A stretch of 64,000 bases of DNA, from assembly GCA_965213675.1 (NCBI GenBank), contig OZ243916.1, positions 800,001-864,000 on the forward strand. The letters are read 5' to 3'. This document shows, one piece after another, positions 1 through 64,000 of the stretch. This stretch comes from an uncultured Candidatus Binatia bacterium (lineage in GTDB: Bacteria; Desulfobacterota; Binatia; UBA9968; JAJDTQ01). The stretch's first letter is position 1. Each line of letters opens with the position of its first letter. The position numbers and the translations under genes were made by a program. The notes beneath the pieces are model-generated. The model saw only the letters and a program-made list of their open reading frames with translations. It ran no database searches and had not been told where the DNA came from.

Positions 1-843
1 GATCAGTACCCGGTAGGCCGCCGTCGCAGTCGGCTCATTCCCGCCGCCGTTGTCCCGGTGAAAGTTGTAGGCGGCCGTCGCTTGCGTTGTAGCGTCCGCG
101 ACGTTGCAACTCGTTTGCGCGTACGCCTCGTTCGGGGCGGCAAGGCCAAGGAGCAGCGGCAGGCAGAGCAGGGCCGAGAACAGGCCGCGCCGCAGATTGC
201 GGGCGGCAGGATGGGAACCGGCAACGGCGCGGGCGGGAGAAGGATCGAAGCTGTCGGAAGAAGAAGCAGGCCGGCGGGTATCGGTGTGCCCGCCATCGGA
301 GAGGGAAGGCTCAGGACGGGAGGAAGAGCGCCTTAGGCGGCGCCACCACGAAGACGCGCGATCCGGCGATCCGGCGATCCGGCGATCCGGCGATCCGGCG
401 ATCCGGCGATCCGGCGATCCGGCGATCCGGCGATCCGGCGATCCGGCGATCCGGCGATCCGGCGATCCGGCGATCCGGCGATCCGGCGATCCGGCGATCC
501 GGCGATCCGGCGATCCGGCGATCCGGCGATCCGGCGATCCGGCGATCCGGCGATCCGGCGATCCGGCGATCCGGCGATCCGGCGATCCGGCGATCCGGCG
601 ATCCGGCGATCCGGCGATCCGGCGATCCGGCGATCCGGCGATCCGGCGATCCGGCGATCCGGCGATCCGGCGATCCGGCGATCCGGCGATCCGGCGATCC
701 GGCGATCCGGCGATCCGGCGATTATGGGTTGACTCAGGCCTTGTCAAGTCCTGAGCCAAACTATTTTCCGCGCGCCCCGCTATCTCCCCATGCCTCCTGC
801 CCAACGCCCGGATCCCATCTCGTCCTTCGTTCACCATGACCAT
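1..843 (-). CDS. Secreted/surface protein with extended N-terminus containing (RRIAGSPD)x15; 3' part runs off the window
   Basis: Hand translation: ATG at 843 with GGAGG 7 nt upstream; no stop down to position 1; reads MVMVNEGRDG...THN(RRIAGSPD)15 RASSWWRR...NLRRGLFSALLCLPLLLGLAAPNEAYA-QTSCNV..., a Sec signal-like h-region with AYA cleavage site. Not in the ORF track. Confidence 0.75.
   Translation of the reverse strand, partial: MVMVNEGRDGIRALGRRHGEIAGRAENSLAQDLTRPESTHNRRIAGSPDRRIAGSPDRRIAGSPDRRIAGSPDRRIAGSPDRRIAGSPDRRIAGSPDRRIAGSPDRRIAGSPDRRIAGSPDRRIAGSPDRRIAGSPDRRIAGSPDRRIAGSPDRRIAGSPDRASSWWRRLRRSSSRPEPSLSDGGHTDTRRPASSSDSFDPSPARAVAGSHPAARNLRRGLFSALLCLPLLLGLAAPNEAYAQTSCNVADATTQATAAYNFHRDNGGGNEPTATAAYRVLI
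361..722. repeat. Perfect simple sequence repeat (ATCCGGCG)x45 plus AT
   Basis: 360 bp of uninterrupted octamer from 361 to 720, read directly. Confidence 0.98.
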
Positions 844-1087
844 CGCATCGCCTCCGAAGCTGTTGCCCGACCCGCTGGCCCGCGCTGCCCATACCTCTGC
901 CGGTCATTGCCTGTCGCGTTTGGCGTACATTACGCCGAGTCCGGTGGAAATTCAATACGCGCGTGTTTGCATCCTCGCGACGACGGCAAGCCGGTATCGA
1001 CCGCTACGGAACCGCCGGCCGCAGCGCCGCCAGCCGTGGCTACAGGGTGTTGCGGCCCACCGCGTCGCCGGCGGCCGCGGCGTCCCG

Positions 1088-1250
1088 TTACACCCGCCTC
1101 ACTGCCCATACAACCTTGCCGAGGATGTGCGCGTCCTGGACGAGACACGAATACGGAGCATAGTCCGGGTTGGCGAAGATGAGCCTGAGGCGGGGCGGCT
1201 CGTTCCCGTCGTCGTCGGCGCCATGCAGGACCTCGACGTGTTTGGCGATG
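1088..1250 (-). pseudogene. C-terminal remnant of an S24 peptidase (LexA/CI-like repressor)
   Basis: LIAKHVEVLHG...PPRLRLIFANPDYAPYSCLVQDAHILGKVVWAVRRV resembles the S24 C-terminal pattern; no HTH or catalytic Ser region upstream; left boundary approximate. Confidence 0.6.
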
Positions 1251-1320
1251 AGGCAGGCCGGACGGGCGGTCGAAGAAGGGCTGTGTGGGGCGATTCTCGA
1301 CAAGTCGGTTCCGGCAAGGT

Positions 1321-1701
1321 TCATTCGGGCGGCCTGTTTTTGAGCGTATTCTGAAGCTTGCGGGCTTCGTCGACCAGGCGTTTGAGTCGCCCGCGGTCTC
1401 CATTGTCGATCATGTCGCCGCGTATTTTGGTTGCCATGATGTAAGTGTAACGAAAGGTGCGCATGATCAGTGGCACGAGATGGGCGGGCAGAGAGACGGG
1501 GGCGGCGTTTTCGCGGTTCCGGACGAGCGCGAGAATCTTCTTCCGTACGAACTCGGCGGGGGTGATGCCGTGGGATTGCGCGGCTTCCCGCACCTTCTTC
1601 CATTCGGAGTCGGAGAAGCGGACGCCGCGGTTCTTGCGTGCGGCATCGTGTTGCTGATCCCGGGCGTCGCCGGTTTCGGGGTCGGGGTGGTTGGCGGTCA
1701 T
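1321..1701 (-). CDS. Ribbon-helix-helix (CopG/MobC-like) DNA-binding protein
   Basis: RKNRGVRFSDSEWKKVREAAQSHGITPAEFVRKKIL fits a strand-helix-helix RHH pattern. Confidence 0.6.
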   Translation of the reverse strand: MTANHPDPETGDARDQQHDAARKNRGVRFSDSEWKKVREAAQSHGITPAEFVRKKILALVRNRENAAPVSLPAHLVPLIMRTFRYTYIMATKIRGDMIDNGDRGRLKRLVDEARKLQNTLKNRPPE

Positions 1702-1924
1702 GCTCTGGGGGCCTGGTGGCGGATCGACTCTGGGCTCGTACGGGCACCCTCGCCGATGGTGATGGTGGACCTGCCGGCGATGGTGCAGTTCTCGCTGTCC
1801 GCGACCCCGACGGGTATCGCCGCCGGTGACGGGCTACTGCTCGTGGTGAGGACGAACTGCCGGCGGCACTGCGGGGGCGGTGGGTGCCAGCGATGTCGCA
1901 CGGGTGCGAACGCACGATGCGCCC

Positions 1925-1953
1925 TTGCCTTCCTGTTGTGCTGCCCTTAGAAT
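1925..1953 (+). promoter_or_regulatory. Putative sigma70 promoter for the Calx-beta/Cys-rich gene cluster
   Basis: TTGCCT-17bp-TAGAAT about 125 bp upstream of ATG 2080. Confidence 0.5.
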
Positions 1954-2079
1954 GCGTAGCATTGGGGCTCGGCGTCGCTGATGCTGACCCGGGACTGGGG
2001 CGGTGCCGTGCGGGACTACACGCTTGGCTGGCGCCTCGCCCCCGCGGCCGGGCCCCCGAGCCCGAGAAGGAGGAAGGCC

Positions 2080-2598
2080 ATGAGACAGGAATCGAACAGG
2101 AAATCTTCATGGACCGCATGGTGCGTCGCCCTTGCCGGCGTCGTGCTGGCGGGGGGCGCCGCGCTCGCCACGCCGCAGGTGGCGCACGCCGCGGATGCCG
2201 GCGCAACCGAGGGCGACACGATGGAGTTCACGGTCACGCTCGGTGCGGCGCCGAACGGCTGGGCGGTGCGCTACAAGTACAAGACGGAAGACGGCGCAGC
2301 CGTCAAGGACGAGGATTACGAAGAGACCACCGGCACCGTGACCTTCAACTCGGGGGTCAAGGAGCAGAAGATCTCTGTGGACACGATTGACGACAGCGAT
2401 GAAGAAGACCCGGAAGTCTTCAAGCTCAAGCTCTACGACCAGGAGGTCAACGGGCTCTACCGCGGCGTCACCGGGTGGGTTACACCGACGTCCAACATCC
2501 GGTCCATGCCGAGCACGATGACGTTGAAGGGCCAGATCCAGGACAACGATCAAGCGGTCAAGGCGGGATGCGGGAACGCGGGTCAATACTGCGATTGA
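2080..2598 (+). CDS. Secreted single Calx-beta domain protein
   Basis: AGGAGG RBS; signal peptide ending AHA; EGDTMEFTVTL...YKTEDGAAVKDEDYEETTGTVTF...IDDSDEEDPEVFKLKL Calx-beta motif. Confidence 0.8.
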   Translation: MRQESNRKSSWTAWCVALAGVVLAGGAALATPQVAHAADAGATEGDTMEFTVTLGAAPNGWAVRYKYKTEDGAAVKDEDYEETTGTVTFNSGVKEQKISVDTIDDSDEEDPEVFKLKLYDQEVNGLYRGVTGWVTPTSNIRSMPSTMTLKGQIQDNDQAVKAGCGNAGQYCD

Positions 2599-2668
2599 TA
2601 CTGCTGCAAACCCGCGCCCGCCGCCGTCCATGGCGGAGAACAGCGGAGAACAAAGGGGGGCGAATGCC

Positions 2669-3004
2669 ATGAGAACCTCACACGGAACCTGTCTCCCATG
2701 TGTCCGGTTGCTCCCCCACCGGATCCTGCGCACGCTGGCGCTCGTCCTGTTGGCGCTTGCGGGCGGGCTCTTCGCCGCGCCGGAGGTCTACGCGCAGAAT
2801 ACGAGCGTGGATGCGAGCGCGAAGGAAGGCCGCAAGGTGACATTCGTGATCACCGTGACGGGATTCACCACGCGCGACAATGACGTTCGCTACTCATACC
2901 GAACGAAGGACGGCACGGCGGAGGCCGGCAAGGATTACAATTCGGCGGACAGCCATGTCACATTTCTTCGGCCACCTATCCCAAAGCGCAAAAACTCACC
3001 ATGA
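2669..3004 (+). pseudogene. Truncated secreted Calx-beta protein
   Basis: Signal peptide ending VYA-Q; EGRKVTFVITV...YRTKDGTAEAGKDY...VTF, then the domain breaks off just before the duplicated unit that starts near 3000. Confidence 0.6.
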
Positions 3005-3049
3005 CCGGTCGGATCGTCGATCAGTGACCGGGCAGAAAGGAAGGAAGCG

Positions 3050-3898
3050 ATGAAGACCGATGGAACCACGACCGGGCTGCGGGCCTCTCCCAGATCGACC
3101 GGGCCCTTGGCGATTGCCCTTGCGGCGGTCGTGCTGGCCGCCGCCCTTGCCACCGCGCCCGCCCGTGCCCAGGACGCTCCGACATATGGCGACTGTGCTA
3201 CGGCGTGGTACGAGAGCGACGCCTCCAATCATTGCCCGGCTCGCGGCACCCAATTCTGGTTTGACACCCCGAACGGAGAGTGCAGCGTCACGGCCAGGTG
3301 CCGGAAATTGAATGGCGTGCCATCGACCCAGCAAACCGTCACGGGCGATCTGGATGACATGCGCGATCTGGTGAGCTGCGACGGCAAGCTCAAAATCGGC
3401 TCTTGCCTCTCCGCTGATCAACAAACCGCCCTGGAGACAGCATGCAACGACGCGTGGGATGCCAGCGATGCCAGCCAGAGATGCGGTTCGTCCTACGGAT
3501 CCCACAGCGTGTCGACATATCAAGGCGTGCAATGTCATGTCTCGACCTCCTGCGGGACCCTGGCGGTGGCGGCGTCCTTCTACGGATCTCCCGACACTGT
3601 GAAACAGCTCGATTTCTGCAACAACGAGTTGTCCACCTCTTGCCCGACGGTCGAGAAATGCACGAACGCATGGAATGCGAGCTCGGCCAAAGCTACCTGT
3701 AACTATACCGGCCCCTACAGCACCCAGATCGGAGTGGATTCGGGGCAGTGCTCCGTAAAGACCCATTGCGAAAGACTGGTTGACGATCCATTAAATAAGG
3801 TCGGGGGAAGCATCGCAGTTGAGACCTCGTACAAGGGGGACCTGGGACAGGTGCAAAACCTCAAGAACTGCCATGGAACACTCAAGACCTCCTGCTGA
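3050..3898 (+). CDS. Secreted Cys-rich protein with three tandem 6-Cys domains (paralog 1)
   Basis: AAGGAAGG RBS; signal peptide ending ARA; 18 Cys in three repeats of C-x2-AW-x2-S-x-A-x3-C...C-x5-C...L-x2-C...L...SC. Confidence 0.85.
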   Translation: MKTDGTTTGLRASPRSTGPLAIALAAVVLAAALATAPARAQDAPTYGDCATAWYESDASNHCPARGTQFWFDTPNGECSVTARCRKLNGVPSTQQTVTGDLDDMRDLVSCDGKLKIGSCLSADQQTALETACNDAWDASDASQRCGSSYGSHSVSTYQGVQCHVSTSCGTLAVAASFYGSPDTVKQLDFCNNELSTSCPTVEKCTNAWNASSAKATCNYTGPYSTQIGVDSGQCSVKTHCERLVDDPLNKVGGSIAVETSYKGDLGQVQNLKNCHGTLKTSC

Positions 3899-3965
3899 GT
3901 TCCCGGTTTCGCGGATCGCATGACCATCGATCGGTGACCGTGACCGGGCAGAAAGGAAGGAAGCG

Positions 3966-4823
3966 ATGAAGACCGATGGAACCTCCACCGGGCTGCGGGC
4001 CTCTCCCGGATCGAACGGGCGCCTGGCGATTGCCCTTGTAGCGGTCGTGCTGGCCGCCGCCCTTGCCGCAGCCGGGCCCGCCCGCGCCCAGAACGGCCCG
4101 ACGCGGACCGAGTGCCTTGACGCGTGGGGCGAAAGCGACGCCTCCGAGCATTGTCCATTTTCCAGCAACCAGTTCTGGATGACGGCTTCGAACGGAGAGT
4201 GCAGTGTCACGACCAGGTGCCGGAAATCGGATGGCTGGGCATCGCAGATGCAAACCGTCACCGGCGATCTGGATGACATGCGCGATCTGGTGAGCTGCGA
4301 CGGCAAGCTCAAAGTCAGCTCCTGCCTCTCCGCTGCCGAACAAACCGCTTTGGCGACAGCCTGCGAGGAGGCGTGGGACGACAGCGATGCCAGCCAGAAA
4401 TGCGGTTCGTCCTATGGATCCCACAGCGTGTCGATATCAGGCCGGCAGTGTCATGTCTCGACCTCCTGCGGGACCCTGGCGGCGGCAGCGTCCTTCTACG
4501 GATCTTCCGACGATGTGAAACGGCTCGATTACTGCAACAGCGAGTTGTCCCCCTCTTGCCCCATCCCCGTAACGGTGGAGAACTGCAAGAGCGCCTGGAA
4601 TGCGAGCGATGCCAACGATACCTGTAGTGTTACAGGATATGCCGATACCAGGCCGGTCAGGGTGGATTCGGGACAATGCACCATGAGGGCCAGGTGCAGA
4701 AGATGGAGTACGTTATTCCCCGGCAACCCGGAGATCTCCCCGCGGTACGGCGATTTCAGGGGGAGTGTGGAACAGGTGGAAGCCCTCAAGAATTGCAACG
4801 GGTACCTCAAGACCTCCTGCTGA
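3966..4823 (+). CDS. Secreted Cys-rich protein with three tandem 6-Cys domains (paralog 2)
   Basis: Same RBS context, leader and 18-Cys scaffold as 3050-3898. Confidence 0.85.
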   Translation: MKTDGTSTGLRASPGSNGRLAIALVAVVLAAALAAAGPARAQNGPTRTECLDAWGESDASEHCPFSSNQFWMTASNGECSVTTRCRKSDGWASQMQTVTGDLDDMRDLVSCDGKLKVSSCLSAAEQTALATACEEAWDDSDASQKCGSSYGSHSVSISGRQCHVSTSCGTLAAAASFYGSSDDVKRLDYCNSELSPSCPIPVTVENCKSAWNASDANDTCSVTGYADTRPVRVDSGQCTMRARCRRWSTLFPGNPEISPRYGDFRGSVEQVEALKNCNGYLKTSC

Positions 4824-4857
4824 GTTCCCGGTTTCGCGGGTCGCATGACATCGATCA

Positions 4858-4892
4858 GGGCGCGGGGCCTCTTCGGCCCGGCGCCCCGGCGG
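4858..4892. terminator. GC-rich hairpin between convergent genes
   Basis: GGGCGC..GGCC-TCTTC-GGCC..GCGCCC between stops at 4823 and 4897; no U-tract. Confidence 0.35.
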
Positions 4893-4896
4893 CTTC

Positions 4897-6096
4897 CTAC
4901 TTGCCCTGGAGTCCGGCGATGGGATCGAGCCTGGAGGCTTGGTGGGCGGGCTGGAACCCGAAGAACAGGCCGACCGCCGCCGCCGTGCCGAGGCCGCTGG
5001 CCACGGAGAGCCCCGAGATCAGGAAGTCCCAGTCGGTGAAGCGGCAGATCGTCCAGGTCGCCGCCAGCCCGAGCGCGATGCCGAGTATGCCGCCTGTAAT
5101 TGTCAGGATGACGGATTCAATTAGGAACTGGCTCTTGATGTCCCGTTGCCGCGCGCCCAAGGCCCGGCGAATGGCGATTTCCGCGCGCCGCTCGGCCACG
5201 GACACGAGCATGATGTTCATGATCCCGATCCCGCCGACGATCAGCGAAATGCTGCCGACCGCGCCCAGCAACAGGGTAAAAATGCCCATCTGCGCCTCCA
5301 TCCGGGCGATCAGCTCCTTTGCGGTGACGATATCGAGGCTGAGACCGGGCGCGCGCTTGCGAAAAAACGACCGAATATCCTCCACCGCCGCCTCGTAATG
5401 GACGCCGGCGCCGGATCGGGCGACGATGACCTCGATTCCGGGGTCGGGAGTGATCCTCCGCACCGTGGTTATCGGGACGAAGACCGATTTGTCCGCTGCC
5501 ACCTGGAATGGCAGCGCATAACTCTCCGCCTTGCGGTTCAGCACGCCCACGACGGTGAAGAGAACCTCATCGACCTCGATGAGCGTCCCCAGGAGACGAT
5601 CCGCCCCCGCCGCACGCATTTTCTTCGCGACCTCGGCGCCGATGACGCACCAGTATCTGTCGGCATCCAGGTTCGAAACGAACCGGCCCTCCTGCAGCGT
5701 CAGCTTGTTCACGCTCGCGAAGGATCGGGTGACGCCCTGGACCGTGCCCCGCCCGACTTCCCGGCCGGCGAAGCGGAACGTCCCGCGCCCCGATATCCTG
5801 GGCGCCGCCTCGACGATGGACGGGACCTCCGGCGCCAGTTGCAGGGCGTCCCGGAGGCCGATCTCGACCCTTCCGGCAGTAGAGGACTTGCGTACGACAA
5901 CGATGTCGGTGCCGAGCGCCTCAAACTGCTTGCGGGCCTGCTCCTTGGCGATCTCGCCGAGCGAGACCATCGCAATGACCGAGGAGATGCCGATCATGAC
6001 GCCGACAAGACCCAGCACCGTGCGCAGCCTCGCCCGGCGCAGGCTTTCGGCCGCCTCGCGGGCATTGGCCGCAATGACCTGGAAGGTTCTCGACAT
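4897..6096 (-). CDS. MacB/FtsX-family ABC permease
   Basis: RLRTVLGLVGVMIGISSVIAMVSLG; IVGGIGIMNIMLVSVAERRAEIAIRRALGA; start placed at MSRTFQ. Confidence 0.92.
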   Translation of the reverse strand: MSRTFQVIAANAREAAESLRRARLRTVLGLVGVMIGISSVIAMVSLGEIAKEQARKQFEALGTDIVVVRKSSTAGRVEIGLRDALQLAPEVPSIVEAAPRISGRGTFRFAGREVGRGTVQGVTRSFASVNKLTLQEGRFVSNLDADRYWCVIGAEVAKKMRAAGADRLLGTLIEVDEVLFTVVGVLNRKAESYALPFQVAADKSVFVPITTVRRITPDPGIEVIVARSGAGVHYEAAVEDIRSFFRKRAPGLSLDIVTAKELIARMEAQMGIFTLLLGAVGSISLIVGGIGIMNIMLVSVAERRAEIAIRRALGARQRDIKSQFLIESVILTITGGILGIALGLAATWTICRFTDWDFLISGLSVASGLGTAAAVGLFFGFQPAHQASRLDPIAGLQGK

Positions 6097-6110
6097 GCCG
6101 GACGCCCGCG

Positions 6111-6875
6111 TCACGCCCTGGACGCTGTCACGGCGCCGGGCCCGGCCCCCGGCTCGAAGATCCTGCCGTTGCGAATGCGCGTCCGGCGCGCGCACTGGTC
6201 TGCGACCGACGGGTCGTGCGTGATAATCAGGATCGTGATGCCGCGCTCCTCGTTCAGCCGCCGTAGCAGCGCCATCACCTCGCTGGCCGTGTCGATATCC
6301 AGCGCACCGGTCGGCTCGTCGGCGAGCAGCAGTGCCGGCTCACCCACCAGCGCCCGGGCGATGGCGACCCTCTGTTTCTGTCCGCCGGAAAGCTGGTCCG
6401 GCCGGTGGCCGGTCCGGTCCGCCATACCGACGCGCTCCAGTATCTCCTGCGCGCAGCGGCGCATTTCCGGCCGCCCGGCGCCCCGATAGACCAGCGGCAG
6501 GCAGACATTCTCCAATGCGGTCAGTTGCGGCAGCAGGTGGAAGGACTGGAACACGAAGCCGATATGCCGGTTCCGGAGCGCGGACAACTCGTCGTCACGA
6601 AGCCCGGAGACATCGCGCCCGTTGAGGACGCAAGCGCCCGATGTCGGGCGGTCCAGCAGGCCGAGAATGTTCATGAGTGTCGTCTTGCCGCTGCCCGAAG
6701 GCCCCATGATCGACATCAGGTCGCCCGCATCGACCTCCAGATCGACCCCGCGCAGGACCTCCGTCGTGACCGGCCCGACCTGATAGGATCTGCGGATGTC
6801 GGTCAGCCTCAGCATCCCGCCCAGCGCCTCCCTTCGGCGCCCCCGTCCCTGCTCCGGATCATCGGACGAGGACAA
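6111..6875 (-). CDS. MacB/LolD-type ABC ATP-binding protein
   Basis: GPSGSGKTT, LSGGQKQRVAIARAL, LLADEPTGALD; real start may be the internal MLRLTD. Confidence 0.93.
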   Translation of the reverse strand: MSSSDDPEQGRGRRREALGGMLRLTDIRRSYQVGPVTTEVLRGVDLEVDAGDLMSIMGPSGSGKTTLMNILGLLDRPTSGACVLNGRDVSGLRDDELSALRNRHIGFVFQSFHLLPQLTALENVCLPLVYRGAGRPEMRRCAQEILERVGMADRTGHRPDQLSGGQKQRVAIARALVGEPALLLADEPTGALDIDTASEVMALLRRLNEERGITILIITHDPSVADQCARRTRIRNGRIFEPGAGPGAVTASRA

Positions 6876-8622
6876 TCTTGTCGCCGGGCGAAAGGCCCTT
6901 CACCACTTCGACCGAATCGAGAGTGGTGAGGCCAAGCTCGACCGCGCGCCGCGCCGCGCCGCCGCCGTCGGCGAGGACACGCAGCCAGGCCTTGCCGTTC
7001 CTCTGTTCCACTGCGCCGATGGGCACCATCAGGGCCGCCGGGCGGTGGTGGACGACGATCGTGACATAGGCCGACATGCCGACCCGCAGCCGGTCGCGCG
7101 CCTCCGCTTCCAGCCTGTTCAGCGTGACGACGACCTCGAATTGCGGCGCGCCGCGCCGCCGCGTCCTCCGATCCGCCCGCGGCGAGACGCGGGTCACGGC
7201 GCCCTCGACCTTCAGGCCGGGAAACCCGGGGCCGGTGATCCAGGCCCGCTGGCCGGCCTCCACCTTCCTCACATCCACTTCGTCCACGCTGGTGACGACG
7301 GAGAGGCGCTCCAGGTCCGCGATGCTCAGCATCAACTCTCCCTGTCCCACCGGCCTGCCCTTCGTCAGGGGCCTGGCCCTCGGGCCTTCCGCCGCCATGA
7401 CGACCCCGGCGATCGGCGCCCGGACCCGCGCCAGGTCCAGTTTCTCCTCATGCGCGCGCAGGCGGTCCTCGGCCGTCCGGGCCTCCAGACGCGCCACCCG
7501 CCGCGCCTCTTCGCCGCCTTTCGCCTTCACCGCCTCCAGCTCCCGCCGGGCCTCCTCGATATCCAGAGCCCGGTTCTGCCGCTGCCGTTGCGCATCCTCG
7601 TGCTGCGAGGCGGGAACAAGGCCCTGCTCCAGCAGGAAGGCGGTCTCGGCGAGGTGCCGCTCCGCATCGTCGAACGCGATCTTCGCCCGCCGCAAGGCCC
7701 GTCGGGCGCGCGCCATGCCGGCGCTGTTCTCCCACTCCTCGATCTCGACAAGCCGGTCATGCGCCTTGATATGCTCGACCTGGGCGCGCCTGTGGTCCGA
7801 GGCGAGTTGGCCGGTATCGAGAGCAACCAGCGGGTCGCCGGCCGCCACCCGGTCCCCGGGGACGGCATGCAATACGCTCACATGACTTTCAATGGGGCTG
7901 ACGATCTCGGCGACGCGGCCCGGCGCCAGATGGCCCCTGAGCGCGATGGTGGAGCGGAATTCGCGCGGCTGTATCGTCACGGCCGGCAGCGCGCCCGGAT
8001 TGCGGGCGTCCGCTTCCGGACCGGCAACCAGCGCCGCGGTGTCGCTGAAGAGATCCAGCGGCCGGACATACCAGGCGCCGATGGCAAGGAAGAGCACCAT
8101 CACGAAAAGCATCGCCGAGCCGCGCACCATACGCACGCGCTTCGTCATCGCCGAAAGCGCCTCGTTTCGGGCCTCGAGGTCGCGATAGGCGCCCCGGAGT
8201 TCGCCGAGCTGCGTCTCGATGACCGCCGCCTGGCGCAGCTCGGTCTCGCGCAGCTCGCGGACTTCGGTGATGTCGGAGACAACGACGATCACCGCCACCC
8301 GCTCCTCTCCCGACATCAGGCAGGACGTTGTCACGGACAGCGACCGAAGCGCCTTGCCGACCCGGACCCGCGTGACGCGCCGCGCGATGTCCCCGCGTTC
8401 GACAACCGCGTCGAAGACGATCTGGGTGAACTCGTCGAAACCCTCGAAGGCGATGAATATCTGCCCGAAGGAACGCCCGGCCGCCTCATCGGAATCGAGT
8501 CCGAACATCCGGCAGAAGGCGGCATTGGCCATCCTGACCGCGCCGTCGAAACCGACGACGATCACCCCGTCGGACAGGTTATCCAGAAGCGTGCGGTAAA
8601 TGTCGGGGTCGCGGTCCGTCAT
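6859..8622 (-). CDS. PAS-domain-fused periplasmic adaptor (MacA/HlyD-like)
   Basis: N-terminal LLDNLSDGVIVVGFDGAVRMANAAFCRMFG...VVVSDITE (PAS), coiled coil, one TM, then GDRVAAGDPL, RAPIAGVV, VDEVDVRKVEAGQ and GLSPGDKIV adaptor motifs. Confidence 0.88.
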   Translation of the reverse strand: MTDRDPDIYRTLLDNLSDGVIVVGFDGAVRMANAAFCRMFGLDSDEAAGRSFGQIFIAFEGFDEFTQIVFDAVVERGDIARRVTRVRVGKALRSLSVTTSCLMSGEERVAVIVVVSDITEVRELRETELRQAAVIETQLGELRGAYRDLEARNEALSAMTKRVRMVRGSAMLFVMVLFLAIGAWYVRPLDLFSDTAALVAGPEADARNPGALPAVTIQPREFRSTIALRGHLAPGRVAEIVSPIESHVSVLHAVPGDRVAAGDPLVALDTGQLASDHRRAQVEHIKAHDRLVEIEEWENSAGMARARRALRRAKIAFDDAERHLAETAFLLEQGLVPASQHEDAQRQRQNRALDIEEARRELEAVKAKGGEEARRVARLEARTAEDRLRAHEEKLDLARVRAPIAGVVMAAEGPRARPLTKGRPVGQGELMLSIADLERLSVVTSVDEVDVRKVEAGQRAWITGPGFPGLKVEGAVTRVSPRADRRTRRRGAPQFEVVVTLNRLEAEARDRLRVGMSAYVTIVVHHRPAALMVPIGAVEQRNGKAWLRVLADGGGAARRAVELGLTTLDSVEVVKGLSPGDKIVLVR

Positions 8623-19293: not shown

Positions 19294-20268
19294 ATGCGTG
19301 ATCTACCCACGAGATGGGGACTCAGCCTCCCCAACCGCGGCGTGCTGTTCGGCCTCACGACGGCCGAGGACCTTTTCGCCTCCGCCGCCCTCGCCGAGAA
19401 GTCCGGCGTCTTTGAGTCGGTCTGGGTGGGCGACAGCTTCATCCACAAGCCCAGGCTCGATTCCATCGTGATGCTGTCGAACCTCGCCGCGCGCACGGAG
19501 CGGGTGCGGCTCGGCACCATTTGCATGGCCACCTTCCCCTTGCGCCATCCGGTGGAGCTGGCGATCCAATGGGCGAGCCTGGACCATGTTTCAGGGGGCC
19601 GTACGGTGCTCGGCGCCTGCATCGGCGGCGGCCACGAGCCCGAGCTGCGCGCCTTCGGGCAGACCTCCAGGGAGCGGGCGGCCCGGCTGGAAGAAGGGAT
19701 CGCGCTGCTGCGCGCCATGTGGAGCGACGGCAAGACGCATCACCGGGGGCGCTTCTACACCCTGGAGGACTACGAAATCCTGCCCAAGCCGGTGCAGCGC
19801 CCGTGCCCCATCTGGATCGCGGTGAACCCGCGCCGGCCTCTGCAAGGCAGTCCGCTGGTGGCGCGCGCGCTGGAGCGCGTGATCCGGCTGGGCGACGGCT
19901 ACATGACCGACGCGGTGGCGCCCGACGAGTTTCGCCGCCGCTGGGCGTTCATGCAGGAGGCGGCAGAGCGCCAGGGCCGCGACCTCAGCGCCTTCGAGAC
20001 CTGCATCCACGGCATGATCCACATCAACGAGGACAAGCGGGCGGCCTACGAGCAATCGAAGCACTACTTCCAGGAGTACTATCCGCTGGCGCCGCCCAGC
20101 GACGAGGTCATCCGCACCTGGCTCGCCTACGGCGCGCCGGAGGAGTGCGCGGCGCGGCTGCGGGAGTGGCTGGACATGGGCATCAGCACGCCCGTGCTGC
20201 GCTTTACCGGACACGACCAGTTGGCGCAGATCCGCCGCTTCACGGAAGAGGTCCTGCCTTTGGTGTGA
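19294..20268 (+). CDS. LLM-class flavin-dependent oxidoreductase
   Basis: FESVWVGDS, RTERVRLGT, SLDHVSGGR, PKPVQRPCPIWIA. Confidence 0.9.
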   Translation: MRDLPTRWGLSLPNRGVLFGLTTAEDLFASAALAEKSGVFESVWVGDSFIHKPRLDSIVMLSNLAARTERVRLGTICMATFPLRHPVELAIQWASLDHVSGGRTVLGACIGGGHEPELRAFGQTSRERAARLEEGIALLRAMWSDGKTHHRGRFYTLEDYEILPKPVQRPCPIWIAVNPRRPLQGSPLVARALERVIRLGDGYMTDAVAPDEFRRRWAFMQEAAERQGRDLSAFETCIHGMIHINEDKRAAYEQSKHYFQEYYPLAPPSDEVIRTWLAYGAPEECAARLREWLDMGISTPVLRFTGHDQLAQIRRFTEEVLPLV

Positions 20269-20369
20269 CCGGCGGAACCGCGCGGGTCGGTGGAAACCCA
20301 CGCTGCCGCGGCAGGGACGCCGCGCAGGCCGGCCGGCGGCTGCACGATGCGGGACGAAAGAGGCTACCC

Positions 20370-21755
20370 ATGAATCCTGACTTGAGAACGTTCCTTCAGG
20401 CGGTGCGGGAAACCGGACCGGACAACTACGTCGAGGTGACCCAACCGCTGGACCCCCACCTGGAGATCGGCGTCATTCAGCACAAGCTCGCGGCCGAGGG
20501 GCGCAACCCGGTGATCTACTGCCCCGAGATCAAGGGCAGCACGCTGCCGCTGGTCACCAACATGTTCGGCTCCTTCGAGCTCCTGGCCTGGGGGCTGGGC
20601 TGTGACCCCCGGCGCATGACCCGGGTGGAGATCTACGATGTGCTGCGCGAGAAGCTGGCCCAGCGCAAGGAGCCGGTATGGGTGGACGCGGCGACGGCCC
20701 CGGTCAAGGAAAGGAAGTTCGTCGGCGACGACGTGGACCTGGGCATGCTGCCCGTCATCCACAACTCGAAGCTGGATGCGGGAAAGTACATCAGCGCGGG
20801 CTTCATGATCGCCCGCTGGCCGGACACGGGGGTCCCCAACGCGGGCATCTACCGCCACCTGGTCATGGGACGCAACCGCCTCGGCTGCATGATCAATCCG
20901 GGCAACGACGGCGCCTACATCGCCCGGCGCTGCGCGGAACTGGGGCGGCCCATGGAGATCGCCCTGGTCATCGGCCACCACTCCGCGGTGTTGCAGGCGT
21001 CCCAGGCCAAGGGAGTGGTGGAGTTCGATCTCATGGGCGGCTATCTGGGCGAGCCGCTGGAAGTGGTCCAGGGCGAGACCGTGGACGTGCCGGTCCCCGC
21101 CCAGGCGGAAATCGTCATCGAAGGGACCATCGACGCCGGCGCCATGGCCACCGACGGCCCCTACGCCGAGTACCTGGGCTACTACGGCGTGGGCGACAAG
21201 CCTTGCTACGTCATTGACGTGAGCGCCATCACCCTGCGCGGGGACGCCGTCTATCATCATCTGGACTCGGCCCACATCGAGCACAACCTGGCGCCCAACG
21301 TGAGCGCCGAGATGAGCATGTACGACCGCCTGCGATCCCAGTTCCCCACCCTCAAGGCGGTGAACATCATGGGATGGCTGGGCACCTACGTTTCGCTGCA
21401 ACAGCGCGTCCCCGGCGAGGGCCGGCAGGCCGGGCTGGTGGCCGTGGCCACGGACAACTATGGCAAGACCGCGGTGGTGGTGGACGACGACGTGGACGTC
21501 TACAACGAGCGCGAGGTGGCCTGGGCCATCAGCACGCGCATGGTGGCCGACCAGGATCTGCTGATCCTGCCGGGGGTCAAGGGCGCGCACCTCGATCCGG
21601 TGTCCTACAACGAGGCGCGCACCGGCCGCGGCCCCATGACCACGCACCTGGTCATCGACGCCACCCGCCCGGTGGAAAAGGAATTCGAGACCCGCATCGA
21701 GCCCGATCCGGAGCTGTGGCGCACCATGGATCTGAAGGACTATCTGAAACCGTGA
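20370..21755 (+). CDS. UbiD-family prFMN-dependent (de)carboxylase
   Basis: MNPDLRTFL start after GAAAGAGG; DAGKYIS, NAGIYR, VPAQAEIVIEG, VVVDDDVDV, IDATRP. Confidence 0.92.
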   Translation: MNPDLRTFLQAVRETGPDNYVEVTQPLDPHLEIGVIQHKLAAEGRNPVIYCPEIKGSTLPLVTNMFGSFELLAWGLGCDPRRMTRVEIYDVLREKLAQRKEPVWVDAATAPVKERKFVGDDVDLGMLPVIHNSKLDAGKYISAGFMIARWPDTGVPNAGIYRHLVMGRNRLGCMINPGNDGAYIARRCAELGRPMEIALVIGHHSAVLQASQAKGVVEFDLMGGYLGEPLEVVQGETVDVPVPAQAEIVIEGTIDAGAMATDGPYAEYLGYYGVGDKPCYVIDVSAITLRGDAVYHHLDSAHIEHNLAPNVSAEMSMYDRLRSQFPTLKAVNIMGWLGTYVSLQQRVPGEGRQAGLVAVATDNYGKTAVVVDDDVDVYNEREVAWAISTRMVADQDLLILPGVKGAHLDPVSYNEARTGRGPMTTHLVIDATRPVEKEFETRIEPDPELWRTMDLKDYLKP

Positions 21756-21810
21756 TGGCGCGGCGCACGGGAGATTCGCATCGCAGGTGGCGCGAAATCC
21801 CCATCCGGCA

Positions 21811-21839
21811 TTGACAAGGAATAACGCACGCACTAGTAT
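21811..21839 (+). promoter_or_regulatory. Sigma70 promoter upstream of the ABC operon
   Basis: TTGACA-17bp-TAGTAT; AAAGGAGG RBS before ATG 21913. Confidence 0.7.
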
Positions 21840-21912
21840 TCGTCGTTCCGCAAGGGCGGGAACGGCATTTGTTGGCTGCCCGTGAAGCGGCAACCCGTCA
21901 AAGGAGGAAAGA

Positions 21913-22905
21913 ATGCGACGTTACACGTGGACAACACTACTGGCGCTGGCGCTGGTGAGTTTCCTGGCTTTCGAGGCCGCCGCCAAGGATCTGCACAAGA
22001 TCAAGGTCACCGCCGGCCGGAACAGCATCATCTCCATGCTCTATCTCGCGGGCGATATGGCCGGCATCTTCGAGAAGCACGGCATCGACGCGGAAGTGGA
22101 CGTGCGTCCCTTCGCGGGGCACATGGCTGCGCTGCCCGCCAAGGAAGTCCCCTGCTCCTCGTACGCGGGTACCGCCGCCATTGCCAGGATCACCCAGGGG
22201 CTTGACTTCGTGATCATTGGCGGGGGCCTGACGGTGATGCAGGAGGTGTTCGTCAAGAAGGACAGCCCGGTGAAGTCCATCGGCGATCTGCGGGGCAAGA
22301 AGTTCGGCACTTGGTCCACCGGCGCCGGCGCGTTCAAGGCCACCCGAGCGGCCATCATTGACGGCCACGGCATGGACGTGATCGACAAGAAGGACATGGA
22401 TCTGAAGCAGGCCGCGGCCCCCGCGCTGCTGGCCCTGCTGGACCGCGGCGACGTGGACTCCATGTTCAACATCAGCTCGCTGACCGTCCGCGCGGCGTCG
22501 CAGCCCGACAAGTACCGCTCGGTGTTCGTTCCCAACGATTATTGGAAGTCGAAAACCGGCCAGCCCATCGTGTGGTCGGCCCCGTTGGTGTGCTGGCGCG
22601 AGTGGGTGGACGAGGACAAGGAGCGCGCGGCCAACTTTGCCTCCGCGGTCATGGGGTCCATGCAGTGGCTCCGGAACCCCAAGAATTTCGATCAGGCCGA
22701 GGCGAAATTCGCCAAGGTGACCGGCATCAAGAACAAGGCCGAAGCCGGCATCTACCGGGACTGGCTGCAGAAGGGCAAGGTCTTCCTGGCCAAGTGGGAC
22801 AAGGAAACCGTGGATCACCAGTGGGACTTTCTCGAAATGGCCAAACGGCGCGGGGTCCTGGACTTCGTTCCGGACAAGCAGAAGCACGGCCTGATTCTCA
22901 ACTAG
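21913..22905 (+). CDS. NMT1/THI5/TauA-like ABC substrate-binding protein
   Basis: Signal peptide; GIFEKHGIDAE; VKKDSPVKSIGDLRGKKFG. Confidence 0.88.
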   Translation: MRRYTWTTLLALALVSFLAFEAAAKDLHKIKVTAGRNSIISMLYLAGDMAGIFEKHGIDAEVDVRPFAGHMAALPAKEVPCSSYAGTAAIARITQGLDFVIIGGGLTVMQEVFVKKDSPVKSIGDLRGKKFGTWSTGAGAFKATRAAIIDGHGMDVIDKKDMDLKQAAAPALLALLDRGDVDSMFNISSLTVRAASQPDKYRSVFVPNDYWKSKTGQPIVWSAPLVCWREWVDEDKERAANFASAVMGSMQWLRNPKNFDQAEAKFAKVTGIKNKAEAGIYRDWLQKGKVFLAKWDKETVDHQWDFLEMAKRRGVLDFVPDKQKHGLILN

Positions 22906-22996
22906 CTGGCGTTGCGGCGTCCGGGTTCCCGTGTGGCGGCTTCGGCCGCGCCCGGGACCCGGACCGCTCTACACTCATCCCTGACAGGCTCTCCTC

Positions 22997-23761
22997 ATGA
23001 TAAAGGGCAAGCCCGGTCTACTGCCCGGGGTTCTCACCCTGCTGGCCTTCGTGTTGCTGTGGCAGTTGGTGTCGTTGCTGTTCCTGGCCGCGTTTCTGCC
23101 CGGGCCGCAGGAACTTCTCCAGCGGCTGGTCACGGTCTATTCGGATCCCGACAGCTACACCGTGGTCTGGGATACGCTGCGTCGCATCATTCTGGGTCTC
23201 GGCTTCTCCATGGTCATCGGCGGCATCGCCGGACTGGCCATGGGGCTCCACCGGCACGTGGAGGCGTTCCTGGACGGCTGGATCATGGTGCTGCTCACCT
23301 TCCCGGCCATCTGCTGGGCCTTTTTGGGAGTCCTTTGGTTCGGGCTTTCGGACGTGGGGCCGGTATTCACCACGGTGCTCATCGTCTTTCCATTCGTCGC
23401 GCTCAACGTATGGGAAGGAACCAAGGCCATCGACAAGGAAGTCATCGACATGGCCAAGGTCTACAAGGCCAACCGGCATCTGATCGTCCGCAAGGTGGTG
23501 ATTCCACAACTCATGCCCTATCTCTTCTCCTCCATGCGGATCGCCCTCTCGCTTTCCTGGAAGATCGTGCTGGTGGGTGAGGCGTTCGCCGTGGGCAGTG
23601 GGGTCGGGCAGATGCTGGTTTTTCATTTCCAGGATACCCGGGTGGACATGATGCTGGCTTGGGGCGTCAGCTTCATGGTGTTCATGGTTCTCGTGGACGT
23701 GCTCATATTCCGATCCTGGGAGCGGCGCGCCTTCCGCTGGCGCCATCAGGTGGCCACTTGA
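22997..23761 (+). CDS. TauC/SsuC-like ABC permease
   Basis: Multiple TMs; KVVIPQLMPYLFS..WKIVLVGE. Confidence 0.9.
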   Translation: MIKGKPGLLPGVLTLLAFVLLWQLVSLLFLAAFLPGPQELLQRLVTVYSDPDSYTVVWDTLRRIILGLGFSMVIGGIAGLAMGLHRHVEAFLDGWIMVLLTFPAICWAFLGVLWFGLSDVGPVFTTVLIVFPFVALNVWEGTKAIDKEVIDMAKVYKANRHLIVRKVVIPQLMPYLFSSMRIALSLSWKIVLVGEAFAVGSGVGQMLVFHFQDTRVDMMLAWGVSFMVFMVLVDVLIFRSWERRAFRWRHQVAT

Positions 23762-23814
23762 TGGCGTGGTGACCCGGCCTTCAAACATTCAACCCGGATT
23801 CAACCCCGATACAG

Positions 23815-24603
23815 GTGTCGTTCATGGCTTCGACGGTCGTTCACGTAGACAAGTTGACGAAGAAGTTTCCCGCTCCCGGCGGCGGCAAAGATTTCGTGGT
23901 GCTCGACGCGGTGAGCCTGGACGTCAAGGAGGGTGAGTTCGCAAGCCTCGTCGGTCCGTCCGGCTGCGGGAAGTCCACGCTGCTGAACGTCATCGCGGGC
24001 ATTGAGGTGGACAACGGCGGCAGCGTCACGGTGCATCCCGCGGCCGAATCCACCGACGGCGTCATCCACGTGGGCTATGTTTTTCAGAGCGCCCGCCTGC
24101 TCAACTGGCTGACGGTTGAGGACAACATCCGCTTCGCGCTGGAGGCTCAGAATGTGCCGCGAGCACAGTGGCGCGAACGCGTCGGCAAGTATCTCGAAAT
24201 GGTCGGCCTGGGAGGGCAGGAGCCCAACTTTCCCCTGAATCTGTCCGGCGGCATGCAACAGCGTGTGGCCATCGCCCGCGCCCTCGCCATCGAGCCGGAT
24301 ATCCTGCTCATGGACGAACCCTTCAGCCATCTGGACGAGATCACCGCGCGGAAGATGCGCATCGACCTGATGGAGATCCTCGAACGCGCAAAGACCACGA
24401 TCCTCTTCGTTACCCACGACCTGCGCGAAGCCGTCTATCTTTCAGACAACGTCTACATGATGAGCACCAAGCCCGCGCGCATCTTCAAGCATGTTCATGT
24501 GGACCTGCCGCGGCCGAGGCAGCCCGAGGATCCGCGGCTCTTCGACATGGAGAAGGAACTGGTGCGGGAGTTCTTCGCCGTGCTGGAGGACCAGGGCGAA
24601 TGA
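23815..24603 (+). CDS. TauB/SsuB-like ABC ATP-binding protein
   Basis: GPSGCGKST, LSGGMQQRVAIARAL, LLMDEPF. Confidence 0.93.
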   Translation: MSFMASTVVHVDKLTKKFPAPGGGKDFVVLDAVSLDVKEGEFASLVGPSGCGKSTLLNVIAGIEVDNGGSVTVHPAAESTDGVIHVGYVFQSARLLNWLTVEDNIRFALEAQNVPRAQWRERVGKYLEMVGLGGQEPNFPLNLSGGMQQRVAIARALAIEPDILLMDEPFSHLDEITARKMRIDLMEILERAKTTILFVTHDLREAVYLSDNVYMMSTKPARIFKHVHVDLPRPRQPEDPRLFDMEKELVREFFAVLEDQGE

Positions 24604-25379
24604 GCATGCGATTCTACATGCGGGCAGCCTCGATGGTGGCGCTGGTGCTGGTGTGGTGGATCTGCTCGCTGTTCACGCTCCCGGAGGTATTGCCGAACCC
24701 GTGGCGCATCCTCCTGACCATGGGACGCATTCTGGTGGAGCCGGGTCCCGAGGGCAACTCGGCGTTCTTCCACATCGGCATCACGCTTTTCCGCATCATC
24801 ATCGCCTTCGTGGTAGCCATGCTGGCGGGCATCGGCATCGGACTGGCCATGGGACTGCGCAGGACCGTGGAATACGCGCTCATGAGCCTGATCCCGCTGT
24901 TCCTGACCATACCCACGATACTCATGGTCTTCCTTGCGGTGCTGTGGTTCGGATTCAGCGAAACCGGAAGTCTGGTGGCGGTGATGGCCGTGGTTACGCC
25001 TTTCGTGACCGTGAACATGGCCGAGGGCACCAAGGCCATGGACAAGAGCCTGATGGACATGGGCAAGTCCTTCAAGGCCAGCAAGCAGATGATGATGCGG
25101 AAGGTCTACATTCCGCAACTCATGCCCTACCTCATGTCCGCGTTCCGCTACTCCTTCGGCATGACCTGGAAGATCGTCGCCCTGGCCGAAACCTTCGGCA
25201 TCAAGTTCGGCATCGGCTACATGTTTTTCTTCTGGTTCGAAAGTTTCGACATGGAGCAGGTGCTGGCGTGGGTGCTGCTCTTCGTGATTCTGATGCTGAT
25301 CATCGAGTACGGCGTCATCGCGCGCTTCGAACGACGCGCCTTCGCCTGGCGCCGCACGTTCTCGGCCGCCGCGCTCTAG
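24600..25379 (+). CDS. Second TauC/SsuC-like ABC permease
   Basis: ATGA overlap with the ATPase stop; paralogous to 22997-23761 (PQLMPYL, WKIV). Confidence 0.9.
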   Translation: MSMRFYMRAASMVALVLVWWICSLFTLPEVLPNPWRILLTMGRILVEPGPEGNSAFFHIGITLFRIIIAFVVAMLAGIGIGLAMGLRRTVEYALMSLIPLFLTIPTILMVFLAVLWFGFSETGSLVAVMAVVTPFVTVNMAEGTKAMDKSLMDMGKSFKASKQMMMRKVYIPQLMPYLMSAFRYSFGMTWKIVALAETFGIKFGIGYMFFFWFESFDMEQVLAWVLLFVILMLIIEYGVIARFERRAFAWRRTFSAAAL

Positions 25380-25539
25380 GAGCCTGTCGGGTTAATCAAG
25401 AATCTACTGCGAGGCAGGGAAATGGGTCCATTTCCGGTTGGATTTTCGTCCAATATTACCAATATTCTCCTCAAATCCGCCCGAAACTGGCCTCCATTTC
25501 TCTGCCTCTCGCTACGATTCGATAAACCCGACAGGCTCC
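25379..25539. mobile_element. MITE-like element family A, copy 1
   Basis: TIRs GGAGCCTGTCGGGTT...AACCCGACAGGCTCC; begins at a CTAG containing the permease stop; near-identical inverted copy at 37648-37804. Confidence 0.85.
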
Positions 25540-25595
25540 CAGGAGCTTGCGCCGCAAGCGCCTGGCATGATCGAACAGTCAAACCTGCCCGATAT

Positions 25596-25623
25596 CGTCA
25601 TCCCCGCGCAAGCGGGAATCCAG
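25596..25623. repeat. CGTC-type REP-like palindrome
   Basis: CGTCATCCCCGCGCAAGCGGGAATCCAG; related half-site CCGCGGGAATGACGG near 19176. Confidence 0.6.
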
Positions 25624-25645
25624 GAGGGGTGGGCGCGGAGAAACG

Positions 25646-25957
25646 CTACCGCCCCTGCGCCTTGATCTCCGCCAGGGAAAACGGCCCGGCGCCCATGACC
25701 TGGTGGAGTTCCCATTCGATCAGCTCGAAGGTGCAAAAGCCCGCCGCGGTGTAGGGATCGCTGCCCGCGATCTCCTCCGCTTCCTCCCGCGAGTCCGCGC
25801 GGATGAGATAGACGCCGAGCTTTCGATCCGGCGTCGGCCCGGACATCAGGATCTTTCCCGCCGCGTGCTGGCGTTTCATCCAGGACAGATGCTCGTCCAG
25901 CGTGACGGTCCACTCTTCCCTGGGTATGGCGGCGCTCCTCAGTCCAATGAACCACAT
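25646..25957 (-). CDS. YciI-family protein
   Basis: EHLSWM...GKILMSGP...ADSREEAEEIAGSDPY. Confidence 0.85.
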   Translation of the reverse strand: MWFIGLRSAAIPREEWTVTLDEHLSWMKRQHAAGKILMSGPTPDRKLGVYLIRADSREEAEEIAGSDPYTAAGFCTFELIEWELHQVMGAGPFSLAEIKAQGR

Positions 25958-25992
25958 GCTCGTCTTCTCCCTTGTCGTCCGAAGCGAAACCC

Positions 25993-26847
25993 CTACCGGG
26001 CGGCGCAGATATCCCACCAGTTCTGGTCGAGGTCACTGAACACGAACGAAACCTCGCCGTTGACTTCCTCCAGGCCGTGCACCTCGCCGATGCCCATGTC
26101 CTCGTCCGCGGTGCTGAACGCCCGGTGCGCGTCCACCACCTCCTGCTCGGTTTCCACCTCCAGGGTGAATCGGTTCAACGCCGATACATAGTGGCGCTTC
26201 CGGCCCGGCAACACCACCACGTACCACGGCGTGTCGAAGTGCTTGATGTACACCGACATGCGGCCGCCGCCGAGAATCTCCAGCCCCAGCACATCGCTGT
26301 AGAACTTCGCGCTCACCGTCTTGTCGTCGCACTCCCGGGTGCCGTGGCTCAGGGCTTGCGGCAGGTAACCGCGGCCGGGAAAGCGCTCCTCCGGCATCCG
26401 GTTCTCGCCCCAGGGATTGATGGCGTTCCGCTGGCCGCGCACCACCGCTTCGTGATCGTAGTACTCGATCTCCCAGTCGTTGCCGCCGGGCTCGCGGAAG
26501 TAGACGGAATGGGCGAAGTGGTTCTCGTGGGGGCGGCTGACGCGCATGAGCTTGTAGCGTTCCTTCTGCGACAGGAGGTAGTCGTAGGCCGCGTTGACCT
26601 CGTCGAGGGTCTCCACCCGCACGCCATAGTGGTGCAGGTGCGGTTTGTCCACCGCCTCGGGGGCGCCTTCGTGGACCACCAGCTCCCAGTCCGTGTTGGG
26701 ATGCTTCACCGTGGCCTGCCCGTCCCCCTGCCGCACGATGTCGAACGCCAGCAGATCGGTTAGCACCGGCAAGGTGTCGTCCAGAGACTTGCATTCGTAG
26801 TGGCCGCGCTTGAGCGCCGTGGGTTGAACGGTGGGCTTGATCATCAA
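25993..26847 (-). CDS. Two-domain VOC (glyoxalase/extradiol dioxygenase-like) protein
   Basis: HHYGVRV, SVYFREPGGNDWEIE, FVFSDLDQNWWDI. Confidence 0.85.
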   Translation of the reverse strand: MMIKPTVQPTALKRGHYECKSLDDTLPVLTDLLAFDIVRQGDGQATVKHPNTDWELVVHEGAPEAVDKPHLHHYGVRVETLDEVNAAYDYLLSQKERYKLMRVSRPHENHFAHSVYFREPGGNDWEIEYYDHEAVVRGQRNAINPWGENRMPEERFPGRGYLPQALSHGTRECDDKTVSAKFYSDVLGLEILGGGRMSVYIKHFDTPWYVVVLPGRKRHYVSALNRFTLEVETEQEVVDAHRAFSTADEDMGIGEVHGLEEVNGEVSFVFSDLDQNWWDICAAR

Positions 26848-27058
26848 GACTTCCTCCCTGAGTGTTTCTCATGCGGCCGTGCCCCGTGCGTATCCGAGCA
26901 CGGTTACCAACCAACGGTCACCGGCCAACGTAACGCATTTCCAGCGCCGGATGAAGGCCACCCTGTCCTGGCGGCGCTCACGTTTGCGTTTCCCCCGGCT
27001 CCCTGTTTCCATTTACCTGTGCCGCCGTGACCGCCTGGAAACAGTTGGGAAACCCGAT

Positions 27059-27631
27059 ATGAAGAATGAAGCAGGCCACGCCCTTTACACTTACGACGAC
27101 TATCTCAAGACCTCCGATGACATCCGCCATGAACTCATCGAGGGCGAACTGCTGCTCATGGAGCCGGCGCCCACCACGTCGCACCAGACGGTCCTGGTCA
27201 ACCTCACCGTGCTGCTGGCGCCGTTCGCAAGGGACCATGACCTGGGCAAGGTGCTCATCGCCCCTACCGATGTCTATCTTTCCGACATCAACGTGCTGCA
27301 GCCGGACATCCTCTTCGTGTCCGCGGCGCGGGCGTCGATCATCACCGAACGCGATGTCCATGGCCCTCCGGACCTGATCGTGGAGATTTCTTCGCCGTCC
27401 ACCCGGCGCCGCGACCGCGGCATCAAGACGGAACTGTACGCCCGTTACGGCGTCGCCGAGTACTGGCTGCTGGACCCCGCCACGGCCCTGGTCGAAACGT
27501 TCCGGCTGGAGGATGGGCGGATGGTCGCCGTTGGCCACCACGGACGGGCGGACACCTTCACCACGCCCTTGCTTCCCGGCCTGTCCGTGGATCCGACAAA
27601 GGTTTTTGAAGGACGACTTCGTTCATGTTGA
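27059..27631 (+). CDS. Uma2-family (PD-(D/E)XK) endonuclease-like protein
   Basis: ELIEGEL, QPDILFV, PPDLIVEISSPST..D...K..LYARYGVAEYWLLDP. Confidence 0.9.
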   Translation: MKNEAGHALYTYDDYLKTSDDIRHELIEGELLLMEPAPTTSHQTVLVNLTVLLAPFARDHDLGKVLIAPTDVYLSDINVLQPDILFVSAARASIITERDVHGPPDLIVEISSPSTRRRDRGIKTELYARYGVAEYWLLDPATALVETFRLEDGRMVAVGHHGRADTFTTPLLPGLSVDPTKVFEGRLRSC

Positions 27632-29649
27632 CCCTCTTCCGCACACGTCGCCGGCAAACGTTCGCCGAGGGTCACGGGTTCGGGCGCACGGGCGCCTACG
27701 AGATCGTGGCAGGAGAGGCCCACGGCGATGTGCTCCCGGACGATGCCCGCAATGCCGGGATCGTCAACCTCGCCAACGCGCCCCGGAACGAGCGCGGCGC
27801 CGTGGAATACCGTGGCGACGTCCACATCCTGCGGCCCAGGGACATGAAGAAATGGAACCGGCGGGTGCTGTACGAAGCACCCAACCGGGGCAGCAAGCGC
27901 GGGTTGATGTTCCTCAACGACGCTCCCGAGTGCAACGACCCGGTGTCCCTGGAACACGCTGGCAATGGCTTCCTCATGCGGCACGGCTACACCTGGGTCA
28001 CCTCCGGCTGGCAGGGAGACCTTGTGCCGTGGAAGGACGGCATGACCCTGGACGTCCCCGTGGCCGCCGGCCATGGACAGCCGATTCAACGGCGCGTGCG
28101 CACCGAGATCTGCGTCAACCGTCCGGGCGTGTACAGCCAACCCCTGAGCGGCGATGCGCGCGTGCACGGCTACGCGGCCACGACGCTGGACACCGCCGGC
28201 GCCGAACTGACCGTGAGGATGCACTCCTACGGTGAACGTCGGATCATACCCTCCAGCGATTGGGCCTTTGCCACTTCGAGCGGGGCCGGCGGTGATGGCG
28301 CGGATGGCGCGTCTGCGATCACGCCGAGCGCTTCCCATCTCTACCTGCCGGGAGGATTCGTTCCAGGCGCCATCTACGAGCTCGTGTACATGGCCCGGGA
28401 TCCGCTGGTGCTGGGCCTGGGGTTCGCCGCGGTGCGCGATCTGGTGTCGTTTCTGCGCTACCGGACCGCGGACGGCGCGGGCAACTCCAACCCGCTGGCA
28501 AGCGATACCGGCGCCGGCCCCACCGTCGTCGAGAAGGTCTATGCCTGGGGCCGTTCCCAGAGCGGCCGCTTTCTGCGGGACCTGGTCTATCAGGGTTTCA
28601 ACGAAGACGAGCAAGGCCGGCGGGTGTTCGACGCCATCGCGCCCCACGCCGCGGGCGGCGGGCGCATTTTCCTCAACTACGAGTTCGCCCGGCCCGTCAC
28701 CTCGTGCCAGCAACACACCAACCAACTTGAGCCCGAGCTGTTCCCGTTTGCCTACAATGTCATGGAAGACCCGCACACGGGCCGCGGGGACGGCATTCTC
28801 AAACGTCCCGCCACCGATCCTCTGGTGATCCATACCCAGACATCCACCGAGTACTGGCAGAAGCGGGGAGCGCTGGCCCACACCGACGGCCGGGGAAACG
28901 ATGTGGCCCCGCCGGAGGGCGTGCGCGTGTACCTGTTCGCAAGCACGCAGCACAACGCGCCCTACGGTGCGCCCGCAGCCAAGGGCAAGACGCGGCACCC
29001 GGGCAACCCCGTGCCCATCGGCCCGGCCTTGCGCGCGCTCATCGTCGCCATGGACCGCTGGGCCAGCGACCGTACGCCCCCGCCTCCAAGCCGCATCCCG
29101 CGACACGCGGACGGTACGCTGGTCGCTCCCGACAGTTTGCGCGACCGCTCTCCGGCCATTCCCGGAGTGGTCTGCACCGGGCTCCACAACCGCCAGCTTT
29201 TTCTGGATTACGGTGAAGGCGTCGCCCGCGGCGTCATCGACGCCCACCCCAAGCCCCCACCCGACGGCGCGGGCTACACGATCCTCGTGCCCGCGGTGGA
29301 CGCCGACGGCAACGAGATTCCTGGAATCCGCCTGCCCTGGATCAGCGTTCCCCTCGCCACCTGCATCGGCTGGAACCTGCAATCCCCGGAGGCGGCGGAC
29401 GGCGAACTGGCCGGTCTCCTGGGCTCATCCATCCCCTTCCCCCGAACCCGGGCAGAGGGCGAAGCCAGCGGCGACCCGCGGCCGTCCCTGGAGGAGCGCT
29501 ACGCCAGCGCGGCCGACTACCTGGGCCGCGTGCGCGAAGAGATAGCCGCCCTGGTCGAGGCGGGCTACATGCTTGCCGAGGATGCGGAGACGCTGCAGGC
29601 CGACTGCGGGAAGGCGTTCCGGGACGCGCTGGGCGGACATCGCGAATGA
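27625..29649 (+). CDS. Alpha/beta hydrolase domain protein
   Basis: GLGFAAVRDLVSFLRY, AWGRSQSGRFLR nucleophile elbow, DADGNEIPGIRLP, DPRPSLEERY. Confidence 0.8.
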   Translation: MLTLFRTRRRQTFAEGHGFGRTGAYEIVAGEAHGDVLPDDARNAGIVNLANAPRNERGAVEYRGDVHILRPRDMKKWNRRVLYEAPNRGSKRGLMFLNDAPECNDPVSLEHAGNGFLMRHGYTWVTSGWQGDLVPWKDGMTLDVPVAAGHGQPIQRRVRTEICVNRPGVYSQPLSGDARVHGYAATTLDTAGAELTVRMHSYGERRIIPSSDWAFATSSGAGGDGADGASAITPSASHLYLPGGFVPGAIYELVYMARDPLVLGLGFAAVRDLVSFLRYRTADGAGNSNPLASDTGAGPTVVEKVYAWGRSQSGRFLRDLVYQGFNEDEQGRRVFDAIAPHAAGGGRIFLNYEFARPVTSCQQHTNQLEPELFPFAYNVMEDPHTGRGDGILKRPATDPLVIHTQTSTEYWQKRGALAHTDGRGNDVAPPEGVRVYLFASTQHNAPYGAPAAKGKTRHPGNPVPIGPALRALIVAMDRWASDRTPPPPSRIPRHADGTLVAPDSLRDRSPAIPGVVCTGLHNRQLFLDYGEGVARGVIDAHPKPPPDGAGYTILVPAVDADGNEIPGIRLPWISVPLATCIGWNLQSPEAADGELAGLLGSSIPFPRTRAEGEASGDPRPSLEERYASAADYLGRVREEIAALVEAGYMLAEDAETLQADCGKAFRDALGGHRE

Positions 29650-29708
29650 GCGTCCAGCGGGACAACGGACACCGGGCGGTTTGTGGGTGTGCGACACTGA
29701 AAAAGGAG

Positions 29709-29782
29709 TGCCCCCGGCGAGACTCGAACTCACGACACCAGGATTAGGAATCCTGTGCTCTATCCTGCTGAGCTACGGGGGC
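29709..29782 (-). tRNA. tRNA-Arg (anticodon CCT)
   Basis: GCCCCCGTAGCTCAGCAGGATAGAGCACAGGATTCCTAATCCTGGTGTCGTGAGTTCGAGTCTCGCCGGGGGCA folds as a cloverleaf; CCA not encoded. Confidence 0.96.
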
Positions 29783-30005
29783 GTTTGGGGCAGTCCGGCA
29801 CGGCGTTGGCGCCGCGAGGCCCTTGGCGACTCGCGCCTCAGTCGCGCGCTGCGTTTCTGACACGCCCGCGCACGGCTTGTCAAACGATGCGCCTTTGCAG
29901 AGCGCTGCCCGCTCGCCAGGGTCGAGTCCCGCCATTTCCTGCGATCATCGGCTGATGGGTCGTGGACGGCGCTACGCCACGCCGGGCTTGACCCGTGGTG
30001 TTCCT

Positions 30006-30166
30006 AGTGTGGTGTCTGGTTAATTCGGGTCATAATCTGCGGGTCTTTTTCGCCGTCGGCTGCGTTGCTCTTCCTCGCGTGGTACACGCCACTGCTCGTC
30101 ATCGCGCCTTGCCGACAACAAAAAATCCTCCGCAGATTATGACGCGAATCAACCAGACACCACACT
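30006..30166. mobile_element. MITE-like hairpin element family B, copy 1
   Basis: Arms AGTGTGGTGTCTGGTT...AACCAGACACCACACT around a core shared with 39547-39705 and 54993-55157. Confidence 0.8.
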
Positions 30167-30275
30167 TGCGGCGACCGCCCAGGGGGCGACCCCCGGTCGC
30201 CCCCGCAGGTCATCGCCTTGCCGGTGATTCCCGCGCGACTTGTCGCAGGAACGGAGGAGTGGAGGGGATGCGACG

Positions 30276-30899
30276 CTACGCGTCCGGCGGCGCCTGCATG
30301 CCGCGCTGCACCGCGGGGCGGGCGCCGATGGCGTCGAACCAGCGCTTGACCTGCGGGAAGTCGGTCAGATCCACCTGGTGCCTCTCGTGCCGGCCCACCC
30401 AAGGGTAGGTGGCGATGTCGGCCACCGAATATTCGCCGGCCAGGTACTCGTGGTCGGACAGGCGCTTCTCCATGACTCCGTAGAGGCGGCGGGTTTCGTT
30501 CTTGTACCGGTTGATGCCGTAGGGGACCTGCTCCTTGGCGCCGAGGAAGTGGTGCGCCTGGCCGAACATGGGCCCGACTCCGCCCATCTGGAACATGAGC
30601 CACTGCATCACGTCGTAGCGCGCCCGGGATTCCTCGGGCAGGAACCGGCCGCCGGCCTTCTCCGAGAGGTACAGGAGGATGGCGCCGGACTCGAAGAGGC
30701 TGTAGGGAGCTCCCCCGGGGCCGTCCTGGTCGACGATGGCCGGGATCTTGTTGTTGGGGCTGATGGCCAGGAAGTCGGGGGCGAACTGCTCGTCCTTGCC
30801 GATGTTGATGGGTTGGAGCTCGTAGGACATCTCCAACTCTTCCAGCATGACGGAGACCTTGCGGCCGTTGGGAGTTCTCCACGTATACAAATCAATCAT
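30276..30899 (-). CDS. Glutathione S-transferase (YfcG/YghU-like)
   Basis: MIDLYTWRTPNGRK, ISPNNKIPAI, LFESGAILLYL, GPMFGQAHHF; AAAGGAGG RBS. Confidence 0.93.
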   Translation of the reverse strand: MIDLYTWRTPNGRKVSVMLEELEMSYELQPINIGKDEQFAPDFLAISPNNKIPAIVDQDGPGGAPYSLFESGAILLYLSEKAGGRFLPEESRARYDVMQWLMFQMGGVGPMFGQAHHFLGAKEQVPYGINRYKNETRRLYGVMEKRLSDHEYLAGEYSVADIATYPWVGRHERHQVDLTDFPQVKRWFDAIGARPAVQRGMQAPPDA

Positions 30900-31297
30900 G
30901 ATGCCTCCTTTCGGTTGATCTTGACGCGTCTGGCCGTCCAACGCAACGGCAGGCAGGTGCCTGGCGGAGTTCAGCGTCATGGCCCCCAAGGGTACCGCCC
31001 ACGTGGTACGGCTCGTGTCGGCCGTTGCGGCTCCGGACTCGGGGCTGCCCGGGTCTGTTCGCGACCCGGGCAGGCTTTTGCTCGGGCAGACCGCAGACCT
31101 GAACAGAAAAGTCGGGGAACTATAATAATATAAGCGTGAAGCATCCTTTACTCGATTGTGGAAATTGTACTATGTTTTCTTGCCCTGTAATTTGCGGAAA
31201 CAGGACGCACCCCCACATCCAAGGATGCCGAAATGGAGCGAGTCGCTACACCACTCGACGATTGCTTCGGGCCGCATCCAACAAGAGGTGAGTCATC

Positions 31298-33856
31298 ATG
31301 AAGACCCGAAATCTGCTGTTGCTTTCTTCGTTCGCGCTGTCCCTGGCCGGTGTATCGGCCATCGCGCCCGCCTTCGCGCAGGAATGTCCGCGCCCGGCCG
31401 GTTTGCCCGAGAACGTTCTCGAAACGCCGGGCGTTACGGCGGCTGAGGCGGCGGCGGATGGCGAGAGTCTCCGCGCATTCGCGCTGGCGGGTAGAGATTA
31501 TTTCAACTCCCTCACGACGCCTCAGGGCTTTGCTTATTCCGGGTGCCTCATCAGGAATGAAGGACCCTGGAAGTCCGGCTCCACCTACATCGCCGCCCTG
31601 ACGGCCAACGGCCGGGTGATTTTGAACGGGAAGGACATGTCGACGGGGGGCAGGCCGCTCAGGCAGGACATTCATGGGGGTATCCTCAGCGCGCTGGGAA
31701 TCGACATCAGGGGTGACATACCTGCCCAACTGGGCCAAGTGTCCGCAAATGGCGCTTACCCGAACCCGGACGGCGGACCCGTGTCGGGAGTCGGTGGCTA
31801 CGCCGTCGGGTATGGCGGCTCCTTCGCCTACATCCTGCTCGCAGGCGTGGGTCTTCAGGAAGCCCACTTCGCGCCGGAGACCGCCGACCCCGGCGACCCG
31901 GAGGTGAGCGCCGACGAAGTGGTGGACCGCGCAACGCTCAAGCGATTCGTGAACGGAGCGATAGACTACCTCCGGGAGCTCAGCGAAATGAACCCCACCG
32001 GCGCCCTCGGAATCGCGAGGAGCGTTCTGAGAAATCCGCCCTGGAGAAGCGGTCCCACCTATCTCTTCATCATGGAAGACAGCGGCTATACACTCCTACA
32101 CGCCGGATTCCCGGACAGATTCGAATTCCAGACGCCCACGCAAACCCTGAGAGACGAAGTGACTGGACAACTCATCTTGCCGCAGATCATCAAAGCGGCG
32201 AAGGAGGGTGGCGATGAGGGGGCCTTCGTGCAGTATTACTTCGACAACCCGGACGACCCGAACGACGACTTCAATACGCTCAAGACGACCTATGCGCGCC
32301 AGGTGACGTTCAACATGCCGGGTTTTCCCCAACCGCTATCCTACATTTACGGCGCAGGCATCTACGGCGGGGATCAGAGCGTGGTGTCGGAGAAGAGCGT
32401 AGCGGCTACCAGGGGCTGGCTCGCGCGCTTCGGCCGCGCGGTGGGAAGCCAGGCGGTGGAAATGATATCGAACCGCCTGAGTTCGTCCACGCAGAGCGGA
32501 GCCACGATGACCCTCGGCGGCCAGACCGTGAAGCTGGATGCGGATTCGGAGCGCTACCTCACGAAAGACGGCGCGGGCTTCGATTTCGCATCGCACGCGC
32601 ATGGCGGACTCGACACGCGCGGCATTGCGCGCGCAAGAATCGCGAACCGGCCGACCCCGTGGAATGACGATTCCACGGGGTCCTATCGCGAGATGACGCT
32701 GAACGGGCTCCTCGCGGGCGCTTCGTTCCACCTCGCCTCCACCGGGGAAGCCGCGGAGGCGGCGGGCAGTCAGTGGTCGCTATGGGGCCGCGGCGCGAGG
32801 AGTTCGTTCGAGGGCGGTGGCGACGCCGCTATCGAGGGCGATGTGACCACCGCCATGCTCGGCGTGGACTACGAGAAGGGCGAGCTCCTCGCGGGCGTGG
32901 CGCTCTCCCGCGCGAGCGGCGACGGTGGGTTCCAAAACGATGGCGGCAGCGAACTCGACGCGACGCTCACCGGCGTGCATCCCTATGTTCGCTATGAGGC
33001 GAGCGAGCGGCTCTCGTTGTGGGGCATCCTGGGTCTCGGTCAGGGCGAGATGACGCTCGACGAAACGGACAGCGAGAGCGGCCAGGAGTATGAAACCGAC
33101 ATCGAGATGCGCATGGGCGCGTTCGGGGTTCGCGGAGAACTCATCAAGCTGGGCGCCTTCGACCTGGCGGTCAAATCGGACGTCCTGCTCATACAGTTGG
33201 ACTCGGATGCGAAGGACGGTCTCGATGCCGTCTCGGCGGAATCGAGCCGTCTCCGTGGTATGCTCGAGGCTTCGCGCAAGATCGACATGGAAGGCGGCGG
33301 CACCTTCCGGCCTTCGGTGGAGGCGGGCCTCAGGTACGACGACGGCGATGTGGATGAAGGCTCGGGCGTCGAATTGGGCGGCGGCCTGCGCTTCACCAAC
33401 CCAGGCTTGGGCCTGACACTTGAGGCAAATGCGCGGGGGCTCATCACGCACGAGGAGAGCGACGTGGCCGACTGGGGCGTGGGCGGCACGATCCGCATCG
33501 CGCCAGGCCAGGCGGGCCGCGGCCTCGCGCTCACCGTGCAGCCCTCGGTGGGTGATGCCGCAGGTGGCGCCGCGCGTCTGTGGGGCATCAAGGACGCCTC
33601 GCGTCTCGCGAAAGAGGAGATCGAGGACCTGGACCCCCGCGTTCGCGCGGAGATGGGCTACGGACTGGACGCATGGGGCGGTCTGCTGACGCCCTACGCC
33701 GGTCTTTCGGTGTCCGATAGCAACGAAATCTACCGCTTGGGCGGGCGCTTCAGGATCGGCGAGCGCCTGAGCATGAACCTCGAAGGCGACTTGCGCGAGC
33801 GGGTGAACGCCGGTCCCGTGCATGGCGTGACGCTTCGCGGCTCGCTGCGCTGGTAG
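31298..33856 (+). CDS. Autotransporter-barrel protein with Cache-like passenger domains
   Basis: Signal peptide AFA-Q; two PW(K/R)SG.TY repeats, QYYFDNP..KTTYAR; WLARFGR linker; C-terminal beta-barrel ending LRGSLRW. Confidence 0.75.
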   Translation: MKTRNLLLLSSFALSLAGVSAIAPAFAQECPRPAGLPENVLETPGVTAAEAAADGESLRAFALAGRDYFNSLTTPQGFAYSGCLIRNEGPWKSGSTYIAALTANGRVILNGKDMSTGGRPLRQDIHGGILSALGIDIRGDIPAQLGQVSANGAYPNPDGGPVSGVGGYAVGYGGSFAYILLAGVGLQEAHFAPETADPGDPEVSADEVVDRATLKRFVNGAIDYLRELSEMNPTGALGIARSVLRNPPWRSGPTYLFIMEDSGYTLLHAGFPDRFEFQTPTQTLRDEVTGQLILPQIIKAAKEGGDEGAFVQYYFDNPDDPNDDFNTLKTTYARQVTFNMPGFPQPLSYIYGAGIYGGDQSVVSEKSVAATRGWLARFGRAVGSQAVEMISNRLSSSTQSGATMTLGGQTVKLDADSERYLTKDGAGFDFASHAHGGLDTRGIARARIANRPTPWNDDSTGSYREMTLNGLLAGASFHLASTGEAAEAAGSQWSLWGRGARSSFEGGGDAAIEGDVTTAMLGVDYEKGELLAGVALSRASGDGGFQNDGGSELDATLTGVHPYVRYEASERLSLWGILGLGQGEMTLDETDSESGQEYETDIEMRMGAFGVRGELIKLGAFDLAVKSDVLLIQLDSDAKDGLDAVSAESSRLRGMLEASRKIDMEGGGTFRPSVEAGLRYDDGDVDEGSGVELGGGLRFTNPGLGLTLEANARGLITHEESDVADWGVGGTIRIAPGQAGRGLALTVQPSVGDAAGGAARLWGIKDASRLAKEEIEDLDPRVRAEMGYGLDAWGGLLTPYAGLSVSDSNEIYRLGGRFRIGERLSMNLEGDLRERVNAGPVHGVTLRGSLRW

Positions 33857-33930
33857 AGCACACACGGGCTTCATCGGCTCCCAGGCTTTGTGCCGGCTTC
33901 AGGTTGTATCGAGACGAAAGTGGAGACGTA

Positions 33931-35406
33931 ATGGCGAGTTCGGAAAGAGGCGAAACATCGGATCTTGAGCACGGCCTCCGCATGACACCCGATGCAATGC
34001 TTGAACTGGCGCGCAGGGCGTCCGAACTTCTGGTGGAGCGCATCGAGAATCTCCCCGGCGAGGGCGCCTGGGACGGGGATTTCCAGCAGGAACTCGAAAA
34101 GCAGCTCATGGAGGCGCCGCCCGAGGCCGGTCGCCCGGCCACCGAGGTTCTGGAACGCGCCGCGAAAGAGATACTCCCCCTTACGGGGCGAAACGATCAT
34201 CCCAGATTCTTCGGCTTCATCCCCTCCTCGCCCACCTGGCCCGGCGTGCTGGCCGATTTCATGGCCTCGGGTTTTCAGATCAACCAATGTACCTGGCTGG
34301 TCGCGAGCGGTCCGAGCCAGCTCGAACTGGTCGTCATCGACTGGTTCCGGCGCTGGGTCGGCTATCCCGAAAGCGCGGGCGGGCTTTTCACGAGCGGGGG
34401 TTCGGCGGCGAGCCTGGACGCCTTCGTCGCGGCGCGCGAAGCGGCGCGTAATCCCGACCGCGCGAGCGTGTACATGAGCGACCAGAGCCACAGCGCGCAC
34501 ATCCGCGCGGCTCGCATCATTGGTATCCCGCCCGAGCGCATCCGGCTGCTCCCGTGCGATGAACGCTTCCGCTTGGACATGGTGGCGCTCGAGCGCGCCG
34601 TGGCGGAAGATCGCGCCGAGGGTCTCCATCCCATCGCGGTGTGCGCCAACGCCGGCGCGTCCAGCACGGGGGCCATCGATCCGCTCGGCGAGATGGCGGA
34701 CTTCTGCGAGGCGCAAGGGGTCTGGCTGCACGTCGACGCCGCCTACGGCGGATTTGCGGTTGTGACCGAACGGGGCAAAGAACTCATGCGCGGCATGGAG
34801 CGCGCCGATTCCATCGGGATGGACGCTCACAAATGGTTCTTCCAGCCCTACGAGGCGGGCGCCCTGCTCGTGAAGGATGTAAGCAAGCTCGAAAATGCCT
34901 TCGCGGTGCGGCACGATGTTTTACAGGACACTTTATGGGGCGCGAACCACCCGAACTTCTCGGATCGTGGCCTGCAGCTCAGCCGCTCGTTCCGGGCCTT
35001 GAAGGTCTGGATGTCGGTGCAGACCTTCGGGATGGCCGCGTTCCGGCAGGCCGTCTCGAAGGGCATGGAGCTGGCCGAACGTGCGGAGGAGTACATTTGC
35101 GAGAGCCCGGTTCTGGAGATGTTGATACCGGTCTCGCTTGGGGTCGTGTGCTTTCGGGTCAATCCGGCGGACGCAGAGCTGGACGAGGATGCGCTGGGGA
35201 AGATCAACAAAACGATGCTCGCCCGCATCTTCTGGGAAGACAAGGCGTTTGTCTCATCCACCCTTCTCGAGGGGAAGTTCGCGCTCAGGTTCTGCATCAT
35301 CAACCACACCACGGCCTGGGACGACGTGCTCGAGACGCTCGAGACGATCGAGCGCTTCGGGAAGGAGGCGCTGGATCAAGACCAGGCGTCTCGTCGGAAG
35401 TCCTGA
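33931..35406 (+). CDS. Group II PLP-dependent (aromatic L-amino acid-type) decarboxylase
   Basis: HPRFFGFIP, FTSGGS, WLHVDAAYGG, DAHKW, QLSRSFRALK. Confidence 0.9.
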   Translation: MASSERGETSDLEHGLRMTPDAMLELARRASELLVERIENLPGEGAWDGDFQQELEKQLMEAPPEAGRPATEVLERAAKEILPLTGRNDHPRFFGFIPSSPTWPGVLADFMASGFQINQCTWLVASGPSQLELVVIDWFRRWVGYPESAGGLFTSGGSAASLDAFVAAREAARNPDRASVYMSDQSHSAHIRAARIIGIPPERIRLLPCDERFRLDMVALERAVAEDRAEGLHPIAVCANAGASSTGAIDPLGEMADFCEAQGVWLHVDAAYGGFAVVTERGKELMRGMERADSIGMDAHKWFFQPYEAGALLVKDVSKLENAFAVRHDVLQDTLWGANHPNFSDRGLQLSRSFRALKVWMSVQTFGMAAFRQAVSKGMELAERAEEYICESPVLEMLIPVSLGVVCFRVNPADAELDEDALGKINKTMLARIFWEDKAFVSSTLLEGKFALRFCIINHTTAWDDVLETLETIERFGKEALDQDQASRRKS

Positions 35407-35736
35407 CGATGACTTTTACTTCGGGCGCGGCTATCTGCAATACAAAACAATTCGGGTAAATTCCTGTTCAGTCTTCGCCGAGCATATCGGTGGCGATGCT
35501 CATATTCGGTCCTGGTCCTCGGCTTGCCTTGGCGCCTGGTCCAGGCGCCGGTATTCCTCCGGCGTCAGGAACCCCTGCCGCACCCGCGTCCTGTAGTGGC
35601 GCACCGAGAGTCAGGGGTTCCGCCCGGGCGGAACCCATCGAAACCAGGAAAAGAACCATGAGCTTGAACCGCCGAACAATCCTGGCCGCAGGCGCCGTGT
35701 TGCCGGCCTGCGCGTCACTCCCGGCCCGAGCCCAAG

Positions 35737-36063
35737 TTGACAACCACCCCCGTCGCATACGAGACTGCGCCCATGAGTTTTCGCTACAAGCAAGGTGATC
35801 GGGTACGTGTTCTGGACACGTTGACGCTGGGGCATCACATCCGCTCGCCCCAGTATCTCCGGGGCAAGGACGGCGTGGTGGCGGACATCCGGGGCAGCTT
35901 CAAGGACCCGGAACTGCTTTCCTTCGGCAAGGACGGCCTGCCCAAGGCCAACCTCTATTCCATCGAGTTCGAACTCGCCCACGTATGGAACGACCGGCCC
36001 GCGCCCAAGGGCGTCAACAAGATCTACGCGGACATCTTCGAGCGATGGCTGGAACCGCGGTAA
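35737..36063 (+). CDS. SH3-like nitrile hydratase beta C-terminal / thiocyanate hydrolase alpha-like subunit
   Basis: YKQGDRVRV, GHHIRSPQYLRGKDGVV, DIFERWLEP; start uncertain. Confidence 0.85.
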   Translation: MTTTPVAYETAPMSFRYKQGDRVRVLDTLTLGHHIRSPQYLRGKDGVVADIRGSFKDPELLSFGKDGLPKANLYSIEFELAHVWNDRPAPKGVNKIYADIFERWLEPR

Positions 36064-36094
36064 ACGAATCACAACGAAATTCAGGGGGGACATC

Positions 36095-36907
36095 ATGGCA
36101 AGGGACAATCAGGACGTGAACACGGAGCCGGCGCCGGTGGAGGAACCGAGCTACTTCGAGCGGCGCGCCCGCGCCACCGTGGACCTGTTGAAGGAAAAGG
36201 ACATCCTGGACACCGGCGAGGCGCGGCGGGCGAAGCACGGACACGATCACAGCCACGACGACGTGTTCGAACAGCTCCACGCCAACAACCCCATCGATAC
36301 CACCGAGCACGAATACACGCTGTTCGAGAAACAGATGTTGGCCATGGGGAACCTTCTGCGGGAAAAGGGACTCATCAGCACCGACGAGGTACGGCGCAAG
36401 ATCGACGAGAACGAAGGCGTATCGCCGCATCAGGGCTCGCGAGTGGTGGCCCGGGCCTGGGTGGATCCCGAGTACAAGAAGCGGTTGTTCGAGGACGGCA
36501 TCGCGGCGGCCGAAGAGGCCGGCGTTGACATGTCCACGGCCAATCAACTCATCGCGGTGGAGAACACCGAAGACGTCCACCACGTGGTGGTATGCACCCT
36601 GTGCTCGTGCTATCCGCGGCAACTGCTGGGCCAGCCGCCGGACTGGTACAAGAGCACCAACTACCGCACCCGCGTGGTGGTGGACCCGCGCCGGGTGCTG
36701 AAGGAGATGGGGCTGGATGTGCCGGAATCCACGGAGGTGCGCGTGGTGGACAGCACCGCGGAAACCCGCTACCTGGTCCTGCCCCGTCGTCCCGAGGGGA
36801 CCGAGGGCTGGAGCGAAGAGCAACTGGCCGGGCTGGCCACGCGCAACAGCATGGTCGGCTGCGCCAACGCCCTCACCCCCATGCAGAAGGAGATGATGGC
36901 CGACTGA
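36095..36907 (+). CDS. Co-type nitrile hydratase alpha / thiocyanate hydrolase gamma-like subunit with N-terminal extension
   Basis: VVARAWVDP, VVCTLCSCYP metal motif, PPDWYKS, RYLVLPRRP. Confidence 0.92.
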   Translation: MARDNQDVNTEPAPVEEPSYFERRARATVDLLKEKDILDTGEARRAKHGHDHSHDDVFEQLHANNPIDTTEHEYTLFEKQMLAMGNLLREKGLISTDEVRRKIDENEGVSPHQGSRVVARAWVDPEYKKRLFEDGIAAAEEAGVDMSTANQLIAVENTEDVHHVVVCTLCSCYPRQLLGQPPDWYKSTNYRTRVVVDPRRVLKEMGLDVPESTEVRVVDSTAETRYLVLPRRPEGTEGWSEEQLAGLATRNSMVGCANALTPMQKEMMAD

Positions 36908-36991
36908 GGGCGTCTCGGCGCAGGAGCTTGCGCCACCGAAACCTGAAGGCGCGGTGCGGAGCGATTCAAATCCGAATCCCGGGAGGCAGGC

Positions 36992-37648
36992 ATGAGCGTA
37001 TTACGAAGTCTGACCGAACGTTGCGACCCTGCCCTCGCGGGGCTGATCGTGGTGGATGTGCAGAACGATTTCTGCAGCCCGGATGGAGCCTGCGCCCGGC
37101 GCGGCGTGGACATCACCTCGGGCCTGGAGATGATGCCTAACCTCTACAAGCTCATCGAAGAGGCCCGCGAGGTGAGCTTGCCCATCATCTACATTCAGAC
37201 CCTCCACAGCGAGTGGACCGACACCGAGCCCTGGATCTACCGCAAGCCCGAGGGCGCGGACAAGGAGACCTGCCGTGAAGGCTCCTGGGGCGCCGACTTC
37301 TTCGACGGCATCGAGCCTCGAGCCGACGAGCGGGTGGTCGTCAAGCACCGCTACAGCGCGTTCATCAACACCGACCTCGACACGATCCTCAAGGCCAAGG
37401 GCATCGAAAGCGTGCTCCTCACCGGCGTGGCTACCAACGTGTGCGTGGAGAGCACCATGCGCGACGCTTTCATGCTGGACTACTACGTCACAATGGTGCA
37501 CGACTGCATGGCCACGTCCGACCCGGCACTCCACGAAGGCACCCTGGAGAACACCCGCCGCCAGTTTGGCCTGGTGGCTTCCCACCAGGAAGTCATCGAG
37601 ACATGGGAAGGGGTGGAGCGGCACAGGAAAGGCGCCCGGGGCTTCTAG
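36992..37648 (+). CDS. Isochorismatase-family cysteine hydrolase (RutB-like)
   Basis: VVDVQNDF, KHRYSAF, GVATNVCVEST. Confidence 0.92.
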   Translation: MSVLRSLTERCDPALAGLIVVDVQNDFCSPDGACARRGVDITSGLEMMPNLYKLIEEAREVSLPIIYIQTLHSEWTDTEPWIYRKPEGADKETCREGSWGADFFDGIEPRADERVVVKHRYSAFINTDLDTILKAKGIESVLLTGVATNVCVESTMRDAFMLDYYVTMVHDCMATSDPALHEGTLENTRRQFGLVASHQEVIETWEGVERHRKGARGF

Positions 37649-37804
37649 GAGCCTGTCGGGATTATCGAATCGTAGCGAGAGGCAGAGAAAGGTCAGTTTC
37701 GGGCGGATTTGAGGAGAATATTGGTAATATTGGACGAAAATCCAACCGGAAATGGACCCATTTCGCTGCCTCGCAGCAGATTCTTGATAAACCCGACAGG
37801 CTCC
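37648..37804. mobile_element. MITE-like element family A, copy 2 (inverted)
   Basis: Same TIRs, CTAG overlapping both ends; starts in the hydrolase TAG stop. Confidence 0.85.
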
Positions 37805-37874
37805 TAGTGTGGTGTCTGGTTGACCCTATTGCATACCTGACAGGTTCCTGGGTAGGGGCGACCGCCGGTTGTCC

Positions 37875-38483
37875 CTACAATTTGATATCCAGTTCTTCCA
37901 GCAGCGCGGCGGCGTCGGTCTTGAAGGCGTCGTCGATGTTCTGATACAGGCTCCGGCCCTTGGTGTCGGCGTCGACGATGAGCGGGCCCAGCCGGTCCGC
38001 CTCCACGATCCACATGGCCTCGGGCCGGCCCAGCTCGGGCCAGGCGCAGTCGATGACCCGGACCACCCGGGCCGCGTACTCGTTGTAGTTGCCGGCGCAC
38101 ACCAAGTGTATGCAGCCGGTCTGCCTGCAGAACTCCTCCAGTCCGTCGAGCATGCCCTTGCCGATGATCAGCTTGAGGCCCAACAGGCCGACGGCCTTCT
38201 CGATCTTCTCGCGCCCCGCGAGCCAACTCGGCATGGGCACCATGGCGATCATCTCGGTGCGGTCCGGCCCTTCCTTGACCAGCGGACCGCTGTGAAACAC
38301 GGTCTCGGCGCCGAGTTCCTTCAGACGCTTGCGGACGCTCTGCCCGCCCTCCGGATCGATCAGGCGGTCGTAGGTCAGCGACCTGCAGGTGAACAACCGG
38401 CCGCTGATGGTGACGGAGTCGCCCGCGTCCAGGTCCCGCAGGGTCTCCTCGCTCACCGGGCTCGTCAAATGAACCGTCTTCAT
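37875..38483 (-). CDS. Fe-S hydro-lyase (fumarase/tartrate dehydratase) beta subunit
   Basis: LDAGDSVTISGRLFTCR, FHSGP, IIGKG, ELGRPEAMW, GPLIVDADTKGRSLY. Confidence 0.88.
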   Translation of the reverse strand: MKTVHLTSPVSEETLRDLDAGDSVTISGRLFTCRSLTYDRLIDPEGGQSVRKRLKELGAETVFHSGPLVKEGPDRTEMIAMVPMPSWLAGREKIEKAVGLLGLKLIIGKGMLDGLEEFCRQTGCIHLVCAGNYNEYAARVVRVIDCAWPELGRPEAMWIVEADRLGPLIVDADTKGRSLYQNIDDAFKTDAAALLEELDIKL

Positions 38484-38571
38484 GGCGTCTCCCGTACTTC
38501 GAGGGTGCCGGCTGTCTCGTCGCCCCGAGTCCTCATCGATGTGGAAAAAGCGGCTTGCAAAGTCAGGATCA

Positions 38572-39495
38572 TCACTCCCGTTCCATCCAGCTCGACAGTG
38601 GCCGGCTCTCCACGCGCCCGTCGGCGTACAGGCGCACCGTGGTCCGGCGCATGGCGGCGCATTGGAGATAGACCGCCACGGGCAGGGTCGCCATGTGGCA
38701 GAATGCCATCTCCAGATGCACGTCAAAGGCCGAGGTGGCGCCGCCCATGCCCATGGGGCCCAGTTTCAGCCGCAGGACATCGTCCATGAGCTGGTTCTCC
38801 AGCCGGGCCAGCTCGGGGTCGGGGTTGCGATCCCCCACCGGGCGCAGGATCGCGGCCTCCTTGGCCATGCGCGTACAGGTCTCGAAGGTGCCGCCGATTC
38901 CCACGCCCACCAGATTGGGTGAGCAGGTAGCGCCCAGGCGCACGAGGTTGATGGTGGACTCCACCACGAACTTGCGCACCCCCTTCTCGCCGGCGGTGGG
39001 CGGCAGCACCGTGTACTTGCTGCCCACCAGCTCGGGGCCGCCGCCGACGGCGACGTTGGTGATTTCCAGGTAGTCGGCGTCCGGCACCACCCGCACCTTG
39101 ATGTCCGGGCAGCCGGGACCCTGGTTGGTATTGGGATTGTGGCGCGTGATGGGGTGGACCGCATTGGGACGCAGCGGAATGTCCTCGGTCACCTCGGCGC
39201 TGACCTCCCGCAGGGTCTGCTCCAGTGCGCCATACCCCCCTTCCAACTCACCGATGATCCCCGTCCCCAAGGCCACATAGTAGGTCAGGAGCCCGGTGTC
39301 GGCACAGAACGGCATGCCGCGGGCGGAGGCCGTCGCCACCGCGTCGAGATTGGCCTTGAGGTGCGCCTTCCCCAGTTCGCTGGTCTCCTTGTCGTGCTGC
39401 TCTTCCAGAAACGACTTGAAGTCTTCCGGCAGGTCATACTGATTCGCCTTCCACAATGTGGTGACCGTGCGCGCAATCGCTTCCTGGCTGAGCAT
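38572..39495 (-). CDS. Fe-S hydro-lyase (fumarase/tartrate dehydratase) alpha subunit
   Basis: PFCADTG, LRPNAVHP, TCSPNLVGVGIGG, GPMGMGG, HMATLPVAVYLQC. Confidence 0.9.
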   Translation of the reverse strand: MLSQEAIARTVTTLWKANQYDLPEDFKSFLEEQHDKETSELGKAHLKANLDAVATASARGMPFCADTGLLTYYVALGTGIIGELEGGYGALEQTLREVSAEVTEDIPLRPNAVHPITRHNPNTNQGPGCPDIKVRVVPDADYLEITNVAVGGGPELVGSKYTVLPPTAGEKGVRKFVVESTINLVRLGATCSPNLVGVGIGGTFETCTRMAKEAAILRPVGDRNPDPELARLENQLMDDVLRLKLGPMGMGGATSAFDVHLEMAFCHMATLPVAVYLQCAAMRRTTVRLYADGRVESRPLSSWMERE

Positions 39496-39546
39496 GATTC
39501 CGCCTTTCCGGCCGCATCACGAATATCTCGATGACGCAGCACACTC

Positions 39547-39705
39547 GTGTCGTGGCCCGTAAATGACTGCGATAATTCGCGGGTCTTTGTCACCGTCGGC
39601 TGCGTGGCTCTTTCTCGCGTGGTAGCCGCCGCTGCTCGTCATCGCGCCTTGCCGACAACAAAAATTCCTGCGCAACTTGTCGCAGGAATTTACGGGACAC
39701 GACAC
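39547..39705. mobile_element. MITE-like hairpin element family B, copy 2
   Basis: Arms GTGTCGTGGCCCGTAAAT...ATTTACGGGACACGACAC around the shared core. Confidence 0.8.
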
Positions 39706-39970
39706 CAGCACCTACAACATGCCACGTGATCAGGCAACATGCTCCGGCGCCAGGCGAATTCCTGCGGCACAGGCTCCTGGGCCATGTTCCCTCCGAAGTT
39801 CGTGGTCCGAACCTCCGGGTCCCGTGCGAATCGGCAACGCCGTAGGGTCCTGCGCTCCGGAGGTTCGCCACTTCGCCGCTGTCATAGTTGACAATCGCCG
39901 CGGTCTTTTGCATTGTGTGGGGCCTTGAACCAAGGGAGTGAAGACGGACACAAGGAAGGGAGTCGTGAAC

Positions 39971-41005
39971 ATGCGAGTACTGACGGCCGTGACCAAGGCA
40001 GGCGTTGTCCTGACACTCGCGCTGGGGCTCACCGGCACTGCCCACAGCGTCGAGGACTTTTACAAGGGCAAGACCCTCCGTTTCATAGTCGGCCATGCCC
40101 CCGGCGGGGGTTACGATGGCTATACCCGGATGGCCGCACGCCACATCAGCAAGCATTTTCCCGGCAACCCCACTCCGGTGGTGCAGAACATGGGTGGCGC
40201 GGGCGGGTTGGTCGCCGCCAACTACCTCTACAACAAGGTGAAACCGGATGGCTTGACCGTGGGGGTGTGGAACAATCTGTGGGTCGTGCACCAGGCGTTG
40301 GGCAGCCGGAGGGTCCAATTCAAGGGCCGGGAATTCGGCTGGATCGGCGCCCCGGTTTCGGGCTGGCCGAGCTGCGCGGTGATGGGCTTCACCGGCCTCA
40401 AGAGCTTCGCGGATCTCCTGGAGTCCGGCAAACCCCTCAAGGTGGGATCGCCCGGCGGCACGGGAACGACCCTGCCCACCATTCTCAACATGGTGTCCGG
40501 CAAGAAGCTCTTCGACATCATTCCCGGCTACACGGGCACGGCCCCGGTGCGGCTGGCCATGCAGGCCCGTGAGTTGGGCGGAATCTGCATGTCGTTCGAA
40601 TCCATGCGCGTGACCGCCCGGGCCATGCTCGACGCCGGCGGAGACGACAAGCTCATCCCCATCCTCGTTTACGGGAATCCTCCGGACAAGGAGGTCCGCA
40701 ACGTCCCGCGCTTGCGGGAACTGGTCAAGGGCGAGGAAAACGTGGCCATGCTCAACGCCTGGGCATTGCAGTACGAATTCCAGCGGCCGTTGACGCTGCC
40801 GCCGGGAACCCCCAAGGAGCGTGTGGCGGCCTGGCGCAAGGCTTATGCCGCGGCATTCCAGGACCCCGCCCTGATGGCCGACGCGAAAAAGTCCCGGCTT
40901 AATGTCGTGTTCGTGTCCGGGGAGCAGATCGACAAGCACGTGGACACGATTCTGTCCATGTCGGACGACACCAAGAAGCGTCTTCAGTGGATGTTGCCGA
41001 AGTAG
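39971..41005 (+). CDS. Tripartite tricarboxylate transporter substrate-binding protein (Bug/TctC-like)
   Basis: DFYKGKT..IVGHAPGGGYD, VVQNMGGAGGLVAANYLYN..KPDG. Confidence 0.9.
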   Translation: MRVLTAVTKAGVVLTLALGLTGTAHSVEDFYKGKTLRFIVGHAPGGGYDGYTRMAARHISKHFPGNPTPVVQNMGGAGGLVAANYLYNKVKPDGLTVGVWNNLWVVHQALGSRRVQFKGREFGWIGAPVSGWPSCAVMGFTGLKSFADLLESGKPLKVGSPGGTGTTLPTILNMVSGKKLFDIIPGYTGTAPVRLAMQARELGGICMSFESMRVTARAMLDAGGDDKLIPILVYGNPPDKEVRNVPRLRELVKGEENVAMLNAWALQYEFQRPLTLPPGTPKERVAAWRKAYAAAFQDPALMADAKKSRLNVVFVSGEQIDKHVDTILSMSDDTKKRLQWMLPK

Positions 41006-41123
41006 ATTGCCATCCCACTGTGGTTTCCACGCCAAGCATCCGCCGCTGACGCCATCAACCGCCCCTTCCGGGGACCCTGGGCGCCCGGTCGGGGCGGTTT
41101 CGAGCCGGCGTCGCGACGGACGG

Positions 41124-41798
41124 CTACACCACTGCGACGGCGCGGCAGGGCGCGCCGTCGCCTCCCTCGATCTTGATGGGGAAGGCGATGAGCGTGAACG
41201 TGCGCTGGCGCACCTTGTGCAGGTTGGCCAGGTGCTCGATGAACGGGATGCCCTTGCCCAGAAAGGTCCGGTGCACGGGAAAGTCGCCCGGTCGGGGCGC
41301 GCCGCTCCCCTGCACCTGGTCCTGGGGCGAGTCGAGCGCCAGCGCCTTGATGCGTTTGGATACCAGCCAGCGAGCCAGCTCCGTCGTGATGAACGGGTTG
41401 TCGAAGTAGTACCTGGGGTCGCCGAACATCTTCCGGTTCCAGCCCGTGTGGAGCACCACGATCCTGCCCGTGAGACTCTCCTGTTCCTGAAAGCCCGGTG
41501 AGGCGCACACGTCGTCGATGGTGATGCCGGTGCGGGGCTTTACCTTGCGGCGCAGGTCCATCTTCACCGCCTCCCCCATGAAGCGCTCCAACGGCATTTG
41601 GTCTATGGTCTTGCCGCCGGGCACGAAGTGGAACGGCGGATCGCAGTGGGTGCCGGTGTGAATGCTGGCGTGCATTTCCGTGTTGGAGCGCCCGTGCGTC
41701 TCGTGGGTGTGGATTGGATGGAACGACAGCACCGGATGGCCCGGCACCACGGTGACGTTGGGGGTCAAGGGCAGGCTCAGGTCGATGAGCTTCGGCAT
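41124..41798 (-). CDS. Cyclase-family metal hydrolase (kynurenine formamidase-like)
   Basis: LIDLSLPL, HTGTHCDPPFHF, IEHLANL, PIKIEGGDGAPCRAVA. Confidence 0.92.
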   Translation of the reverse strand: MPKLIDLSLPLTPNVTVVPGHPVLSFHPIHTHETHGRSNTEMHASIHTGTHCDPPFHFVPGGKTIDQMPLERFMGEAVKMDLRRKVKPRTGITIDDVCASPGFQEQESLTGRIVVLHTGWNRKMFGDPRYYFDNPFITTELARWLVSKRIKALALDSPQDQVQGSGAPRPGDFPVHRTFLGKGIPFIEHLANLHKVRQRTFTLIAFPIKIEGGDGAPCRAVAVV

Positions 41799-41958
41799 GG
41801 TTGTCTCCTCGCGGCTTTCGGGTATGCCCGCGTCGTCTCCAACACGATGCCCGCGTCCCGGTCACATGAAGTGGGGCATGGGATGACGGGAGGACAGCAT
41901 GGGGCAGGCGCTGGCGTCGGCGGCACGTGCGCTCGCTCGATTCCGCGCGGATGGGCCG

Positions 41959-42927
41959 TCAGATCGGATGACGTTCCAGCCATGCCACGTACCCACGCAG
42001 CCCGCGCGCGATGTCGTATCGCGGCGTGAACCCCAGGTCTTCCCGCGCCCGCGTGATGGCCAGCGGTCCCCGCAGGCTGTCCCGGAAGAAGGATGACAGG
42101 GCTCCGCCCTGCCGAAGGCGGAAGCCGAATCCCGGGCGAATCCGCGCCAGGGTTGCAAGGATATCCGAGAACCGGAGATTCTCGCCGCAACTTGCGTTGT
42201 AGACGGGATACTTCAACCGTGGCTTGCGCAACGCCAGCACCACGCAGCGGGCGGCGTCCGCCACGTAGGTGAGGTCACGCTCCAGATCCTCCGACAGTTC
42301 CACCTCTTCACCGTTCAGCGCCGCGCGGCACCAGTCGAACACTGGCGACATGACGGTGCGCTGGGGATTGGGGCGTTCCAGCGGACCATAGGGCGCGGAG
42401 AGGCGCAGGATCACCCCGCTCATTCCGAACAATTCGAAATAACGGCGCACGATCTCTTCCGCGGCGCGCTTGGTGATGCCATAGACTCCGGTTGGCGCCA
42501 ACGGGGCATTTTCCTCCAGCGGCACGGACGGAGCCGTGGCGCCGTACACGCTGGCTGAGCTCAGGTGGATGAAACGCTGCACGCCATTGCGCCGTGCGGC
42601 TTCCAACACGGTGGCGGCGCCGCCCACGTTCACCAGCGCGGCCGAGCGCGCCTCCTCGGCCTCGAGGGCGCCGATGGCGGTCACCGCCGCGCCGTGGATG
42701 ACCCGGTCCACGGCGTGGTACGCCAGCACGTCGCACAGGGCCCCCAGGTCCAGGACATCGGCCTTGACGCAGGTCACCTTCGCCACCGCCCGGCCGAGGA
42801 AGTCCCGCGCCGCCTCGTCCAGCTGGCCTTCGGCGGAAAGCGCCACCACGCGCTCCCCCAGCGACGCCAACTGGGCGACGATGTGCGTCCCTACGAAACC
42901 CGTGCCGCCGGTTACCAGAACGCTCAT
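41959..42927 (-). CDS. NAD-dependent epimerase/dehydratase (extended SDR)
   Basis: VTGGTGFVG, SSASVYG, YGITK. Confidence 0.9.
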   Translation of the reverse strand: MSVLVTGGTGFVGTHIVAQLASLGERVVALSAEGQLDEAARDFLGRAVAKVTCVKADVLDLGALCDVLAYHAVDRVIHGAAVTAIGALEAEEARSAALVNVGGAATVLEAARRNGVQRFIHLSSASVYGATAPSVPLEENAPLAPTGVYGITKRAAEEIVRRYFELFGMSGVILRLSAPYGPLERPNPQRTVMSPVFDWCRAALNGEEVELSEDLERDLTYVADAARCVVLALRKPRLKYPVYNASCGENLRFSDILATLARIRPGFGFRLRQGGALSSFFRDSLRGPLAITRAREDLGFTPRYDIARGLRGYVAWLERHPI

Positions 42928-42933
42928 GTCGTC

Positions 42934-44475
42934 TCACTGCTCCCCTGCGGCCTGTCGCCCGGCGACCCGGCCCGTGATGAACGCCTCGGAGTTGTTGCCG
43001 GAGTTCAGGTAGAGGTGTCCGAAGACGCCGCCCATTTCGCCGGCGCAGTAAAGGCCGGGAATGGGGTTGCCGTGGGCGTCGAGCACACGCTGGTCCGCGT
43101 CATGGGCCAGGGCGCCCTGGGTGTTGGTGATAACCGGCCACACCTCCACGGCGTAGAACGGCGGCTTGAAGATGGGGAACAAGCTTCCCTTGAAGCGGCG
43201 GAAATCGGTGTCCTCTTCTCCCTCGCAGATCGCGTTCCAGCGCGCCACCGTGGCCGCCAGGTTGGCCTCGGGCACACCGATGGTTCGCGCCAGCGCCTCG
43301 ATGGTGGGAGCCTGCCGGATCCAGCCCTTGGCCAACTCCGCGCTGTTGTCGACGCTCCAGTCGTAGCGCCGGCTCGGATGGTCGCTGATGGGGGTGAACA
43401 ACGGCCCGGTGATGCGCCCGTTCTCGTCCAGGATCATGTACGACGGAATGCGTGGAAAGTCCTTGATGTGCACGTCGTAGACGCTCATGTCGCGCCAGGG
43501 GCTGTCCTGGGGCGCGGGCGGGTATTCGTCCATGTAGCGCTTGCCGAAGCGGTCCACCACGATCCAGGGCATGATCTTGGGCCCCTCGTCGCCGCTCTTG
43601 AGCGAGAACTCCTCCCCGGGCTTGGGCAGGTGATTGGCGCCGTGCCGCCCCTGTATGCGGTGGCGGAAGGCGATGGGGAACTCGGGCGTCTTGAAGCCGT
43701 AGCCCCCGTGCACGTGCCACATGTGCCAAAGGCCGGCGCCGGCCTTCTGCCCCATGCGCAGCCCATCGCCGGTGTTGCCCAGCGCGCAGATGGCGTGGAA
43801 CGGTTGCGCCTGAAGGTACTGGAGACGCATGGCCTCGTTGTGCTCGAACCCTCCAGCCGCCAGCACGACGCCCTTGCGCGCCCGGATGCGCACGCGCGCG
43901 CCGTCCCGCTCGGCAACGACGCCCGCCACCCTTCCCTGTCCGTCCCCCACCAACTCGCACACCGGCGTGGACAGGGACACGTCGATGTTTCGCTTGCGCA
44001 CGTTGTCGTCCACCACCTTGAACGCGATCCAGCCGGTTCCGTGAACCTGGAGCCACGGGTAACACTGCGCTTCCTCGCTCTTCACCGCCAACAGGCCGAT
44101 GGCGTCGCCCGGCGGACCGCCGTCGAAACGATAGGTGCCGCCGGTGCCGGGACGCTCCTGCACTTCGATGCCGCTGCCGTCGGTCAATTCCCTCATGAAG
44201 CCGGAGAGATTTCGCAGTTCCCTCGCAAAGGCGTGGATCACGGCATCTGGAACGGTGTTGAGGCACATGCGCTTGAGATACGCGAAGGCCTTTTCCACGT
44301 CGTCGGTGATGCGGAAGAATCCGCCGGAGAGAATGGAATTGCCGCCTGGGTGCGTCATCTTCTCCAGCAGCAGCGTGCGTGCGCCGTGGTCGTGGGCGAC
44401 GATGGCGGCCACCCCGCCCGAGTATCCGTATCCCACCACGACGACATCGGTTTCCTGATCCCAGGACGTGTTCAT
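42934..44475 (-). CDS. FAD-binding dehydrogenase (FAD_binding_2; TcuA/KstD/flavocytochrome c-like), paralog 2
   Basis: DVVVVGYGYSG, GNTGDG, WPVITNTQG, IPGLYCAGE. Confidence 0.88.
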   Translation of the reverse strand: MNTSWDQETDVVVVGYGYSGGVAAIVAHDHGARTLLLEKMTHPGGNSILSGGFFRITDDVEKAFAYLKRMCLNTVPDAVIHAFARELRNLSGFMRELTDGSGIEVQERPGTGGTYRFDGGPPGDAIGLLAVKSEEAQCYPWLQVHGTGWIAFKVVDDNVRKRNIDVSLSTPVCELVGDGQGRVAGVVAERDGARVRIRARKGVVLAAGGFEHNEAMRLQYLQAQPFHAICALGNTGDGLRMGQKAGAGLWHMWHVHGGYGFKTPEFPIAFRHRIQGRHGANHLPKPGEEFSLKSGDEGPKIMPWIVVDRFGKRYMDEYPPAPQDSPWRDMSVYDVHIKDFPRIPSYMILDENGRITGPLFTPISDHPSRRYDWSVDNSAELAKGWIRQAPTIEALARTIGVPEANLAATVARWNAICEGEEDTDFRRFKGSLFPIFKPPFYAVEVWPVITNTQGALAHDADQRVLDAHGNPIPGLYCAGEMGGVFGHLYLNSGNNSEAFITGRVAGRQAAGEQ

Positions 44476-44497
44476 GCGCTCCCCGTGCGTGTGCCCG

Positions 44498-46552
44498 TCA
44501 CGCCAGGCCCAACCAGTCGAAGAGCGCGCCGGGCGGGAACGGCAGGTGCAACCCGTAGTCGAACAGGCCGTAGAAGAAGACCCAGGCCAGCGCCGCCAGC
44601 GCGGTGCTGATGCCCCACCGCTCGCCGGCGCCGAACTTGAGATACAGCAGTGTCGCCACGGCTGACGCCACCACGAATCCAAGGAGCCAGATGGCGAGGA
44701 AGAAGCCCACGCTCCAGGCGATGATCACTCCTGTGCGCCGGGCCGTCTCAGCGCGCTCCGCCGCCGCGGCAGTGCCTTCCGGAACCGGCTCCGGCGCGGC
44801 GCGGCGCGCTTCCTGGAACAGCGCCACCAGCGCCAGCAGCAAGCTCGGTATCCCTACCCATGTGGGGAAGAGCGCCGCGTTGCTTTCGATGGCGCCAAAC
44901 CCGAAGATGGCCTCGTAAAGCACGTAGACGAAGAGCGCCGCAAAGAACCCCGCAAACAGCACCCGTGCGGAGCGCGAGGTTGCCGCGGCCGGCTCCGATC
45001 CAGGCCCGGCGGCAGTGTCGGGTACGTCTCCGGCCTCGGCTCGCTGGCGGCGGCTCTGCCACAGGGGATACAACAGCGCCAGCGCGATCAGGAGCCCGAT
45101 GATGAGGACGCCGGGGCGCGTCATCCATTCGGCGCCGTAAATGCGGGTGGTGTGGAACAGGTTCTTGTCGGCGATGCCCCCGAGCACGAGGCCCAGCAGC
45201 AACGGCGGCCGCTGCCAGTCGTAGCGCACCATCAGCCAGCCCAGGGCGCCGAACAACAGCACCACGATCATGTCGCCCAGGCTGTTTTTCACCGCGAAAC
45301 CGCCCAGGAAAATGAGCAGCAGCAGGAACGGGATGAGATAGGTGCCCTTGACGAAGGTGATGCGCGCCAACTGCTTGAGGAACAGCAAGCTGACGGCCAC
45401 GGTGATGATGTTGGACAGAACGATGATCCAGACGAAGGAGAAGGTCAGGGTGAGGTGCTTGTGGGGGTTCAGCAGATCCGGTCCGGGCACGATCCCCTGA
45501 ATGATGAAGGCCCCCAGGAGGATCGCCATGCCGACGCTGCCCGGCACACCGAAGGCGATGGTGGGCACCAGCGAGCCGCCTTCCTTGGAGTTGTTGGCGG
45601 CGCCGGGACCCAGCACTCCTTCCACCGCACCTTCGCCAAAGCGCGTTTGACTGCCGCCCTGCACCGCGTGGGCGTAGGCGACCCACTGGGCCGGTCCGCC
45701 GCCGAGACCGGGAATGAGCCCGATATAGGTGCCGATGGCGCTGCACCGGAGCACCAGCTTCCAATGCCGGAAGGTGTCCCGTATCCCTTCCGCCACCCCG
45801 CCCAGCCGGTTCGGCGCGTCACGGGCAATACTGCTCCGCTGAACACCCAGCTCGATGATCTCCGGGATGGCGAAAAGGCCCACGGTCACCGCCACCAGGG
45901 ACAACCCGTCCCACAGAAACAGCGCGTTCTGGCTGCCGAGCAGCGGCTCCAGCGTGTAGCGGGACACGCTGGTGATCTTGTCGAGCCCCACCATCGCCAG
46001 CACCAGACCGAAGCCCCCCGCGGTCAGCCCCTTGGCGAGGTTGCCGCCGCTCAGGGAGGCCAGAAAGGTGATGCCCAGGATGCTCAGCATCAGGAATTCG
46101 GGCGCGCCGATGGAGAGCACCAGAGGCTGGACGATGGGAATGGCCAGGGCCAGCGCGAAGGCGCCGAAGATGGCGCCCACCAGCGAACTCATGAGCGCCG
46201 CGCCCAGGGCCCGGCCCGCCTCGCCGTTCTTGGCCATGGCGTGGCCGTCGACGATGGTGGCGGCGGTGATGCCCTCGCCCGGCACGCCGAAGAGCACCGA
46301 GGTGATGTCTCCGGTGGTGGCGGTCACCGCGTGGCTCCCGAGCAGAAACGCGAAGGCCGTCACCGGGTCCATGGTGTAGATGAACGGCAGCATCAGGGCC
46401 AGCGTCGTGGCCCCGCCCAGCCCGGGCAGGATCCCCACCGCGAAGCCGATGGCGATGCCCACCATCATGAACACGAAGGGATCCTGTCCCGCCGCGGTGA
46501 ACGGCAGCACGGCCGTCAGACCGGCGAACAGGGAGCCGAAATAATCAAGCAT
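44498..46552 (-). CDS. Tripartite tricarboxylate transporter TctA-TctB fusion
   Basis: GILPGLG, GPGAANNSKEGG..PTIAFGVPG, followed by a TctB-like C-terminal block ending LHLPFPPG. Confidence 0.9.
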   Translation of the reverse strand: MLDYFGSLFAGLTAVLPFTAAGQDPFVFMMVGIAIGFAVGILPGLGGATTLALMLPFIYTMDPVTAFAFLLGSHAVTATTGDITSVLFGVPGEGITAATIVDGHAMAKNGEAGRALGAALMSSLVGAIFGAFALALAIPIVQPLVLSIGAPEFLMLSILGITFLASLSGGNLAKGLTAGGFGLVLAMVGLDKITSVSRYTLEPLLGSQNALFLWDGLSLVAVTVGLFAIPEIIELGVQRSSIARDAPNRLGGVAEGIRDTFRHWKLVLRCSAIGTYIGLIPGLGGGPAQWVAYAHAVQGGSQTRFGEGAVEGVLGPGAANNSKEGGSLVPTIAFGVPGSVGMAILLGAFIIQGIVPGPDLLNPHKHLTLTFSFVWIIVLSNIITVAVSLLFLKQLARITFVKGTYLIPFLLLLIFLGGFAVKNSLGDMIVVLLFGALGWLMVRYDWQRPPLLLGLVLGGIADKNLFHTTRIYGAEWMTRPGVLIIGLLIALALLYPLWQSRRQRAEAGDVPDTAAGPGSEPAAATSRSARVLFAGFFAALFVYVLYEAIFGFGAIESNAALFPTWVGIPSLLLALVALFQEARRAAPEPVPEGTAAAAERAETARRTGVIIAWSVGFFLAIWLLGFVVASAVATLLYLKFGAGERWGISTALAALAWVFFYGLFDYGLHLPFPPGALFDWLGLA

Positions 46553-46572
46553 GGCTCAACGGCCTTGAGTCC

Positions 46573-48081
46573 TCACCAATCTTCCAGCGCCGCGGCGTTG
46601 CGGCCGGCGATGCGGCCGGTGACGAAACACTCGGTGATGTTGCCGGCTTCCAGGTAGAGGTGGCCGAAGGACGAGCCGCACTCGCCCGCGGAGAAGAGCC
46701 GCGGGATGGGATCGTCGCGCGTGTCCATCACGTGCTGTTCGGCGTCGTGCACCGGGCCGCCCTGGGTGTTGGAAACGATGGGCCACACCTCCATCAGGTA
46801 GAAGGGCGGCGTGTCGATGGTCAGGCGCGTGCCCGGGACCCGGTGGTAGCGGTCCTCGCCGCCGCTGGCGCACACCGCGTTCCATTCCGCCACCGTGGCC
46901 GTGAGCGTGGCCGCGTCCGTGGCCGGGATCATGGCGGCGATGGCGTCGAGACTGTCCGCCTTCCTGATCCAGCCGCGCTCCACCTCGGCCAGGTTGTCCT
47001 CGCTCCAGTCGTAGGAGACGTGTTCGTCGTGCACCGTGGGCTGGCCCACCGGGCCGAGCCGGCGTCCCTTTTCGTCGAACACCAGATAGGCGGGAATCCG
47101 CGGGAACTCCTGTTTGTCGGCGTCGTAGAACTCCAGCGCCCGGTGGCCCGTGTCCTGCACCGCCGGCGGATACTCGTTCATGAACCGGCGGCCGTACTTG
47201 TCCACGGCGATCCAGGGCATCACCCAGTCGTCCTTGCGCGGCCCCCGGAAACAGTGGCGAAAGGCCAGCGGGAACTCCGGATACTTGAAGCCGTAGCTGC
47301 CGTGGAAGTGCCACATGTGCCACAGCGACGCGCCCACGTCCTGGGCCATCTTGATGCCGTCGCCGGTGTTGCCGGTGAACAGCGTGTAGACGGGCATGGC
47401 CTCGAAGTAGTTGCGCTTCATCTCCTCGTTGTTCTCGAAACCGCCGCACGCCAGGATCACGCCCTTGCGCGCCTTGATGGCGATCTCTTCTCCCTGGTGC
47501 TCCGCCAGCATTCCGACGATCCCTTGCTCCGGATGACGGATGAGACGCTGGGCCGGGGTCGCCAGCCGCACCGAGATATTGCGCCGCGCCTCGACGTTAT
47601 CCAACAGCACCTTGAACAGGCGCGCGCCGCCGCGCAGGCCCTTGGCGTACTGGAAGCCCTCGTAGCCCTCCATGGGCGCGATCTTGAAGCCGTCCAGGCC
47701 GGCGCCCCCCGGGAACGGATAGGTGCCGCCGTTGCGCTGTTCCTCCAGCTCGAAGGGGGTCTCCTTCACGAGGTCCTTGACGAACTCCTTCATCTCCGTC
47801 ATGCCCTTGGCCAAGGCGCGCAGCACGTCGTCCGGAGTACGCCCCGCGTTGGTGTGCTGGAGGTATTCGAACGCATCGTCCTCGTCCATGGCGGTGGCGA
47901 TGCCGCCGCCCGCGAGGATCGAGATGCCGCCCGGGTTGGGCATTTTCTCCACAAGGGTCACCTCGGCGCCGGAATCCGCCGCGGCCACGGCCGATACCCC
48001 GCCGGCGAAACCGAAGCCCACGACGATGACATCCGTTTCGACGTCCCAGCGGGCGGGAAGCCCGTTATCATAACTATCCAC
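46573..48081 (-). CDS. FAD-binding dehydrogenase (FAD_binding_2), paralog 1
   Basis: DVIVVGFGFAG, GNTGDG, WPIVSNTQGG; AAGGAAGGAGAGG upstream of GTG. Confidence 0.88.
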   Translation of the reverse strand: MDSYDNGLPARWDVETDVIVVGFGFAGGVSAVAAADSGAEVTLVEKMPNPGGISILAGGGIATAMDEDDAFEYLQHTNAGRTPDDVLRALAKGMTEMKEFVKDLVKETPFELEEQRNGGTYPFPGGAGLDGFKIAPMEGYEGFQYAKGLRGGARLFKVLLDNVEARRNISVRLATPAQRLIRHPEQGIVGMLAEHQGEEIAIKARKGVILACGGFENNEEMKRNYFEAMPVYTLFTGNTGDGIKMAQDVGASLWHMWHFHGSYGFKYPEFPLAFRHCFRGPRKDDWVMPWIAVDKYGRRFMNEYPPAVQDTGHRALEFYDADKQEFPRIPAYLVFDEKGRRLGPVGQPTVHDEHVSYDWSEDNLAEVERGWIRKADSLDAIAAMIPATDAATLTATVAEWNAVCASGGEDRYHRVPGTRLTIDTPPFYLMEVWPIVSNTQGGPVHDAEQHVMDTRDDPIPRLFSAGECGSSFGHLYLEAGNITECFVTGRIAGRNAAALEDW

Positions 48082-48136
48082 GATACCTCTCCTTCCTTGA
48101 ATGGCGTCCTTGAAATCCGCTCCGCGGCGTTATTCA

Positions 48137-49258
48137 TCAGAGCGGGCGGCCGGGCAGCACCACCTCGGCTTCGCCGCGGGTGTTCGCCATGCCGTCCTGT
48201 CGGGTGCCGGTGATTTCCAGGGTCACGGTTCTCGTTGCGTCGTCCCGGGCCGTCACGCGGCCGGCATATGTGGTCAGGTCGCCGTAGAGGCCGGGACGCA
48301 CCACCTGGACCTTCAGACGCTTCAGGAAACCGTCGTCGCCCATCCAGTTGGTCACCAGCGGCGCCACCCAGGCGAAGCGCATCACGCCGTTGTCGAAGGG
48401 CGCAGGCATGCCGCGCCCGGCGGCCATGTTGGCGTCCTCGTGCTGCTGGGAATACTTCACCGGAAAGCCCGTCACCGGGTTGAACATGGCGGTGTGCATG
48501 GCCTTGCTGAGGTCCAGGTAGCCCCAGCGTCCGGCCTTGTAGGACGGACCGATGGCCGCGTTCCACGCCACCATGTCGCCGATGGTGAGGGGGCCGCGCA
48601 AGATCGGCGGGATCTCGCTGCCAACCGCTGCGTCTTCGTAGTGCAGGGTGTCCGCGCCGCGGCGGTGTTCGCGCCGCCACGTGCTCTCCAGCCGTTCCAG
48701 AGCGCCCTGGTCGTAGTGCGGCGCCTTGTGCTCCATCATGGTCTGGAGGCCGATCTGGGTGGCCATGATCATGGTGCCGGTGGCCCGGGCCACCAGAGCG
48801 TTTTCCTGATTGTGGTAGTCGATGCCGGAGATGACGAAGTTGAGCCGCCGCCCTTCCTTGTTGCGCTTTTCGTAGAACTCCTTCTGGCGCGGTTCGGAGT
48901 TCAGCGTGTCGCCGGCGAACACGCGGCCGAACCATTCCATTTCCACGCCGCCGATGAGGGACGCCAGGGGCGCCTTCATGGGCGCGCCGTGCAGGATGGG
49001 ATAGCGGTTCACGATCACGAATGCCGGAGGCGCCTGAGTTCTCCCCGGCCCCGCCCCGGCGGCGTAGTCCGGGTCGATCCACAGGGGATTGTCGTCGTCG
49101 GTGCCGTAGGCATAGTGCTTGATGGCGTCTTCGGTGACGGCGCTGACCCAAGGCTGGCGTTCCTCGACGATCTTTCCCGTCATCTCCTCCGTCACGGCCT
49201 TCCACGCGTCGATGGCCGCATCCACCTGCGCCATGTCCACCTGCTGCTCCCCTTGCAT
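48137..49258 (-). CDS. Double hot-dog MaoC-like dehydratase
   Basis: AIKHYAYGTDDDNPLW..PDYA, APPAF; second domain QQHED..A..RGMPAPFDNG, NWMGDDG. Confidence 0.82.
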   Translation of the reverse strand: MQGEQQVDMAQVDAAIDAWKAVTEEMTGKIVEERQPWVSAVTEDAIKHYAYGTDDDNPLWIDPDYAAGAGPGRTQAPPAFVIVNRYPILHGAPMKAPLASLIGGVEMEWFGRVFAGDTLNSEPRQKEFYEKRNKEGRRLNFVISGIDYHNQENALVARATGTMIMATQIGLQTMMEHKAPHYDQGALERLESTWRREHRRGADTLHYEDAAVGSEIPPILRGPLTIGDMVAWNAAIGPSYKAGRWGYLDLSKAMHTAMFNPVTGFPVKYSQQHEDANMAAGRGMPAPFDNGVMRFAWVAPLVTNWMGDDGFLKRLKVQVVRPGLYGDLTTYAGRVTARDDATRTVTLEITGTRQDGMANTRGEAEVVLPGRPL

Positions 49259-49395
49259 GAAGTCTCCCTCGTTGAAACGGTGATGAACCTACCAGTTGCG
49301 AGGCATCCACACCCGGCGACCGTCCTCGGCCTTCTTCGGCCGGCCCCTCTCCCACCCGCGAGCCGTCAACGGCTACCCGCCGACTCGTCTTCGCG

Positions 49396-50640
49396 TCACT
49401 CCGTCCTCTGGCCGGTGATGCCCGAAATCTCCTGATCCGAATAACCCAATTCCCGCAACAAGGAAACCGTGTGCTCGCCCAGCAGGGGCGGATCGGTGCG
49501 GCGCGGCAGTTCCGCTTCCCGGAAATCCAGCGGCAGCGCGGGCAAGGGCGACGAGGTTCCATCGGGCGCGGTGAGCGCCGTCCAATGTTCGCGTTCCTTC
49601 AGGTGTGGATGGTCGAACAGGTCCATGGGGGTGTTGATGGGGGCGTGGGGAACGTTGGCCGATTCCAGCCGCGCCACGATGTCCTTGAAGTCGAGAGTGC
49701 GCGCCAACTCCTCGGTGCGGCGCGTCAACCGCCGGAACTCCGCCCGCCGTCCGGCGTTGTCGCGCAGCGCGTCCTCCGCCCAGAGGTCGTCGAGAACGAA
49801 CTCACGGCAATACGCTTCCCATTGCGCGTCGCTGGTGACGCCGATGAACACGTGGCGCCGATCCCGCGTCTCGAATACCCGGTAGATGCCCCAGCCCAGG
49901 TCCTGCCCCACGCCGCGCTCGGTCATGGGCGCCGGCGCCTCGCCGGAAATGCCGGCCTTGGCGATGTGCTGGGACACCAGAAAGACCGCGGTCTCGAACA
50001 GCCCCACCCGCATGGCCTCGCCGGCGACGTCATGGCCATGTCCCGTAGCGGCGACCGGCGGTCGCCCTTGCCCGCGCCCGCCCATGACGTCGCCGGCGTT
50101 CCCGCGTTCGCGTCCCACAAGCGCCGCCAGGACGCCGATGACACTGAACAGCGCGCCGGTCAGGTCCACCACCGACGCCCCCGCCCTGAGCGGCATCCCC
50201 GGCGGGCCGGTCATGTACGCCAGCCCGCCCATCATCTGCGCGGGTTCGTCCAGCAGGTTGCGGTTCTCGTAGGGTCCGGAAAGAAAGCCCTTGATGCCGC
50301 AGTGCAGCAGGCCGGGCCTGATGCGCTGCAACGCGTCATGGTCCAGCCCCATGCGCTCCAGCACGCCCGGTCCGTAATTGTCGATGAGAACGTCGGCGGT
50401 GCGCAGCAACCGCTCGAAGGCCTCGCGTCCGCGCGGGTCCTTGAGATCGAGGGCGACGCTGCGCTTGCCGCCGTTGAAGGCCAGGAAGTAGCCTTGATTG
50501 CCACGGCTGAAACGCGCCTGGTCGCCGCTTCCGGGCCGCTCCACCTTGATGACGTCGGCTCCCAACGCCGCCAGGACGAGGCCCGCCGTGGGGCCGGCCA
50601 CGATGTGGCCGAGTTCAAGGACTCTGATACCGTGAAGCAT
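49396..50640 (-). CDS. CaiB/BaiF family III CoA-transferase
   Basis: GIRVLELGHIVAGP, LGADVIKVE, KRSVALDLK, PPLLGEHT. Confidence 0.92.
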   Translation of the reverse strand: MLHGIRVLELGHIVAGPTAGLVLAALGADVIKVERPGSGDQARFSRGNQGYFLAFNGGKRSVALDLKDPRGREAFERLLRTADVLIDNYGPGVLERMGLDHDALQRIRPGLLHCGIKGFLSGPYENRNLLDEPAQMMGGLAYMTGPPGMPLRAGASVVDLTGALFSVIGVLAALVGRERGNAGDVMGGRGQGRPPVAATGHGHDVAGEAMRVGLFETAVFLVSQHIAKAGISGEAPAPMTERGVGQDLGWGIYRVFETRDRRHVFIGVTSDAQWEAYCREFVLDDLWAEDALRDNAGRRAEFRRLTRRTEELARTLDFKDIVARLESANVPHAPINTPMDLFDHPHLKEREHWTALTAPDGTSSPLPALPLDFREAELPRRTDPPLLGEHTVSLLRELGYSDQEISGITGQRTE

Positions 50641-50760
50641 GGTGTCCGATGCGCCGCTGCGGCTACTCGGGCAGGTTCCTAACGAAGCTCCCTTCGCCGT
50701 GTCAAGACGTGCCTTGACGCGGCGGCGCAAGCGCCCCGCGGCAATGGATCCTCGCGTTCC

Positions 50761-52539
50761 TTAACGAAGCCGATCCGGCAACGTCATCTCCAGAAGTCCA
50801 CGGGGGCGGCCCAATCCTGCCCACCGACTCCATTCCGCCAGCGGCGGAAAATGCGTCGCGGCCCTTTCGGCCACGTTGGCCCCTGGAAGCCGCATTTCGG
50901 CGTCCTCGGCCCCGGTCCAAACGTCCACCAGCAACCGCACCGTCGACTTCCGGCGCGGGAACGGTTGCAGGCGGATGGCTGTCTCCGGCGCGATGGCTGC
51001 CGCTTCGCGTACCGCCTGAATCGCGGCCGTATAACCGCCCAGCTCGTCCACCAGACCGCGCTCCCGCGCATCGGCGCCGGTCCAGACGCGACCCTGGGCA
51101 GCCGCCAGCACCTCTTCCCGGGACAGTTGGCGCCCTTCCGCCACCCTGGACACGAAATCGTCGTAGACCGCATCGAGGCGGCGCTCCAGGCGTTGCCGTT
51201 GCGCGGGATCGTAATCCCGTATCCCGCTCCAGAAGGTCGCGTTGGAGTTCGCGGCCACGTGGTCCCAGGAAACGCCGAGCTTTTCCCACAGCCCTTCGGT
51301 CACCATCTTCCCCGCGGCCACACCGATGGAACCGGTGAGAGTCGCTGGCTGCGCCACGATCCGGTTGGCCGGCGCCGCCACCATGTAGCCGCCGGAACCC
51401 GCGACGTTGCCCATGGAAACGACCACCGGTTTACCGCTCCGCCGGGCGCGCGCCACTTCGCGGTGGATCACGTCCGACGCCACGTAGGAGCCCCCCGGGC
51501 TGTCGATGCGGAAGATGATGCCGCGGACATCGTCGTCCTCCGCGGCCCGGCGCAAGGACCGCGCCACGCTGTCCGAACCCATGGAGCGCGCCCCGGTGAA
51601 CGCCTCGTGGCGGCTGCGGCCGCGGTGGATCTGCCCCATGCCGTAGACCAGCGCCACCGTGGCCGTTTCCTCTTCGGTGTCCTTGGCGCGCCCGCGGTAG
51701 TCCGTCAAGGACAGGAATTGGATATCCTTTCCCAGCGCTATACGGACCAGCGCATCCACCTCGTCACGGTACCGCAGGCCGTCCACGAGGTTCGCTTCCA
51801 GGGCTTCCGGGCCGGCCAACGGCGCCCGTTGCATCAGCTCGCGTACTTCTGCGCCGGACAATCCGCGGTCCGCGGTGATCCCGGCGGTCAACTGCTCCGT
51901 CAAGGACTCCAGAATGCGGCCCAGGGCCTCCCTTTGGGGAGTTGTGAAAGCGCTCTCCGTGAAGAGATCCTTGATCCCCTTGTACTGCTCGCGCTGGCCC
52001 AGGCGCGGTTTCACGCCAAGCTTTTCCAGCGTTCCCTTCAGGAAATAGCCTTCCGCCAGAAGGCCCGTGAGGCCAACGTCGCCCGAGGGTTGCAGGTAGA
52101 TGTTGTCGAACGCCGCGGCCAGATAATAGGCGCCGTTGCCGGGTCCGAAGTCACCCAGGGACTGGGCGAAGGCATAGGCCGGCTTGCCCGAACCCCGAAA
52201 AGCGTGCACCGCGCCCCGCAACTCCTGGATGCGCGCCCAACCCAGGCCGGAAGCGCCGACCTGGGCCACCAAGCCCACGACGCGCTCGTCCTTTGCCGCC
52301 CTCTCCATGGCGGCGATGGTCTCCCAGAGGGTCGGCTGCGTCTTCCCGAGACCGCTCCAGGGCGTGAGCCCGGCGCTTCCCAACTCGTCGACATGGCGGT
52401 CGAGGTTCAGAGTGAGCACCGTCCGCTCCGGCACCGGCGCGGTACGCGTGGCGAAGAATAACAGGGCCGCGGCCGTGCCGGCGGCGGCCAGCGTGGCCAA
52501 CGCCCCCACGAACATGAGAAAGATTCGAATGATACGCAT
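50761..52539 (-). CDS. sppA: Signal peptide peptidase SppA (long form)
   Basis: FRIDSPGGS, KPVVVSMGNVAGSGGY, TLTGSIGV, AQGRVWTG; GAGGAG RBS before MRIIRIF. Confidence 0.92.
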   Translation of the reverse strand: MRIIRIFLMFVGALATLAAAGTAAALLFFATRTAPVPERTVLTLNLDRHVDELGSAGLTPWSGLGKTQPTLWETIAAMERAAKDERVVGLVAQVGASGLGWARIQELRGAVHAFRGSGKPAYAFAQSLGDFGPGNGAYYLAAAFDNIYLQPSGDVGLTGLLAEGYFLKGTLEKLGVKPRLGQREQYKGIKDLFTESAFTTPQREALGRILESLTEQLTAGITADRGLSGAEVRELMQRAPLAGPEALEANLVDGLRYRDEVDALVRIALGKDIQFLSLTDYRGRAKDTEEETATVALVYGMGQIHRGRSRHEAFTGARSMGSDSVARSLRRAAEDDDVRGIIFRIDSPGGSYVASDVIHREVARARRSGKPVVVSMGNVAGSGGYMVAAPANRIVAQPATLTGSIGVAAGKMVTEGLWEKLGVSWDHVAANSNATFWSGIRDYDPAQRQRLERRLDAVYDDFVSRVAEGRQLSREEVLAAAQGRVWTGADARERGLVDELGGYTAAIQAVREAAAIAPETAIRLQPFPRRKSTVRLLVDVWTGAEDAEMRLPGANVAERAATHFPPLAEWSRWAGLGRPRGLLEMTLPDRLR

Positions 52540-52644
52540 GGGCACTCCTCGATTGTTCCATCCCGGATCTGTTACACAAGGGGACGGCGCCTGAAACGGC
52601 GCCCGGGGGCGCCGGGGTTTGCCGGCGGCGGAGGCGAGACCATC

Positions 52645-53064
52645 ATGCTGCGGATCACCAGCCGCATCAGCCTGAACGAAGACGAGATCGAGGAGCACTT
52701 CATCCGCGCCTCGGGGCCCGGCGGTCAGAACGTCAACAAGGTGGCCAGCGCTGTCCAGCTCCGCTTCCGCATCCTCGATTCGCCCTCGCTGCCGGATCCC
52801 GTGCGGGAACGCCTGCGGCGACTCGCCGGCACCCGGGTGGACAAGCACGGGGTGTTGACCATCGAGGCCAGGCGCTACCGTGATCAGTCCCGCAACCGGG
52901 AGGACGCCCTGGAACGTCTGGCCGCGCTGATTCGCAAGGCCGCGCAGACGCCAGCGCCGCGCCGCCCCACCAGACCCACCGCCGCTTCACGCCAACGCCG
53001 TCTCGACGACAAGCGCCGCCGCGGGGAGATCAAGAAGTCACGCCACCCCGACGCTGCGGAGTGA
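52645..53064 (+). CDS. arfB: Alternative ribosome rescue factor ArfB
   Basis: RASGPGGQNVNKV GGQ motif and basic C-terminal tail RRPTRPT..RRLDDK. Confidence 0.95.
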   Translation: MLRITSRISLNEDEIEEHFIRASGPGGQNVNKVASAVQLRFRILDSPSLPDPVRERLRRLAGTRVDKHGVLTIEARRYRDQSRNREDALERLAALIRKAAQTPAPRRPTRPTAASRQRRLDDKRRRGEIKKSRHPDAAE

Positions 53065-53117
53065 TCGCCTGCGCGAGAACTTCCGCTCCCGTTTCGGCCC
53101 TGTTTGGACGGCGGGGT

Positions 53118-53858
53118 TCAGTGCAACGTCGATGATTCGTCGTCCTTCTTTTTTCCCTGGATGACGCGAAGGCGCCGCTTCAATCGCGCCAACTGAAAGC
53201 GATAGTACTCGCGCCGGACCGTGGCCCATGAACGCCTCGGGCTCAGCGTGTAACCCCACTTGAGGTAGAGATAGCCGAACACCATGCCCCCCAGGTGCCC
53301 GAGGTGGGACACGCCGTCGCTTCCCGGGTCGATGGACGAGAAGAAGGCGATGGCGCCAACAATCAGCACGAGAAATTTCATGCGGATGGGGAACAACAGG
53401 TAGAGGTAGACGACGCTGTCCGGGTAGAGCCGCGCGTACCCCAGCAACACGCCGTAGATGCCCGCGGAAGCGCCGATGGTGGGGATGCCCTGATTCGGTT
53501 CGAGGAACAGCACGCACAGACCGCCGCCGACCACGCAGACCCAGTAATACTTGAGAAAGAAGCGCGTTCCCCAGGTCCGCTCCAGGTCGCACCCGAACAT
53601 CCACAGTGCGAGCATGTTGAAGAGGATGTGGAACAGGCCGAAGTGGAGGAACTGATAAGTGAAGAGCTGCCAGACGTGCCCCTCGGTCCAGACGAGTCGG
53701 GGGACCAGACCGAAGGTCCACAGGAGCACGGACCCGCCGAAGGCGGGAAGCTGAAAGACGAAGACCGCGATGTTGACGATGAGCAGGCACGTCACCGCCG
53801 GCGTCACTGTCCCCCCGAAGCTGAAGGAGTCATACGAGGACTGGGGCCGGGGAATCAT
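53118..53858 (-). CDS. Rhomboid intramembrane serine protease
   Basis: WQLFTYQFLH, HILFNM, GASAG, HLGG. Confidence 0.93.
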   Translation of the reverse strand: MIPRPQSSYDSFSFGGTVTPAVTCLLIVNIAVFVFQLPAFGGSVLLWTFGLVPRLVWTEGHVWQLFTYQFLHFGLFHILFNMLALWMFGCDLERTWGTRFFLKYYWVCVVGGGLCVLFLEPNQGIPTIGASAGIYGVLLGYARLYPDSVVYLYLLFPIRMKFLVLIVGAIAFFSSIDPGSDGVSHLGHLGGMVFGYLYLKWGYTLSPRRSWATVRREYYRFQLARLKRRLRVIQGKKKDDESSTLH

Positions 53859-53910
53859 GCGTTCAATATAGCGTATTGCACGGGGCGTCGTAAGCCGCTA
53901 AGCGTGGGGC

Positions 53911-54879
53911 ATGAAGATCCTCATCACCGGCGGAACCGGCGTGAACGGCGCGGCCACGGCGCGCCTCCTCGTTTCCCGGGGGCAGCGACCCGTGCTGCTG
54001 GACAACCGGGTGGACCTGTCTCTTGTGGCGGACATCGCGGACGATGTGGACCTGGTCACCGGCGACATCCTCGACGGCGCCGCGCTGCGAGGCGCGGTGG
54101 CGGCCCACGGCGTGACCCACATCGTGCACATGGCGGCGCTGATGCCGGGGCCGGCGGAGGCCAACCCTCCCCTCGCCATGGCCATCGGCGTGGACGGCAC
54201 CCTGAACGTGCTGGAAGCCGCGCGTGCCTGCAACGTGCGGCGCGTGATCTATACCAGCTCCAACGCTTACGTCGGCGACATCCGCGGCAAGCACGGCGAT
54301 CCCGATTTCGTCCCCCTGGACGAATCGCATCCACCCAACCCCGCGGACATCTACGGCGTGACCAAGGTCTGTTCCGAAACGCTGGGCAACTACTACCGCA
54401 AACGCCACGGCGTCGAGTTCGTGGCTCTGCGCTATCCTTCCATCTACGGCCCGGGCAAGCTCGCGCGCCACGGCGTCCTCGCCCTCTATGGCAAGATCAT
54501 CGAGGACGCCATAGCCGGACGCGCGTTCGCGCTCCCCCGGGGCGGCGACCAGCGCAACGATGTCGTCTATGTCGGCGACGTCGCCCACTCCATCGTGCTG
54601 GCGCTGAACGCCGGGCGCCTGACCCAGTGGGTCTTCAACATCGGCACCGCCCAAAGCGTCACACTCAAGGACTTCGCCGCCGAACTGAAACGTCACTTTC
54701 CCGACGCCCGGCTCGACATCGGCCCCGGCCTCGACTTCCGCGACGGCTACAAACAGAGCTACTGCAAGTTCGACATCACGAAGGCAAGGGAACAACTGGG
54801 ATATGCGCCGATGTTCGACCTCGAACGGGGCGTCGCGGACTATATCGAGAGCGTCCGGAAACTCGGGCTGGAGGTGTAG
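53911..54879 (+). CDS. NAD-dependent epimerase/dehydratase
   Basis: ITGGTGVNG, YGVTK, LRYPSIYGPG. Confidence 0.9.
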   Translation: MKILITGGTGVNGAATARLLVSRGQRPVLLDNRVDLSLVADIADDVDLVTGDILDGAALRGAVAAHGVTHIVHMAALMPGPAEANPPLAMAIGVDGTLNVLEAARACNVRRVIYTSSNAYVGDIRGKHGDPDFVPLDESHPPNPADIYGVTKVCSETLGNYYRKRHGVEFVALRYPSIYGPGKLARHGVLALYGKIIEDAIAGRAFALPRGGDQRNDVVYVGDVAHSIVLALNAGRLTQWVFNIGTAQSVTLKDFAAELKRHFPDARLDIGPGLDFRDGYKQSYCKFDITKAREQLGYAPMFDLERGVADYIESVRKLGLEV

Positions 54880-54992
54880 CGCGGGCGCGGTTCGCGCAGG
54901 CCTGAAACGGCGCGAAGAGAGTTTGCCGTTCGTGCCGCCCCCGGGTTTGTGCTATCGTCGCGGGGCGGGGCTGAGGATACGAAATTCACGGA

Positions 54993-55157
54993 CTCGTATT
55001 GCGTTCCGCAAATACGTTGCCGAAGATGCGCAGGAATTCTTGGCGTCGGCGAGACGCGATGACGAGCAGTGGCGTGTGCCACGCGAGGAAGAGCCACGCA
55101 GCCGACGGCAAAAGGGACAGGCGGATTAGTCAACGTATTTGCGGAACGCAACACGAG
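54993..55157. mobile_element. MITE-like hairpin element family B, copy 3 (inverted core)
   Basis: Arms CTCGTATTGCGTTCCGCAAATACGTTG...CAACGTATTTGCGGAACGCAACACGAG. Confidence 0.8.
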
Positions 55158-55174
55158 AATCAGGAGATCGGGGC

Positions 55175-55777
55175 ATGAAACTCTATCACTTTCCACCTTC
55201 AACGAACTCGTTGAAGGTGCGCATCGCCCTGCTGGAGAAGGGGTTGGAATTCGAGAGCGTCGTTATCGACCTGACCCGGCAGGAACAGAAAGACCCGGAG
55301 TATCTGAAGATTCACCCCTTCGGCCAGGTGCCTGCCCTCGATGACGACGGCTTCGTGGTTTACGACTCGACGATCATCAACGAGTACCTGGAGGAAGAGT
55401 ACCCTCATCCGGCGCTGCTGCCCTCGGATTCCGAAAGCCGCGCCGTGGCCCGCCTGTTGGAAGACTACCGGGACAACTGCGTCAATCCCCACTTCGTGAC
55501 GCTGATTCACGAATACCGGAAACCCGAGGATGAGCGCGACGCCGCGCTGATTCGCGGCACACAGACCTATATCGGTCAGGCGTTCGCCGGCCTCGACACG
55601 CTGCTCCAGGACCGGGAGTACCTGGCCGGCTCATTCAGCCTCGCCGACATCGCCTACATGCCCAACATCGCCCTGCTGGAGCGCTTCCAGGTGCCCCTGG
55701 GTCCCGACTTCAAGAACCTGGCTGGCTGGATCGGACGGTTGCGCACCCGCGCCAGCTACTCCGCCACGCAGAACTAG
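55175..55777 (+). CDS. Glutathione S-transferase
   Basis: MKLYHFPPS, HPFGQVPAL, DSTIINEYLEE, FSLADI. Confidence 0.92.
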   Translation: MKLYHFPPSTNSLKVRIALLEKGLEFESVVIDLTRQEQKDPEYLKIHPFGQVPALDDDGFVVYDSTIINEYLEEEYPHPALLPSDSESRAVARLLEDYRDNCVNPHFVTLIHEYRKPEDERDAALIRGTQTYIGQAFAGLDTLLQDREYLAGSFSLADIAYMPNIALLERFQVPLGPDFKNLAGWIGRLRTRASYSATQN

Positions 55778-55787
55778 CGCCCCGCGG

Positions 55788-56492
55788 TTGCGGCGCCGCT
55801 GCCCATTTATCTTGCCATCGCTGCTTGCCTGGCTGGTACACCTCTACACGGCGCTCGGGGCGGCGGTGGCGTTGTTCACGCTGGCCATGGTGGCCGGCGG
55901 TCGCCATCGCGAGGCGCTGGCGCTCATGGGGTTGGCGCTCGTTCTCGACGCCACGGACGGAACGCTCGCCCGCGCGGCGCGGGTCAAGGAGCGGGTCCCC
56001 CGGATCGACGGCGCCCGTCTGGACGACATCGTCGACTACCTCAACTACGTCCTCGTTCCCTGCTTCCTGTTGCTCTGGGCGGGACTGTTGCCCGCCGGTC
56101 ACGGGTGGATCGCGTGCCTGCCGCTCCTGGCGAGCGCGTACGGTTTCTCACAGACCGACGCCAAGACTCCGGACCATTTCTTCCTGGGATTCCCGTCGTA
56201 CTGGAACGTGGTGGCGTTTTACTGCTACGTGCTGAGACTGAGCCCCTTGTTCAACGCGTTCGTGGTCATCGTATTGTCGGTGATGGTGTTCGTCCCCATC
56301 CGCTACCTGTATCCGAGCCGGAACACCTTCTGCCAGGGTCTGACCATCACCTTGGGCGTTGTTTGGGGCGCACTCTGTTTCGTGGTCGTATTCCATATGC
56401 CCACACCGCCGCCCGGCTTGGCCTGGGCGTCGCTGTTCTTTCCGGTCTACTACCTGGCGGCGTCGTTCTGGTCGCACCTGCGGGCGCGATGA
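55788..56492 (+). CDS. pcs: Phosphatidylcholine synthase-like CDP-alcohol phosphatidyltransferase
   Basis: AWLVHLYTALG, DATDGTLAR..RVKE..P.IDG..LDDIVDYL, HFFLGFPSYWN; start uncertain. Confidence 0.82.
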   Translation: MRRRCPFILPSLLAWLVHLYTALGAAVALFTLAMVAGGRHREALALMGLALVLDATDGTLARAARVKERVPRIDGARLDDIVDYLNYVLVPCFLLLWAGLLPAGHGWIACLPLLASAYGFSQTDAKTPDHFFLGFPSYWNVVAFYCYVLRLSPLFNAFVVIVLSVMVFVPIRYLYPSRNTFCQGLTITLGVVWGALCFVVVFHMPTPPPGLAWASLFFPVYYLAASFWSHLRAR

Positions 56493-56545
56493 GCCGGGTG
56501 TGGGGCGATCCCCTGGGCCGTTCGGCGGGGGTCCGGGGCTGGTTC

Positions 56546-57025
56546 CTAACGCGTGGGCTCCATCGACTCGTCGCGGTGGATGCGGATGGCCAGCACGTCC
56601 GCTTCGGCGCACAACTGCTGTTCGCAACTCAACGTGCAATGGATCAGGCTCTTGCGCCCCTCGACCTTGCGCAGGGCGGCGCGCAGTTCCAGGGGTTTCC
56701 CGAGGGGGGTCGGGCGGCGGTAGTTGATGTTCATGCTGGCGGTGACGAAGAACACCCGCGGCGCGCTGCCGATGGGGCGCCGCTCGTCCTGATAGGCGCG
56801 GGCGATGGCGAGATTGAGGCTGTGGCAATCGAGGAGGGTGGCGATGACGCCGCCATTCACTACCTCACGGGTGCCGCCGCTGTGATGCGGCTGCGCGGTC
56901 CACGTGCACACAGCGTCGTCGCCGTCCCAGCGGCTCTTGACCTGGAGCCCCTGCGCATTGGCCGGACCGCAGCCGTAACACAGGGTCGTCGCGCCCTGAT
57001 CCTGAAAGGGCAGCTCCTCGGTCAT
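56546..57025 (-). CDS. PaaI-family thioesterase
   Basis: CYGCGPANAQGL, NGGVIATLLDCH, TASMNINYRRPTP. Confidence 0.88.
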   Translation of the reverse strand: MTEELPFQDQGATTLCYGCGPANAQGLQVKSRWDGDDAVCTWTAQPHHSGGTREVVNGGVIATLLDCHSLNLAIARAYQDERRPIGSAPRVFFVTASMNINYRRPTPLGKPLELRAALRKVEGRKSLIHCTLSCEQQLCAEADVLAIRIHRDESMEPTR

Positions 57026-57072
57026 GCGGTGTCTCCTTCGGCGGATGGGTCTCCGGGCGGACAGTACGCCGT

Positions 57073-57939
57073 CTACCCGGCGCGCGCCACACCCAGCCGG
57101 AGTCGGCCGACTCCTTCGATCTCCGCCACCAACTCGTCGCCCGCCGCCAGTGGCTGCTGAAACTCCGGAGAATCCGGATTGCCGCTGGCAATGAGGTCGC
57201 CCGGCATCAGGGTTCCCACCTGTGACAGGTAGCTGACCAGCCGTGCCACGCCGTTGATCATGCCGCCGGTGCTGGCGGATTGGCGCAGTTCGCCGTTAAC
57301 CCACAGACGCATCTCCAGGGCCTGCGGATCGGGTATCTCGTCACGGGTGGCGATCCAGGGTCCCACGGGCGCGAAGGTGTCGAAGCCCTTGCGCACGCAG
57401 CGGGTGCCCATGAGGTTCTTCCCCGAGCCGTAGCCCCTGGCAGTGACATCCAGAATAACGCTGTAGCCGAACACCGCGTCCAGGGCCTCATCCGCCGGCA
57501 GGTCCCGGCTCTCTCTGCCGATGACCACGCACAACTCCAGCTCGGGGAAAATGGTTTCGGCGTCGCGCGGTATGACGATGTCCTTGCCCGGGCCGACCAC
57601 CGCGGACGGCGGCTTGAGGAAGATGTGCTCCAGCAACTCGTCCGGCGGCCGTTCCCGTGCCTCGCCGCGCCCTCCGGCACTGGTCAGGTTCGCGCTGCCG
57701 CGATGGTAGTTGCCGGCGGCGGCCCAGATCTTCGAAGGCGCCGGCACCGGAGCGGCGAGTTGCGCGGCATCGAGGGCTGCCGGAGTCCCTTGCGAGATCG
57801 CGCGCTCGATGGCCGCCCGGTCCGCCTCATACGCGGCCGCGAGATCCTTCATGGAGGCGCAGACACCGTCGAGAACCACCATCTGAAGGTCTGACGTGAC
57901 CGCGGCCACGGCGCCGTCCTCAAGGGTCGCAAACCGCAT
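57073..57939 (-). CDS. Fumarylacetoacetate hydrolase-family protein
   Basis: IFLKPPSAV, ELELCVVIG, DVTAR, KGFDTFAPVGP. Confidence 0.92.
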   Translation of the reverse strand: MRFATLEDGAVAAVTSDLQMVVLDGVCASMKDLAAAYEADRAAIERAISQGTPAALDAAQLAAPVPAPSKIWAAAGNYHRGSANLTSAGGRGEARERPPDELLEHIFLKPPSAVVGPGKDIVIPRDAETIFPELELCVVIGRESRDLPADEALDAVFGYSVILDVTARGYGSGKNLMGTRCVRKGFDTFAPVGPWIATRDEIPDPQALEMRLWVNGELRQSASTGGMINGVARLVSYLSQVGTLMPGDLIASGNPDSPEFQQPLAAGDELVAEIEGVGRLRLGVARAG

Positions 57940-58024
57940 CGCATTTCTCCTGGTTCCCCTCCCTCACCGGGTTGGGGCAAGCTTTCGCGGGACTCATGTG
58001 ACCGGGCTGACGCCGGTTTGGCGC

Positions 58025-58795
58025 CTAATACGAATCCTTCAGTTCCCGGACCTTGGCGAACACGGAAACCGGATCCGTCCCGATCCCGGGGAAGCGGTCG
58101 GCCAGACCCGTCTTGATCTCGTCGCTTTCACAGCGAAGGAACGGATTGGTCGCCAGTTCGTCGTCCAGGCGGGAAGGCACCGTGAACTCATCCCTGGACC
58201 GGAGCGCCTGCACCGCCTCCAGCCGCTGGCGCACCGCCTCGTTGCCGGGCTCCATGGTCAACGCGAACTGCAGGTTCTTCTCGGTGTACTCGTGGCCGCA
58301 GTAGACCAGGGTATCGCCGGAGAGGTCGCGGAGCTTGTCCAGGGAGGACGTCATCTGCTGGGCCGTTCCCTCGAAGACCCGGCCGCAACCGCCGGCGAAC
58401 AAGGCGTCCCCGCTGAACAGCTTTCCGGGGAATACGAAACCGAGGTGTCCGATGGTATGCCCCGGAATGAACAGCACATTGCCGCCCTCTTCCCCCACCT
58501 CGATATCATCCCCCTCCATGAGCCGATGCGTGATGCCCGGAATGCGGTGCTCGTCCACCTTGGCGCCAAACACCTTCAGGTCGGGCTTCTGTCGGAGGAG
58601 ATACTCGTTTCCGCCCGTGTGGTCCCGGTGATGGTGCGTGTTGAGGATCGCGACAAGGTCGACCCCCTCCTCCTGCACCGTGCGCCAGACAGGCTCGCCC
58701 TCGGAAGGGTCCACGATGCTCGCCTTGCGGGTCTTCTCGCAGACCAGGAGGTAGCCGTAGTTGTCCCTCAACAAAGGTATCTGAACGATTCTCAT
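58025..58795 (-). CDS. gloB: Hydroxyacylglutathione hydrolase (glyoxalase II)
   Basis: DNYGYLL, THHHRDHTGG, PGHT, FSGDALF, CGHEYT, TNPFLR. Confidence 0.93.
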   Translation of the reverse strand: MRIVQIPLLRDNYGYLLVCEKTRKASIVDPSEGEPVWRTVQEEGVDLVAILNTHHHRDHTGGNEYLLRQKPDLKVFGAKVDEHRIPGITHRLMEGDDIEVGEEGGNVLFIPGHTIGHLGFVFPGKLFSGDALFAGGCGRVFEGTAQQMTSSLDKLRDLSGDTLVYCGHEYTEKNLQFALTMEPGNEAVRQRLEAVQALRSRDEFTVPSRLDDELATNPFLRCESDEIKTGLADRFPGIGTDPVSVFAKVRELKDSY

Positions 58796-58933
58796 GGGCG
58801 CCTTTATAGCAAAACGGGATGGCCCGGACCATAGCCCGTTCACTTCGGCGCCCTTGATGACAGCCGGTGAGCAAGCCCTTGCCAGCGAATCGCCGAGCGG
58901 GAGTCGCCTCATGGATCGGCCGCGACGCCTGGA

Positions 58934-58962
58934 TTGACCTGCGGCAAGGGTTCGCCTAACCT
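58934..58962 (+). promoter_or_regulatory. Sigma70 promoter, probably giving a leaderless mRNA
   Basis: TTGACC-17bp-TAACCT followed 6 nt later by ATG 58969; no Shine-Dalgarno. Confidence 0.55.
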
Positions 58963-58968
58963 GATTTC

Positions 58969-64000: not shown

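Follow-up and report, generated by a model that had tools for sequence, protein, structure and literature searches.

What does a long and perfect octamer array do at the left end of the 64,000-nucleotide stretch analysed here (the window; contig OZ243916.1 of an uncultured Candidatus Binatia bacterium, positions 800,001 to 864,000), where it lies between an ATG with a strong Shine-Dalgarno sequence and a segment resembling an export signal? The initial annotation read this arrangement as a hidden phase-variable surface-protein gene, whose translation the array would switch on and off by changing its number of units. The answer turns on the following features, given in window coordinates and in the order in which a ribosome or polymerase would meet them.

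927..955, minus strand: candidate upstream promoter P1, TTGAAT (955-950), 17-nt spacer, TAATGT (932-927)
851..855, minus strand: Shine-Dalgarno sequence GGAGG, 7 nt before the ATG
723..843, minus strand: pre-repeat leader, ATG 843-841 plus about 40 codons (MVMVNEGRDGIRALGRRHGEIAGRAENSLAQDLTRPESTHN), homologous to the leaders of other loci
721..747, minus strand: promoter-like box, TTGACA (747-742), 15-nt spacer, CATAAT (726-721), inside the leader ORF
358..722, minus strand: simple sequence repeat (CGCCGGAT)45.6, reading as (RRIAGSPD)n on the gene strand
311..335, minus strand: conserved stops of the two non-coding frames, TAA 335-333 and TGA 313-311, directly after the repeat
199..357, minus strand: post-repeat leader of about 53 codons (ASSWWRRLRRSSSRPEPS...SHPAAR) with a high content of Ser, Arg and Pro, homologous in 22 loci
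118..198, minus strand: Sec-type signal peptide NLRRGLFSALLCLPLLLGLAAPNEAYA, predicted to be cleaved between AYA and Q
1..117, minus strand: start of the mature passenger (QTSCNVADATT...), which extends left of the window to C1:793304

Tandem Repeats Finder places the array at 358-722 (minus strand), with a period of 8, 45.6 copies over 365 nt, 100% matches and zero indels. The initial annotation had rightly seen a perfect octamer array and fairly called it unusually long, but its figure of 45 octamers (360 bp) falls short of the 365-nt tract. A chance origin of such a perfect 45-unit array is impossible. The repeat contains no stop codon in any of the three frames, its 8-nt unit is not a multiple of 3, and an antisense ORF (104..754, plus strand) is present across the region. 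The 4.5-Mb genome holds only five perfect arrays with a period of 8 or less and at least 8 copies (C1:800358, which is the window array, and C1:2407385, 3050133, 1134042, and 3713837), and all five occupy the same type of 5' module.

The frame that begins at ATG 843-841 is open to the window edge (1..843, minus strand, 281 aa, 3' open), as initially annotated together with the GGAGG 7 nt upstream of it, and reads in order 41 residues, (RRIAGSPD)n, about 57 residues, and NLRRGLFSALLCLPLLLGLAAPNEAYA followed by Q; beyond the window it totals 512 codons, with its stop at C1:799305-799307. This upstream start is conserved among homologous loci, which carry GGAGG, GGAGAG, GGAGGG or AAGGAGAG at the same distance, followed by homologous leaders (MTIFNEGR..., MTIFKEGQ... 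or MTLFNET...). Nucleotide alignment from the ATG to the TTGACA box contains gaps of 9 and 15 nt only, and the stretch adjoining the repeat is variable, with other length differences. The codon-position signal of the pre-repeat leader is weak (212/193/229 differences), which counts against translation of the repeat. The frame that reads TTGACA as Leu-Thr is open for at least 40 codons in 31 of 44 loci, most of which have an ATG with a Shine-Dalgarno-like motif (judged by eye). An ATG at window position 296 was rejected as a start, being out of frame and missing in a paralog. Ahead of the Shine-Dalgarno and ATG, homologous loci share TTGnnT, 17 nt, TAnnGT, and then a conserved leader of about 75 nt; a consensus promoter and terminator scan of window positions 1-1400 returned no sites, the candidate P1 falling below threshold.

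Left of the window, a 1,997-codon ORF in another frame follows directly after the stop of the 512-codon ORF. The two are split by a 1-nt assembly frameshift at L004:11310-11330 (C1:~799310-799330), and are joined in contigs of the public runs X1 and X4, which lack 1 nt at L004:11320; these are Logan contigs, which cannot span or count the array. The passenger contains He_PIG (E-value 1.2e-20), fn3 (3.9e-11), and Calx-beta (2.6e-10) domains, and the C-terminal barrel matches TIGR01414 autotrans_barl (E-value 5.5e-8; 32.3 bits, against a curated cut-off of 16). Neither a Pfam search with the C-terminal 498 aa (E up to 1) nor a PDB sequence search with the C-terminal 398 aa (E up to 10) returned a match. 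A C-terminal barrel, a Sec signal (recognized by eye), and a repetitive passenger in one polypeptide define a type Va protein, and by its sequence the left end of the window is the 5' end of a predicted type Va autotransporter adhesin gene of about 2,500 residues. A long adhesin or autotransporter was what the initial annotation had predicted here.

The sequence between the array and the signal peptide bears on whether the array is translated. The 57 codons of the signal-peptide frame from the repeat to the hydrophobic core contain no ATG, GTG or TTG, bearing out the initial annotation, whereas each of the other two frames contains two over the same stretch; across loci, in-frame starts are likewise depleted (15 of 1,659 codons versus 49 of 1,626 and 39 of 1,626 in the other frames). 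The distance from repeat to cleavage site ranges from 54 to 94 aa among homologous loci, and 684 of 760 pairwise gap runs in a codon-blind MAFFT alignment of the leader are multiples of 3. Per-column entropy of the pre-signal leader is 0.62/0.53/0.77 at codon positions 1/2/3, the third varying most. At the window locus, the stops of the two other frames lie 7 and 14 codons past the repeat, and the conservation of these stops, together with the frame-preserving indels, points to selection on the reading frame. Judged by these comparisons, the post-repeat leader shows the evolutionary pattern of coding sequence, in the reading frame of the signal peptide. The signal peptide itself was identified by eye from its n-region, h-region, and AxA c-region; export by the Tat route was considered and rejected, the RR pair not being conserved (homologs show RC, WR, RL, and RH). 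That some 240 residues should precede a cleavable Sec signal is out of the ordinary and, like the lack of a Pfam or ESPR match, counts against the switch. At E up to 1, no Pfam family matches either leader piece of the window locus, pre-repeat or post-repeat, or the leader of the sister locus O6, and window positions 1-1500 match no Rfam family at E up to 1.

The initial annotation proposed scanning the genome for similar repeat-plus-signal-peptide genes; the genome holds seven loci, the window locus included, that share the same 5' module. Its picture of a single hidden gene undersold the case, which is one of a multi-locus cassette common to several phyla: the module also occurs in MAGs labelled as Alpha- and Gammaproteobacteria, Binatia, Nitrospira, and cyanobacteria, many of them apparently from sponges. 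Exact-pattern scans of metagenome contigs for the upstream junction and the post-repeat block gave no matches. At 33 of 37 module loci the signal-peptide frame is the only one to remain open beyond the repeat; the other two terminate 1-60 codons past it, for the most part 8-12 and 16-21 codons on, at homologous TAA/TAG and TGA stops. The multi-kb downstream ORFs are intact, again at 33 of 37 loci. Homologous loci exhibit both in-phase and out-of-phase states, with the out-of-phase frames ending early. The upstream start (ATG, GTG or TTG) is in phase at 11 of the 33 loci whose downstream ORF is intact, a proportion of one third that is also expected of unrelated frames and to that extent counts against a switch. 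Loci with short arrays of 0-4.5 copies are in phase with the upstream ATG in all three independent cases (O6 with 2 copies, L7 and its ortholog L129 with 0, and L132 with 4.5), the decayed locus L146 being a possible exception; a search of Arenicellales and Poriferihabitaceae genomes for further short-array loci retrieved only known paralogs and L146.

The repeat unit and its copy number both vary between modules. Homologous modules bear other units at the same spot (ATTGCCGG, GTCGCCGG, CGCCGAGC, GTCGAGCC, and AGCCG), always of 8 or 5 nt, with the pentamer AGCCG at one sister locus. Sister arrays whose flanks are 97-99% identical have 32.6 (C1:2407385) and 21.6 copies (L047), compared with 45.6 in the window, these three being paralogous or recombined loci rather than samples of one locus in a population. 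Other groups with near-identical flanks differ as well (13.6 and 29.6 copies; 17.6, 15.6, and 42.6 copies).

An array placed between a start codon and an export signal, in a cassette found on giant surface-protein genes of sponge-associated bacteria from several phyla, is most likely a heritable on/off switch. More specifically, we think it probable that the window locus carries a translated slipped-strand ON/OFF switch that is now ON and follows a logic like that of Opa, with the octamer in a long pre-signal extension; this was also the core of the initial annotation, and sequence comparison alone makes it the best-supported explanation. Transcription would begin upstream of the Shine-Dalgarno sequence, and translation, to judge from conservation, at ATG 843. 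The ribosome would then read about 40 leader codons, (RRIAGSPD)n, the conserved basic leader of about 53 codons, and the Sec signal peptide. Because the unit is 8 nt long, the gain or loss of one or two units would shift the frame, so that translation would end at the conserved stops 7 or 14 codons on (OFF), while changes of three units would preserve it (ON), the present 365-nt tract corresponding to ON. Signal peptidase would presumably take off the whole N-terminal extension, leaving the mature protein unaffected by tract length.

A different reading, which we consider unlikely, is that the repeat is an untranslated 5' leader of the HMW kind, transcribed from the adjoining TTGACA/(C/T)ATAAT box, such that its length tunes expression gradually through RNA folding, processing or spacing and frame is irrelevant. 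The box abuts the array so closely at the window locus that CATAAT and the repeat overlap by two bases. A hexamer scan of 44 loci left 7 without a pair, and 2 of the 37 pairs lacked a TTGAC-type box; among the 35 loci compared, the spacer measures 15 (4 loci), 17 (10), 18 (2), 19 (3), 20 (5) or 23 nt (11). In favor of a promoter, all 12 hexamer positions match the consensus at 13 loci, the 10 loci with the canonical 17-nt spacer belong to Arenicellales (including Ca. Poriferihabitaceae) and Pseudomonadales MAGs, and a short hairpin that differs in sequence by locus often lies between the hexamers (mean z -1.26; 13 of 33 loci below -1.5). A transcript starting at this box would lack ATG 843, which counts against a translated repeat. 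The 'MSA..AW' sister subfamily, moreover, keeps an in-frame ATG directly past the repeat, and L146, whose upstream ORF is cut by a stop, may start at that ATG and seems dependent on it.

Several findings count against this reading. At the window locus the spacer is 15 nt and the consensus scan calls no promoter, and the commonest spacer, 23 nt, exceeds what sigma-70 can accommodate. In the window's subfamily no start codon lies from the repeat to the signal peptide, the leader in between evolves as coding sequence in the signal-peptide frame, the post-repeat ATG of the sister subfamily lacks a Shine-Dalgarno sequence whereas the upstream ATG has a strong one, and the units are all of 8 or 5 nt, never a multiple of 3. 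The window locus does not fit the definition of an HMW-type untranslated repeat, although the MSA subfamily may. An RNA run (X9) yielded only 8 small pieces, of which one, 38 nt long, falls within the repeat, and is uninformative on transcription.

The heptamer repeat of Haemophilus influenzae hmw1A/hmw2A is untranslated; its transcript folds into a target of RNase III, and longer repeats give progressively lower expression (PMC12721329). Our locus is alike in having a repeat with a unit not divisible by 3 just upstream of a large adhesin body, promoter elements nearby, and a possible RNA hairpin, but differs in that its post-repeat sequence is of coding type in the signal-peptide frame and, in the window's subfamily, offers no post-repeat start. 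Genes of the H. influenzae lic1A type have a tetranucleotide repeat in the 5' coding region and more than one potential ATG, and their phases may differ in expression. In having an ATG both before and after the repeat, the MSA subfamily is similar to these genes; the unit here measures 8 nt, in a much longer tract, and the window's subfamily lacks the second ATG.

Two starts could also act together, in a coupled three-state device where the phase of the repeat sets the stop of the leader ORF and hence whether ribosomes reach or re-initiate at a downstream start, giving a fused, coupled or silent state; we rate this as improbable. Candidate downstream starts are an ATGA overlap in the MSA subfamily and a CTG or TTG at the first Leu of LRRGL. 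The post-repeat ATG of the MSA subfamily does overlap the TGA of one frame (CCATGAG), which closes after 1 codon, and the Leu codon of xLRRGL is CTG, TTG or ATG depending on the locus. The window's subfamily has no such ATGA, however, and the Leu was rejected as a general start since Pro takes its place in L047 and L065; it also lacks a Shine-Dalgarno sequence, and the conserved stops, 150-200 nt upstream of the signal peptide, are too far away for coupling.

There is, in our view, only a slight chance that the array is a neutral or selfish microsatellite expanding in a horizontally mobile leader, with the genes using an unrecognized start or many copies decaying. Several members are indeed damaged (O3 has a stop just before the array, only remnants are left of L131 and L127, and the present assembly has a frameshift in L7), and tandem copies of the same octamer exist beyond the module as well, in Streptomyces, Burkholderia, and one viral contig (L140), where no module surrounds them. 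Against this, the 100% purity of the arrays argues for ongoing turnover, the arrays always sit at the same position of the module, the downstream ORFs are mostly intact, and the conserved stops and in-frame indels described above point to selection on the frame. That errors of assembly created the long array or its copy number is hardly credible: copy number is known here from the assembly, whose single-base accuracy is imperfect given the 1-nt indel unsupported by the X1 and X4 contigs, but arrays of 10-43 copies with the same flanks recur in many independent chromosome-scale MAGs, and repeat words reach a depth of 30,000-70,000 in three runs (bins elsewhere in the stretch range from below 10 to about 11,500).

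The translated switch has its closest parallel in the opa genes of Neisseria, which carry a CTCTT coding repeat in the leader-peptide region. There, a unit not divisible by 3 lies between start codon and mature protein, its slippage shifts the frame, and the genes form a multi-copy surface-protein family with a common 5' end whose copies switch singly and recombine (PMC3960869), a description that the present family, on the proposed reading, would share. Set against opa, our family has an octamer (a pentamer at one sister locus) in tracts of up to 45 copies or 365 nt, placed ahead of the entire signal peptide, within a long hydrophilic extension rather than inside the hydrophobic part of the leader. 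Its products are giant autotransporter or Calx-beta proteins, its cassette is common to phyla of non-pathogenic, apparently sponge-associated bacteria, and promoter-like hexamers and a hairpin adjoin its repeat, all further differences from opa. The ESPR (PF13018) of autotransporters is an N-terminal extension before a classical Sec signal in type V secreted proteins. Our extension likewise precedes the Sec signal of a type V secreted protein, but it is 4-10 times longer, contains a hypervariable repeat, and shows no sequence match to ESPR, either in the 512-aa ORF (E up to 0.01) or in the leader pieces (E up to 1).

The presence of the cassette on seven genes here, with homologues in MAGs of several phyla, implies horizontal spread and independent switching of many loci. 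We propose, tentatively and at somewhat less than even confidence, that it is a horizontally mobile switch cassette traded among unrelated members of sponge microbiomes and grafted onto giant adhesin genes, by which mutualists would vary their surface stochastically, locus by locus. The cassette may comprise a promoter, the conserved 5' leader, Shine-Dalgarno and ATG, a short leader ORF, the hairpin, a TATAAT-like box, the octamer repeat, the basic leader, and the signal peptide, and its partners may include Alpha- and Gammaproteobacteria, Binatia, Nitrospira, and cyanobacteria. By analogy with hmw, the hexamers may superimpose a further level of regulation, governed by the length of the repeat or by transcription-driven slippage. 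Full-text literature searches turned up no publication describing either the octamer or repeat-based switching in symbionts of sponges.

Switching surface proteins on and off by means of repeats counts as a hallmark of host-adapted pathogens. At the present loci this pathogen-type logic appears in uncultured and apparently mutualistic bacteria, at many genes per genome and with one octamer cassette across phyla, which suggests community-wide selection for surface variation, for example against host phagocytosis or phages, and a horizontal trade in regulatory cassettes. There are consequences for genome annotation as well, in that OFF-phase genes have no in-frame start codon and are truncated or missed by gene callers, and long arrays break short-read assemblies. 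For protein export, a hydrophilic and hypervariable stretch as long as about 240 residues in front of a cleavable Sec signal would, in addition, make an unusual test case, and the hexamers and repeat, if they do act together, would form a combined translational and transcriptional device of a kind not described so far.

At the window locus (W, C1:800358), a perfect octamer array lies in the 5' part of a minus-strand gene. Tandem Repeats Finder (TRF) reports 45.6 copies with 100% matches and 0 indels; the initial annotation had counted 45 octamers (360 bp), and its description holds except for the tract length, which is 365 nt. The window covers C1:800001-864000; in its coordinates, the features of the cassette and its surroundings are as follows.

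358-722: period-8 array, read on the minus strand as (CGCCGGAT)n
721-747: promoter-like box, TTGACA with (C/T)ATAAT
843-841, minus strand: ATG opening a frame that runs as far as the window edge
855-851: GGAGG, 7 nt upstream of that ATG
1321-1701, minus strand: 126-aa ORF upstream of the cassette, with a ribbon-helix-helix or mobilisation-type look (by eye, ORF list)
1981-2598 and 2630-3004, plus strand: two small signal-peptide ORFs carrying Calx-beta-like motifs (by eye, ORF list)

The ORFs upstream of the cassette give a hint of a mobile element or genomic island. The predicted product reads, from the N terminus, 41 residues, (RRIAGSPD)n, about 57 Ser/Arg/Pro-rich residues, and NLRRGLFSALLCLPLLLGLAAPNEAYA, with cleavage predicted at AYA before Q. 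As originally annotated, the frame from ATG 843 and its GGAGG crosses the repeat to the signal peptide, and no ATG, GTG or TTG occurs in the signal-peptide (SP) frame within the 57 codons separating the repeat from the hydrophobic core.

Extending the contig leftward reveals the long autotransporter that had been anticipated. The W frame continues for 512 codons up to a stop at C1:799305-799307, directly followed by a 1,997-codon ORF in another frame, the switch being confined to about 25 nt. The first ORF contains He_PIG (Pfam, 1.2e-20) and the second fn3 and Calx-beta domains (Pfam); the C-terminal 498 residues score as an autotransporter barrel (NCBIfam TIGR01414, 32.3 bits; cut-off 16), and Pfam and PDB sequence searches returned no match for the C-terminal end. 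Among Logan contigs from four public runs aligned on positions 10800-12440 of L004, the fetched stretch covering W, the sole contig over the junction in runs X1 (depth 46) and X4 (depth 19.6) carries a substitution at L004:11307 and is 1 base short at L004:11320, an absence that merges the two ORFs; as X1 is possibly the source sample, this support is not fully independent. Most likely, the W gene encodes a single unbroken autotransporter of about 2,500 residues, the frameshift being either a minority variant or an error of the assembly.

The proposed genome scan for similar repeat-plus-signal-peptide genes uncovered a family sharing one module. From 495 whole-genome TRF rows, only five arrays are perfect with a period of at most 8 and at least 8 copies, and each lies closely 5' of the signal peptide in a gene for a very large protein (family genes measure 1,992, 1,902, 1,873, and 5,570 codons counted from the signal peptide).

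Perfect short-period arrays in the genome
W, C1:800358: unit of 8, 45.6 copies
O2, C1:2407385: unit of 8, 32.6 copies
O4, C1:3050133: unit of 8, 11.6 copies
O3, C1:1134042: unit of 8, a different octamer, 8.4 copies
O5, C1:3713837: unit of 5, 31.2 copies

BLAST with the flanks added two members, O6 (C1:2422617), with two octamer copies only, and L7 (C1:2943093), with none. Copy number differs beside near-identical flanks: the 378 nt 5' of the W array are 99.2% identical to their O2 counterpart, next to arrays of 45.6 and 32.6 copies. Both phases occur: in W, O6, and L7 the upstream ATG shares the frame of the signal peptide, and in O2, O4, and O5 it is out of phase and its frame terminates shortly past the array. 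In the assembly, L7 (C1:2942368-2943173) has a frameshift about 200 codons past the signal peptide, which may reflect either another assembly indel or a genuine pseudogene; its ortholog L129, in a relative's genome (G001), has at least 502 open codons. The TRF rows also include, outside the window at C1:1574949-1579541, a CRISPR-like array with a 36-nt repeat (GATTCCGAGGCGTGATTGCCTCGGCCTCATTGAAGC).

Downstream of the repeat, the module has the properties of coding sequence. Of 37 module loci, 33 have a single open frame, which spans 90 to 499 codons and in most cases reaches the limit of the retrieved DNA; the two remaining frames meet homologous stops (TAA/TAG and TGA) 1-60 codons past the repeat, mostly after 8-12 and 16-21. 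L023, L042, L062, and L069 depart from this pattern. The peptide between repeat and cleavage site is homologous among loci and varies from 54 to 94 residues. In a codon-blind nucleotide alignment, 684 of 760 pairwise gap runs are multiples of 3 (total length differences are so by construction, individual gaps being free to differ). Column entropy of the pre-signal leader is 0.62, 0.53, and 0.77 at codon positions 1, 2, and 3, and pairwise differences number 1,542, 1,353, and 1,961 (pairs are not independent). Judged from the one open frame, the in-frame gaps, and the codon-position pattern together, the post-repeat stretch is translated in the SP frame. Start codons make up 15 of 1,659 codons in this frame across all loci, against 49/1,626 and 39/1,626 in the other two, and the repeat itself contains no canonical start. 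Since the post-repeat stretch of the W subfamily likewise has none, initiation in this subfamily should, on sequence grounds, lie upstream of the repeat, and at W it would be at ATG 843.

On the 5' side, 31 of 44 loci examined have at least 40 open codons in the frame where the conserved TTGACA encodes Leu-Thr, and most of these show, on visual inspection, an ATG together with a Shine-Dalgarno-like motif. Nine aligned pre-repeat leaders have gaps of 9 and 15 nt only between ATG and box, and their differences by codon position (212, 193, 229) give a weak signal. Of the 33 loci whose downstream ORF is intact, 11 have an upstream ATG, GTG, or TTG in the frame of the signal peptide, a fraction that fits a randomly switching family and also unrelated frames. 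The discriminating loci are those with arrays too short to slip, and all are in phase: O6 (2 copies), L7 together with its ortholog L129 (0 copies), and L132 (4.5 copies, at least 538 open codons), three independent cases with a chance expectation of about 1 in 27.

The promoter-like box, a hairpin, and a possible second start keep alive another reading, in which the repeat would be an untranslated leader as in the adhesin gene hmw (PMC12721329), at least in the subfamily whose post-repeat leader begins MSA..AW, or part of a mixed device. The hexamers adjoin the repeat in most loci and are conserved inside the leader ORF at the homologous position of about 35; the array opens with the final two bases of the second hexamer, and a transcript starting from the box would lack ATG 843. 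Thirteen loci match at all 12 hexamer positions; the spacer measures 23 nt (11 loci), 17 (10), 20 (5), 15 (4, including W), 19 (3), and 18 (2). Scanning 44 loci gave no pair in 7 and two pairs not using the box, and a consensus promoter scan of window 1-1400 returned none. A short hairpin of locus-specific sequence often lies between the hexamers (mean z -1.26; below -1.5 in 13 of 33 loci), and is absent at W. The MSA..AW subfamily has an in-frame ATG directly 3' of the repeat, lacking a Shine-Dalgarno motif, and this ATG may be the start of L146, a decayed locus whose upstream ORF is ended by a stop. In a Pseudomonadales metagenome-assembled genome (MAG, OY762706), the post-array ATG overlaps a TGA of another frame (ATGA) in all six loci (L014, L052, L053, L070, L073, L082), and CATGAGT flanks the array on both sides in three (L053, L070, L073), hints of a duplicated start codon and possible termination-reinitiation coupling. 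For W, we favor translation through the repeat, with transcription presumably starting upstream of ATG 843.

An exact search for four tandem octamer copies, with one genome per prokaryote species, retrieved at least 95 stretches. Among the matches listed, some are unrelated short arrays (Streptomyces, Burkholderia, and others) and about 40 have the W architecture, in MAGs labeled Alphaproteobacteria, Rhodospirillales, Paracoccaceae, Pseudomonadales, Arenicellales (including Ca. Poriferihabitaceae, a gammaproteobacterial family), Ca. Binatia, Nitrospira, and Prochlorococcaceae. Several record names of carriers indicate sponges, and we take the bin prefixes to denote sponge hosts. DNA identity to the W post-repeat leader is 80-82% in alphaproteobacterial and Poriferihabitaceae loci, 71-74% in Arenicellales, and 64-66% in cyanobacteria. 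Other units occupy the same spot of homologous modules in three further genomes (ATTGCCGG, GTCGCCGG, CGCCGAGC). L067 (Gammaproteobacteria MAG, JAJDVC010000127.1) has two different octamer arrays head to tail directly 3' of an ATG, (GGATCGCT)n then (ATCGCCGG)9, suggesting that units mutate and re-expand in place.

Beyond the module, L039 (Tepidiformaceae MAG, OY282446.1) carries 26.9 copies of the W octamer in a different context, 9 nt after an ATG and 36 codons 5' of a signal peptide that begins with Met, and may represent independent use in Chloroflexota. In L140, a 12.7-kb IMG/VR viral contig, 14 tandem copies lie in a GC-rich intergenic stretch with no part of the cassette around them. Word depth at the array (L004:12340-12440; runs X1, X2, and X4) is 30,000-70,000, far above the bin depths elsewhere on the stretch (<10 to about 11,500); such depth shows the repeat to be highly abundant over the metagenomes as a whole, consistent with numerous loci distributed over many members of the community.

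We propose a slipped-strand switch inside the coding sequence of the W gene, in which the repeat would be hypermutable within a population. Gain or loss of one or two units would shift ribosomes into a frame ending 7 or 14 codons past the W repeat (8-12 and 16-21 at most sister loci), and three units would restore the frame. Full-text literature searches found no paper that treats the W octamer or reports repeat switches from symbionts of sponges. The switching logic matches that of Neisseria opa as described in PMC3960869; the W cassette differs in its octamer unit and tract length, in placing the repeat ahead of the whole signal peptide within a long hydrophilic extension, in its autotransporter cargo and embedded promoter-like box, and in its spread across phyla in non-pathogens.

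The module also appears to move between genes. The single octamer locus of a Binatia MAG (L047, G001:C1:828668-831827; 21.6 copies) has flanks 97% identical to those of W, joining a W-like upstream context (window 550-1244) to a gene with 87.5% identity to that of O2 (C1:2407087-2409152) and not to that of W; over 470 nt, the 5' module that it has in common with W and O2 shows 97% identity to each of the two. This combination indicates that the 5' module recombines between genes, and the module thus seems to be a recombination substrate by which adhesin genes would be swapped behind one switch.
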